Source: Okamejei kenojei (Eukaryota). Taken from it: 64,000 bases of DNA. Of the stretch, positions 1-64,000 are shown piece after piece. The translations under genes and the position numbers were made by a program. The stretch's first letter is position 1, and every line of letters begins with the position of its first letter. The stretch lies in assembly GCA_035221665.1 (NCBI GenBank), contig CM069157.1:17980001-18044000 (forward strand), given 5' to 3'. The notes beneath the pieces are model-generated. The model was not told the origin of the DNA. It ran no database searches and saw only the letters and a program-made list of their open reading frames with translations.

Positions 1-397
1 CACTGCCATCGGGAAGAAGGTACAGGAGCCTGAAAACGGTTACATCCAGGTTCGGGAACAGCTTCTTCCCTACAGCCATCAGGCAATTGAACACTACAAC
101 CTCAAATAANNNNNNNNNNNNNNNNNNNNNNNNNNNNNNNNNNNNNNNNNNNNNNNNNNNNNNNNNNNNNNNNNNNNNNNNNNNNNNNNNNNNNNNNNNN
201 NNNNNNNNNNNNNNNNNNNNNNNNNNNNNNNNNNNNNNNNNNNNNNNNNNNNNNNNNNNNNNACACACTAAACTTTTTTTTTCTTTCTTATTTATATTGT
301 TTACTGTGTACTATGTTTACATATTCTGTTGTGCTGCAGCAAGTAAGAATGTCATTGTTCTATCTGATACACATGACAATAAAACACTCTTGACTCT
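1..397 (+). mobile_element. Rex1/Babar-like LINE 3' end, interrupted by an assembly gap
   Basis: Translates as LPSGRRYRSLKTVTSRFGNSFFPTAIRQLN, typical of the Rex1 ORF C-terminus; 3' UTR ends in tgacAATAAAacactcttgactct. Confidence 0.7.
110..262. other. Assembly gap (153 N)
   Basis: Run of N. Confidence 1.
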
Positions 398-420
398 ATG
401 AAAATAAAAAGGCCACGTAC

Positions 421-587
421 CTTGCAGCAGCCTTGCTCAGTAAACCGTCCCATCTGCCCCGCAGATTGTGTAGTTGTTTTTGGATCTTATCCTTTTCTTC
501 TGTTTCTGCAGACTCTGCAATCCTCTCTCCCTCCACCTTAATGATCTCAACTGTGGACCTGCGATCATCTAGTAGTCTTTGCAGGAG
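421..587 (-). CDS. MACF1: MACF1 rod exon (phase 0-2)
   Basis: cag|CTC...GCAAG|gtacgt; 167 nt; LLQRLLDDRRSTVEIIKVEGERIAESAE...WDGLLSKAAAR; the KAAAR ending matches MACF1 rather than DST. Confidence 0.93.
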
Positions 588-799
588 CTGAGAGGAAAAA
601 AAAAATGAGTACCAATGGCAATAGTTTCAATGCACTTTAGATTTAAATTTGTCTTTGCATTGCCCATTGAATAATAGTGTGATCCATCAGTCTTGAATAC
701 CTAAAAGTACCAATATGTCTTCATACAGTAAAACTGTGATAATTTGACACTTTTGCGATTTGGTACTGATGAACAGATGGAATTCTGGAGTTTTTGATG

Positions 800-1120
800 T
801 TTCCAGTAGTGGGAAAGTCTAGGACCAGAGGGTACAGCTTCTGAATTAAAGGACGTAGCTTTAAAATGGAGACGAGGAGGAATTACTTTAGCCAGTGGAT
901 GGCGAATCTGTGGAATCAATTGCCACAAAAGGGGATGGGGGTCAAGTCAAGTCTATTTTTAAAGCAGAGATTGATAGTTTCTTGATTGGTAAGGGTATCA
1001 ATGATTATGGGAAGGCGGCAGGAGAATGGTTTGAGGGGTAAAAAATAGATCAGCCATGATTGAATGACAGAACAGACTCGAGGGGCCGAATGGCCAGATT
1101 CTGCTCCTACGTCTTATGGT
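800..1120 (+). mobile_element. CR1-type LINE 3' fragment
   Basis: Degenerate R..FF..RV.NLWN.LP segment and CR1 tail (gggccgaatggcc...tcttatggtctt). Confidence 0.75.
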
Positions 1121-2392
1121 CTTCTGCTACGCCTGTTAATTCCTGAACATGCAGTCCTGTTAATACCTGAACATACTTTTATTTCACTATATTTTTCATG
1201 CTACACAGTGGGATAATAAATTTTCCAATGAACCTGTGAGTTTGAAGAGAGCAGCAAGTATATAAACATCCCACAATTGCGTTAATGGCCCCAGGACTAC
1301 CGATGTTCCAGACCGCTATTGTTCTGGCTACACTCCTGGACGCACACTTGACCCATAGTCAGGACACTAGGCCTGGCCACTTGCCAGACCCCCACACCTC
1401 ACTTACACTCCGCACCTTCTGCCCACATGCTGGACTAATGAGTGAACCAGATGCTGAACCATCAGGATATCCAAACAAATGAATGTCAGATTATTGGTCC
1501 TTTACTGCACTTTCCATAAATGTCTTAAAATATACAGATGTTTCTTCCCCCCCCCCCGATGTTCAACTATACTGCGCTTAAGGATAGATAGAATTTATAT
1601 GGAAAAGTAAGCATTTGTTCTGTGAAAGCTTTTCAATTCCATGATAATTATATCAAGCATGTGTAAATTTACTTCCCTCTTCCTACAGATTCACTGTACC
1701 TACCAAAGCATGCACTGGGAAGAACACAAATATAAAGATTAAATACAGTTTTGCTGACAGAAAACAAGCTGCAAACTGTGCCAAAACCGCCAGCCAAAAA
1801 TGCTCCACGATGAAGATCCCATTGACTGATTAGTTTCTTATCCGAGCACAATGCAACAGTAACATTCAAGGATGCTCGATGCACACAGATTCAGAAGTAG
1901 CACCAGGCTCCCAACCTTTTCAATCTTCCAGGGATAATGCTTTTCTAACCATGAGCGGGCAGATTTAACTCACAAAGCTGGCGCTGCTCCACTGCCATTA
2001 GAACACTCCATGTCACAATCCCTTTAATACTGCTAGCCTTAATTCCAAAGATATCAATAAACACAACGCCAATCTTTTTTTTAACAAGCACAACACCGAG
2101 AGGTTGTTCCTTTAATACAGCAGAACGGGAAATGTTTATTGGGGATCTGCAAAAGGTCTATCACACTTGAAGTCTTCAGTTGGTTTATTTGGTTACTGAA
2201 ACCTCTCATCCACAAATTAACCACACTATAAAGGGATGGGAACATTGAATACCGAGTTTAAAACAATATACAACACAGATGAACACTGAAAAATTCTACA
2301 ACTGCTTAAGAAATGAATCATTTAAAAATGATCTAATTCACATTTACTCCACTGAAAACCCATTTTCAACAATATTAAACACCTCTCATGAA

Positions 2393-2555
2393 CAGGGTGA
2401 CGTTTTGGGTCGAGACCCTTCTTCAGACTGAAGGGTCTAGACACGAAACGTTACCCATTCCTTCTCTCCTGAGATGCTGCCTGTCCTGTTGAGTTGCTCC
2501 GCCATTTTGTGTCTATCTTTGGTGTAAACCAGCATCTTCAGCTCCTTCCGACACA
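2393..2555. mobile_element. Penelope pLTR-derived short element with head-to-head hammerhead-like motifs
   Basis: ggtgacgttttgggtcgagacccttcttcagactg is the reverse complement of the ctgaagaagggtctcgaccc(g)aaacgtcacc motif; followed by gagatgctgcc...ttttgtgtct; many copies in the window. Confidence 0.7.
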
Positions 2556-3967
2556 CCGCTTATAAACTTATGGTTGAAGAGTTTTATTAAAACGCAGGCC
2601 AAAAATTGAATCAGGTAATAAAATTCAACTAAAATCTACTTAATTCTGGGAAAATAACAACACTGTATGAAGGAGCTGCAGGTGCTGGTTTAAACCAAAG
2701 ATAGACACAAAATACCGACCCTAAACCCTCTCCTATTTGTGTTTCCATAGATGCTGTCTGTTCCACTGAGTTCATCCAGCACTTTGTGTCCATCATTCTG
2801 GTACTCCTCTGCCACCTTTCCCCAGTCTCCACATTCTTCCTGAAATGGGGCGACCAGAACTGCGCGCGATACTCCAAATATTAATATATTACCAACCTTC
2901 TCGCTCAAACTTAACCCAATCCCTCTATCTCGCCTTGGCAATTGGAAATTTCCAATTCTGCTTAACAATTATCAGATACCAACACTCATCTGAAAATTCC
3001 TTTCCAATGGATTTTCTCAGAATAGATTTTCTGGTCCAACTACCCAGCCTACCCATATTCGTCAATGTAAATTAACCCTGGGGTCTTGATCTTTGGTGAC
3101 CGGCTCCTCAAACTGATTTATGCCTCTGTAACACTGCCCACCTCGTGACCTCGAAGCACATTTAGTTTATTTCCTGAAAGCAATGTGCAGTGAATTGTGC
3201 TGTGACATGGCCTTGGCGAAAACATTTGCTGGCCTGCTCCTTTTGAGCTGAGGAAAATTGAACATCTGTTTCCTTATGTTCAACTTAGATATAAGCAACA
3301 TGAGAGATATGTCAGTGGAATGTATGTTGTCATTATGTGTATCTGCAGAAAAACAAACTGATTTTCCAAATACTTTCATCAGGACAGGACTCTAGGATGG
3401 AAAACTGGCATTGAAACGAATATCATTTTCCAAAGATTTGTAGAGAAACAGTGATTTTAGCTTTTCTAATTTGGCAAAGAGCTAGTGGATAGACATTTAT
3501 TCAACTTTGCAAATTGAACAAATGTCTCTTTGTTGGTCCGAATCTGGAAATTAAAAATTCAACAAGGTACTTTATAAGTTGGCCTCATATTTTAAGTTTT
3601 ATCCTTTTAGTGTATAGCTATTAAATTATAAACAGCCAACTGAAAATAGTATCGCGCTGGAACAGAACATCGCAAAACACCGCAATCTCAATGCCGAACA
3701 TGATGCCGTTAAACTAATCTCCTCTACTTGCATGTGACCCATATTCCTTCATCCATGTGTCTATCTAAAAGCCTCTTAAACGCCACTATCATATCTGCAT
3801 TTACCACCTTCTCTGGTAGCGTTTTTCACACACCCCGAACAGTCGATGTTAAAAAAAAATAAATTGTCCTGTGGATCTCCTTTATACTTTGCCCTTCGGA
3901 TTTTAAAACTATGCCCTCTAATCTATGACATTGCACATCGGACACCATTCAGAAAACAAAAAAATAC

Positions 3968-4138
3968 CTTCTGCTCCTGAATTTGTGCCTTCACCACTTT
4001 ATATTCCGCTGAAGGTGGTTTCTGGTTGGCAATTAGCTCTTCAGTATCCGTCAGCCAACTCAGTAAAGGTTCCAAAGCATCCTGGAATTTTCCACGATGC
4101 AACAGTGCCTCTTGTAACTGAGAGATACGTTCTGCCAC
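3968..4138 (-). CDS. MACF1: MACF1 rod exon (phase 0-0)
   Basis: cag|GTG...AAG|gtattt; 171 nt; [57 protein letters not shown] (SAEYKVV as in MACF1). Confidence 0.95.
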
Positions 4139-5221
4139 CTGGGAAAATGAAGTATTAACAACTCACATTTAGGATTCCCCCTCTCAAATAGGAGCGGGAC
4201 AGAGAAAATATCAAGAATGAAATGATTGCAAGAAGACAAAGAGAAGAATAGATAGGAGATGGGGGGTGGAGCAGGTAAGAATTTGGGGATAGGGAAGAGA
4301 TAGAGAGACAGATGCAAAGGGATGCAGTAAATAAAAGTGGACATTCATCTGTCATGTTGGACATGACTTACCAGCTGCTTCACCGTGGGGGATTAGCACT
4401 GAGTGGATGATTGTCAGTCGGCAAATGTTCATGCATTGCTCTTACAAATTAAGACTTTGTTACTGTTTTGTATTTCTTCTGAAGCACAGTCTTTTTTGAT
4501 GAAGTTACAAATTTTACTTTTTCATCTCTTGAAAGTAATTTTTTTTTTGGTTTTAATTTGTAAAATCTTTTTCTCATTGCTACATGTGTAAGTTATTAGT
4601 TGCACTCACATGCTCATCCAATTGCCTTTTATTCCTGTTAGCTCACAGTGGGTTATGTTTGGCTATTCTACTGTATAGGGACACAGAGGGAACTGCGATC
4701 CTCCATCACCTGTTAAGCGCATTTGTCCACTTGCACTTTCATTAGAGATATCTGGAAGATCTCAGGATTGGGGGCTGGGTGAAACCAAAATGCTGGAGTA
4801 ACTCCAACATTGTGTGTCTATCGTTGTTGTAAACGAGGATCTGCAGTTCCTTCCTGTACATCCTTCAAATGGCGAGAATTGCAGCTGTTTTTTTCTGATT
4901 CGTTAGTTTGTTTCAACACAAGATGTTGTTGGTTGTGGCATGTGGAAAATGGTTGAATGGTCTCATTCAAAAGCGAGCGTGATTGCACTTCTAAATAATT
5001 TGTTCTGTATTAAGCGCTTCGAATGGTCATGACGTATGATGGTCTAGATTTTTTGGCACCTGTGCCTGCCACTTCTATATGTTTACCTGCTATAAATCAG
5101 CAACGTCAAAATTGCTGGCTGCAACAAATCCAGAGACAAGTGGCGAAGATTTGAATAATGGAAAGGCTTTGAATGATGTAATGGGTAACGTGGGTTAGCC
5201 AGAACCAGCCTTGCACATTTA

Positions 5222-6852
5222 CAGTGCCCTCTATAATGTTCGGGCCAAAGACCCATCATTTATTTATTTGCCTCTGTACTCCACAATTTGAAATTTGTAA
5301 TAGAATAAATCACATGTGGATAAAGTGCACATTGTCAGATTTTAATAAAGGCCATTTATTTCATTTTGGTTTCACCATGTCGAAATTACAGCAGTGTTTA
5401 TACATAGTCCCTCCCCATTTCAGGGCACCATAATGTTTGGGACACAGCAATGGCATGTAAATGATAGTAGTCATGTTTAGTATTTTGTTGCATATCCTTT
5501 GCATGCAATGACTGCTTGAAGTATGCGATTCATGGACATCACCAGTTGCTGGGTGCCTTCTCTGGTGATGCTCTGCCAGGCTGTATTGCAGCCATCTTTA
5601 GTTTATGCTTGTTTTGGGGGCTAGTCCCCTTCAGTTTTCTCTTCAGCATATAAGACATGCTCAATTGGGTTCAGATCGGGTGATTGACTTGGCCACTCAA
5701 GAATTGACCATTTTGTAGCTTTGACAAACTCCTTTGTTCCTTTGGGATCATTGTCTTGCTGTAGAATGAATTGCCAGCCAATGTTTTGAGGCATTTGTTT
5801 GAACTTGAGCAGACAGGATGTGTCTATACACCAGAATTCATTATGCTACTACCATCAGCACTTGTATCATCAATGAAGATAAGTGAGCCAGTACCTTCAG
5901 CAGCCATACATGCCAAGGCCATAACACCGCCACCACTGTGTTTCACAGATGAGGTGGTATGCTTTGGATCTTGGGCAGTTCCTTCTCTCCTCCATTCTTT
6001 GCTCTTGCCATCACTCTGATATAAGTTAATCTTTGTCTCATCTGTCCACAAGACCTTTTTCCAGAACTGTGGTTGTTCTTTTAAGTACTTCTTAGCAAAC
6101 TGTAACCTGGCCATCCTATTTTTGCAGCCTACCAGTGGTTTGCATCTTGCAGTGTAGCCTCTGTATTTCTGTTCATGAAGTCCTCTGTGGACAGTGGTGA
6201 TTGACAAATCCACACTTGACTTCTGAAGAGTGTTTCTGATCTGTCGGACAGGTGTTTGGAGAATTATTTTTATGAAAGAGAGAATTGTTCCGTCATCAGC
6301 TGTGGAGGTCTTCCACTGCCAGTCCCTTTGCTATTAGTAAGGTTCACCAGTGCTCTCTTTCTTCTTAATGATGTTCCAAACAGTTGATTTTGGTAAGCCT
6401 AAGGCTTGGTTAATGTATCTAACAGTTTTATTCTTGTTTCTCAGTCTCATAATGGCTTCTTTGACTTTCATTGGCACAACTTTGATCCTCATGTTGATAA
6501 ACAGCAATAAAAGTTTCCAAAGGTAATGGAAAGACGGGAGGAAATATTAGGTGCTGAGAGCTCTCTTATACCTGCATTAAGCAGGCAATTAAACACACCT
6601 GAGCAATTACAAACACCTGTGAAGCCATGCGTCCCAAACATTGTGGTGCCCTGAAATGGGGGGACTATGTATAAACACAGCTGTAATTTCTACATGGTGA
6701 AACCAAAATGTATAAAAATACTCTTTAATAAAACCTGACAATGTGCACTTTTACCATATGTGATTTTTTTCTATTACAAATCTCAAATTGCAGAGTACAG
6801 AGGCAAATAAATAAATGATGGGTCTTTGTCCAAAACATTATGGAGGGAACTG
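5222..6852 (-). mobile_element. Tc1/mariner DNA transposon (IR/DR type), full-length size, decayed transposase
   Basis: TA target duplications at 5220-5221 and 6853-6854; about 220-bp TIRs (5222-~5444, ~6631-6852) starting CAGTGCCCTC with an inner direct repeat cagggcaccataatgtttggga; ORF 5824-6213 has WKKVLWTDETKINL and VKHSGGGVM motifs; frame broken. Confidence 0.93.
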
Positions 6853-7469
6853 TAGTTGCTCTGGAAGACTTAGACAGATGACAGAACCTTGGCCCTAGCT
6901 TTGCCATCAAAATGTATCAATGTTTATGAGTATTCAGCACTATTTAAAACAGTTGCGAATAAATCATATTTATTCAATATATATATATTCAGATTTTTAT
7001 ATATTTTAATAATAATATTTAAATATTATAGTATAATAATATTTATCAATAATATTTCTAAAATGCAACAATAACATTTAAAGCAAATATTTAAGACTAA
7101 AGCATAGCTTGCCTAAGTTTTTTTAATTTATCTTCTCTGCAGCCCTACAACTGACTTTCAAATGAGGGGGCTTGCAGATTCTGCAACAGGTCGGTGTAAC
7201 CTAGCACAGGATCTCAGAACAGATCCCACACTTTAGTGTGGGGGAGTGTTAGCAAGCTCCTGCCACACTATTGCACTTCATGGTGGCCATTTGGAGGTAT
7301 GAATAAATGTGGATATTAGATAAGGAACTGCCAACAAAATTGGAGCCTATAAGTATACATAAATATCATAATGTTTATAAGCATTTAAACAAATGCTCAA
7401 GTACTTGTTGACCAACTTGCTTGCCATTCTAGAAACTCAACATTCAGAATGGATCCAATTTCCTTTGAA

Positions 7470-7800
7470 CCAGTCTGAAATAGATTGGGTGGACACACAG
7501 TCTCTTGGCCAGAGTAGGGGAATCAAGAGGACATAGGTTTGAGGGGGGAAAGATTTAATACGGATCTGATACTAAGGGTCTAACATTTTCACACAAAGGG
7601 TGGTAAGGTTCCAGATGAGGTCGCTGAGGCAGGTACTATTGCAACGAATAAGAAACGTTTAGACAGGTACATGGATATGACAGATTTAGAGGGATATGGG
7701 CCAAACGCAGGAAGGTAGGATTAGTGCAGAGGGGACATGTTGGCCGGTGTGAGCGAGTTGGGCCGAAGGGCCTGTTTCCATGTTGTAAGACTCTATGACT
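7470..7800 (+). mobile_element. CR1-type LINE 3' fragment
   Basis: ccagagtaggggaatcaag...ggccgaagggcctgtttcca tail shared with 25500-25810. Confidence 0.8.
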
Positions 7801-7920
7801 GTTTACACACAGTCTGGATATATAGATTTTATTTAAAATATGTTTCAATTATTTTTCCATCAGAATACATAACTATACTACCCACACCCTGCCAAATAAT
7901 AAATAACTATACTACCCGAC

Positions 7921-8082
7921 CTTTTTGTTGAGCGTGTTCCATCTGATATTGGTTTCATCTAGATCATGTTCCAGTCCTTGTGTATTCGCATTCTTTGCAG
8001 CACTCTGAATAAGACCCTGGCCCACTCCATTGGCCTGCTGAAGTTTGTACTGTATAGGATCCACCTGAACCTTTTGAAACGT
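7921..8082 (-). CDS. MACF1: MACF1 rod exon (phase 0-0); first exon shared by the KIAA0754-type isoform
   Basis: cag|ACG...AAG|gtcggg; 162 nt; [54 protein letters not shown]. Confidence 0.94.
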
Positions 8083-8399
8083 CTGAAATAAAAGAATGAA
8101 AGTCACAAAAAGCCACAATGAAATATTATCTAATTACATTTTCTCAAGGGATGGAGGATTAATTGTGTGAACCACTCTTAAGACAATACAAAATTAAAAT
8201 TACTCAGATGCACAAAGGTCTCTTGGAAAACAGAACAGATTGAAATCAAGGTCAAAGATGCAAAATGGAGGAACAGATTGATTTTGTTTAAAGGCCTGTG
8301 TAATTATTTTCTTTGACCAACATTGCCTAAGACAATGAGCAAGCTTAAGATGTTAGAAAGTTAAAGATTATTTTTAATCTTTACCATAGTTTAATGGAA

Positions 8400-9090
8400 T
8401 GTCAAGCTAAAACTACAATTTACGTAAAATTTAAGTGAGAAAAGGAATTGAACATCACAATCTCAGAAGAAGAATGGCATCATATGTGTATAACACTACA
8501 GACATCCATTAATTCACAAAAATAGAGAGAATTTGGAAAAATATGATTTGTTTCTAACATAAACGCCTAACATAAAAAGCACGCAAATTCTAAGGCAGCA
8601 AACATGCTGGAGGCAATGTGGCCAAACAGACGCAAATCATACACATATCTTCTGGAGTTGCCCAAAAATAGAACCATTTTGGGACAGAGTGAATTCAGAA
8701 TTAAAGGAGGTATTAGGATATATAGTCTCCAAGAAGTGTTCCAATTTATACATGGGTAACATAAATACAGTGAAGCTGAAGATCATTACTTGGTTAAAAT
8801 CCTACTCACAGCTGGCAAAAAGGCCATTACAAGAAACTGGTTTGCAGCGGACACACCCAGACTTAGACAATGGTTAGACATAGTACAGGAAATATTTGTC
8901 ATGGAGAAAATGATATATTCTCTAAGAGTGAAAGAAGACGAGTTTAACAGAAAATGGGAAAAATGGATTAGGTATAGAAATAAAGACATCAACACTGTAT
9001 AATTTTATTGACATGGATAATGTACTCATGGCCAAATGTACTCCAAAAACGATAGAACTTCCACTCTTCCCTCCAAGTTATAAATAAAGC
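8400..9090 (+). mobile_element. L1-clade LINE ORF2 3' fragment
   Basis: Encodes CWRQCGQTDANHTHIFWSCPKIEPFW (L1-type C-terminal CCHC motif) and LLTAGKKAITRNW...W; frameshifted; AATAAA near 9083. Confidence 0.8.
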
Positions 9091-9211
9091 TATTCTCTAC
9101 ATATCATATGCCTGGTAGGAAGAATATAAAAAGGTGTGTGGCCTGTTGACATTTCCTATTTATTTTTTTAACGGGCCTCCTTTGTTTAAAATTTTCTGAC
9201 TTTGTGAGTAG

Positions 9212-9665
9212 CAGGGCTGCCAACTCTCATGCTTTCAGCGTGAGTATCATGCCTTGGAGCTATTTTTCACGCCCTCACGCTCATGACCGAGTTCTCACGC
9301 TGAGTTCAGTCCCTGCGCCAGTTTGTCCCTTTGCGCCGCCTGCCAGCGATCTGTGCGGTCTGGGGAAGCGCGTCGGTTGACGGCTGTGAGTGACGTCGCG
9401 TCTCTTCTCTTCTCTTTGGTCGAATGTGCAGCTGCCGGCAACACCAACCAGATGAAGCAGTTGTCAAACATTGGGGGGGGCGACCGCAATGAGGCCAGGA
9501 CAGGGTTCGGACTACAGGCATACGGCCCGTAACCAGAAAAACCGCGGGGGGTTTTTCCAATTCGTTTTCGCTGGGGTCGTGGCAGGCAAGCCGACCTGGG
9601 AACTGCGGTAAGTCCCTGGGACGCGAGCTGACCTGGGAACGGCAGCCAGTCCCGGGGCACGCAGA
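9212..9665 (+). mobile_element. hAT-like non-autonomous element fragment (one end only); second copy of the end at ~10026-10100
   Basis: Starts CAGGGCTGCCAACTCTCA, with tcacgc subterminal repeats and a GC-rich interior; no matching right TIR seen. Confidence 0.5.
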
Positions 9666-10411
9666 ATGCCAACTTGATCAGTATGGACAAATTGGGCCAG
9701 CCATGTACATGTTGTGTAACTGACTCTATGCAGATCTGAATGGGCTTAGAATTACCATTTAAGCAAAATTGCCCTCACTTTCCCTTTTTTGATTCTTGAG
9801 ATTAATATCCCTTTGCTCTGTTAACAGCGTTAAAGTACTTATGAGGTCCAGTCAGGAAAGGGAACATGTTATTTTTTTTAAAGTTTGCTTTAATTTGTTC
9901 GTTGATTTTTTGTTGACTGCCATAATTTCTGAAATAGTCTTAAAATAACAACTGTTCTAAAGCAGTAATAAGTGATTTTTGTCCAAACAATTGGAACTTG
10001 CATAAAATGTTTGAATTATTAGCAAGTCTGCCAACTCTCACGCATTGAGCGTGAGATTCGCGCATTTCACAAAATTTTCATGCTCTCACGCTGATCAAAA
10101 AATTATATAATGAGAATAGGACCTGTTTTGCTTAACAAATAGTGTAGTGAGGAATTGCAGATGCTGGTTTAAACTGAAGAAAGACACTAAAAACTAGAAA
10201 AACTCAGGCAGCAGGACAGGCAGCAACTCTGGAGAGAAAGAATGGGTGATGTTTCGAGTCGAGACCTTCAGCCTGAAGAGGTTGAAAACCAGCCATAAAA
10301 CACAATGACTGGACATGTGTGTTATCCAACTAAGGGCAGAAATCAGAATCATGTGTTCATCTTTATTCACGTGACACCATAATAAATATATTACAGAAAA
10401 AATAATGTAAT

Positions 10412-10620
10412 GGGGTGGCACGGTGGTGCAGCGGGAGAGTTGCTGCCTCACTGCCACATGGGTTTTCTCTGGATATTCCCGTTTCTCCCATATCCGAAAG
10501 AAGTGCAGGTTTGTAGGTTAATTGGCTTCTGTAAATTGTCCCTGGCGTGATGGATGGTATTGGTGTATGATAGATTGCTGGTCGGTGTGAACCTGCTGGG
10601 CGGAAGGGCCTGTTTCCATA
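10412..10620 (+). mobile_element. tRNA-derived SINE (HE1/V-SINE-like), internally deleted
   Basis: ggcacggtggtgcagcgg A-box region, gtttgtaggttaattgg core, gaagggcctgtttcc CR1-like tail. Confidence 0.75.
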
Positions 10621-10919
10621 TATATTTTACAGATATATCTTAATTTCATTGAACCATACATGATTGAATATGTGGCATTATTTTCGTCTTGTTTCTATAT
10701 TCAAAGGGTAGGGTTGAAACTGTCTGAAGAAGGGTTTCGGCCCAAAACGTTGCCTATTTCCTTCGCTCCATAGATGCTGCCTCACCCGCGGGGTTTCTCT
10801 AGCATTTTTGTTTACCAAACATATTTGACAAATCTGTTGAAATTTGAGGTTGGAACTAGCAGAACAGACAAGGCGGAACCAGTTGGTGTGGTACATTTGG
10901 ACTCTTGCAATGCCAGTAA

Positions 10920-11175
10920 AGGGCCTGTCCCACTTGGCGATTTTGCCGACGTCATATCAGTGTTGCCAAAAGATTTAGAACATTTCAAAATCCAGCGGCG
11001 ACAAAAATTTTTTTTGCGACACATGAAAAAAAAGCGTGTCATACGTCATCACACCGCGTCACCGCCCCATCATACGTCATCACGCCGTGTCACGCCACGT
11101 ATTTTTCAGTGACCTGATACGTCCGTCAATGATGCCGGCAGTCACCAAAAAAAATCGGCAAGTGAGGCAGGCCCT
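10920..11175. mobile_element. PIF/Harbinger-type MITE (256 bp)
   Basis: TAA duplicated at 10917-10919 and 11176-11178; TIRs AGGGCCTGTCCCACTTG / CAAGTGAGGCAGGCCCT; internal cgtcatcac repeats. Confidence 0.8.
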
Positions 11176-11339
11176 TAACAGAGGCCCCACAAGAGGTCAT
11201 TAAACAAAACAAGTGCACATAACATTTTATCGTGGGCAATACATGAGTGTGGAATGAGCATTGGTTATTTGACAGAAAACGGGGGAATAAACGGGTAATT
11301 TTCAAGTTGGTAGGATGTAACCAATAGTAACAAGGGTAA

Positions 11340-12250
11340 CAAACAATCTGCTGCGGAAATGCTGTGGGGCAAGCAGCATCTGTGGATTGGTGGGGCGGGG
11401 AGAGGAATTGTCTATGTTTTCGGCTAAAACCTGCATTAGGACTGGAGGGGGTTGGTACTAGGGCACAGTCTTTGGCAATCTATAAACAACAATTTGGATG
11501 AGGGGATCAGTACAATAAACTGAAGAACCCTGATAATGCAAGTGTACGTGTACCTCTGTCTCATCTGGAAGCACTGCTGGTGAGTCCAGGTTAGATGGAG
11601 GTTCACTTGCGCCTCCTCTAACCACTTCTACTGCATCTGGTGTTCCTGAAATGGCCTTCTGTATATTGGCAAGACCAAGCGTATACTTGGTGACTGTTCC
11701 GCCGAACACTTCCGATCGGCCCGCCAAGGCGTACTGAATCTCCCGGCTGCTAACCATTTTAACTCTCCCAGACTGACCTGTCTATCATGGGCCTACTCCA
11801 TTGGTACAGTGGAGCCACACACAAAATGGAGGAACAGCACTTGCAATCCAGTGGTATGAACATCAAATTCTTCGATTCTAAGTAACTTAAATTGCCCCCC
11901 CCCCCTTCCCTGTGCCACACCTGATTGCATCTGTTTGTCTCTTCCCTTCCATTTACATTCCTTCCTCTAGCTTCACAATTTGTAACTCTTCAATTCTTTT
12001 GTCTCACACCTTCTGTCTTTTCATCTCTGGCCTTTGTCCAACCATCTGGCCATAAAAAAACCTCTCTCACCCATACCCACTGATTACCTGCCAAGTTTCG
12101 TTCTGTCCCTTCTTTCTTCCAGCTTTGTCCATCCCCCCCCTGCCCCCACAATCAGTCTGAGGAAAGGTCTCGACCTGAAACATTACCTATCCATGTTTTC
12201 CAGAGATGCTGCCCGACCTTCTGAGTTACTCCAGCACTTTGTGTCTTTAA
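11340..12250 (+). mobile_element. Penelope-like retroelement fragment (GIY-YIG remnant plus pLTR)
   Basis: ~11600-11760 translates FTCASSNHFYCIWCS*NGLLYIGKTKRILGDCSAEHFRS (GIY-YIG endonuclease); 3' pLTR with hammerhead-like core at 12157-12187; inverted pLTR-like piece at 11340-11445. Confidence 0.85.
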
Positions 12251-13289
12251 AAAAAGTGAACTGGACGTGGAAATCTGAAGAGGTGATCTAACTAAAACAT
12301 ACAAAATTGGGTTTACGGGTCCAATACAAAGTTTAAACTTAGCTTAGTTTATTGTCACGTGTACTGAGGTACAGTGAAAAACTTTTGTTGCGTGGTAACT
12401 TCTGGCGGTGGTGCCCAGAACGAGTGGTCACAGTCTCAAAATAAAGGGTCGGCCATTCAGGAGAGGGATTTTGAAAATAATGTTTTCACTTAAATAATTA
12501 GTGAATCTTGGGACGTCACTATTCTAGCAAGCTGGCCAGTTGCCTGTGCTGAGATAGAACGCTAAAGGTTATTTCATACCAAGGAAACTGGGATTAGTGC
12601 AGGAAAGTAGCGCTGAAATAAGATTTCGGCCATAATTTCACTGAATGACAGAACAGTTACAAGTGATCAATTAACTTATTCAATTTTTTTAATTCCTTAA
12701 GCCAACTGGATTGTAAATCCCCTCCAGCTGTTGTGACATACCTATTATGTGGCACCACAGGCTGACTAATAAAGTATCAGAAAACACTGCTAAACCAATA
12801 AAGCTTCATCTTAATTAAAAACAAATCCTTTCATCAATATGTGGAAAGAGCAATTTGTTTGCAATTTCTGCAACAAACGGAAGAATCGGCATTCAATTCT
12901 AGCTGCCAGCTACATTAAACCAGTGTCCATATAGCCCTCTCTTAACATTCAAATAATTTTGCACACTAAGGAAAGGGGAATTGTAATATGCAGGTTATTA
13001 ACAAAGGATTACATTCTCAATTTGTGTTAGGCAGTGACAGAAAAAAAACCAGACAGATCCAAATGAACATTTGGAAAACCTTTTTACCACTTGGCGCACA
13101 GGTTATTGATTCATTCATCTTGAATGTCTCCACCTTGTGCAGACATTCAAGATGTTTTTAAGACCTGCCTTGAGAAATCAAAAAAAATTATGGGAAGTGT
13201 AACATTATATTTGATCTCATAAATGATCAACACCAGAAAATGCTTTAATCATTTTCACAGTTGCAAATACAGTCTTACTTTTATAAGTT

Positions 13290-13500
13290 CATAAGTTCTA
13301 GATGCAGAATTAGACTATTCGGTCTAATTAAGCCTACTCCGCCATTCAATCATGGCTGATCTATCTTTCCCTCTCAACCCCATTCTCCTGCTTTCTCCCC
13401 ATAACCCCTGACACCCGTACTAATCAGGAATCTGTCAATCTCCTACTTAAAAATATCCATCGACTTGGCCTCCACAGCTGTCTGTGGCAATGAATTCCAC
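13290..13500 (-). mobile_element. CR1-type LINE 3' fragment
   Basis: Reverse complement of the family at 800-1120 (gccattcaatcatggctgatcta...ggcaatgaattccac). Confidence 0.75.
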
Positions 13501-14760
13501 TTTGATTTCAAAATAAAGTAATATGAAAATACAAGACTTTGGAATATATTTATCAGGTAATATGGCGAGCTCTAATGTATATAAAGCACCTGAAAACAGA
13601 AAAAGGAGCAAATCGCAGCCCCAGTCAGACAGTACATAAACAGGCCTTTGGTACATGCTGGCCCATAGGAATCCTATTTCTCAGCATTTGGTTCATGAAC
13701 ATCTGCACAATTTCAAGCGCTCATATAATTACTTCTTAAATGCTGCCAGAATAATTATCTTAACGAGCCATCAGAGGGAGAGAGTTCCAGATTGTTTTTG
13801 GTATATTATTGTCACGTGTACCAAGATACAGTGAAAAACACGATGATATCCATACAGATCATACCATACATGACTGCATTCATATCATGTATGGGTGGGA
13901 GTGCACAAAGAGAAAATAATCAGAGCAAGTGCAGGGATGGGCAGACAAGTGGCAAGTAGCATTTGTGTCAAGTGTCAGGCAATGACCACCTCCAACATCT
14001 AGGCACCTATCTTTGACGTGCACAAGCAGTTTCCCGGCCCCCACTATTAGCAACTTGCAGAGGATAGGGTGTGGGGGTTCACCATTAACCAATATCTCAA
14101 CAACAGGTTGATAAGTAACGACCATGGCTCCAAATGCAGGTCCGAGACTATATCATATGGCAAGCAACTAACAAGGCACAAGTGATGGGGTACTCGCTAC
14201 TCGCTTTGGTCGAGTGCAATGCCAACATTTTCAAATCACGACAGCACTATCCAGGCGAAGTAGCCAGCTGGACTTGCAGCCCATCCAACACCGCAAACAT
14301 TCAATCCCTCCACAACTATTCTCTTCATCAGATCTTTCACGATTTGTTTCGGAAACCAGCATCTGCAGTTCCTTATTTCTATGTTCATCATCTGTATTGA
14401 ATCAACTTGTTAAAATGTATTTGACTATACTCCTGACCTGTTCCTAATAGAAAGTCAATGATTGCAGGTGCAATCTCCACGCTGCACACCATGCTGCTAT
14501 TGACCATCACCGTTGCTGAGAAAACGTGCTGAACTCTCCACCTAACAGCCTTGTTGTGCATCATCAGCAATGGATCACAGCAGTTAGAGAAGGCACTGCA
14601 GCACTACTTTCTAATACAGTAAGTTAAGAGTAATGTTACCCTTGGTAGCTCCATCTCTATCTGGTGTACGAATACAAATATAAAGGGAATACAAATATAA
14701 AGGGAAAATATAAATATAAAATATAAATATAAATACAAATATAAATATATAGAGAGAGTA

Positions 14761-15245
14761 CAGAGGAGATTTACTAGAATGTTGCCTGGGATCCAGCAAC
14801 TATGTTACAGAGAAAGGTTGAACAAGTTAGGTCTTTATTCTTTGCAGCGCAGAAGGTCAAGGGGGGACTTGATTGAGGTCTTTAAAATGATGAAAGGTAT
14901 AGACAGAGTTGACGTGGATAAGCTTTTCCCATTAAGGGTAGAGAAGATTCAAACAAGAGGGCATGACATGCGAATTAAGGGACGGAAGTTTAGGGGTAAC
15001 GTGAGGGGGAACTTCTTTACTCAGAGGGTGGTGGCTGTGTGGAATGAGCTTCCAGCAGAAGTGGTGAAGGCAGGATCGATTTTAACATTTAAAAGTAAAG
15101 TGGATAGGTATATGGACGGGAAGGGAATGGAGGGGTATGGTCCGAGTGCAGGTAGATGGGACTAGGGGAAAACAAATGGTCAGCACGGACTGGAAGGGCC
15201 GAGAGGGCCTGTTTCCGTGCTGAAATTGTTAAGTTATATGGTTAT
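14761..15245 (+). mobile_element. CR1-type LINE 3' fragment
   Basis: ORF 14779-15165: RERLNKLGLYSLQRRRSRGDLIEVFK...FFTQRVVAVWNELP; preceded by an (aatata)n stretch. Confidence 0.9.
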
Positions 15246-16406
15246 ATGGATTTTAATCAGACCAGCAGAAATATTTTTAACAATCAAACTTGTCTGCTTG
15301 CACCTCCACATTAAAATCATGCAAATCACCAAATCTGAGGCCCGACTTGAAACCTAATCTGTGCAGCGGTAATTTCAAAGAAGCTAAATACGAAATCTTT
15401 CATCGGAATCTAAATAAACATTGTCGACATTGAAATATTATCCAACCTCATCCTGCATCAATATCAGTTTTATTCATCACTGTAATAACCATTGATAGCC
15501 AATGGCACATTTATTTTCTCCCATTCTACCTTTAGCTTCTATATTACTGAAACTTTGAGCACAAAAATGGGCGCCGTGGTGCACGCTGACCACTGGGCAC
15601 TCCGCTGCACGAATCCCTTTCAGCAGCACTTAGTTTTCACCCTTCCTTGCCTTGGTGATTCAAGAGCTTATCCTGGCAAATTTATAATGTTGAAAGCACT
15701 TACCTCCTATCTTTTCAGGCACTACATGCTAGATTGCAAATATATTCCTCAGGTCCCCTCTCCCCCTCACCTGAAAGCTATGCCCTTTGATTTCAGACGT
15801 CTTGGTTATGGATAAGGTATGTCGCTGTCCACCCTCCGTGAGCCTCTTGTAATTTAGTACATCTCTGTCAAGTTCCTTTCAGCTTTTCCTCCACTCAAAG
15901 GAAAACAAAGACAACCTACACAGTCTCTCCTCGTAACTGAATGGCCCATCTCCGTCGTCACATACATTTTGTTTTAAATAATTAGCTGAGCATCAGGCAA
16001 TAAAATAGTTGCTGCTGTGACATATATCTTGCGGAAGCTTTTAATGAGTGTTTGTGAAATATATTTACAGTAATATGAAGGTCATAATATTGTAAATGTA
16101 TTTCACAAACACGACATTGAATGTAGCTCATGGTGAAGGACCTTGAAATGCTGAAGTCACACACGGGGGCATCACACTTTACTTACGATACGATAAAACT
16201 TTATTCATCCCTGGAGGGAAACTGTTACTTAAAACTGTTACAAATACTGCAGATGCTGATGAAAATCCACCACAAAGTTTTACATTTCTAATTTAGTCAC
16301 AAGACACTGTAAATAAAGCTCAGCAGTTTCAAAGGGATTTCATGCAAACCCCAAGCAACTGTTTTCCCTAAAAATTACGTCAAGCATCAGAGAGGAAGAT
16401 AAATAC

Positions 16407-19400
16407 CTCATCATCTGTATCACTTTGAGCAGAAGAATCGGGTTTATTAGCTTTCACCGCGAAGCAGTCTCCACCGGTCTCTACCAGCTCACAGAGTGGT
16501 TCTGGGTCTAAGGATAATTCCCAAGGGCTGGATTCAAAGCCTTCTTCCTGCATCTCAAATAAAGATTCCAGCGTTCCTTCTTCGATAAAGTCATCATCAA
16601 GGTATGAAGTGGAAACATTTTCCAGCACATCAGCCTGCAGGCTAGTCTCCCAACTTTGAGCTCTGTTTGCTTGTCTTTCCAGGGTGGTGTTAATAGTATC
16701 CTCATCTTCGTCAGATTGGAAAAGGAACCTGATCCTTCGAGTACCTGCTCATCAGTATCCTCATCAATCAACACGACCTCACTGCAACTTCTCCCATGTT
16801 GAACAAGAGCATCAGACGTACAATCTATTTTTGAGTTATCACTATTACACGGTGCTTCTGTGGTATCAGTGTCCACTGGATCTAAAGCAACAGGGTCGGT
16901 AATGTCCAAGCATATTATTGCATCCAACTCTATCAAACTTTTCTGTTTGTCCCATTGAAAATCAGTGAAGTTGTCCGTCTGAAGAATATGAATCTCTGCT
17001 GCATCAGGCTCCACTTTAAAGTCTGAGAACTCTGATTGAACATTAACTTCACATTCTTCAAATTCAAGGCATATACTGTTTTTTCTTTCCAAATTAAAAT
17101 CATGCCTTTCTTTATCGGAATTACCAGGAAGTTTGTCTGCATCACAGTCTGCATCAATCACATTAGAAATTATAACTTCCTGAGAACAGTTTGTGAAATC
17201 TATACTAGGTGCTAAAGGATGGAGAGGACAACTTGTCGTAGGGGGCTCAGCAACCATTTCACATTCTTCTAACTGGACAAAAGCCGCCTGCATATCCCTG
17301 GTCTCCTCCACACAGTGCAACGTTGCCATCTGCTGAGCACAGTGCGAGAGATCAAGATACGAGGCTTCGATGGAATCTGTTGAAGGAATTTCAGTAATAA
17401 ACTGATGTTCATTTAAGTGGACAAAGTCTGTCGGCATGTCCTGATTTTCTTCAACAGCAGACAACATGACCACTTCCTGAGCATAACCAGCAAGATCTGA
17501 ATCTGTTGGTGTGCATGGATCTGCTGGGGGGCAAAGAGCAATTGGTTCACATTCTTCGAAATGAAGAGAGTTTAGTTGTCCTTCATCTTTTACACCAGTA
17601 CTCTGCATTCCACATCCGTCAATTAAAGCTTCACAGTCAATACCTGTAACCTCCACCACAAATGCAGTCTCTTCATCTTTATTACTATTTTCGTCAATGA
17701 ACACCTCATTTGCATCGATCATAACTTCGGAGGCATCGTGAACGATTTGTAAATTGCAGTCCTCTTTAGATACATTTTTAAGTTCTTGACTTGCATTGGC
17801 ATCAGGGTCAGTGTCAGACCCTTGTGGAAGGGTACATTCCGATATCTCTTTCTGATCAGCATAATATTTCCATTCTGTAGAAGTAGTTGATCTTTGTTCA
17901 GTTGCAGTAACTCTCCTCAGGCGATGTTGTTTGTTTTCTAACTCTTCAAAGATTTTCTCTTCCTCTGAACTCCGGCTGACTAAAGAGCTCAATGTTTGAA
18001 AAGTTATAAATTCTTTTTCCCCTTCTATTAACACGTCGGATTCCATTATTTTGGCCGTGCCCATAACTCTTTTCTCATCTTGTTCAAACCTTAACGAATG
18101 TGCACCCCCCTCTGTGCTTGCCAAGATGACAGCATCCAGCTGTTGAAATGCTGATTCTTCAAAGAGATCTTTGCTGTCTGCAATCATCTTTCGCTCTTCG
18201 TCTTCAAACTGGAGGAGGGAGTCTGCATCTCCTTTCGTGTTTTCCAAGATTACAGCATCCAATTGACCTGCAGCCTCTTCAAAAATGAAATTGTCTTCAG
18301 TCTGTCTTTGCTCTTCATAAAAATGTGTCGGAGAGACTGCATCTCTCTCTGTGTTTTCCAAGATGATTGCATCGAGCTGCTGAAGTGCTGATTTTTCATC
18401 CAGGAATTTTTCATCTTCAACCAGTCTCCGATCTTCTTCAAGCTGCATTGCAAAATTGAATCCCTCTGCGTTTTCCAAAATGACAGCATCTAATTGCTGA
18501 AATGCCAATTCATCATACAATTCTGCATCTTCAATGAGGCTTTGCTCCATTTCTTCAAATTGTATCAGAGAATCTGTATCCCCCTCCGTCTCCCCCAAGG
18601 CTACATCATCTAGCTGAAATGATTCCTCAAAGATATACCTTTCATTATCCATGGGGTTTCTTTGATCTTTAATTTGTATTAGTGATTCAGTATCTCCCTG
18701 TACAACCTCTATTGCAGTATATCGGTGAAATTGTTTGTTACCAGGCTCCTTGTCATCAATCACTTGTTCTTTTTCAAATATTGGATTAACTTTGTCATCT
18801 ACCTGCTTAATAATTAAATTATCTAACTGTTGAGGTGCCGAGTCTTCAATGAGATTGTCTTTTTCCTCAGTCAATCTTTGCTCCTCTTGCTCAAACTGCA
18901 ATAGGGAGTCAGTATCTTCCTCTCTACCTTCCAGGATTACAGCATCTAGTTGCTGAAGTGCTAATTCTTCACTCAGAAATTCTGACGTAAACAGCATTTC
19001 TTCAGTTTCACGCCGGTGCACCATTTCAGGGTTAACGTGGCATTTACATGCCTCTTCGTAATTCTGTTCATCAAATTCAGCTGTAACCTCCTGCACATCT
19101 AGTCTGGTTGCACCAGAATCTAACACCCCTCGACATTCCAGAGATGCTGCGTAGGTAACGATCCTTTCCTGCGCCAGATCAATTGTTCTTTTATGTAGAA
19201 ATGAGGCATCTTCCAACGTCCCTTTGGTCTTGAAGGCTCTGGGCCATGTTGCAGATATACTTGTATGATGCTCTGGTAAAAATCTTGCCATCTCCAGTAC
19301 ATGTTTACACTCCATTAACGGAGCACTTTCACTCTCTGAACTTTGAGATAAAACTGTAGCAGTTTTCAATTTGCTTTCTGCTCTTTGCTGAATGACCAGG

Positions 19401-20023
19401 GTTCTGGCGGATTTGTGTTCATTTGCTATTGTTGACTTAGGTATGATCAGTTCTTTTTCAGAAGATAGATCAGGACTTTCAGCAAGCAAGTGGCTAGAAA
19501 GCCTCTTCTCTTTAATTGAATTAGAACTACCAGTTGGCTCATTGGCGGACACCTCCGTTCGTTCTGTGAAGTCTGGGTAATTTGGAGGCAGGAAAGCTTT
19601 CCAGGACCTCCTGTTTGTGTTTTCCTTTCTCTCAACGTGCGGTCTCCGCTTTGGTGGACCAGAAGACCGAATAACATCACTGCTCAGTTTTAATGCGTCA
19701 AATATAAGTCTTTCATCCAACTTTTTATTTTCAGAACTAAATCGCGTTTCAAATACATTTGACGTAGTGGGCGTTCCATTACTTGATAAAGTGCTCGAAT
19801 CCACAGCTCTCTGGGTTTGCGAATGTGTGTGGTCAACAAAACATCTTGATGGCGGGTTAGCCTTTGCCCCAAGGTCTATCTGTTCATTAATTCTCATGGT
19901 GTCATAAATAGATCTTTGCGGAATGTAGCAATCTTCAATGTACATGTCGTCCTCTTCATTCTTTCTTAAACAGGTGGGATTATTACGTCGCAAACAGTCT
20001 GGCCTACTGAGTGGCTTCCCCAT
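16407..20023 (-). CDS. KIAA0754: KIAA0754-like giant alternative first coding exon nested in a MACF1 intron (1-nt frameshift near 16720)
   Basis: N-terminus MGKPLSRPDCLRR...YIEDCYIPQRSIYDTMRINEQID...KKLDERLIFDALKLSSDV...NRRSWK.F.PPN and SATWPRA match human KIAA0754, which sits in the equivalent MACF1 intron (recalled, not searched). Track ORF is 16508-20023; the acidic frame continues to GAG|gtattt at 16407, in phase with exon 8082. Confidence 0.9.
17150..17566 (-). repeat. Coding tandem repeat, about 3 x 48 aa (xHxEECE...DL..AQ...VEE..DM...F)
   Basis: LHFEECE...VEENQDMPTDF / VHLNEHQ...VEETRDMQAAF / VQLEECE...; the first two units are both 48 aa. Confidence 0.75.
18061..18970 (-). repeat. 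Coding tandem repeat, about 8 x ~39-41 aa (EE.AFQQLDAVILE..EGD.DSLLQFE)
   Basis: Recurrent QQLDAVILE/QLDAIILE motifs in the ORF translation. Confidence 0.9.
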
Positions 20024-23000
20024 AATTAGATTGGAATTTCAAATATCCACAGTACAAAGTAGATAAATTTAAAAAAAAAGATATTGAACTGTATTCCACA
20101 TCAGATAGAAGAGTGTATCTGTATATTTTAATCCAAAAGGCACGCCGTTATATTTAGAGATTCCAACAACATATTACTCACTTGTCATAGCAATGAAGCC
20201 CAGGCAAACTATAAAATCATTCCAGGAAAACAACAACCAAACCAATTTGTGCATTCAATTCAGATTCTTTTCAGTTCAAATGCATGACGGCTGACAAGAA
20301 AAAGGTATTTCAAAGACTGTATTCCAACTGTGCAAATTCCTTTCATTTTAACCACAAACTACAATGCCCAAATGCCCAGCTGCTGCAAGGGAGGCAGTCC
20401 TTGAAATTCCACATGTTTTCTTTTGAAAAGTGATTCTTGGCGGATATTCCGGCAGATTCAAAGACAGGAAGTTCTTCAATCAGTGGGGCTTCAGCTGCTT
20501 CCTCCCTTAGCAACATCATGGCATTTTTTAAAAAAGTCTTCAACTTCAGAACAATGGCTAAAAGTTTCCAGATGAGACTTCCTTGAGAGAAAACTGTATT
20601 AATTAATTGATTGGCAAATAAATACCTTTCAGGTTTAAGACATTTGGCAAAATCCTGTAATTCCAGTCAGTGTACAGTTTACACTGTTTAACTCCAATTT
20701 AAAATGCACTGGTCCTAAGGCCACGGATCCTCTTCCAGCAAGGTTCGTTTATTTATTTATTCCTGTTTTAATCCAGGCATTATTTTTCTTTTTCCTCAGA
20801 TGTTGGTAAAAAAAACTTTCTCCTTTTGCGTTGTGAACAGTAGCAAACAGACTGTGAGAGGTCTGACTGACAATTCTCTTCAAAACGTAGGGTCCAGTTG
20901 TCACGTTGTACAAGGCAAACTATTGCTGTTGAACAAAAGAGTGTTGAGAGCTGCCACGCTCTGTCCAGCTTTTCCAAAAATCCCAGCGCAGCTCCTTCCT
21001 TAGCATGTGCTGTCTAGAGAAAGTTAGCACGACTGGTTTGTTCATGGGCAATGTAAAGCTGCTGTGATTAATCCCATAGCCTACGTCAGCTTCTGTGCCT
21101 AATTAGATGCAGTTACGCTCTCTTCACCACAAAGAATCTTGCAGCAGCCTTGTCAACTTTCCAGAACTTAGGAAGAGGTTAAAAAGAGTTTTAAACACTT
21201 ACTTATTTTATTTGATTGTAAAACTGCCGCAAGTTCTTAAGCAGTGCTCTATGCAAACGGTTTCCACTGGATTTTTTCCCTCTCTCAACCGACTTCAGTG
21301 TCTCCTTGCTGTACAGACAAAGAAACGCCCTTTTTTGGTTGCTCTCTTGCTCTCTCTCTCTCTCTCTTGCTCTGTCACACACAACGCTGAATAGCATCTG
21401 TTGTGATCCTATTTTCACCGCCAATCGCGCAACATTATGAATGCCACTGAAGGTTCGACCTTGTGCACTCTCCCCTTCTGCGATTACGTTTCAGCCCCAT
21501 GTGGTCAAACTGCAGCTTTTCAGAAAGTTGACTCTTTAATGGCTGTTTGTCTCATACTTTTGCTTTAGTTTGCATACGAGACATAACTGTGGGAAGTGTG
21601 CTATGGAAGGAAACAAAGCCTTCAATTTTAGATTAAGATTCAACATTGAAAAAACCTTGCAATTTGCCTTGAAATGTCAACTCTTAAGGTGTCTGTTTTC
21701 ATTCTAAATCAAATTAATATAGGATTTTTTTTTAATAACTTGAGAATTCCACATTACATAATTAATTTACCATTGAAAAAGGATGAATAATCTTGCTTTT
21801 AATTAAAAGCCAATTAATACAAATACTTGATCATAAACCCTTTACAATTCTCAAACTTTACAAATCGCAGTTTAATTTATTTACAAAATATTACTCTGAA
21901 TGGCTACATGATCTAAGTTCAGATATTTTAATATTGGCTTATTGGGGGTCTTCTTGAATATCAAATGACTCAACAAGATGACGTCTGAATTGAACAAAAC
22001 AAATAAACGTCTGAAGTAAAAACCTAAGGAGCAAGCCCCTCTGGGCATTGCAAAAACAAGTTTTCATCAAGACAAGTTCAGCCAATATAATGTGAGAATT
22101 CTAAGGGATTAATATGTGTATCCCTTCAGTGCAATCTTGCTACGGAAACATTAATCAATTCAAAATTCTTTTTCTGCTTTGTCACATCCTGGGTGCCTCT
22201 CCAGTTCCTGTTTTGGCTTTGTTTTGCTACTCTCATCCTTTTACAAGGATACAACCATAGTATTGAAGAAAAACAGCGACCATATTCCAGTGTAACATCC
22301 CCAGAAAATTGTTTTACAACATAATCAAAATGTTTCAGCAGAATCTATGGAAATTCAAATTATAATAATTGTCTGTGTCCAGTGGTGCACATGAAATAAT
22401 ATTACTCTGAGTCACAATATATTCTTTATCTTTTCAAACATGCCTTTAGTTGAGAGCAATTATTTTTCTAAACCACACATATTGAAGGGGGGGTAAACAA
22501 AGGCTCAAGATTTTACTTTCAACACGGGGCCTGCACTTTAACAACAATTTAAAACAATAGTCTGCCCTCACTAAGATTTCCCTCAAAAATTAGATCTTTA
22601 CATTTATAATAGTAGTTACCACAATTATAGTCAATTTTCCAGATAAGAACACTTCAGCTTTTGCTGTGCAGAGGCATTCCTAAAGAAATCTTTAGATTAG
22701 AAAATATTCACTGATTTAAATCATGAGGATTAATAATAAATTAGACGTCTAATCTTTCTATTGTTAACCCAGTTTGTGTGCAATTGTTGTTTTACTGGCA
22801 ATTGCATTATTTAAAGGTAATATGAACAGCAAACTAAAAGGCTAACAAAAACACCGAGTTATGTTAAAATTGTTTAAGTCCCAAACCTGGCTACATTTAA
22901 GAGTACTGGGGAGCTCTGGTCTCTACACTGTGTAAAGGTCACAGAACCACTGACAGACATGGAAAAAAATGGATAAAATGTTCAGAGAACAAAACTCGTA

Positions 23001-24249
23001 AGAAGAAGTGTGCTGATCAATAAAACAGGAACCTGGGCAAAATTGCTGGAAAGACAGGGAAGCATTTATGTGCATAATATCTATGTATCTAAGCTTGGTG
23101 CACCACACACACACCTGAAGACCTAAGTGCGAAGAAACGTTCTGCGTTTTGTATCTCAACATAAATGTGCTTCTTTTAAACTAAAAGCCAACATAACATC
23201 AGCACTGGCAATAACAATTGCAAGTACCAACGTACCAGTCCAAAGTACTAGCAAGGTATAAAAATACAATTTATCCCCCTTGCAAAGATCCCCCACCTTC
23301 CCCAATTAGTACTTGCTCAGTTGGTGGCAAATTTGATCGGCCGCACTGAAGTTTATCAACGGTTACCGAGGAAACAGGAGAGATCCGAGTCCCGTGTCTT
23401 CAGTGGAAGCATCTCATTCCCATTCTTCTAATTAACCATTTGACTGGAGGCTTCAACATTCAAAGCAAGCGTAGTTGAGTAAAATACATGACATTTAAAA
23501 TTCAGATGCACCAATCAAGATAGAACATCAAAGGATAGAAATATCAATAGTTGCATAAAGCGTTGGAGTAATTTTAAAGATCCTTTAAAATGACACATTG
23601 CATAGTTTTGTATTTTCATGGTGCTATTTGCATCTCTGCCAAAAGACTTAATTGTTTAAACTTAATAAATAATTTTGGTGCATTGTAGTTTCCATTTTAG
23701 ATGTGCTCCTTCTTTCTTGGCACCCTAATTCCATTGATCTTAGAGACCAGTGCTGCCACATATCTACTTAGCAGACATAACTGGATCAGGTGTGGGAGGT
23801 CAGTGCCCTCCTTACATTACCTACAATGGTGTCCAAACAAATTCTCCAAATATACTGGCAGAACAAGTGGTTCCAGCGCTACTATCCTCTCCCGGACCAA
23901 CACCTGCTGTGCTGAAGCCATATTATCACTTTGCTGACTAGGTTAGGCATGCCACGATGTTTGCATTTCTGACAGTAGACTCCTGAAACAGACACTCTAT
24001 TCCATGGGAAAAGATTTCATGGCAGGGAAAGGATGGGATCTACAGATGTATTCCTTGAAGATATACACCATCTCCACTGATTCCAAGGAATCTCTCGCCC
24101 ATGAATTCTTAAGATGGAGAAGGAGCATTCTGGGTGGTACTGAGACCCTCTTGGAACCAAAGGATTACCTTACAACCTACTCAACCATTTACTTCTCCAA
24201 GCTGTTTGCCTTCAACTGGTCCATCTGTGGAAGAGTCTGTAGGTCCAAC

Positions 24250-25810
24250 ATTGTCTTGACAAATCTCCAGGGCCTGATCTGATATATCCGAGGACATTGT
24301 GGGAAATTAGAGAGGAAATTGCGGGAGCCCTGGTTGTAATTTATGTCCTCAAATACAGGAAAGGTGCCAGAAGACTGGAGGGTAGAAATGTTGTACTTCT
24401 TTTCAAGAAGGGCTGCAGGGAAAATGCTGGGAACTATAGGCCGGTGAGCATAACATCTGTAGTTGGTAAGGTACTGGAGAGTATTCTGAGAGATAGGATA
24501 TACAGGCATTTGGATGGGCAAGGGCTAATTGGGAAAAGTCAGCATGGTTTTGTACGTGGGAGGTCATCTCACAAATCTGACTGATTTTTTTGAAGACATG
24601 ACCAAAAAGGTTGATGAGGGCAGAGCTGTAGATGTTGTGTACATGGACGTCAGTAAGGTGTTCGACAAGGTTCCGCATGGTAGGCTGCTCTGGAAGGTTA
24701 GATCGCGCGGGATCCAAGGAGAGATAGCTGAATGGTTAGCAAATTGGCTCCATGAAAGGAAGCAGAGGGTGATGGTGGAAGATTGCTTCTCAGATTGGAT
24801 GCCTGTGACTAGTGGTATGCCTCGGGGTTCGGCGCTGAGCCCGTTACTGTTTGTCATCTATATCAATGATTTGGATGAGAACATACAGGGCAAGATTAGC
24901 AAGTTTGCTGATGATACAAAAGTTGGTGGTTTTGCAGATAGTGAAGATGGTTGTGAAAAATTGCAGCAGGTTCTGGATCAATTGGCCAGGTGGGCGGAGG
25001 AATGGTTGATGGAATTTAATATAGAGAAGTGTGAGATGTTGCATTTTGGGACGTCAAACAAGGGCAGGACCTGCACAATAAATGGTAAGCCTCTGGGGAG
25101 TGTTTAGAGCAGAGGGATCTAGGAGTACAGGTGCATGGTTCCTTGAAGGTTGAGTCGCAGGTAGATAAGGTGGTCAAAAAGGGTTTTGGCACTTTGGCCT
25201 TCATCAGTCGAGTATTGAGTATAGAAGTTGGGAGGTCATGTTGCAGTTGTATAAGACGTTGGTGAGATCGCATTTAGAATATTGTGTTCAGTTCTGGGCA
25301 CCATGTTATAGGAAAGATACTGTCAAGCTTGAAAGGGTTCAGAAAAGATTTACGAGGATGTTGCCAGGACTAGAGGGTGTGAGCTATAGGGAGAGGTTGA
25401 GTAGGCTGGGTCCCTATTTCATGGAGCGCAGGAGGATGAGGGGAGATCTTATAGAGGTGTACAAAATCATAAGAGGAATAGATCAGGTAGATGCACAGAG
25501 TCTCTTGCCCAGAGTAGGGGAATCAAGGACCACAGGACATAGGTTCAAGGTGAAGGGGAAAAGATTTAATAGGAATCCAAGGGGTAACCTTTTCACACAA
25601 AGGGTGGTGGGTGTATGGAACAAGCTGCCAGAGGAGGTAGTTGAGGCTGGGACTATCCCATGTTTAAGAAACTGTTAGGCAGGTACATGGATTGGACAGG
25701 TTTGGAGGGATATGGACCAAGCACAGGGGCAAGTGTAGCTGGGACATTGTTGGCCGGTGTGGGCGAGTTAGGCCGAAGGGCCTGTTTCCACACTGCATCA
25801 CTCTATGACA
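24250..25810 (+). mobile_element. CR1 LINE, 5'-truncated, RT domain with frameshifts
   Basis: GNYRPVSITSVVGKVLE, SQHGFVRGRS, VDVVYMDVSKVFDKVPH, SGMPRGSALSPLLF, SKFADDTK, LERVQKRFTRMLPGL; CR1 tail. Confidence 0.95.
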
Positions 25811-26147
25811 CTAAGTGAAATGAAATAATTCTCAACCCAGACAGTTTGCTTTAGAAGAGGAAGTGGGAAGCATGGCAAACATTTATTTTGCTCAGGATTC
25901 TGCTGCTAATTCCAGTCAGTGCTGTCCCCAAGATGAATTTATTGATCAATCATTGGAACATGTTCTAGGGTTGTTTGCATCTGTGAGGTATAGTAAAGTG
26001 ATACACTGAGCGATAATATTTATTTATTAAGTTACTGAATTAACTACAGATGACCATTTCCTAACGGCATAGTGGATGGGAAGGAATCATTTGATTTTTT
26101 TTTGCAGTCAAATCAAAGAGGAAGAACAAGCTTTCATCATTTAAGAA

Positions 26148-26335
26148 TGACACAAAATGTTGGAGAAACTCAGCGGGCCAGGCATCATCTCTGGATTGGA
26201 AGGGGGGATGTTTTGGGCCGAGACCGAAACAGCATCCATTCCTTTTATCCAGAGATGCTGCCTGTCCCGCTGAGTTACTCCAGCATTTTGTGTCTATCTT
26301 CAATGTAAACCAGCATCTGCAGTTGCTTCCTACAC
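26148..26335. mobile_element. Palindromic Penelope pLTR-derived short element
   Basis: gacacaaaatgttggagaaactcagcggg ... cccgctgagttactccagcattttgtgtc inverted arms. Confidence 0.75.
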
Positions 26336-29300
26336 AGGATTTCTTCATTTATTGGAACCACTGCACGCATATGTAAACCACTGCACGCATTTTTTTTTCA
26401 ATTAAGAAAAGAATTCATTTTTACTTAATTTACAACAATATTTGTTCAGCATCTTCACTGCATTTGTTTGGCCCTTCGCTTGACACGAAAACAATTAAAT
26501 CAATGTTTTACAGTGCAATTATCTCCCTAGTTTTAAAGTGTGCACAAATGTTACCATGTCTGGATTCAAGAATTTTCAACAGTTCCAAGGAAATTAGAAT
26601 ACCACTGCATGCTTTTTTGTCTGCCAGTCGGTAATTTAATCCACCAAGCGAAGGTGGGGATATCAGACTTGTAAGCGAGCAGAGTCTGCCATGCAGAAAA
26701 ACACATTAACACCAAGACTTGTGGAAAGGTCAACAAGAGTGCACCTTGGCATCGTAACTTATTAATAGCTTGCTCCACATTTCAACAGCAGATTGCCACA
26801 ACACCAAGATCTATCGATGAATTTTAGACTTAAGATACTTGAAATATAAAGAAATTACCTTTAAAGGAGGAACTTTACATTACAAACATATAAATCTGCT
26901 ATTTCAAGCAGCCATGCCTTTAAAAGCAAGACTGAAAGCAGCCATGCAAAAAGTCATTAATTTGCTCACCCATAAACAGTGAAACCAGGTGCACAAGTGA
27001 TGAGATCAGAATTTGTCCTGCATTTTGACCATTGTACAACTAGACAATTCCCTGCAGTCAGAATAACCTCAAACAGAAAGGACGACATTATATCCATGTT
27101 CATTTCACTGCATGGTGTTTTCAAATGGACGTTATTAACACTTTTACGCTGTTATAAGTCACACAAGCTGTGGAACTGTGGAAGGTTAATTTCCAAATGC
27201 TAATTTCAACTCAGTTAGTATGACTTGCATTACACACAGCATCAAATCACCTACGGCCATTTGAATATTCAGAGTAAATATCATGATCATATCTGAATTC
27301 ATTAATAATCGTGTAACTATTGATCTGCATGAACTGTTGAACATTATTCACAATCAAGATGATCCTTGAAGGGTAATATTTTGAGGTGGTTAATACAACC
27401 GTGGACAGTCACACATTATTAGATGTACAAATAAAGATTACTACTGGATTACAAAATGGAATGATATTATAACACCAATATTGTCAAATTGGGAACAACA
27501 TCTGATTTGAGAAATTCTCCTTTATCCGCAGACTCTACTGAATGCAGTGGAAACAATAACATTGGGAACTGCTGATCATGGGAAATGGTCTGATGTATTC
27601 TAAAGCAAACTGAAGCCACCAACGTCATTGCTCAATGAAGCATCATAACCGTGCAAAGAGTGCGCCAAAGAAACGTACAATGTTTTAGGCAATGGCAGGC
27701 AGTCAGAATATAATATTTTAAGGTGCTCTTGAAAAATATGATGGGTATGTATTTTCTGATTCATGATGCAAAAAAATTCCTTGCATTGCTATTTCTAACC
27801 ACAGCAGCCAATCTATAAAAAGTTAGGTATCAGATGCTTATAGGCTGAGTGCGATTCTGCGCAATGCCTCTAATATGGGCTTTAAAATGGTGAGTTAATC
27901 TTTCACTGACCCTCCCAGGTTCAGACACATACGCAATAAAAATTACTTCATCTCTAACTGCTCACTTTTACACACAGTTTTAGTGATAGTTGAAATGGTT
28001 GGAGTGATTGAATTGCCTCAGCATTCTTTTTCTGAACAGTGGAACAATGGGACATAAGCACAGCAGTAACAGCGACAAAAATGAATCTGGAGGCAACACC
28101 TAATTGGAATCATCATCCCAGGTCGAAGTGGTATTCCAATTGCTCGCGAACCCTATCCGTTTTAATATTCAGTTGATAGCTCATTGAAAAATAAAGTCTG
28201 CTGCCTTTTAGCAAAGCTAAATATGTTAGATGCAGAATTTTATACATTAATAAACAAGAATTTCAGTGTCTTCTTAGTAGAGTATACTGCAGAGAACCAG
28301 AGAGGAAGGCACAGAAGTCTATCCCAAACTGCCACTTTAAGTTAAAAAAAAAGTCTATTTTATGACCTATTATATCAGATTCCAAAACCCTTCAGCAAAC
28401 TTAAACACTACGGTTACAATGCTTGACATTAAAATTCCACTTTCCACTCACACATAGTAAATGGAGATGCGTCACTCGCCTTGCTCACTTTGAAATCACC
28501 AGTTGATTATACAAATGACTTACAATTCAACATTCCTTCAGATGGTTAAACATTACATCATGTGGGGATAATTAAAAGTAAGATTTGATCTCTCCATTTC
28601 AGCCCACAAAAATGCATCCTCTTAACCACTATGCCCTAAAACCCAAAGACAGCACAACCAGTTCAGTACCCGCAGCTATCAAAAACGTGTCCTAAAAATG
28701 ATGAAGGACAGGCTAAGGAATTAAAAAAATTCCAAACCATAATGAACATTTCATTCCTAATATTTCAGTTTCCCTTTGGGCTTGATCTTCTGCCTGCACA
28801 CCAAGATCGAAGACTGGTGCAGCACAGCGCGAAGATCTGTTGCCTCAAAGCTCTAATGGCTTGGTCTTAATGATAGTGCTGTCTATGCGGAGTTTTCATG
28901 CTCTCGTTAGTGATCACATGGGTTTCCTTTGAGTGTTCTGATGTCCCGTGCAACTTCGTAGGTTAATTTTGTAGGCGAATTGCCCGCAGTGTGAAGCTTA
29001 GTGGTAGAAGCTGAGCAATGGGAAAGAGTGGAGAATAAAATAGGTTGTGCAGGGTTAGTCTATCAGGGAGCTTTCTAGCCAGAGCAAACTTGGCAAGATG
29101 GAAGGCCTGTTGCCATGCTCTATGACTCTGGCACTATGAAGTAATGTAATATACCGGAGCACTGGTCTGATTCCCGAAATAAACAGATCCACAGATTTAA
29201 AGATTTGAAGATGAAACGTACTGAGGGCAGATTTAACCAAGAGGGCAGGGAGACAATAAGGTGCAGGTAATCCCAAGGTTTTGCATAGACAAGGTTGCTC

Positions 29301-29419
29301 TTGTAGGATGGGGTTGAAGGGCAGGTGGATAAAGGATGTAACCAGCAACAAGGGTGTGGCCTGAAGGAATTGACTGACATCCTGCACTTATAAGAATGCA
29401 TGTACACACAAATGCAGAT

Positions 29420-29770
29420 AAAATCATTAGAGGAATAGATCGGAAAGCCACAGAGTCTCGCCCAGAATAGGGCAATCAAGAGTAAGAGGCCATGGATTTA
29501 AGGTGAAGGGGGAAATATTTTATAGGAATCAGAGGGGTAACTTTTTCACACAATTGGTAGTGGGTGTATGGAACGAGCTGCCGGAGGTGGTGGTTGAAGC
29601 AGGGATTACCGCATTATTTAAGAAGCAATTAGACAGGTACATAGATAAGCCAGGTTTAGAGGGATATGGGCCAAATGAAGGCAGGTGGGACTAGTGTAGA
29701 TGGGACATGTTGGTCAGTGTTGGCAAGAGGCCGAAGGGCGTTTCCAAACTGTATGACGCTCCATGACTCT
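29420..29770 (+). mobile_element. CR1-type LINE 3' fragment
   Basis: ORF 29503-29694 NFFTQLVVGVWNELPE; CR1 tail. Confidence 0.85.
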
Positions 29771-30007
29771 AAAAGAGAGGGCCAAGATTGAATCTTTGGG
29801 GCTTTAGAAATGACAATATGTTTTATGTATATTTGCAATTAATACCTAAGATTCCTGATTAGGTAGTTTAATCCTTCTAAGGATTTGAAAAACTAAAATA
29901 AGCCCAAGTCCACATGACGAACTGTTTACTGTAGAACACCATAAATAAATAGACAAATGTTTTGCAGATGACTGGAATGATCTGCAAAAACATTACTATT
30001 TGGAAAC

Positions 30008-30425
30008 AGCACAGTGGCACAGCGGTAGAGTTGCTGCTTTGCAGTGCCAGAGAAGATTAGATTAGATTCCTTTATTGTCATTCAGATCTTAGGGTCTGAA
30101 CGAAATTGTTACCATACAGTCATACATATAATAAAAACAAAACACACAATAAACACATATCCAACATCCACCACAATGAGAACCATGTTCGATCCTGACA
30201 ACGGGTGCTTTCTGTATAGAGTTTCTCCTTTCTCCCTGTGACCACAAGGGTTTTCTCCTGGTGCTCCGGTTTCCTCTCGCGTTCCAAAGACATGCAGGTT
30301 TACAGGTTAATTGGATTCTGCAAATTGTCCCAAGTGAGTAGGATAGAACTAATGTATGGATGATCACTGGTCAGCATGGACTCGGTAGGCTGAAGGGCCT
30401 GTTTCCATGCTGTATCTCTAAACTA
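30008..30425 (+). mobile_element. tRNA-derived SINE interrupted by an antisense LINE tail (~30052-30175)
   Basis: gcacagtggcacagcggtagagttgctgc head; (agatt)n-ctttattgtcattc insert; then gttcgatcctgac B-box and standard tail. Confidence 0.75.
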
Positions 30426-33298
30426 CACTAAGCCACGTAGGCTGCCAAAGCAGTTTAATCCTGTGCCCTGCACTGTTTATAAGAAGTCACACCACAATAT
30501 AGTAAATGTAGAGAGTTTAACTTCAACTCACATGGTGCTACATGGATGACTGATCACTGATAAACTGGCTGAAGGCATCACTGAACAACTTCACACAACA
30601 ATAGCGACTGCTGTTATGAAGTTACATTTGAAAGTAGAATACAACTCCTGCACTGCATCAACCTGTCAAGGCAGTTATTTTCACAACATTTCTATTTATA
30701 AGCTGGTATGGCTTTTGTGTACTGATCCGCAGCTGAATATTTGTGACACTATTAACAAGTATAGGGATTTAAAGCAAGTTTTTGTGCCATAAACAAAGAA
30801 ACAGTGAGAGAAAATGTTACATGGAATAAAATACTCCGTGAGAAGCCACTTAAATACAAAATATATATAAAGTAATGGATTATTGTAAAAAGGATAAATT
30901 GTATGAGGGTAATTTCGAAATGTTGGTAAATTGATGTCTCTGAAGAACATGTGTATTCATGGCAAATTGTTGCTTTATCTAAAGGCATCACAACCTAAAA
31001 AAAGTCATTCTCTTCAAATAATTTCTAACAATGGTAAAACCAAATGAACCAAGGCTAATAAAAAGATGTGCTATTAACTTACTTCCCAAGTTATACAAAA
31101 TAATTTTCTCAAGTGAAAATAGTATAAAGGAATATTTTACCTGCCACAGAGATGAACCTGAACTATCTAGAGTAATATTTTAACAAGTAATACTTTATTT
31201 ATTACACTAAGTGTTTGATTGATAAGACAATGAACACAAAAAAAGACTACATTAAGTTATAAAATTATTCTGTGCAATCACATAACTATTTTTTGATCAA
31301 AACAACCAATTATCAATTATTTTCATTATTTAAAAATTGCCTTTCAGATGAGAAAGTGATTATTACGGCTCAATTGTAAACTGAGATGTTAGAAACGTCA
31401 ACCTGCCTTTGTGGGTGGTTTGAAGTAAATGTGCATGACTTATTATTTTAATGATGAAATTGAGTGGTAATTCCAAGCTAATTCCGAAAAAAAAAACACA
31501 AGCATGGGGTTTCTTTTAAAATTCAGAGTTCTGCTGACATTCTGTTCTGAGAAATGCATATTGTTTGCAAAAATGCCATTTTAATCTGCATTCTGAAATA
31601 AAGTAGGCCTTTTCATGTTCTGTACTGTTCTATTTCATCCACTCAATTAACATGGACTCTGCAACTGGGGTTGACTTGCATGGTTTAAGGAAGGGAAAAT
31701 AAACAGATAACGATGCCCAAAATATAGTTATTCAGTGATCCTACAATGGGAGCAAGTATCCTGATTTCAGGTTAGTCCATGCACTCTAATAGCGTGCTAA
31801 CAATCACTGTCTGGGGTTCAACATGTGCACGGCACTAAGAGCAATTACACCTGTGGATGCATTCCTCGGGGAGTGCCTACACAAAGGGCATCATAAGGGC
31901 AATGAATGATCTAAACAAAAAAGGCTGTGAGAGGGAAAATCCCACAATTAATACAACATAGGTTTTAGATCACTTCAATTCTGGGTGGATCGAATCTTTT
32001 AAGAATTGAGCCATTAAGGCGGCTGTTAAATGCTCTCTACTCTGCATCACTTCTTAAAAATAGAAAAGCCATGATATTCAAGGCAGGCCATGCTTCAATA
32101 GGGCGGGGTCCTGAGACAACAGGCGTAGAGCTGTACAACTCCAGACACTGACTGCTATGTCAAGAATTGGGGAGGAACACAAATAGCTGAAGACAGGTGA
32201 CAGATTCTGCGCGCTATTTTAAAACAGAATAACAAGCTAGCTCAGGCCAGTTGCTCCATTAATGGAATTAATGCATTTGACATCAGTTGCAGGTAATGAA
32301 AGTGACTGGGGTAATACGTACGCATCATCCATTTTTTTTCCAAGGTTCACACAAACAACGATTTAAACTGAGGAATCTCAATAATACATTAAGAGCTCTC
32401 ATTTGAGATATGTGTTATTATTAGCACAGTATCTTTGAAGCCATTTCTTTTGCGCATTTAACCAAATAAACAAAACGAGAAAGTGAAGATGGGAGAGCTG
32501 GATACCAAAATGTTAACTGAGATGAGAGTCAATGAGGAATAGTTGGAAAAGTTAGGGTATAGAAATTCTAACAGGAGATCAAACATTTGTGAGATACAAT
32601 GGGATTTGATGTGAAACTAATTTCTACGATGTAATCGGGAACCCATAGAGGCATTGTTTGCTTTCTGAAGTTTGAATAGTGTTCTAAGTATATATGACAC
32701 ATTACTATATACTGGGCAGTAACATTAGTTGATGAACAATGCATGAATAACGTTGATTTACTACAAATGTTCTATTGCGTATATGGACTTCAATCTCATT
32801 TTAACAGCTGGCCTTCTGTAGAAATTGAAGGACAGCTTCTGCCTTGGTTTAAAGGTCAGTTCCTGGGGAGCTGCTGTTGATTCCCAAACAGTTAAGATGT
32901 GACGTCAAGATGCTCTTTCTTCACGACAACTCCGACCCTTTTCTGAGAGTAGCAGGTGGTGGACCTGACAACCTTAATCCCCACCCCAAGTGCTCACTTT
33001 TAGCAGAACAATATCTCTTTGGTCATTGGAGATGTGTGATACTTGTATCCTTTAGATTTGTTACCACTATATTAGTTCAAGTGGCAGCTCACAGCTGTGT
33101 GCAAATTTAAGATGTATTCTAACCTAGTTTAGCACTTCTTAGGGCAGAAAGGGCTTAAAGGAGTTAGCAGAAAATTATTTCACGTATAGATATCATGATC
33201 TAGAATGTTTCATTGAAAAGGTAATGCAAGCTTTTCATTAAATTATTACAATAGGGAGCATTTAGTGAACAAAAGGCAAAGTAGTAGACAAAGTAAAA

Positions 33299-33331
33299 CT
33301 GAAGAAAGGGTCATGACCCGAAATGTCACCC
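33299..33331 (+). ncRNA. Minimal type I hammerhead-like motif in a Penelope-derived element (33299-33392)
   Basis: CUGAAGA-AA-GGGUC-AU-GACCC-GAAAU-GUC-ACCC: core boxes, 5-bp stem II and GUC site; helix I partner weak. Confidence 0.5.
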
Positions 33332-33901
33332 ATCCTTTTTCTCCAGAGATGCTGCTGAACCGCTGAGTTACTCCAGCACTTTGTGTCGATCTTAAGTAAA
33401 ATGCCTATTAGGAGTAAGCAATGGCTGATGGATCTTTTGTATTATTTCAGACATGTTTGTAGTTCCATTTACTTGGGGCCTAATCTTTCCTAAAATTGCA
33501 ATGATTAAAAACGGGATTTTTTAAATTCATAACTTTCTGTGATCCTATTGGCATTGTAGGTTACTGCACAGGAGACCATTTGATCCATCAGCCAATGCTT
33601 GTGAACGTTCCTGTCCATGTTATATAAGCAACTCACAACACCGAGACCTGAAGATCCAGCTAATTAGAAGATCTAGTTTTGAGAGGTTTAATAATGTTCA
33701 TTCCAAACACTGCCACAAAAACTACTCAAACACAACATCAAAGCAAATGAGGCTTAAATTCTGACAGTTGCAGCAATAAAAGGACGTATTTGAATAACTG
33801 TTCAAACAATTAAAAAGCTTTAAACCAAGTTCGAATTTGTTCATCACTTTTGGAAGTTCAAGTACTGTAAGTGCCCCTAGGCAGAGTTAAACAAATCTTA
33901 C

Positions 33902-35373
33902 CTTAAAGTCGGCCAGCTGTTGATTGATAACGTCAACTTCTGTGCCCACGTTTCCTTGCAATTCCTCGCCCTCTTCAGTTTTGGTTAGAAGGTTATTTAA
34001 TTCTCTGAGTTTTTCATAAAAGTCTTCAACACGTCCCACAGTCATCTCCACTTGCTCTTGCCTGTTCCTTCCACGTTCAAGCAGTTTACCACATTGTTTA
34101 TTCAAGGCTTCAAGCTCTCGTTTCAGCCCTTGAAGATCTGGACTGCCTTCCTCCTCCAGCATTTGTTTGCATTTTTCTTCTGAACTTTCAATATCTTTCT
34201 TTAATTCCTTAAGTTTGCTGATAAACTGCTTAATTTCATCAATCTGTGACTGCAGACTGTCTAGGTCTCTCCCAATGGGACTCATGCTGTCCAATTCGTC
34301 ATCCAAGTCTGCAAGATGTGAAAACATTTCCCGAATATGGTTCTGGAAATGTCCGATTCCCTGAAGTCTATTTTCCATCGCCAAACAACTTTCATTCACT
34401 CTCTCTTTTAGACTGCCATATTCTTGCTGAACTAACTCTGCTTGCTGGAGGAGCTGTGATGAATCTGCACCATCAGGGGCATCTTCTGCCAGTCCTTGAG
34501 CCAGGTCTCTCAGATAGTCTACCTGCGACTCCAAGATCTGAAGCGATTCCTGACGAGTCCTCAACTTTTCCAAGTTCTTATTGCTGTAGGCCTGTGATCC
34601 AAGAGCATCATATATTTCAAGCTGCTGTTTAGTACCATCAAGCTTCATTTGAATACTTTTCAGGGAATCCTGGAATTCTTTCAACCTTTGGGCCATTTCT
34701 TCAATTGATTCACTTTTGGCTTGAAGTTGTTCTGTAACGATGTCCATCCTCTGGTTTATGTACGTTTTTTCATCCCTAATATCTTCTTCATCCACCTGAC
34801 AGGAATCTACAAGGATATCAGCGGCAGTGTTCATCATTTCCAGCGGCGAGCGATGTTTTTCCACATCATGTTGTAGATCCTTTGCTTTAGCTAAGGAGGA
34901 GTTCAGTAGTGCTGGATCGATGGTGATCTCCAGTTCTTTCACTTTAAATTCACATTCTTCTATCCATGGGAGCAGCTCTTCCATGTACTGCCTGTACTTC
35001 TGTGCTTTTTGAACACAGTCTTTGAGTTTCGAATATCTACCTGTTGCCTGCTTCCAGAGCTCGTCCCACTGCCCTTTAAGAGTTGACAATTGACTCTGAA
35101 GATTCGTCTTTTCTTCACCTGTCTGAGCACTTCGGACCAGAGACTCTCCTTCACCCAAGATCATCTCATAGGAGCCCGAATGCTGATTCAGGCTTTTTTG
35201 GAACTCCTCCTGCTCACTGATTTGAGATTGTAAAATGTCAAGGTTTGCAGACACGGGAGGTTTCCTTGAATGCTCGCTGCATTTCTCATCCAGCCACAGC
35301 CTGAGCTCGTCAAAGGTTTGTTGAAACTGCTGCGAACTGGCCAGAGTTGTTTGTAGTTGATTTATGCGATCAC
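33902..35373 (-). CDS. MACF1: MACF1 large rod exon (1472 nt, phase 1-0)
   Basis: cag|GTGAT...TTTAAG|gtaaga; several spectrin repeats (DRINQLQTTLASSQQFQQTFDELRLWLDEK...VGTEVDVINQQLADFK). Confidence 0.97.
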
Positions 35374-36393
35374 CTGGAGATGACAAATCATTAAAGGCAT
35401 GTCGCGTCATAATTAATTCTGAATCGGTAGTATTCCTTCAATTCGCCAAACTATAGATGTAAGACTATATTTTCTAAAGCACTGCAATCTGTAACCAAAA
35501 CTAATCTTCGGAATACAATGTTTAGTTAATATTTACAGGCAAGCTGTCACATTTGTAAACAACAATGAAATACTGAACAACCCAAAGCTGTGGAAGCCAA
35601 AAAAAAGCTTTTTTTGATCCAAAAGACTAAGCCCTATTTTGACTTTAGAATAATATGTACCATAGATTATAGCTTCAAGGCCTTTAATGCCTGTAAACCA
35701 TTGATTTATCATAAATAACTTGGAAAAAGTTAAGACTAAACTTTGGGTTAAAACAAATAATCAGTAAATGGGAGTTTTGTTGCACGTTGCAAATGCTCTC
35801 AATGTTTGGCACAGAAGCTTTACATTTTCCCTCCATTGTGATGCATACCATTTGACACAAAATTCACATAAGGCTGAAGGCAGATGTGTGTATTATGTGG
35901 TTATAATGTCCTTCAACTATTTTAGCATTGCACATGCAATGAGGACAGTTATGAACATTTACTAATTTTAAATATATTCTTTACCAAATTGCTTATATTT
36001 CTTCTCAAATGTTATGAATGAGGTTTTTAACCTAGGAATGTACAGTTTATCTGCAGCTGTTTACATTAATTTCCTTACAAGACTAAAGTTCAAATATAAA
36101 TAAAGTCAACAGTTCAAAATTCCCAATTTAAGGATTAATTAATGCCACCAGATAAATACATCTGGGGTTCAAATCAGAAGATGGACTAATTTAACTCATA
36201 TTACCTGGGGAGTGATTGGGATAATAAACATACTTCAGTGTATCTATGCTACAAAGGGGGAGAATAGAACCAGATTGTCACTTCTTTACATTTTCAAGTG
36301 ACCACACTTGCGAGTCAATGTTCATGGAGGTTAAATCACGATAGGATAGGTTTTAAGAGCAAAGCTCTCCAATGAAGCACAGTCGAAATGTTG

Positions 36394-36615
36394 AGACAAG
36401 GAGCTGTGGATGCTGGTTTACACAAAAGAACACAGAGTGCCGGAGTAACTCATCGCGTCAGGCAGCATCTCTGGAGAACACGGAGAGGTGGTGTTTCAGG
36501 TTGGGGGCCTTCTTCGGGCACAAGAGTCTTAAGAAGGGTCCTGGCACGAAATATCGCCTATCCATGTTCTCCAGAGATACTGCCTCATCCGCTGAGTTAC
36601 TCCAGCAATTTGAGT
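36394..36615. mobile_element. Palindromic Penelope pLTR-derived short element
   Basis: gagacaaggagctgtggatgctggttt...gcagcatctctggagaac / gttctccagagatactgcc inverted arms around a decayed hammerhead motif. Confidence 0.7.
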
Positions 36616-36996
36616 CACACACTAGTGTATCTAACTTTAGGAAAGAGGATTTAACCCATAAATATGAACTTTCTAAGCAGAAAATTAAAAAGGGACCCAA
36701 TCTGAAATAGTAATTGCAGGAGCTAAAGCTAAAAACAATTGGGGAAAGAGATTAGTTTGTACAAGTTCTAAGTGGTTTGGTCCAGTAGAAACATATCAGG
36801 TAAGTTCTTTAGTACAAGGCTTTAGTTACAAATTGATGGGAGAGAGGATTGTCCCAGAAATAAAAGGCCACTGCGTGAACAATTACGGAAACCAGTTGTT
36901 GCTTCATCTGGAATGATTGATGAACGTAGTTCAAAATTACATTATAATCTTGTTCCTCTGGCATAACACAAACAGATCTGCAGTATCTATACCAAC

Positions 36997-37492
36997 CTGC
37001 TCGCTCCTCAAGACCATTAAATGGCAGCAAGACCGCATCTAGCCGCTTACGAAGCTCATCCTTCAAATACTGTTCACCGATGAGGGAGGAGAGGTCATCG
37101 CAGAGATTCTGAGCTTCTTCAATCCGTTCCTTCTGCTGCTCTAAATCTGAACGGATCTCACTGATTTCTTCGAGCTGCTGCTTGACAATGTCGGGCTGTG
37201 TGCTGATCACCGATTGACTGTTTAGTTTATGGTTGAGGATCCGGACCCTGTCGCTGAGCCGCTGCAGTAACTCTTGGTACTCGGTACTCTTGGCCGTGGC
37301 TTGATCAATCTGATTGGAACGGCTGCTGAGCTGATGTGTGAGGTGATCCCACTTGTCATTGATGGCTCTGTGCTGGTCTCTCACGTGACTGTCAGACGGA
37401 GACACATCATCGGGAGCACAGAGTATGCCCTGTGCTGCCTGGTTAAGTTGTTCGTATTGCGGTTTACGGGTCTCAAACTCCTTCAGCATGAA
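36997..37492 (-). CDS. MACF1: MACF1 rod exon (phase 0-1)
   Basis: cag|TTCATG...GCAG|gttggt; 496 nt; FMLKEFETRKPQYEQLNQAAQGIL...EQYLKDELRKRLDAVLLPFNGLEERA. Confidence 0.95.
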
Positions 37493-37714
37493 CTGTCATA
37501 AACAAAACAAAAACTTAAATTAAGGATACTGGGAACAAATTTCATATTTAATCTTCTGGAGCACAGTAGTAAACCATCTCGGGTTAGAAATGTGTTTATT
37601 TGAAAAATAATGATTCTGTCTTGGGGAAATATCCATTTATCCTTGTGCCAAAGATATGCAGCAAGTATGGGGAGGAGGAAGGTTACAAAATAATGTATTT
37701 TGGGCAACCAAGAG

Positions 37715-37998
37715 GGCTACACAGTGGCTCAGCGGTAGGGCTGCTGCCTTGCAGCGGCGGTGACCCAGGTTCGATCCTGACAATGGGTGCTGTCTGTACA
37801 GAGTTGGTACGTTCTCCCCGTGACCGAGCGAGATTTCTCCAGGTGCTCCGTTTTCCTTCCTCGCTCCAAAGGCCTACAGGTTTGTTGGTTAATTAGCTTC
37901 GGTAAAACATTGTCCCCACTGTGTAGGATAGTGTTAGTGTTTGGGGTGATCGCTGGTCGGCGCAAATTTGGTGGGCCTGTTTCTGTGCTGTATCTCTA
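37715..37998 (+). mobile_element. tRNA-derived SINE (HE1/V-SINE-like), near full length
   Basis: A box tggctcagcgg, B box ggttcgatcc (37768-37777), conserved core, gggcctgtttc...tgtatctctaaa tail. Further copies at ~39358-39595, 44443-44732, 46595-46860, 59200-59490, 59922-60195; decayed copies at ~28815-29055 and 44104-44360. Confidence 0.85.
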
Positions 37999-39000
37999 AA
38001 AAAAAACATGGATATTTAATATTTGCAGAACAAAGATTTTGCTGTTATCCTACATTGAGCTCTAGCCAGTTCAACAATGCAGTGCACCTGTAAAACTTAC
38101 CTAAAAGTAACTAACACAGTCACTCCTGCTCCAAAAAGAGAGATTATTGCTAATTTGTACCACTATGAATTACACTTGTATTAGTTTCCATTGACAGCTG
38201 TAAGTGATGTATAACTGGAGAGGACTCCAGGTTTAGGAGTTCATAGTGTTCTAAAAATGGGTGCTGTTGCCTTGCTGAAGGAGGTGGTGCAGATTAGGAC
38301 GAGACCTCTATTTAGCCCAGGTATGTGTGGACATGTGGAAACAAGGAACTACAGAAGCTGGTTTATAAAAAAAGATACAAAGTGCTGGAGTAACTCAGCG
38401 GGTCAGGCAGCATCCCTGGAGAGCATGGATAGGTGACTTTTCAGGTCGGGACCCTTGTCCAGAGTCTGAAGAATGGTCACAATGCTGCATTCTTCCTCCT
38501 TCTTCCTCTTTGATTCTATGAAAGGTTTGGAGTGTTTTTTCCTACACCTGTATATCTGGATCCAGGTGTAGGAAAAAAGTGTTGACGTAGTTTTCCAAAA
38601 CAAGTATTGAATTGATTTGAAAGGTACACCCTGAAAACAGGCCCTTCGGCCCACCGAGCCTTGGACTTATTCTGTAGATCCTATACTGATCAGCAACATT
38701 TGCAGGTGGAGCAGGTTGGCTTTTGAGACAAAGGTAATTGCTAAGGTCATTGCAGTTTCGAGCTTCAGGTTACAGAGCCAACTCCAACAGTGAACATTGA
38801 TATCATACTTCACTTGAGGCATATTGTGTACGGAAACACTGACAAATTATTTTAATGAATCAGAAAATATGCTGCTTAAATCCATATTTGAAGTTTGTAA
38901 ATGCTTCAACTCTACTTTTTCCCTTTAACTGCAGTTAAAAGTCAAGTACAAACCAAAGGAATTTTGAGTTCTCAAAGTTTTTGATTTAAAAAAATATTAC

Positions 39001-39200
39001 CTGCACTTGTTGTTTCTGCGCATGTAGCATGTTTGGATCGATCGATAGAGGACCCAGTACACTCATCATTAATTCCTTCTCTGATAACCACGGACTGAGC
39101 TGTGACTCTGTGCTCTGGAAACTTGAAAGAAGATCTGCGGACTCTTCAAGTTTTTGTTGCCTCTGTGTTATTGCCTGATTAGCACAAGCCCACTTCGACT
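39001..39200 (-). CDS. MACF1: MACF1 rod exon (phase 1-0)
   Basis: tag|AGTCG...CAG|gtaata; 200 nt; ...[33 protein letters not shown]. Confidence 0.95.
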
Positions 39201-40882
39201 CTAAAAAAGAACACAAATACCAATGATAAGTTTATTCCAAGAAGCGTTTCATGCAAATATTATACAGACTGGCTCATTCTTCTGATGTTACCATTACAAG
39301 ATGGTTTGCACTTACTATCAATGCAAAGCAAAATGATTTAAACATTTGCAACTCAGACAGCACAGCGGTGCAGCTGGGAGTGCTACTGCCGCATAGCATC
39401 AGAGATCCACACCGCTGTTGCTGTCTGTATGGAGTTTGCACGTTCCCCGTCTCCGCCCACATCCTAATGACTTGCGGGTTTGTAGGTTAACTAGGCTCTG
39501 CAAATTGCCCCTTGTGTGGGGAGTGGATGTGAAAGAGGGATAGCGTAGAACCAGTGTGGGCTGAAGGGCCTGTTTTCATGCTGTATTTCTAACTTAAACT
39601 CTACAGTGTTTCATTAAGACAACTTTAAAATCAGAGTTAAAAATGCTTTAATTCAAATGCCTAATGTAAATTATAAAGGAAGGTGGAAACTCCAAACTAA
39701 CATTTAGACCGGAACATCTCACAATGAGTTTACCAGATACATTTACGATCAAAACTGCAGTCATTCAACTGTGGCCAATTTCTTCTCACATCAGTCCGAA
39801 CTTGACGTTATCTAAACATAAAAAATATCCTGACCCTCCTTCATCTAATAATTTTAAATATTGTATTTTCCGAGGATGTTTTTCTCCATGTTTAAATTAA
39901 CAACCTCCTTCTTCCTCTTTGATTCTATGAAAGGTTTGGAGGAATACGGGCCAGACGTGTGCAGGTGGGACTAGTGCAGATGGGGTATCTTGGTTGGCAC
40001 GGGCAAGTTTGTTTGCATGCTGTCCAATTCTGACTCTAACATGGGAAGCAAGAATGTTTATGTTATTTGCCTGGCAGTAAATGATCTACAAATTATCAAC
40101 ATTGTGTAGAGCTCAGTCCACTCTGTTAATGCAAATACTTTAAAACAATATATCCACTGATTTCAAAAGTTAAAATATTTATCGGAGGAAGATGTAGAGC
40201 ACAGGATGTACATGCCAATATTACTGAATATATTTCAATGTGCAAGACAACATACAAGGATAGCAGTTGAGTTTAAAATGAGATACAGAAAGAGGCCTTA
40301 GATGCTTGGTGTTGAAATAATGACTAATGATGGTACTTACCTGTCGACTTTCAGTTCCTTACAATTACTGAGTGGTGCAGGCCAGACCATTGAGGGGGAA
40401 GACCACAAACAACTGATACTACAATGGCATTCAGCACAAAAATTGAATTTCTATACTCTTTCTCAAGAGTTAAGAAAATCAATGACATATATTGTACTTG
40501 TGGGAGTCATAAATTAATTTTAAAAGATTTAAGGAAGCAAAAGGAAGCTACCAATATTTAATGGATTTTTTTGAAAATCACTAGTGTTATAAGTTCCATT
40601 TGAATCAATGGCTTTAAAACATGCGTTCTCTTATTATGAGAACTGAATCCATATTTGGCAAACCCTAGTATCTATTAGTTATTTAAGAATGAGGGAATAT
40701 TGTGTAAGCATGACCTTAGCTTTTAATTCTTTATAACAATTGTCAGTGTGCAGTTAAATGACCAATGTATTTCATGTAACTACCAGAAGTCATTTATTTT
40801 CACTTAACTTCTCTTGTTCTTGATCAAGATTCCAAGGCTAAATTTCCCTACAATTGTATAAAGGACCTTTAACTCAAATTGG

Positions 40883-41100
40883 AGAAACAAGGAATTGTAG
40901 ATACTGGTTTACAAAAAAACATAGTGATGGAGTCACTCAGCTGGCCCAACCGCATCTCCGGAGAACATGGATAGGTGACATTTTGGATCAGGACCCATCT
41001 TCATGTCCAAAGAAGGGACCTGACCCAAAATGTCACCTGTCCATGTTCTCAAGTGAAACTGTCTGACCCCTTGAGTTACTCAAGCACTTTGTGTCTTTTT
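40883..41100. mobile_element. Palindromic Penelope pLTR-derived short element
   Basis: gaaacaaggaattgtagatactggttt...gagaacatggataggtgacattttgg / ccaaaatgtcacctgtccatgttctc inverted arms. Confidence 0.7.
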
Positions 41101-41249
41101 TAGCTCAAATTGTTCTCTCCATGCTTAGCTTACACCAAAGTAATAGTCCAGATTTCATATTACACACACTTACTAACTGCTTCTTAAAATGTTAAGTGCA
41201 AAGTTTTCTATAAACTGAAACATTCATATTGGCACTGCATTGGCTTTAC

Positions 41250-41379
41250 CTATTCGTTCCAGCATTTCCGTCCATTTCTTGGCTTCTGGTGAGTCTGGAT
41301 TTTTCTTCAGTAAGCCTTTCAATGTCTCTTTAAGTTTATTAATCTTATCAGAATTCTGTTCAAGCTCAGCCAGATGTAC
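41250..41379 (-). CDS. MACF1: MACF1 rod exon (phase 0-1)
   Basis: tag|GTA...ATAG|gtaaag; 130 nt; VHLAELEQNSDKINKLKETLKGLLKKNPDSPEAKKWTEMLERI; not in ORF track. Confidence 0.92.
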
Positions 41380-41753
41380 CTAAACCAAAGAGAATTTCGG
41401 TGATTTACAACAACTTTGCAAACGTGCTTTGATTAAAGGCAGCAGTGGGGTTGTTATTTGCAACATTCACCCTTTGAGTTTTGTAAAAGTACAATTCATT
41501 GCACTTTTCAATGTGTGTTTTCTATTTGAGAATCAAGTATACCTGTTTTACTTCAAAATGCAATTCTTCTTTTATGTATGAACTACACATTAACTTGGAA
41601 TACAAGTGAGATTTTTGTAAAGCTTATATGATTAAAGAAATTAAGCATAGTATTTCTCCCCAATACTTTAATCATGGACAATATTTGAAAGATGAAAATA
41701 ACTACAAGTTATGTTTCAATTAAAAGGCAATTATTTATTTTTAGTGATAATTA

Positions 41754-42273
41754 AGGGCCTGTCGCACTGCGGAGACCTAATTCGTGAGTTTAGAAGAGTT
41801 TGCCCTCGACTCAAACTCGCAGCATGGTCAACACGATGTCCGAGGAGGTCTTTGTAACTCTCCTTCATGCTCGAGAGTAGTCCCCGCGTACTCGAGGCCT
41901 CAGTTAGGTCGCGGCGTTTTTATTAGCAAGCTGAAAAATGCCCGCGAGTAAAAAAAGGTCGCCATGGGAAAAAAAATCTCTATTTTTTAACTCGTAGGTT
42001 TAGTCGAGGTAGGTGGTAGTAGGTCGTAATGCTATCGTAGGTAATCAAAGGTAGTCGAAGGTAATAGCTCGTTGAAAAAAAAAGCTAAGTAAACCGTCCG
42101 GTAATGTTAAATGCCCGCTAAACATTATTAAAAGTTGTCTGGCTTCTTAACAGTGTCTCCACTCCTCCCCCCCCCCCCACCATCTCCATAAGGACTTACC
42201 GTAACGGTGCCAGCCATCTTTTACGTTCCTGTGTGAATTTCAGACAGCGCTCCCCCGCTTTCCCTCACCCCCG

Positions 42274-42275
<2 letters not shown>
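41754..42275 (+). mobile_element. Harbinger-like non-autonomous element, one end only
   Basis: TTA|AGGGCCTGTCGCACT, the same TIR family as 10920; ends in a (GT)n run with no right TIR seen. Confidence 0.6.

Positions 42276-42333
<58 letters not shown>
42276..42333. repeat. (GT)29 microsatellite
   Basis: Perfect dinucleotide run. Confidence 0.98.
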
Positions 42334-42337
<4 letters not shown>

Positions 42338-42606
42338 CTTATTCTCCCATCTTTTAAAATAAAATGATACACTCATGTAGTTTTGTTCAACTCAGAATGA
42401 CAAAGGACTAAAGTTCAAAAAATGGCATCGAATTTAGTCATCACGATTTATCCCTCACGTTCCCTGCCAACAAACTACTGGAAAAATATTCAAGTTACTC
42501 TCATATGGAAGATCAGTAGCTCTAGAAGCACCAACAATGTGTTAATTTAAATTATGCCATTATTATCTCTGGGATGTACTTTATCGTATTTATTTTAAAA
42601 AGTCAC

Positions 42607-42842
42607 CTTGTTTTGCTCCACTTGTGCTTTCATAGCTTGAGTTTTGATTGATGATGAGCTTAAAGAGGTTAAAGTCTGTTCTTTTGATTCCAGCCAGTTC
42701 ATGATAGAAGCAGTCTCTTCCTCTACCTCTTGCATTTGGTTAAGTGTGGCACTGAGATGGTCCTGACATTCCTTCAGCGTATTACCAAGGGTTTTATAAT
42801 TATGGTTCACATCAGACACATTCTGCTGGATTTCTGCAAGTT
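42607..42842 (-). CDS. MACF1: MACF1 rod exon (phase 1-0)
   Basis: tag|AACTT...AAG|gtgact; 236 nt; LAEIQQNVSDVNHNYKTLG...MKAQVEQNK. Confidence 0.93.
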
Positions 42843-43279
42843 CTACAAAAAGTTAAACGAGTCAGTGAGCAAGTGTGATTTTAAAGTGTCCAGGGTCAAA
42901 ATTACAGCCTTCGTTGCAGATCTCAAAGTAAGTCACCCCCAAAAAGAGTCCAATGATATATGTGATGTGAATGTTGCCATTCTCAGTGGCACCTACTGCT
43001 GGACTTCACTTCTGGGGCATGATGCCATTCAACAATGATGTATCCTCAGTACGACCAGCCGATCATATTGAAAACCTCTCACAACAAATCAAACTTTAAT
43101 TTTTAATTAAAAACGTAAACATGATTGAGGCGGAAATTGAAATGGGCAAGTACTAATAAAGTTATGTTATATCGCATTTTGAAAATTTTATCAATATGGA
43201 CAAAGAGGTTAAGCCATAATGATGACATGATTTCCTTAACTTTTGGCCGTAATATCTACAAAGCAAAACATTTCCTGAG

Positions 43280-43470
43280 TAGGAAGTAACCACAATGCTG
43301 GTTTAAACCAGAAATAGACACAAAAAGCTGGAGTAACTCAGTGTGTCAGGCGGCATCGCTGGAGGAAAAGGTTTGGTAACATTTCGGGTTGGGTCTAAAG
43401 AAGGGTCTCAACCCGAAACGTCACCTATTAATTTTCTCCAGAGATGCTGTGTCATTCCAGGTTTTTGTCT
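43280..43470. mobile_element. Palindromic Penelope pLTR-derived short element
   Basis: Inverted arms; ggu-CUAAAGA-A-GGGUCUCAACCC-GAAAC-GUC-accu at 43392-43426. Confidence 0.7.
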
Positions 43471-44829
43471 CTAAAACATTTTCTGATATGTTACCTAAGC
43501 TTATATTGGAGAAAATTATAAAACAGCCACCCTAAGGAGAAGCAAGGAAAGACCTAAAGTGTCTTTTTATAATTACTCATGTGCATGCTCCAGGAATTGC
43601 TTCAGATGGATGATTTTGGGGCTGGAGGAAGCGGGATAGTGGTATTCCCCAGGGATCAGTCTTAGACACAGTGTTTTCTTATAAAATAAATCTTATACTA
43701 ATGGCCTAGAAATAGAGTTGTGATCTACAATTTTTTAATTTGTATATAAATTGATGAGGAATGTTGACAGTATGGGTACAAGGCTGTTCCTGCTAGTGGA
43801 GCGATCAAGAATTAGAGGTCATAAGTAATAAAGGAGGAGAAATGAATTAAGAATGATGAGATAAAGTGTGTTTTTTTATTCACAACGTGTAGTTGGAATC
43901 TTGAATTCACAGCGTGAGGTGGAGATAGATTAACTGTGACCTTATTATATCTTACTACAGATTCTGAACATGACTTTAGATCATGGATAGAATACTTCAG
44001 ACTGGGTCAATATGTGCAAATGTTCTTCTTACACCTGCTTGGGAACAATATACTTATAATTCACTGACACCATTGTATTTAGGTGGGTAGGGTTCTACTT
44101 GATGGCACAGAGGCAACACTGCCTCATAGTTCCAGCGATCAAAATTCTTCAGTACTGTATGAGTTTGTATATTTCACGTTGTCATTGCAATGCATGGATA
44201 TATTGGATAGAAGGTTAATTGGCTAATGCAAATTACTACTAACATCGCGGGGCACAGGAGCTACTGCGACTTGCTGAGCATGTGAAAGAGAATAGGTTAA
44301 AGGGAGCTAAGTGGGAGAATGGGTCCAATGGGAATGTTTGTCACTGATTCGATGGGCCAACTATTCCATAAAGAATTAACAAAGTATGTAGCTCCATATT
44401 TTTCAATTTTCCAATATACATATAAATTTCAACCCGATTCTTGGCACAATGACCGCATGTGTTAAGAATTGCTGCCTTACAGCGCCAGAGAACCGGGTTT
44501 GATCCTGACAATGGGTGCTGTCTGTACGGAGTTTGTACATTTTCCCTGTGACCGCATGGGTTTTCTCCGGGTGCTCCGGATTCCTCCTACACTCCAAAGA
44601 CCTACAGATTTGTAGGTTAACTGGCTTCTGTAAATTGTCCCTAATGTGAAGATAGTGCTGCAGTACGGGGTGATCTCTGGTCGGTGCGGACTTGGTGGAC
44701 CGAAGGGCCTGTTTCCAGGTTGTATCTCTAAACATTAAAAAGTCCAAAGTCAATTTATTTTTCGATGTGGTAATTTAATTCCTGATGTAAATCCAACATA
44801 AACACACCTCATATTTCTAACATTCTCAC

Positions 44830-44892
44830 CTTTGCTCCTGTGGTACCCATTCATACTAGGCGCAGTCACTCCACCATTCATCATCACAGAAC
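44830..44892 (-). CDS. MACF1: MACF1 63-nt small exon (phase 1-1)
   Basis: tag|GTTCT...AAAG|gtgaga; (G)SVMMNGGVTAPSMNGYHRSK(E); resembles the NG.HTCK linker of MACF1; not in ORF track. Confidence 0.85.
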
Positions 44893-45554
44893 CTATGTGA
44901 ACAACAGGGAGACAGAACAATGCACGGGACAGCCAATATTAGGAACAAACGCTTAACAGAGACACAGGTTCCCTTAGTGGAACAAAGCAAGACACAAACA
45001 AGCACATCGATTTACACATGAAGCATTTTGTTATAACGTTAAAAAAAGCTTTGTATTGTTTTGCAGCAGTGCATAAAATATTAGATGTACACCTGGATAG
45101 TTTCACTTCAATTTATCATTATCTATTTTCTATACACGGATGGGTGTATAAAATTGTCCAGCATCTTTAATCCGTTTTTCTGAAGCTCTGCAACAGTGGA
45201 AGGTATCAGTTTTGAGAGCGATATGAGAGATTTGAGAGATTTGCTTCTGTTGCAGCTGGCCATAAAGTCACATAAAACCCCAGAGATTCTGTGTATTCTA
45301 GAATGACGTGTTAAGTGGAAAAATAAAATTATATTTGTGGAAGTGCCACAGCTTTGATGAGATCTCAATCCATGCCCTATCTGCTCTCTTGAATGCAGAG
45401 AAGATTCCATAGTACTATCTGAAGAGTTACAAGGGGGCTCTCCTGCATCCAGGAACATATTTGTCCTACAATCAACATCACTTGGTCTTTTTTTTGTATT
45501 ATTATTCGAGGATTCTTAAATTAAGCGAACTAGCTGCCATGTTTCATTACTTTA

Positions 45555-45645
45555 TGTCAGTGACTCCACTTCACTAACATTAGCTGGGAAGCATTTGGGA
45601 AATCTCAAGGTTGGGAAAAGTGCAAGATGAGAGTAAACTTTTTTT
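45555..45645 (+). mobile_element. Old DeuSINE/L2-type tail remnant
   Basis: cagtgactccacttca...gaagcatttggga...aaaagtgc resembles the AmnSINE1/SacSINE1 3' tail (recalled). Confidence 0.4.
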
Positions 45646-47045
45646 CCCTCATTCCATTTATAATCATGAATATTTCATCTGAATTCTATCACACTGGATT
45701 TATTGTCTTCCCCTTGCTGTGAGAAAGTTCCATTGACTGAATAACGCGTCCCACTTTAGCTCGTGCTAAGCAATTGTCTCGTGTAACCAATCATATTTGG
45801 GGTGATGGGGGGGGGGGGGGGGCAGGGGAGGGTCATTGAAACTATATCCTCTACTGCGTGCTATAAAAGTGCAATTTAGGACCATGTGTGTATTGTACCC
45901 TGCTTTGAGTGAAGTTCATGGATCAGCATACTAAGGTCACTGCACCATAGATAATTTCATATCAAATGTATTGTATGTATCATTGTATCAAATGTATCCA
46001 TGGTGCAAAAGCAAAATCTGATGGAGGAAGTTTTTTAAAAATTACTCCCAAGTCCAGTATCTGCGGTTTCTTGCGTCTCAAATTTATCTATAGACAAAAT
46101 TATTCTGTGGCATGTAAATTTCACTTTAAACAACTCAATTAATTGCAGCATTCAAGTTAAGAAAAGTGAAACAACTTACTAGTCATATATAGAGAGAATT
46201 AAGAATAAGCTACATACTTACATAGTGCTGACAAATAAGATACATAAAGCTAATCAATTATAGGGTTAAACAAGTAAACTGCTGCTTTTCTAATATAGAA
46301 TATAAACTAGAGATGGAGAATATTAAACTAATTTACGTTTATACAGCAAGCACGCTGATGAAATATGATTACACCAATTAGAAATTGTAATTTGTAAGTA
46401 ATCAAGCCACAGTTACATAAATAATAATAAAAAGACAAAAAAAAAGGGGAACATTGCAGGAAACAATCAGAAAAACAAGCTAATAGTTCCAGTGTATGTT
46501 TCATTTGTTGTGTTACAAAATGATCCAGTAATGATCAATCCAGTAAGGGCATAATGGATAGAAACTTTCATAGGCATGGCTGAGCCCCAGGTAGGGCCAC
46601 ACAGTGGTGCAGCTGGTAGAGCTATTGCCCAGAGCTCCATTGATCAGGCTTGTTTCTGACCCCGGGCGCATTTTACGTGGCGTTTTCAAGTTGTCCTGTG
46701 ACCATGAGAGTATCCTCTGCATGTTTTGGTTGATAGATTATTTATAGTTTACTCTTAATGATTAGGTAAGTGGCAGAACCTGGGAAGAGTTGATGGCAAT
46801 GTGGGAGAAGAAACGGGGATTAGTGTATGAGTGCGTGAATGATGGCCAGCATGGACTTTAAATCATTCATTGTCATTCTTACTTGTTCTAAGTTGGCTTT
46901 GAGAGAGATTTCGATCAGGTATCTTGTGCACACTCTTATAATAGTGTATGGAGCATTATAGAAGAAGACAAAGTTAGTTAAAAAGCTAAATAAAAAGTTC
47001 CAAAACGATTAGGTTAACTGCACTTTTCCTGATCCAAGATGTTAC

Positions 47046-47172
47046 CTGTTTTACTGGTGTTCAACGCAGTGTCTGGAGATGTTATTTCCATGATGAGACT
47101 TTCTAACTCAGTTCCTTTGTGGTTTATTTCTTGAATGTGTGGAGATTTTGCTGACCAATCTTCCAAAAGAAC
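47046..47172 (-). CDS. MACF1: MACF1 rod exon (phase 0-1)
   Basis: cag|GTT...ACAG|gtaaca; 127 nt; VLLEDWSAKSPHIQEINHKGTELESLIMEITSPDTALNTSKT. Confidence 0.92.
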
Positions 47173-47495
47173 CTGTTAATTAAAATAAGCCTTATCATTA
47201 CCGTTTTATTAAAAACCTTTGTCAATTGAGGCTTGTTTTTTGTGCTTCTTTTCTCAGACTTTATGAACAATTGCTTCACACGATGGGACCATTCTCCCTC
47301 CCGTCCTCCTCAAAAGAATAACATGAAATGTTTGCACAGAGGAGGAGCAAACCTGCTTGACCAAAATGTGGACAGCATGTGTACAAACCGTTTCATCTTC
47401 ACAGTCATCCTGCACATGAATTGAAAAAAATATATATATCCTGATATTCCTTAAAATAGCAAATACCGTATGCTTTTCATTTTATGTAGACTTAC

Positions 47496-47652
47496 CACCA
47501 CTTCTTGGATCTGTTCCTTAATTGTGTCTGTATCAAGTGCTGATTCAAAACACGGAATGCGTGTCTCTGTTTCCTTTAACCATTTTCTAATCGACTCAAC
47601 CAGGGAAGTGAAGTCGCTCAGAGACTGTTGGCAGGATGTTGCCTCTTCCTCC
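47496..47652 (-). CDS. MACF1: MACF1 rod exon (phase 2-0)
   Basis: cag|GGAG...GTG|gtaagt; 157 nt; EEEATSCQQSLSDFTSLVESIRKWLKETE... Confidence 0.92.
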
Positions 47653-49797
47653 CTGAAAAATTGAGGCTCAATCAGTGGCCTATTTCTTTCCATTATTAGA
47701 AAATGCTTCTGATGGTGGAAATGCTGGGCTACTTGAACTAATTTAGAATACATATCTGGTTTCCTGATATAATTACAAAGGTTTCTTTTTCCCGATTGTA
47801 CTTGGTGATTCCCTGCCATCATTCCCAATTCCTCATTGTAGTGGTGACCACCAGAGAATGAGTATTCATCACTCCACAGAAGGAATAATTTCAAAGAGGC
47901 CATCTTCTATTAAATCCAAGCAGGCTCCTATATACAAAGGCCTCAATATCCGTTGTGGAAATGCAAGCATTCACCCCCATAACTCTAAAGAATGGGGAGG
48001 TCCTAAACTTCCTAATTTCCTAATGACACTATGATGTTGAACTCGACTTGGGCTCCAAGACGAAATACCAATTTGCTGCAATTTCCCAGCAGTTAATTTT
48101 TCCCTAGAAAATCTGCCCACTATTCAGTGACTCCAATCATTGAAGTGGAGAGGACTGGCCGAGAGAATGCAAGACAAGTTTTATGATTGTAAATTAAAAA
48201 AAAAAAAAATCATTGCTTATTTTAAAACATTTAATAGTTAATCACTACAAAAACATAATAGTTTTGAATGTTGGTTATTGTCACAGATTTTCAGAAACAT
48301 TCAAGGCACGTGTTTTGATAATTGGTGAAGGTTGGGTCCTCAGGGCAGAATTTGCCACTTACAACATTGGAGCTCTGCACTGCACTGGGGTGTCTCAAAC
48401 CCAGAGTAACGGTCGGCGCGGACCTGGTGGGCCGAACGGCCTGTTTCCGTGCTGTATCTCTAAGCTAAGTATCAGTTACATTCAGGAAGTTGTCAGAAGA
48501 CACATTACAGCTAAGTGAACCTACAAGACTTAAAACAGCCAGAGTGGTAGCTGACCACTGCCTGGAAATTCAGACATATTGATCACCATCTTACTTCTGC
48601 AGCCAATTTTAACTTCCTTTAAAAATATATCCACAGAAAATAACTCATGGCAAATCAGACGTTGTTGAAAACCATTTGTTTTCATACCACATCAACAGTT
48701 TTCTATCTTTCAGAAAATAAAGCCAGTTTGAGCCTGTTATTTACACTTTTTATTAAAAACTGCTGAGACGGATGGTAAACATGTTGCATGTTCTAAGGGG
48801 CAAGTAATCATGTGCATTCAAAAAGTGTAAACCTGCTCATTTCAAACAAATCCACTGTTACTCAGAAATGAAGAGTCAGTTTTAAGTTTCATTAAATTCT
48901 AGGAAAGGATAACTTTAAGCCACAAATTAATGTTGCTAAACAAATTAACAAGTCGTGTTTAGATTTCATGGTATGCATAATTACAAAGAATCTGATGAGT
49001 GAAAACATTTCATTAACCCTGGCAAAACTAAAAATCAAATGTGCTGCAAATAAAGAATATTGACAGATATGGAACAAAGTGTTAACGATTCTCATTGCAC
49101 CCAATTACAAAAGGAATCCAAAAAATGTAACAAAATAATCGCAGTAAAATTGTGATAAGAATCCTTCCTTTTTCTTTTCAAAAACCTAGTGTTCAAAAGG
49201 TTTTCTGGAAAGAATCAAATTCTTTGAGATATTATTGCCTTCCACTGAAGTTTGGATGGTCTACAATTTAAAATTGCGAGGCATGCTCCAACCACACATT
49301 CTGGCCACCACAAAGACCACCCTCTTGAGCTTTGTTACATCAACCGCCATTACAATCCCAATCCCATCTTTGCCACCTGCAGACATCACGCTGTAAATGC
49401 TTCTCAGGCTGACAATGTATTGTTTGTCCAAGGGACAACTTATTCAATCATAGGGAGAGAGCGCACAGGAGTGAGAGCGAACACGAGTGAAAATGTATGC
49501 GCTACTGGAGGCCTGCAAATGAAGATGATTGAATGGAAATGGATTCATCTAAAAAATAACAAACAGGAAAGAAGGAAAACAGAGGGAGAAAAATAGAAAA
49601 ATAAATTCACACGGATTCAAGCTGCTCAACTCATTCATGCTGATTTTGACCTTTCAGTCAGCATATTTATTCAAAGCGTGATAATGCATTGCTGAATGGG
49701 CTTCGAGCCCCTTAAAGTCAAATATGCGAAGAAATAATAATAATAATAGCTAATAAATGGTTTAGGAAAGTCAATTTGAAGAATCATCATCTCTTAC

Positions 49798-49964
49798 CTC
49801 TTCTTAATATTCAGTTCTAGTTTTTTGTACCCTCTGGTTAGGTCTTTGACAGTCTCCGTGAGCTGATTCTTTTCCGTCAAGATGTCAAATGTGGTCAGTT
49901 CTTCAGCGAGCTGCTGCAGAGCCTGTAGGTCTTCCCTTTGCTTCACCATTTCTGTGCTTGCCTC
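49798..49964 (-). CDS. MACF1: MACF1 rod exon (phase 0-2)
   Basis: cag|GAG...AAGAG|gtaaga; 167 nt; EASTEMVKQREDLQALQQLAEELTTF...LELNIKK. Confidence 0.92.
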
Positions 49965-50599
49965 CTGTGGTAAGGAAACACATGGTCACGTGCCATTAAA
50001 ATCGGTAGCCTAGCTGCTCGTCTATGTTTAAATGTTGCCACTGTTGATCTTCTAATGAAAGTGATATAAAACAGTTGAGAGGGATTGTTCTCCGATCTCA
50101 GCACTCAACTGAAATTAAAATCCATGATTTGTAATAAAGAGTCAAGAGTACAACAGATGATCAAATTAACATGTTTATCAAAGACAGATGCCGCCTGAAG
50201 GCAGTATTACAATAATATATTTAATTGTACAAGATATTCCAAAGACGAGCAGGTTTGCAGGTTAAGAACATGGTGTATAGAACACAGTGTAGAGAACATG
50301 GAACATGCGTGATCAATGGTTGGCGTGAACTTGGTGGACCGATGGACCTGGTTCTACGCTGTATCTGCAAACTTAACTAAATGAAGAATGTTTAAAATCC
50401 ATTTAAAAGCGATATTTATTTTTCAGATGAGGATGAGATTTCATTTCAGAGCAGTTTGTACACCTCTGCTTCCCTTCAAGATGGTCGCTGTGGACCATAT
50501 TCTCCAACCACTCACATGCAGTGAAGAAATTTGGTTTGAGAATGGGTTTTGGTTAGTAAGGGAGCGGATGGTACCAAAAACGGTGAGGAAGGATGTCTA

Positions 50600-50940
50600 A
50601 GTTTGCAAAAAAAAATCCTGGATCAAGTGAGGAAGTGGCCCGTGGTTGAATTTAAATCTGACAAATTTGAGGTGATGCATTTTGGCAAGTGAAACCAGGC
50701 AGGACTGCACAGTAAATGGTAGGTTCGTGGAAAGTATTGTCGAGTCAAGGTAACTCGTAGTACAGAAACATAGTTCTCTGAAAGTGTTGACGCACATAGA
50801 TGGGGTGGTGAAGAAGGCATGTGGCATGCTTGTCTTCATTGATAAGGGCATTGGGTACACGTGGGGACATTATGCAATAGCTGTAGACAAGGTTGATTCT
50901 ATCACATGTGGGATAGAGCTGGCAGTTCTATTTGCCCTAC
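50600..50940 (+). mobile_element. Decayed CR1 fragment
   Basis: gaatttaaatctgacaaatttgaggtgatgcattttgg resembles the CR1 FN..KCEV.HFG region. Confidence 0.65.
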
Positions 50941-51315
50941 TGTAGTTTAGAATCTGCTCTCAAGAGCTTGGTGAGAGGAATCTGAGCAGTGGCACATCCT
51001 TGGGAAATGGTTAAGTCCTTGCTTATTTAGATAGCACTAGTGTGGCACACATGTAGGCTAGGCAGAAGAACCATCACAAAGAAAATTAAGGATGAGCTCC
51101 AAGTGTCCACAAATCAAAAGCATAATGAAAGTTTTATAGACATTGGACATGGATCACTTCATTATCTAAGTTATGAAGAGAGCTGGACATAGCTAGTTGT
51201 TTAATAAATCAAATATATTAATATATATATATACACACACACAATAAAATATATATTTTTGGTGCCATTAATAGAAATGAAGATAGAAGTAGAATTTCAC
51301 AAATAATGTACTCAC

Positions 51316-51633
51316 CAGTATTTTCTGTGAAAATTGAGCAATATCTTCATTGGGATCTCCTCCAGCTGCCAGGCTCTGAGATTTGTTTTCGATGAACTGT
51401 CCAACATCCTGCACCAGTTTTTCAAACTGCTCTGTTTTAGGTAGCAGTTTCCTCAGCTTCTCCTCCTTCACCTGTTGCTCATTGCACACCGCTTGCACTT
51501 GGCTATTCAACTGCTCAAGCTTCTCTTGCAGCGAGGAAGCAGTTGCTCTATCTGTGTTTTCGATAAAACCATGAACCATTTCCTGGATTGTGTTAATGCT
51601 GCTTTGATGACTGGCAATATCCTGCTTTAATTT
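51316..51633 (-). CDS. MACF1: MACF1 rod exon (phase 0-0)
   Basis: cag|AAA...CTG|gtgagt; 318 nt; KLKQDIASHQSSINTIQEMV...AQFSQKIL. Confidence 0.94.
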
Positions 51634-52043
51634 CTGAAAAGTTTTAGAAAACAAAGAGTTATTTGAAATAGTGTACGTCTTTGGACTTCAGCACAAACTT
51701 CATACATTGTAATGTTACTGCTATTCATGGCCATTGCTTGCTCCAGTATGCTCTTGATTGAGATATTTATTTGTCCTGTGATATATGAGAAAGAGAGAGG
51801 GAATGAGCAAGGAAACAAGGAAGGGAAGGAGAGAGAGAGGGATGGAGGGAAAACACTCGCAATCAGTGGGTATTCTGACTGTAAAGCACATATTGGCAAG
51901 GATGCGGCAAGGAATCTACTTAGACAGAGTCTGTCACAAAATCATAATGAAACTATGACACCAGGTATGATATGGCTATCATAACTTCTCAATTATACCA
52001 TATTTAACTGCTGCAAAAAGCAAATGACTAGGAGAAAACTCAC

Positions 52044-52252
52044 AGCATTTTGGGCCAGGGAATCCTGGATGGCAGCAGATGACAACGGCAAATTGTCCTG
52101 ATTTTTCAAACTCTTTTCAACACCTTCCAGCCAGTTCAGTAAATTATCCAGACCTTCTTGAACACTCTGAGACTGAGCGATTGATACCTGCATCTTCTCA
52201 TTGTGTTCTGAAACTACTGTAGACAATTTCTTGACCCTCTGCGTAATGGAAT
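52044..52252 (-). CDS. MACF1: MACF1 rod exon (phase 1-0)
   Basis: tag|ATTCC...GCT|gtgagt; 209 nt; ...SQSVQEGLDNLLNWLEGVEKSL... Confidence 0.94.
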
Positions 52253-52439
52253 CTAAAAGGAAAACAAGACTATGTTATTCAGATATTCAGAATGTGTTTT
52301 TAATGATTGTATCATGTGAAGTTTCAGTTTTACTAAATACAAATATTTATTTTGGAGAATGAAACTCTAAAAGTCAGTAATGCAAGTGAAAAGTGAACTT
52401 TGCTTTAAAGTAAATGGTTAAAGGAAAGAAAAGGCACAG

Positions 52440-52760
52440 AAGGGCATAGATATGCTGGACAGTCAGAACCCTTTTCCCCCAAGCTGGAATTGTCCCGCAC
52501 TAGAGGGCTGTAAGGTGAGAGAGAGGGAAAGTTTGATGGAGATGTGCGGGGCAAGTTTTGTTTTACACAGAGTGGCCGCCTGGAACGTATTGCCAGGGAT
52601 GGTGGAGGAGGCAGATGCGATAGTGGTATTTAAGAGGCTTTTATATAGTCACATAGAAATGGATCATGTATGGGCAGATGAGATCAGTTTAACTGGGCAT
52701 TATGTTTGGCACATACATTGTGGGCTGAGGGGTCCGTTCCTGTATTGTACTGTTCAATGT
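52440..52760 (+). mobile_element. Decayed CR1 3' fragment
   Basis: tttacacagagtggccgcctggaacgtattgccaggg and CR1 tail. Confidence 0.65.
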
Positions 52761-54401
52761 TATAAGGAGGAAAGTTAAGAGGTAAAAGTGGGAGGAAAAA
52801 GGAGAGTAGGGAATGAAAAAAGGGAACGGGGTGTGATTGTAATGTGTGACAAGAGTAAATTGAGAAACAGGGAAAAGGAGGAGGAATATGCAAAACAAGA
52901 GGAGAAGAGAGAAACAGAGGAATACAATTCCTGACTCTCAGTCTGAAGAAGGGTCTCAGCCCTTTACGTCACCTATTCCTTTTCTCCCGAGATGCTGTCT
53001 GACCCGCTGAGTTACTGCAGCTTTTTGTGTCTATCTTCTGTCTAATACAATTAGACTATTCATTTCTGTGCAACATCTTTTATAAGACCACTTTGACTTC
53101 AACCCTTTTTTCCCCGTCAAGAAGGGGAGCAGGTGGAGTGGAGGGAAGTGGGGCAGCAAAAAACATAAAGAGTATTCTGCTCAGCGGGGCAGGCTCTGAC
53201 AACAGCTGCAAAAGTTCTCAGCAGAAGCCTGGTCGCAGCGGCCCACTGCACTGTCGGGGCGCTCGGTTGCGTGTCTCTGCGCTGCACTTCCAGCAGAGCA
53301 TGAAAAATCACCTCTCATTGTGGGCCTTTGTGCCGTTAGTCACAAATACCTCCCTGACTGCATCACTGCCAGATGTTCACACTCGCCACATTCCCGTTGC
53401 ATAACATTAAACCATTTGTCCACTTACTTTACCCATGATACATTTGTAGAACTGATATACAAGATAAATGGATTTGTCAGAACATTAGCAGAAATATTAG
53501 CCAACTTGGAATTTAGAAAACAGAAAAAATGTAGAAAGTAGAATAGTTAACAGAGCATCTGGAAAAAGAAAAGCAACATTAAAATGTCAATTTTCCCCTC
53601 ATACATTTCATCTCCTGACTGAATTCTATATTCCCAGCCTGTTTTCTTGATTTGTTTCAGATTCCCAGTATATTTATATTTTTTCTATTGTTTGAAAATT
53701 GTCAGATACACAAATAATTTCCTTAGCATTGAATGAACAGCTTCAGTCAAGGCACAACTAGAGCCTATTTAGTTGCTTCAGTCAGGGCAGTAGAGCCTAA
53801 TTAGTTGCTTCAATAACTTAATGTCAGTGTATCGCTTTGATTCCCTTCAGGAATTCCCAATTTATGCTATTTTTATTTTCAGTGCACCAAATAAGGGAAG
53901 ATTAACCCAACAATTTTAAACCATAGGTTACTGCTCATGCAATAGTTTCATATGACCTAACACATAAACTATGTGCCACTTTGGCAGAAACATCATACAA
54001 TACACATTTTACAATACTTTTGGGATGCCTGAATCACTACCATCAATTTAGTGAAGAAAGGCCATTTCTCAACTATTATTGAACTTTGAAAACTTACATT
54101 TTTATTTAAAACATTTCAGTCACTGTCATTTGTAGATAATAAGTGTATTTCCCTGAAAAGCTTCATTGCTGTAATCAAATGATAGTAGATTTATGATCTA
54201 CTATGTGAAGATGACTCAAGATTTGAAGCCTGAATTATAAATTACAATTAACTTTTTAGAAAGATATAGAGAGCCTGGCGGATCACCAATATTATTTATA
54301 TATAATGAAGATATATGATTTACTGAGAAGCAGCGGTATTTCCTATTTGATGTAATTACAGAACCACATCCTGGTGTAAACAGCTAGTACTGAAATGGTA
54401 C

Positions 54402-54525
54402 CTGTCGTTAGTTGAATTTGATCTTGGTTTGGAACAAGGTCATCATCCGTGGACATCAAGGAGTTTGCTGCTTTTTGTAACTTTTCTACGCTGACTTCAT
54501 GTTCAGCTAGGTCTCCCTGAAGCAC
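54402..54525 (-). CDS. MACF1: MACF1 rod exon (phase 0-1)
   Basis: cag|GTG...ACAG|gtacca; 124 nt; VLQGDLAEHEVSVEKLQKAANSLM...QIQLTT. Confidence 0.93.
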
Positions 54526-55539
54526 CTGTAAATGCAAAATTATACAATAACTCATTCATATTTAAATGAATCCTTCTTTCTGTAAAAGGACCACTTAGCT
54601 CAACCGATGGCTTGGTGGGTTTTGATATTGCCCAGGTGCGTTACGGAGATATACGGATTGGGATAAAGATGCTGTAAAAACACCACAGTAATCCCCGACA
54701 GGACAGCCTGCTTTGGGAGAGAGTGTTGCTTGAATTAGCAAGGACCTAGTCACCACAGGATATTGGAAGACCGAGAGCTGGGTCAGTTTTGAAGTTCCCC
54801 ATCTTTTTGCAGATTTACTGAAGAATTGCCACTCCGACGAGTAATCTCAGGTTGATTGTGAACAGGTAACCATACCTGGCAGTTCTTAGAAGGTTTATTA
54901 AAATATGTCGCAAATAAAAGAAAGAATATACCCTTTCCCAGTATATATTTTTTACAATTTTCTGCTAATTTGACATGGCAGTAAACATGTTGAAATAAAA
55001 AGTATCAGTTTCTCCAGCATTTTTGTTCCTTCACTCCATAGATGCTGCCTCACCCGCTGAGTTTCCACAGCATTTTTGTCTAACTTCACAGCTTTAACAA
55101 GTCACCAGAGGAAAAATCTACATTGATCATCACAAATGTTTATAAGTATTAAACGTATCTGATGCAAGAGCATTCCCTGTTGTTGTTGAGCTCACTATCC
55201 TTAGCTAGTCTTCATGAGATTTCAGTCTGACTGGCCCGATAAACAACAAAGTAAGCCAACTATCAATAGCCAATAATTGCCGACCATACCAAGATGGAAG
55301 AAAATATTTTAAAACTTTATTAGAGTTTGCTTCGCATGCAAAACTTGAAGCTTCGATATAAAACACAGCAAGATTTGCACAATAATGCCAAAGTCGTAAT
55401 TTGCCTCTTCAGCACCAAGTACAAACGTTTGACTGCAATAGGTTGCGTTCCACTTAGTAACTGTTTTCTGCTCCTGTTCCTTTACTCCAAAAGTTCCAAT
55501 CTACTATCCTGGATCTCTCACATTAATTAAATATGTACC

Positions 55540-56120
55540 AAAAACAGAAGGAGAACTGCTGGAGGAACTCAGCATCTGTGGGAGGAAATTGAGAGTCAGC
55601 GTTTTGTGTCTGCACCCTCCATATGGGCTAAAAGAGTAGAGGAGAGAAAGCCAATATACAGAGAGGGTAGGACAAGAGCTAGGTGGATACAGATGAGATG
55701 GGGTTGATTCAAAGACAAACACAAAATGCTGGTTTGTAGCTCAGCGGGACAGGCAGCATCTCTGGAGGGAAGGAATGGGTGACGTTTCTGGTCAAGACCC
55801 TCCTTCAGACTGATCATCTGTAGAAGGGTCTCAACCCGAAACGGCACCCATTCCTTTTCTCTGGAGATGCTGCTTGTCTCTCTGAGTTCAAACCAACATT
55901 TTGTGCCTATCTTCAATTTAAACCAGCATCTGCAGTTCTTTCCTACACAGATGGGGTTGATTGGCAGGTTAGTCAGAATTTTTATACTGACCATCTCCCC
56001 TCTGTCATCCAGATGAAGGGTCTAGATCCAAAATGCTGTCTGTCTATTTCCTTCCTGACCTGCTGGGTTCCTCCATCAGCTCTTTTTTAGCTCCAGTTTT
56101 CAGCACCTACAGTCTCTTGT
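55540..56120. mobile_element. Nested Penelope pLTR-derived elements (younger palindromic copy ~55712-55950 inside an older copy)
   Basis: Head-to-head motifs gggtgacgtttctggtcaagaccctccttcagactg / ctgtagaagggtctcaacccgaaacggcaccc; a further copy at 56735-56922. Confidence 0.7.
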
Positions 56121-57120
56121 GCCTTAATCAAATGGGCGATGCCCTCAATTACCCTGGCCAAGTACGTAACACTAATTTCTACATTGACACTGACAGCACA
56201 CAGCTTTAACTTCACCATCGTCAAACCCCAACTCATTTACTGTAACTCAATGGTCAGGCTGCCTCTCTGACTGAACGAACAGCAATACTTTTCAATATTG
56301 TGAAACCTGATGCCACTGATTTGTTTGTCTGTTGCAAATTCTATGTGCATGACTACTAACTCCATATTTATTTGGATTAAACTAAACTTTTTGTAATCTT
56401 GCAAACAAATCTGACCCCAAAGTGAGTACAAAATCACAACTTTCTGACACCTTACCTCATGTTCTGCTACAATCTTTTATTATCTCTGGACCTGTTTAGT
56501 CCATCACCTCTTTGTTGGCCTCCCTTGTTCTACTATTGTAAATTTGAGGTTATCCAGAATTCAGCTACCATTGTCCCCAATCACTGAGTCTCAGTTGAAT
56601 GTCCATGCAAGTAACCCAAAGACTGGGAAGCTCTTGAAAACAAGGTTATAAATATGCCCATTGTAATTGTAGAGCAGGTCAGCTTCCCAAAAGCAGATTG
56701 CTGCAGGTTCATTGTCAGGCTTCCAAAAAAACAAAAAAAGACAAAGTGCTGCAGTAACTCAGCAGGCCAGGCAGCATCTCTGAAGAACATGGTTAGGTGA
56801 CGTTTTGGGTCAGAACCCTTCTTCAGGCTCTTCAGTTGCAGAGATGCTGCCTGATCCACTGAGTAACTCCAGCATATTGTGTCATTTTTTTGTAAACCAG
56901 CATCTGCAGTTCCTTGTTTCTTCATTGAAACAAAAATGGAACTAAATTCAGCGTGCCCACCATACTATTCCAAATATCAAACTTAAAAACCTTCCATCTG
57001 GCCTCAATTCCCATTGTTTGAGGTGCAGCTTAACATTATTTCAAGACATTCACATTTCTACTTGTAATTCATTAAAAAGTCATATTATGCAGCAATTTAT
57101 AGAAAAACAACTTTGATTAC

Positions 57121-57297
57121 CTTGATTTCTGCAAGGTGTTTCTGTAAGCTTTCTGGATCAGAAGAAATAGTTTCCAACAGAAGTCTATCTCCAGTTGCCT
57201 CCGAGTTCTCTAGCCATGAATTCAGCTCACTGGCAATGTCATGGAAATGTTGATATTTCTCCAACATATTGGCGAGGTGAGTGCCAAGTTTATTGCA
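57121..57297 (-). CDS. MACF1: MACF1 rod exon (phase 0-0)
   Basis: cag|TGC...AAG|gtaatc; 177 nt; CNKLGTHLANMLEKYQHFHDIASELNSWLE...SDPESLQKHLAEIK; not in ORF track. Confidence 0.93.
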
Positions 57298-57654
57298 CTG
57301 TTAACCAAACAAATAAATAATTACGTGGATTTTTAAAACCCTCAATTTTGGTGAAATGCTGCCAAGTATCGAGTGTTCAACCTCTCCAAAATGGTTCATG
57401 CAATATGTTACTGGTCCATTGCTAAAACTAACGTTAGTTAAAGACCATCGAGAATTGGATGCTGCCTGCATCATTTTTTTGAGAATCACAGAAAGAATGG
57501 GAGATGTTTCGGGTCCGTCTGAAGAAGGGTCTCAACACGAAATGTCACCCATTCCTTCTCTCCAGAGATGCTGCCTGTCCCGCTGAGTTTCTTTAGCTTT
57601 TTGTGTCTATCTTTTAGGAATTATATTCATTCCAATACACCGATGAATACAACC

Positions 57655-58430
57655 CAGCAGTATGAATATTGATTTCCCGAACCTCAAGTAACCCTTGCAT
57701 CACCTCTCTCTCCGTCCCTCCCCCACCTAAGTCATTGTACTAGTTTCATTGACATCTAGTTGAGTTTCACTGTCTGTATAAATCGTTATCACAAAGCCCA
57801 CAATCAACAATGGACTATTGTGGGCTCCACCTGTCCTTGAACATTGTCCATTCATTCATCATCGTTGAAAACATTAGCGACGCAGTGGTGCTGGTTTCCA
57901 ACGGGAACGGTGACGGACGCACCACACATCTCTGTCCTCCAGTTCCCGTGGACTTCCGCCGCTGGACGTATAGGATTTTGGTGTGTGTGCTTTATCATCA
58001 TTCCTCACAATGCTATGTACAACAGTGGTCGCAACTTTTACTGAAGTGTGGATGGCTGTTGACTCGCTTGGAGCTCATCCGCCCTTTGACAGATCTTGTT
58101 TTTGGTCCTGTTGGGGGCCAACAGCCCCCTCCTCACCTGGCGAACCAGGCGGGGGAGACAGTTTAGTCGCCGACTATCCGACCACGGGGCAGGTAGCACG
58201 GGATTACACGGTACCCGTGGCGGGGGAACTACCCCCGACCTGACCTGAAAATTGTTACTTTTTTCATTCATCTGTTCTGTATTTCTCTATATCACCGTCT
58301 ATATCTTGTTTCCCTTTCACTGTGACTCTCAGTCTGAAGAAGGGTCTTGTCCCAAAACTTCACCTGTTCTTTTTTCCCCCAGAGATGATGCTTGACCCGC
58401 TGAATGACTCCAGCTTTATGTGTCTATCAG
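57655..58430 (+). mobile_element. Penelope 3' fragment with pLTR, split by a younger insert
   Basis: cagcagtatgaatattgatttc (ORF end) ... cagtctgaagaagggtcttgtcccaaaacttcacc pLTR. Confidence 0.65.
57848..58245 (-). mobile_element. ~400-bp non-autonomous retroposon (RTE-like tail) inserted in the Penelope fragment
   Basis: Approximate TSD tgaacattgt (57838-57847) / tgaaaattgt (58246-58255); minus-strand 3' tail gatgatgaatgaatg; GC-rich hairpin-rich 5' part. Confidence 0.6.
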
Positions 58431-58765
58431 GAACATTATTACCGTTTTCTCTAAAATAAATTAGACCACTTGTATTATCTCATGATAAATCCTTGCAATG
58501 GTCTCTGTTTCATCAAAGTGTGTTGGGCCAGTAAGGGAGATGCATAATTATTTGATCACCTGAGAATGGTGACTGGTCATTACCAGTATTACTTAGCTGA
58601 ACAGTCGCAAGTTATCACACGTCCTCTTACATGACTAAAACGTACATGATTCTGTTAGTCTTGCTCCATGCATATTAATGCACTGAGCTTTGGCAAAATT
58701 GAAAATTTCAAATACAATGCAAGACTTCAAATGCCATTATATTAAGAAAATGAAAGAAGTCATAC

Positions 58766-59082
58766 TTTTGAATGAAGTGTGCTATAGCGATTTTTGGCAT
58801 CTTCTAACTTCTCCTTCACCAGTGTGCTGGTTACAGATGGGTCGATTGGGCTCTTAAAATCTTCATTTGCATTAGCTTCTGCAAAGACATCTGCCGCATC
58901 CAAGACCTTTTGCCCAGAAATAGTGATATATCTTAGATCTCCTTTGTGGGAAATAACATCTTCAGAGAAACCCTTCTGCTTCTGCAACTTGACTTGTAAT
59001 GAATCGGAGTCCATTTCACCTGCTTTTATCTCTTCTAGTTCATGCTCAGACTGAATTAGCCAGGCCTCAAATTCACCATGAT
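58766..59082 (-). CDS. MACF1: MACF1 rod exon (phase 1-0)
   Basis: tag|ATCAT...AAA|gtatga; 317 nt; HGEFEAWL...FSEDVISHKGDLRYITISGQKVLDAA...RYSTLHSK. Confidence 0.96.
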
Positions 59083-59645
59083 CTAAAATAAAAGAAATTA
59101 AGATGGTTATCAATATATTGAAGATGGTTACCACGGAATGCGTTTGGAGCTCTGGAAATTAGTCAGAAAATGTCCCAAATCACTTAGACTTTACTCGCGG
59201 TACAGTGGCGCAGCGGTAGAGACCCGAGGTCTTTCCTCACTACATGTGCTGTCTGCATGGAGCTTGTACGTTCTCCTTGTGACCACGTGGGCTTTTTTCC
59301 AGGTGCTCAGGTTTCCTCCCACATTCCAAACACGTGCAGGTTTGTACGTTAACTGGCTTCTGTAAATTACCCCTAGTGCGTGTGATGCGAAACTGGGATA
59401 ACATGGAACTAGTGAGAATTGGGAAAATCATTAGTCGACATGGACTTGGTGGGCCAAAGGGCCTGTTTCCACACTGTATCTCTGAACTAAACTAAACTAT
59501 CTGGCAAGAATTATTAAAGCTAATTTCCAGATCATGTTATTTTAAACCACATGCCGTTTTCTGCCATCATAGTTGTAATTCTTCTCAATTTTCAGTAAAT
59601 AGACCTTAATTGAAGCGTGGAAAACAAAGGAATTCTTTAACTTAC

Positions 59646-59874
59646 CTTTCTGAAATTTTTGGAGTTCTTCTTGCAAAGCGTGAACATATTTCAGCTGAGA
59701 GTCTGCATGTAACAGCGCTGTCTCATACTGTTCCTTCAAATCGTTCAAGTTACTCTGCAGCTGTTTTCTCTCTTCTGGAGAAAGATTATGGCCATGCTTA
59801 TCCAGAAAGGACTGAGCTGACTGTGTCGCCAATACAAAAGCTTGTTGCTGTGACAGCAACGTTTCATGATGTTC
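59646..59874 (-). CDS. MACF1: MACF1 rod exon (phase 0-1)
   Basis: tag|GAA...AAAG|gtaagt; 229 nt; EHHETLLSQQQAFVLATQSAQSFLDKHGHNLSPEE...LQEELQKFQK. Confidence 0.95.
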
Positions 59875-60234
59875 CTAAAAAAAAGTCAAAGTGTACTTGG
59901 TTCATTTACATTGCTCTTAGATACGGAGGTGCCGAGGTGGAGTTGCTGCCTTGCAGTGCCAGTGACCCGGGTTCGATCCCGACCACAGGTGTTGTGTGTA
60001 TGGAGTTTGGACATTCTCCCTGTTACCACGTGGGTTTCCTCCCACATTCCAAAAACGTACCAGGTTTGTAGGTTACTCAGCTTCAGTAAAACTGGCCACA
60101 GTGTGTAGGATAGTGCTTGTGTACGGGCATCGCTGGTCGGTGCGGACTCAGTGGGCTGAAGGGCCTGATTTCGCCCTGCATCTCTACACAAAACTAAACT
60201 GATAATATCTTGGGGATTTAGTTTCAATTTGATT

Positions 60235-61035
60235 AGCTGGACAAGCTGGCTGAGGAATGGCAAATGGAGTTTATTGCAGATAAATGCGAGGTAGAACATT
60301 TTGGAAAATCAAACAAGGGCAGGACCCTGGGGAGGGTTGTAGAGCAGAGGGACCTAGGAGTGCAAGCAAATAGTTCCTTGAAAGTGCCGTCACAGGTAGA
60401 CAGGGTGGTTAAGGCAGCTTTCGGCACATTGTCCTTCATCGGTCTAGGTACTGAGTATAGTAGTTGGGATGTTACTGCTGTACAAGGCGCTGGTGAGGTC
60501 ACATGTGTGTTCAGTTTGGCCACTCTGCTATAAGAAAGAGTTTTTTAAGCTTGAAAGAGTGCAGAGAAGATTTACGAGGATGTTGCCAGGACTGGAGGGC
60601 CTGAGCTATAGTCACGTTGGGCAAGCTAGAACTTTATTCTTTAAAGTGCAGGAGGATGAGGAGTGATCTTATTGAGGTGTTTTAGATTATGAGGGGCAAA
60701 CTACATAGAGTTGATGCAGAGAGGATTTTACCCAGAGTAGGGGAATTAAGAACTAAAAGTCATAGGTTTAAGGTGAGAGGGGAAAGATTAAATAGGAATC
60801 TGAGGGGCAATCTTTTTAACCAGAGGGTGGTGGGTATATGGAACGAGCTGCCAGAGGTGGTAGTTGAGGCAGATACCATAACAACATTTTTTAAACATTT
60901 GGACAGGTACATCGATAGGAATGATTTAAAGAGATATGGCCCAAACACAGGCAGGAGGGACTAGTGGAGATGGGGCATCTTGGTTGACATGGGCAAAATG
61001 GGTTGAAGGGCCTGTTTCCATACTGCATGACTCTC
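60235..61035 (+). mobile_element. CR1 LINE 3' fragment
   Basis: WQMEF..DKCEVEHFG, LERVQRRFTRMLPGL, FNQRVVGIWNELPE; CR1 tail. Confidence 0.9.
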
Positions 61036-61239
61036 TAATTTAGTATAAATACAATATATCAAGATATCAAGTTTCTTACAAATACAAGAAACAAGATATC
61101 AAGTTTCCTGACACAAAATAATCAGCATACAGAAAACCACATCGAACATTCACATTGCAGATCTGTTTCTAATTGAAATGTTGTAATCTTAATTGTATTA
61201 TCTTAATAATGACTTAATCAATTACTTTTATCATGATGG

Positions 61240-61555
61240 GATTAGGTGATGTCTATGTCCTCTGGTGTTCGAATCCTCTACCCTGGGAATAAAGACTGAG
61301 CATTCACTTCATCCATTCCCCTCATGATCTTGGACATCTCAATATGGTCTCCCATCTGCTTCCTTACTCCAAAGAAAAATGTTGCAGCCGATCAAATCTC
61401 TCCCTATAACTCAAGTCCACAACCTCGTGAATCCTTCTACATCTGTTCCAACATAATGGCATCCTTCCTATAACTGACCACAAGTGTGGTCTCATCGATG
61501 ACTTGTATAACTGCATCATAATGTCCCAACTTTTGAACTCAATACCCTTCCTATT
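61240..61555 (-). mobile_element. Decayed CR1 fragment, sense to MACF1
   Basis: ORF 61364-61576 GIEFKSWDIMMQLYKS..RPHL...SYRERFDRL. Confidence 0.7.
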
Positions 61556-61758
61556 TGACATTGAGGTCAAAACCAATAGAGCAGAGATTTTATTTTATTT
61601 GTGATTGTAATTGTTCAAACGTGCACTTGTCTAAAGTATTGATATTTTTCAAAATTTTGGGAGCATTTAAACATTCTCCCATTATTTTAGGGAAAAGTTC
61701 CAGATTGAGGATGACTAAATCAGAGGAGTTAAAGATGACTATTCATAAGTGTTCATAC

Positions 61759-62007
61759 CTTCAATGCCTGTTGCTGCTGGTTCAGGTTTCCACCCTTCCC
61801 AGCCGGAGTATCCATTACATCGTCCCGGTCTCGCTGCTGTAAACCATTTCCTAAAGCATCAAATTCATCTTCACCGTGACGGTCTCTGACCTCACGAGAC
61901 CGCGTGTGAGGGTAATATGTGGCTTTCTGCTGCCCAACGGATGACAGCCACTCCAACAGACCATCGATCTTAACCTTATTTTCTTCAAGTTCCTCTTCTG
62001 CTTTTGC
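61759..62007 (-). CDS. MACF1: MACF1 rod exon (phase 0-0)
   Basis: cag|GCA...AAG|gtatga; 249 nt; AKAEEELEENKVKIDGLLEWLSSVG...NLNQQQQALK. Confidence 0.93.
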
Positions 62008-62135
62008 CTGCAATCACAAAATTCTGTTAGCTCGAAGATACAAATTTCATAGAAGTTCTGATGTTTCACAAAGTTTAGGTAGAAGTCAAAAACATTTTCT
62101 TTTCGTCTTTGGGGGAAATCCTACAGATTGACGAT

Positions 62136-62277
62136 CTTCTTCTTCTTGCGTATGGCTTGCACAGCCTAAAGTTGTAGGACAACTTGTTTTATTTGATCTT
62201 ATTTGATTGTGCACGCCGGGTTGATTGCCTTCGTCAAAACAGGGTGGACCACGTGAAGGTTGCAATCTTCCACACCA
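62136..62277 (-). mobile_element. 142-bp short retroposon with (GAA)n tail and 11-bp TSD
   Basis: agattgacgat duplicated at 62125-62135 and 62278-62288; minus-strand 3' end catacgcaagaagaagaag. Confidence 0.85.
62223..62276 (-). ncRNA. Predicted minimal HDV-like self-cleaving ribozyme
   Basis: P1 GGUGUGG/CCACCCU (G1-U wobble, one mismatch), P2 GAUUGC/GCAAUC, P3 ACC/GGU, L3 UUCACGU, J4/2 CGAA, all in HDV order; G1 is 1 nt from the TSD. Confidence 0.75.
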
Positions 62278-63269
62278 AGATTGACGATGAGCAAGTCAGA
62301 TGAGTTGAAGAAGCTTTTCAACAGGTTCTGTGCCAATGGCACACCATTTCAGCTGACCCAACAGTGGACTTGGCCAGCGTTGGTCCAATGGGAGAGGAGT
62401 AGTAAACACTGAAGATGAGGCACACCAACACTCTCTAACCAAACACACATGACAAATATCTGTTCTTGCCCACTCTCTCTTCCTCAGCTCCCTCTCCACG
62501 CCCCGTCTTTCTCCATCTCTCTTTCCTGGTCCACCTCCCTCTCAGCTCCCACCTACTTTGCTCATCTTTTTTCTCAACCCTTTCCTTTCCATCTTGATTT
62601 CCCCTTGCTCTCTATCTCTGCCACCACCACCCAACCCCAGCCCCCAAATCTCCATCTCCTGCTCAACAGCTCTATCCCAGTGTAAAGTTACTTCACCACC
62701 ATTATTTACCCTCTTCTGGTTTTCTCCCTCATTACAATAAAAAACTTTTATGCACTTATTCACTGCATTTTCATAATTCCCTGGTTACTATTTCTAAACT
62801 TGGTATTAGTATAATCAAATTACCATTTTCCACGCAACTAGAAAAAACAGGAAGCAACAAACATTAGATAAATTTGCAGCTCCTTCACCTCTATTTTATA
62901 ACACCGTTTGAGCATTTGATTAGTATAAAACTGCTCTTGCATTACAGTACAGTATACCCTGTTATGGGTGGCACTGCCTTCCCAGAAAATGCTGCAATTA
63001 CAATGTTCTGAAATGGGAACCCTTGACAAAATCACCACAATTCATTGTTATTTTCACATTTTGTGTTTGTTTAGCTACTTTTCCGCACAAATTACATGAG
63101 AGCAAAATGTTCTCTATATCTTAAACGTTCTGGCAGTCACTTGTAAAGTCCATAAGGGGGAATTTTTTATACCCCATGTGCAGTAACATGGGGATACAAT
63201 CTAATATTATAATGTGGGGGGTACTGTACTGACTTTCAATACTTCTATCGATTTTCTGTTGGGTATTAC

Positions 63270-63503
63270 CTTTTCTGTTTCTTGTTGGACAGCTTTCGTT
63301 AAGGCACTGTCTACTTGTTTCTGAAGTTTCTCCGCACTTTGACTCAAGACTTTGTGCTGAGCCTTAACTTCCAATAGTTTTGTCTCAACTTTTGCCAATT
63401 CTTCAGTACCTAGCTTTCCCTCGTTCTCCTGCAATAAGTGTTCCGTGGCCTTGATCACATCCTCCACAGCAGCAGCGCGAGATTGCATGTCTTTTTGTAA
63501 TGC
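63270..63503 (-). CDS. MACF1: MACF1 rod exon (phase 0-0), most 5' exon in window
   Basis: tag|GCA...AAG|gtaata; 234 nt; ALQKDMQSRAAAVEDVIKATEHLL...ALTKAVQQETEK. Confidence 0.93.
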
Positions 63504-63627
63504 CTAAGAAGGAACATAACAGAAAAAATATTTTAATAGCCTTATTGTGAAAGAAGGCGCACAAAACAACACTGACAATCTAGCTACATGTACTTCATGC
63601 CCAAATCAAATCAAATTCCTGTAGCCT

Positions 63628-63773
63628 CCCTTACAATCAGTCTGAAGAAGGGTCTCAACCTGAAACATCGCCTATCCGTGTTCTCCAGAGATGCTGCCTG
63701 ACCTGCTGAGATATTCCAGAACTTTGTGTCTTTTTTTTCCCCATAAGCCAGCATCTGCAGTTCCTTATTTCTA
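63628..63773 (+). mobile_element. Solo Penelope pLTR-type insert with 16-bp TSD
   Basis: caaattcctgtagcct duplicated at 63612-63627 and 63774-63789; begins with cagtCTGAAGAagggtctcaacctGAAACATCgcc. Confidence 0.85.
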
Positions 63774-64000
63774 CAAATTCCTGTAGCCTTGTTTTAGGCA
63801 CACTTTATTTTAAGCAGAAGATGAATCCCACAATTATAGAGGCTTTTACCCAAGTAAACTTGCCCATTCTATTTTGGTTGTTGACTCACTGAGGCTACAG
63901 CCTGGTAAAATTACTCAAGTCATCCACTTCTCAACTGTACTTCTTATTACTGCGCGGTTGAGATGTAACTGATATTTATGTCCATGACAAAAGCAGTTCA

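Follow-up and report, generated by a model that had tools for sequence, protein, structure and literature searches.

Does a short retroposon copy in an intron of the skate Okamejei kenojei start, at the 5' end, with an HDV-like ribozyme, where did such an element come from, and does it act on the gene that hosts it? The questions arise from an earlier note on a 64,000-nt stretch of DNA (the window, meaning the whole stretch analysed), in which a compact HDV-like ribozyme was read on the minus strand. On re-reading, the noted sequence was present, with G1 at 62276 and the putative catalytic C at 62233 in CGAA, as were the order of the HDV nested double pseudoknot, the wobble and mismatch of P1, the 3-bp P3 and the 7-nt L3. 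The element had been described as 142 bp ending in (GAA)n; it is a retroposon with a repeat tail, but it is 141 nt long (62276-62136, minus strand) and ends in (AAG)4. It is flanked by the 11-bp target-site duplication (TSD) that had been noted 1 nt from the predicted cut site, the intervening T at 62277 being an extra base. Features of the window are listed below.

61759..62007, minus strand: host exon, downstream of the element, 249 nt, MACF1-like spectraplakin
62008..63269, minus strand: host intron, 1,262 nt, with the element in sense orientation
62278..62288, minus strand: 5' TSD, 11 bp; a helix of 62287-62281 with ribozyme nt 40-46 is predicted
62277, minus strand: lone extra T between the 5' TSD and G1, likely untemplated
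62223..62276, minus strand: HDV-like ribozyme fold, 54 nt, catalysis predicted (descriptor, family alignment, covariation)
62276-62270 with 62247-62241, minus strand: P1, with a G1-U wobble and a U3-C34 mismatch
62267-62261 with 62229-62223, minus strand: P2 (family 7-bp span), 6 bp at 62267-62262/62228-62223 plus an A16-G48 mismatch on top
62260-62258 with 62250-62248, minus strand: P3, 3 bp
62257-62251, minus strand: L3, 7 nt
62240, minus strand: G of P1.1 (C22-G37)
62239-62234, minus strand: P4 remnant
62233, minus strand: putative catalytic C (nt 44), within CGAA
62274 (P1), 62236 (UUCG loop) and 62229 (P2 top), minus strand: lesions private to the window copy
62196..62222, minus strand: remaining stretch derived from the LINE 5' UTR; within it, 62217-62208 form the 5' arm of a stem whose other arm lies at the 3' end
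62183..62195, minus strand: 13-nt linker at the internal-deletion junction, matching neither LINE end and resembling a short local duplication
62136..62182, minus strand: last 47 nt of a Vingi-type LINE, comprising the end of the ORF with its stop codon, a short 3' UTR and the tail
62163-62154, minus strand: 3' stem arm within the short 3' UTR
62147-62136, minus strand: (AAG)4 tail
62125..62135, minus strand: 3' TSD, 11 bp
5824-6330, minus strand: Tc1/mariner-like transposase fragment, intronic, by the look of its translation
14701-15165 and 24529-25678, plus strand: CR1-like LINE fragments, intronic, by the look of their translations

Taken by itself, the fold of the window copy is weak, suggestive evidence. 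A generic HDV descriptor was run on the window and on 100 dinucleotide-shuffled windows. It matched the window only at the 62276 site, but at the stringency of the window copy 8 of the 100 shuffled windows matched as well, against none at the family's perfect 7+7. The HDV search proposed earlier recovered the site through the descriptor, while the Rfam models gave nothing relevant on the window copy. Nested folding of this copy gave z = 0.03, a value that is uninformative here, with pseudoknots outside the model. Both the matches in shuffled windows and the Rfam negative speak for reading the fold as a chance match in a conventional SINE. With chance matches at this rate a single copy can only be suggestive, and it is the evidence from the family that decides.

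The family is large. A genome-wide search of the element, also proposed in the earlier note, returned thousands of dispersed copies and yielded a consensus. The 2.76-Gb genome contains 1,959 first-look candidate copies, 986 exact 39-nt tails and 5,486 exact matches to the 35-nt ribozyme core (0 for the reversed-pattern control). Mark-recapture gave a copy number of about 44,000 (5/40), which is only rough because none of 30 core-anchored copies had the exact tail and subfamilies differ; the total is, roughly, in the tens of thousands. In the column majority of the family, P1 (7 bp), P2 (7 bp), P3 and a C-G P1.1 are fully paired, and a U-A pair closing UUCG occupies the place of P4. Every pair is formed in the family (L010, L240), while the window copy forms 6/7 of P1, 6/7 of P2 and 3/3 of P3, with P1.1 intact. 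What had been called a perfect 6-bp P2 is thus 6 bp in this copy but 7 bp in the family, the top A-U pair being A16-G48 here. Likewise, a P4 described as essentially absent is not a full helix, but it survives in the family as the pair closing UUCG (UUUG here). At least three subfamilies were distinguished, and the diagnostic changes seen inside the ribozyme (positions 8, 32 and 45) all preserve pairing. The commonest core-intact subfamily (about 21 of the 30 copies L273-L302) is ~139 nt long, has CUAA as J4/2 and carries several changes downstream of the ribozyme.

A single LINE accounts for both ends of the element. A LINE ending like the element was first found via a PF14529 search, and its endonuclease drew five related families (A-E), of which family E has both element ends. 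The autonomous partner anticipated in the earlier note was identified in this family as L262, a natural copy of full length (~3,045 bp) whose 5' end is the ribozyme and whose 3' end carries the same tail. Element and partner match at 87-91% over 78 nt in their heads and at 89-100% over 36-47 nt in their tails; in the element, a 13-nt linker connects ~81 nt from the start of the LINE to the LINE's last 47 nt, which contain the ORF stop codon. The partner is ~3.05 kb long, and its one ORF encodes an endonuclease, a reverse transcriptase (RT) and a C-terminal Cys/His motif. The RNase H family was found in none of the 120 homologues listed, and a 1,019-aa protein 75% identical to the partner (P0001) is also without RNase H by Pfam. 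The clade name Vingi is our assumption from this architecture and a general resemblance, no named Vingi or Ingi being among the matches listed. Assigned by architecture rather than by an RT tree, the parent fits the definition of Vingi in PMC13708176: a compact single ORF with an APE endonuclease and RT, without RNase H.

Since its first ~81 nt and its last 47 nt both come from one LINE, the element is identified by sequence as an internally deleted LINE (SIDE/NARTc type), whose head is the LINE's own 5' end, and not as a tRNA SINE. ARAGORN and A/B-box patterns detected no tRNA or Pol III box in the window copy or L010, and the element is without coding capacity. The proposal of a "ribozyme plus LINE tail" SINE holds insofar as a LINE with both ends exists; its parts do not come from separate sources. 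The partner is Vingi-type and not RTE or R2, two of the ribozyme-bearing groups that had been named as precedents. An RTE partner had been considered and was dropped once the Vingi-type LINE with both ends turned up, and the PF14529 search also gave Nimb-like and CR1-like LINEs, which were rejected as sharing neither end. A "not-SINE upstream" pattern missed the partner, since the segment concerned is part of the 5' UTR of the LINE; all it retrieved were SINE copies with deletions and an unrelated-looking composite repeat.

Two observations on other repeats were made along the way. The composite repeat, separate from the element (L033, L037, L041:1280-1560 and L042), is built of tandem units of ~130 bp that each end in a degenerate copy of the head, with a C/T-rich tract after it. 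Loci L141 (G000:C2:28224500-28230100), L131 and L132 contain apparently intact ORF2s, with 1,276-aa Nimb/I-like and 1,000-aa CR1-like frames, suggesting recently active LINEs.

The genome harbours at least five Vingi-type LINE families side by side. Each has an HDV-like head of its own (54-94 nt), a tail of (AAG)n and an endonuclease region matching P0001 at 33-69% identity. They are represented by L153/L162 (A), L165/L169 (B), L181-L186 (C), L173/L194/L196 (D) and L240/L262 (E), and in each family the fold begins where copies stop resembling flanks. The covariation check suggested earlier was made with one natural copy per family. It backs the fold, with 89 of 90 cells paired and double-sided changes in 13 of 18 pairs, including P3 (A-U to G-C) and P1.1 (C-G to U-A). 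The families are related LINEs with a common ancestry and are, therefore, not fully independent. A C first in J4/2, the U and G of L3 and a purine-pyrimidine pair at G1 occur in 5/5 families and in the window copy, an invariance that is partly built in for the catalytic C and the L3 U and G, since the descriptor demanded them. In family C the top P2 position is mismatched, at the same place as in the window copy. The family D head matches Rfam RF02682 (HDV-F-prausnitzii) over exactly the G1-P2' span (E=0.015), with 32.1 bits against a gathering score of 44. None of six loci reached the gathering score in Rfam, the five loci other than family D did not match RF02682, and the Rfam covariance models do not recognise the 54-nt form. 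The descriptor gave no match in 50 loci (L101-L150, mostly Nimb- and CR1-like) and one stray match, in L253.

The HDV-like fold proposed for the element's 5' end is thus borne out by the pairing in the family and by covariation across the five. A conventional SINE with a fortuitous fold would have to account for the exact position of the fold at the 5' end, the perfect 7+7 pairing in the family and the lack of a tRNA or Pol III box, and covariation over five LINE families effectively refutes it; we give it next to no credence.

Family C, whose copies are about 93-96% alike, is consequently the youngest of the families compared. Inverted ribozyme heads joined to a truncated body, like twin-priming inversions, were seen in family E (L197/L231, L233, L245 and L209), that is, in 3 of 30 endonuclease-anchored loci plus L209.

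If the head releases the element from longer transcripts, insertions should begin at G1, as the earlier note had recognised. Their 5' ends were compared in 40 tail-anchored and 30 core-anchored copies, neither set picked on its 5' end. A TSD was present in 50 of the 70 copies (8-13 bp, mode 11), and 36 of these 50 are flush at G1. In the tail-anchored set, six copies were truncated or rearranged and seven had no clear TSD, leaving 18/27 flush; about 34/40 reached the 5' end. One core-anchored copy was without a tail and six without a TSD, and 18 of the remaining 23 are flush, or 17/22 independent copies once the duplicates L286 and L287 are merged. The other junctions have 1-4 extra bases of variable sequence, some of them perhaps TSD mutations. 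A T at -1 was considered as a base of the element itself and discarded: the extra T in 12 of 21 copies of a BLAST-ranked set reflects query bias, and the anchored sets vary. As the -1 base varies and 36/50 copies have no extra base, the T at 62277 is read as extra, with the RNA beginning at G1. In L273-L302, T is frequently the last base of the TSD, and a G often follows it in the target, which amounts to microhomology with G1. Capped RNA is expected to leave an extra untemplated G at the 5' junction. Extra bases were G only in 1 of 14 junctions, which is no excess.

A start at G1 is also expected from an internal promoter at +1. The head could act chiefly as an internal promoter for Pol II, as a protective 5' structure that binds protein, or as both, on the pattern of L1Tc Pr77 and R2 templates, with cleavage dispensable or slow. 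There are precedents in L1Tc, whose first 77 nt are both promoter and ribozyme (PMC3383444), and in R2, whose 5'-end ribozyme activity spans near-complete to undetectable (PMC11331408). The present fold is, moreover, reduced to one pair plus loop in P4 and to one canonical pair in P1.1; yet fast cleavage is known from cellular HDV-like ribozymes whose P1.1 has one non-canonical pair (PMC13635239), and a C lies four bases before the P2 3' strand in 5/5 families despite a P4 region ranging from 6 to 45 nt. Together with the junctions, where untemplated G is not in excess, these points make a head of this kind improbable, although less so than a chance fold.

We consider it likely, with good confidence, that the element is a SIDE from a Vingi-type LINE whose predicted self-cutting head frees it from transcripts, and that the window copy is crippled. 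Its movement, as we infer it, would start with transcription of a copy, from host read-through or an internal promoter. The double pseudoknot would then cut 5' of G1, with C44 as the general acid, giving a defined uncapped 5' end. The LINE endonuclease-RT would recognise the common 3' end with its (AAG)n tail, and target-primed reverse transcription would produce TSDs of ~11 bp and sometimes 1-4 untemplated bases. Copies would decay after insertion, and only intact folds could seed new subfamilies. As for this last step, 5/40 tail-anchored copies have a fully intact ribozyme, and post-insertion selection on the ribozyme was not seen, substitutions being 2.6-12.5% by ribozyme region against 6.2% downstream. 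Given these few intact copies and ribozyme positions mutating about as often as the sequence downstream, inserted copies appear to decay neutrally.

The host is a MACF1-like gene, as had been noted together with the sense orientation and a distance of about 270 nt to the acceptor: an exon shares 60-64% identity with MACF1-labelled proteins and 44-50% with dystonins, and the 3' splice site at 62009-62008 is 268 nt from G1. A contig of a related organism directly joins the 249-nt exon to an exon at about 63270-63505, which backs the exon structure only. Inside the same gene, a 1,176-aa open frame, acidic and repetitive, lies at 16508-20038 on the minus strand; it may correspond to the KIAA0754-type alternative exon, which it resembles.

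The earlier note went further and expected the intron to be cut as by the CPEB3 ribozyme. The window copy would then still cleave the MACF1 intron during transcription and reduce the spliced mRNA, as happens in Cpeb3. It lies in sense orientation, and its catalytic C, L3, P3 and P1.1 are intact. In two related organisms, contigs of the flank extend into the element by 9-30 bases, below the 31-base bar, a weak hint that the insertion is shared with them and has been tolerated for some time. Against this stand the lesions of the copy, in which P1 pair 3U-34C and top P2 pair 16A-48G are broken and C41U alters the UUCG loop. The top-P2 lesion alone may be tolerated, since family C has a mismatch there. 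P1+P3 amount to -5.6 kcal/mol, against a median of -12.4, and 6 of 60 copies are as weak. C41U also completes a predicted 7-bp helix of the 5' TSD (62287-62281) with nt 40-46, over the catalytic C; this helix and P1+P3 together reach -14.6, whereas each native half comes to about -6. Nested modelling pairs the catalytic C with the flank at p=1.0 (2/60 copies as high), an overstated value because the model cannot form P1 and P2 together. The copy has 5/142 changes relative to the column majority, about the usual number, with no sign of conservation.

For CPEB3, upstream misfolding slows the ribozyme about 250-fold (PMC8233481), and the Cpeb3 effect involves 9,931 nt to the acceptor and a half-life of 2-3 min (PMC10919898); the 268 nt here would be transcribed in seconds. 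With two broken pairs and a predicted inhibitory TSD helix, and as one of thousands of copies that appear to decay neutrally, the window copy is unlikely to have a CPEB3-like effect on MACF1. Continued cutting of the intron seems to us very improbable, and the location in MACF1 is probably incidental.

The segment adjoining the ribozyme offers a further lead: the sequences suggest that Vingi 5' and 3' UTRs may be complementary family by family. For families A-E, the 30 nt after the ribozyme were compared with the 30 nt before the tail, and the cognate 5'-3' assignment was the best of 120 permutations. Shuffle counts per 1,000 were 26, 82, 6, 59 and 48 for A-E, weak for B and D, and the terminal windows ranked within the best 19/555, 109/543, 3/581, 65/591 and 3/560 along the element. 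The complementarity is only a lead, since the windows were chosen after inspection and the 5' segment of family B pairs as well with the end of C as with its own. In the window copy, 62217-62208 pairs with 62163-62154, its subfamily lengthening the stem from 8 pairs in the LINE to 10. The SINE retains both stem arms and drops the 2.9-kb loop between them. We would tentatively extend this to an undescribed RNA architecture common to Vingi, one we hold somewhat less probable than its contrary, in which an active 5' HDV ribozyme and an adjoining segment pairing with the LINE's own 3' UTR into a loop would explain ready two-ends-only derivatives; the 141-nt derivative would have seeded thousands of intact 54-nt, nearly P4-less ribozymes, some of them cutting host pre-mRNAs.

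Elements of this kind are already known, and what is notable here is the small ribozyme and the large copy number. The closest counterparts are the non-autonomous L1Tc/Ingi derivatives NARTc/RIME/SIDER of trypanosomatids, which according to PMC4035085 are likewise short, dispersed, internally deleted LINEs that keep a 5' HDV-like ribozyme and the 3' end, with a parent in the sister clade. In the present case, in contrast, the parent is without RNase H (Vingi-type) and the host belongs to the vertebrates; its ribozyme has 54 nt against 77-126, and copies number thousands to tens of thousands. The R2 SIDE of Drosophila willistoni, shown to self-cleave, also combines a ribozyme with the parent's 3' end and has 5' junction variation and untemplated bases (PMC3414825), but R2 is site-specific in 28S rDNA with a restriction-like endonuclease, and that SIDE is 529 bp long and rare. 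The hedgehog derivatives of Vingi-1_EE, non-autonomous and with internal deletions (PMC5786205), are of the same clade by architecture and of bipartite origin; the difference is that five Vingi-type families here show the fold. Minimal HDV-like/theta ribozymes have an essentially absent P4 and the catalytic C first in J4/2. The present fold stands at the head of a vertebrate retroposon and retains a UUCG remnant closed by one pair; minimal forms, by contrast, were about 99% phage-confined in one survey, often beside tRNAs (PMC10879173). The CPEB3 ribozyme shares the HDV fold, the intronic location and the sense orientation, but it is single-copy, conserved for about 159 My (PMC8233481) and about 10 kb from the next exon, whereas the window copy is mutated, one of thousands and 268 nt from its acceptor.

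A review describes genomes that contain ribozyme copies by the hundred, as well as non-autonomous SINEs that bear ribozymes (PMC6765202), and Vingi is absent from the ribozyme-bearing clades given in PMC5786205. Among the portions of the literature on Vingi and ribozymes or HDV available to us, no ribozyme assigned to Vingi was found, and ribozymes of animal Ingi/Vingi may have been treated before, in Kojima 2011, Ruminski 2011 and Webb 2009; a search on HDV-like self-cleaving ribozymes in shark retrotransposons found only R2 and hammerhead work.

The predicted fold would extend 5' HDV-like ribozymes to Vingi-type LINEs, in a very small (54 nt) eukaryotic form. The Vingi clade is used for RNA-only gene writing with native UTRs (PMC13708176), so that a ribozyme and end-pairing in these UTRs would bear on template design. 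The thousands of copies constitute a natural mutational library, with which one could test whether retrotransposition requires self-cleavage and whether a vertebrate selects against intronic ribozymes on the sense strand.
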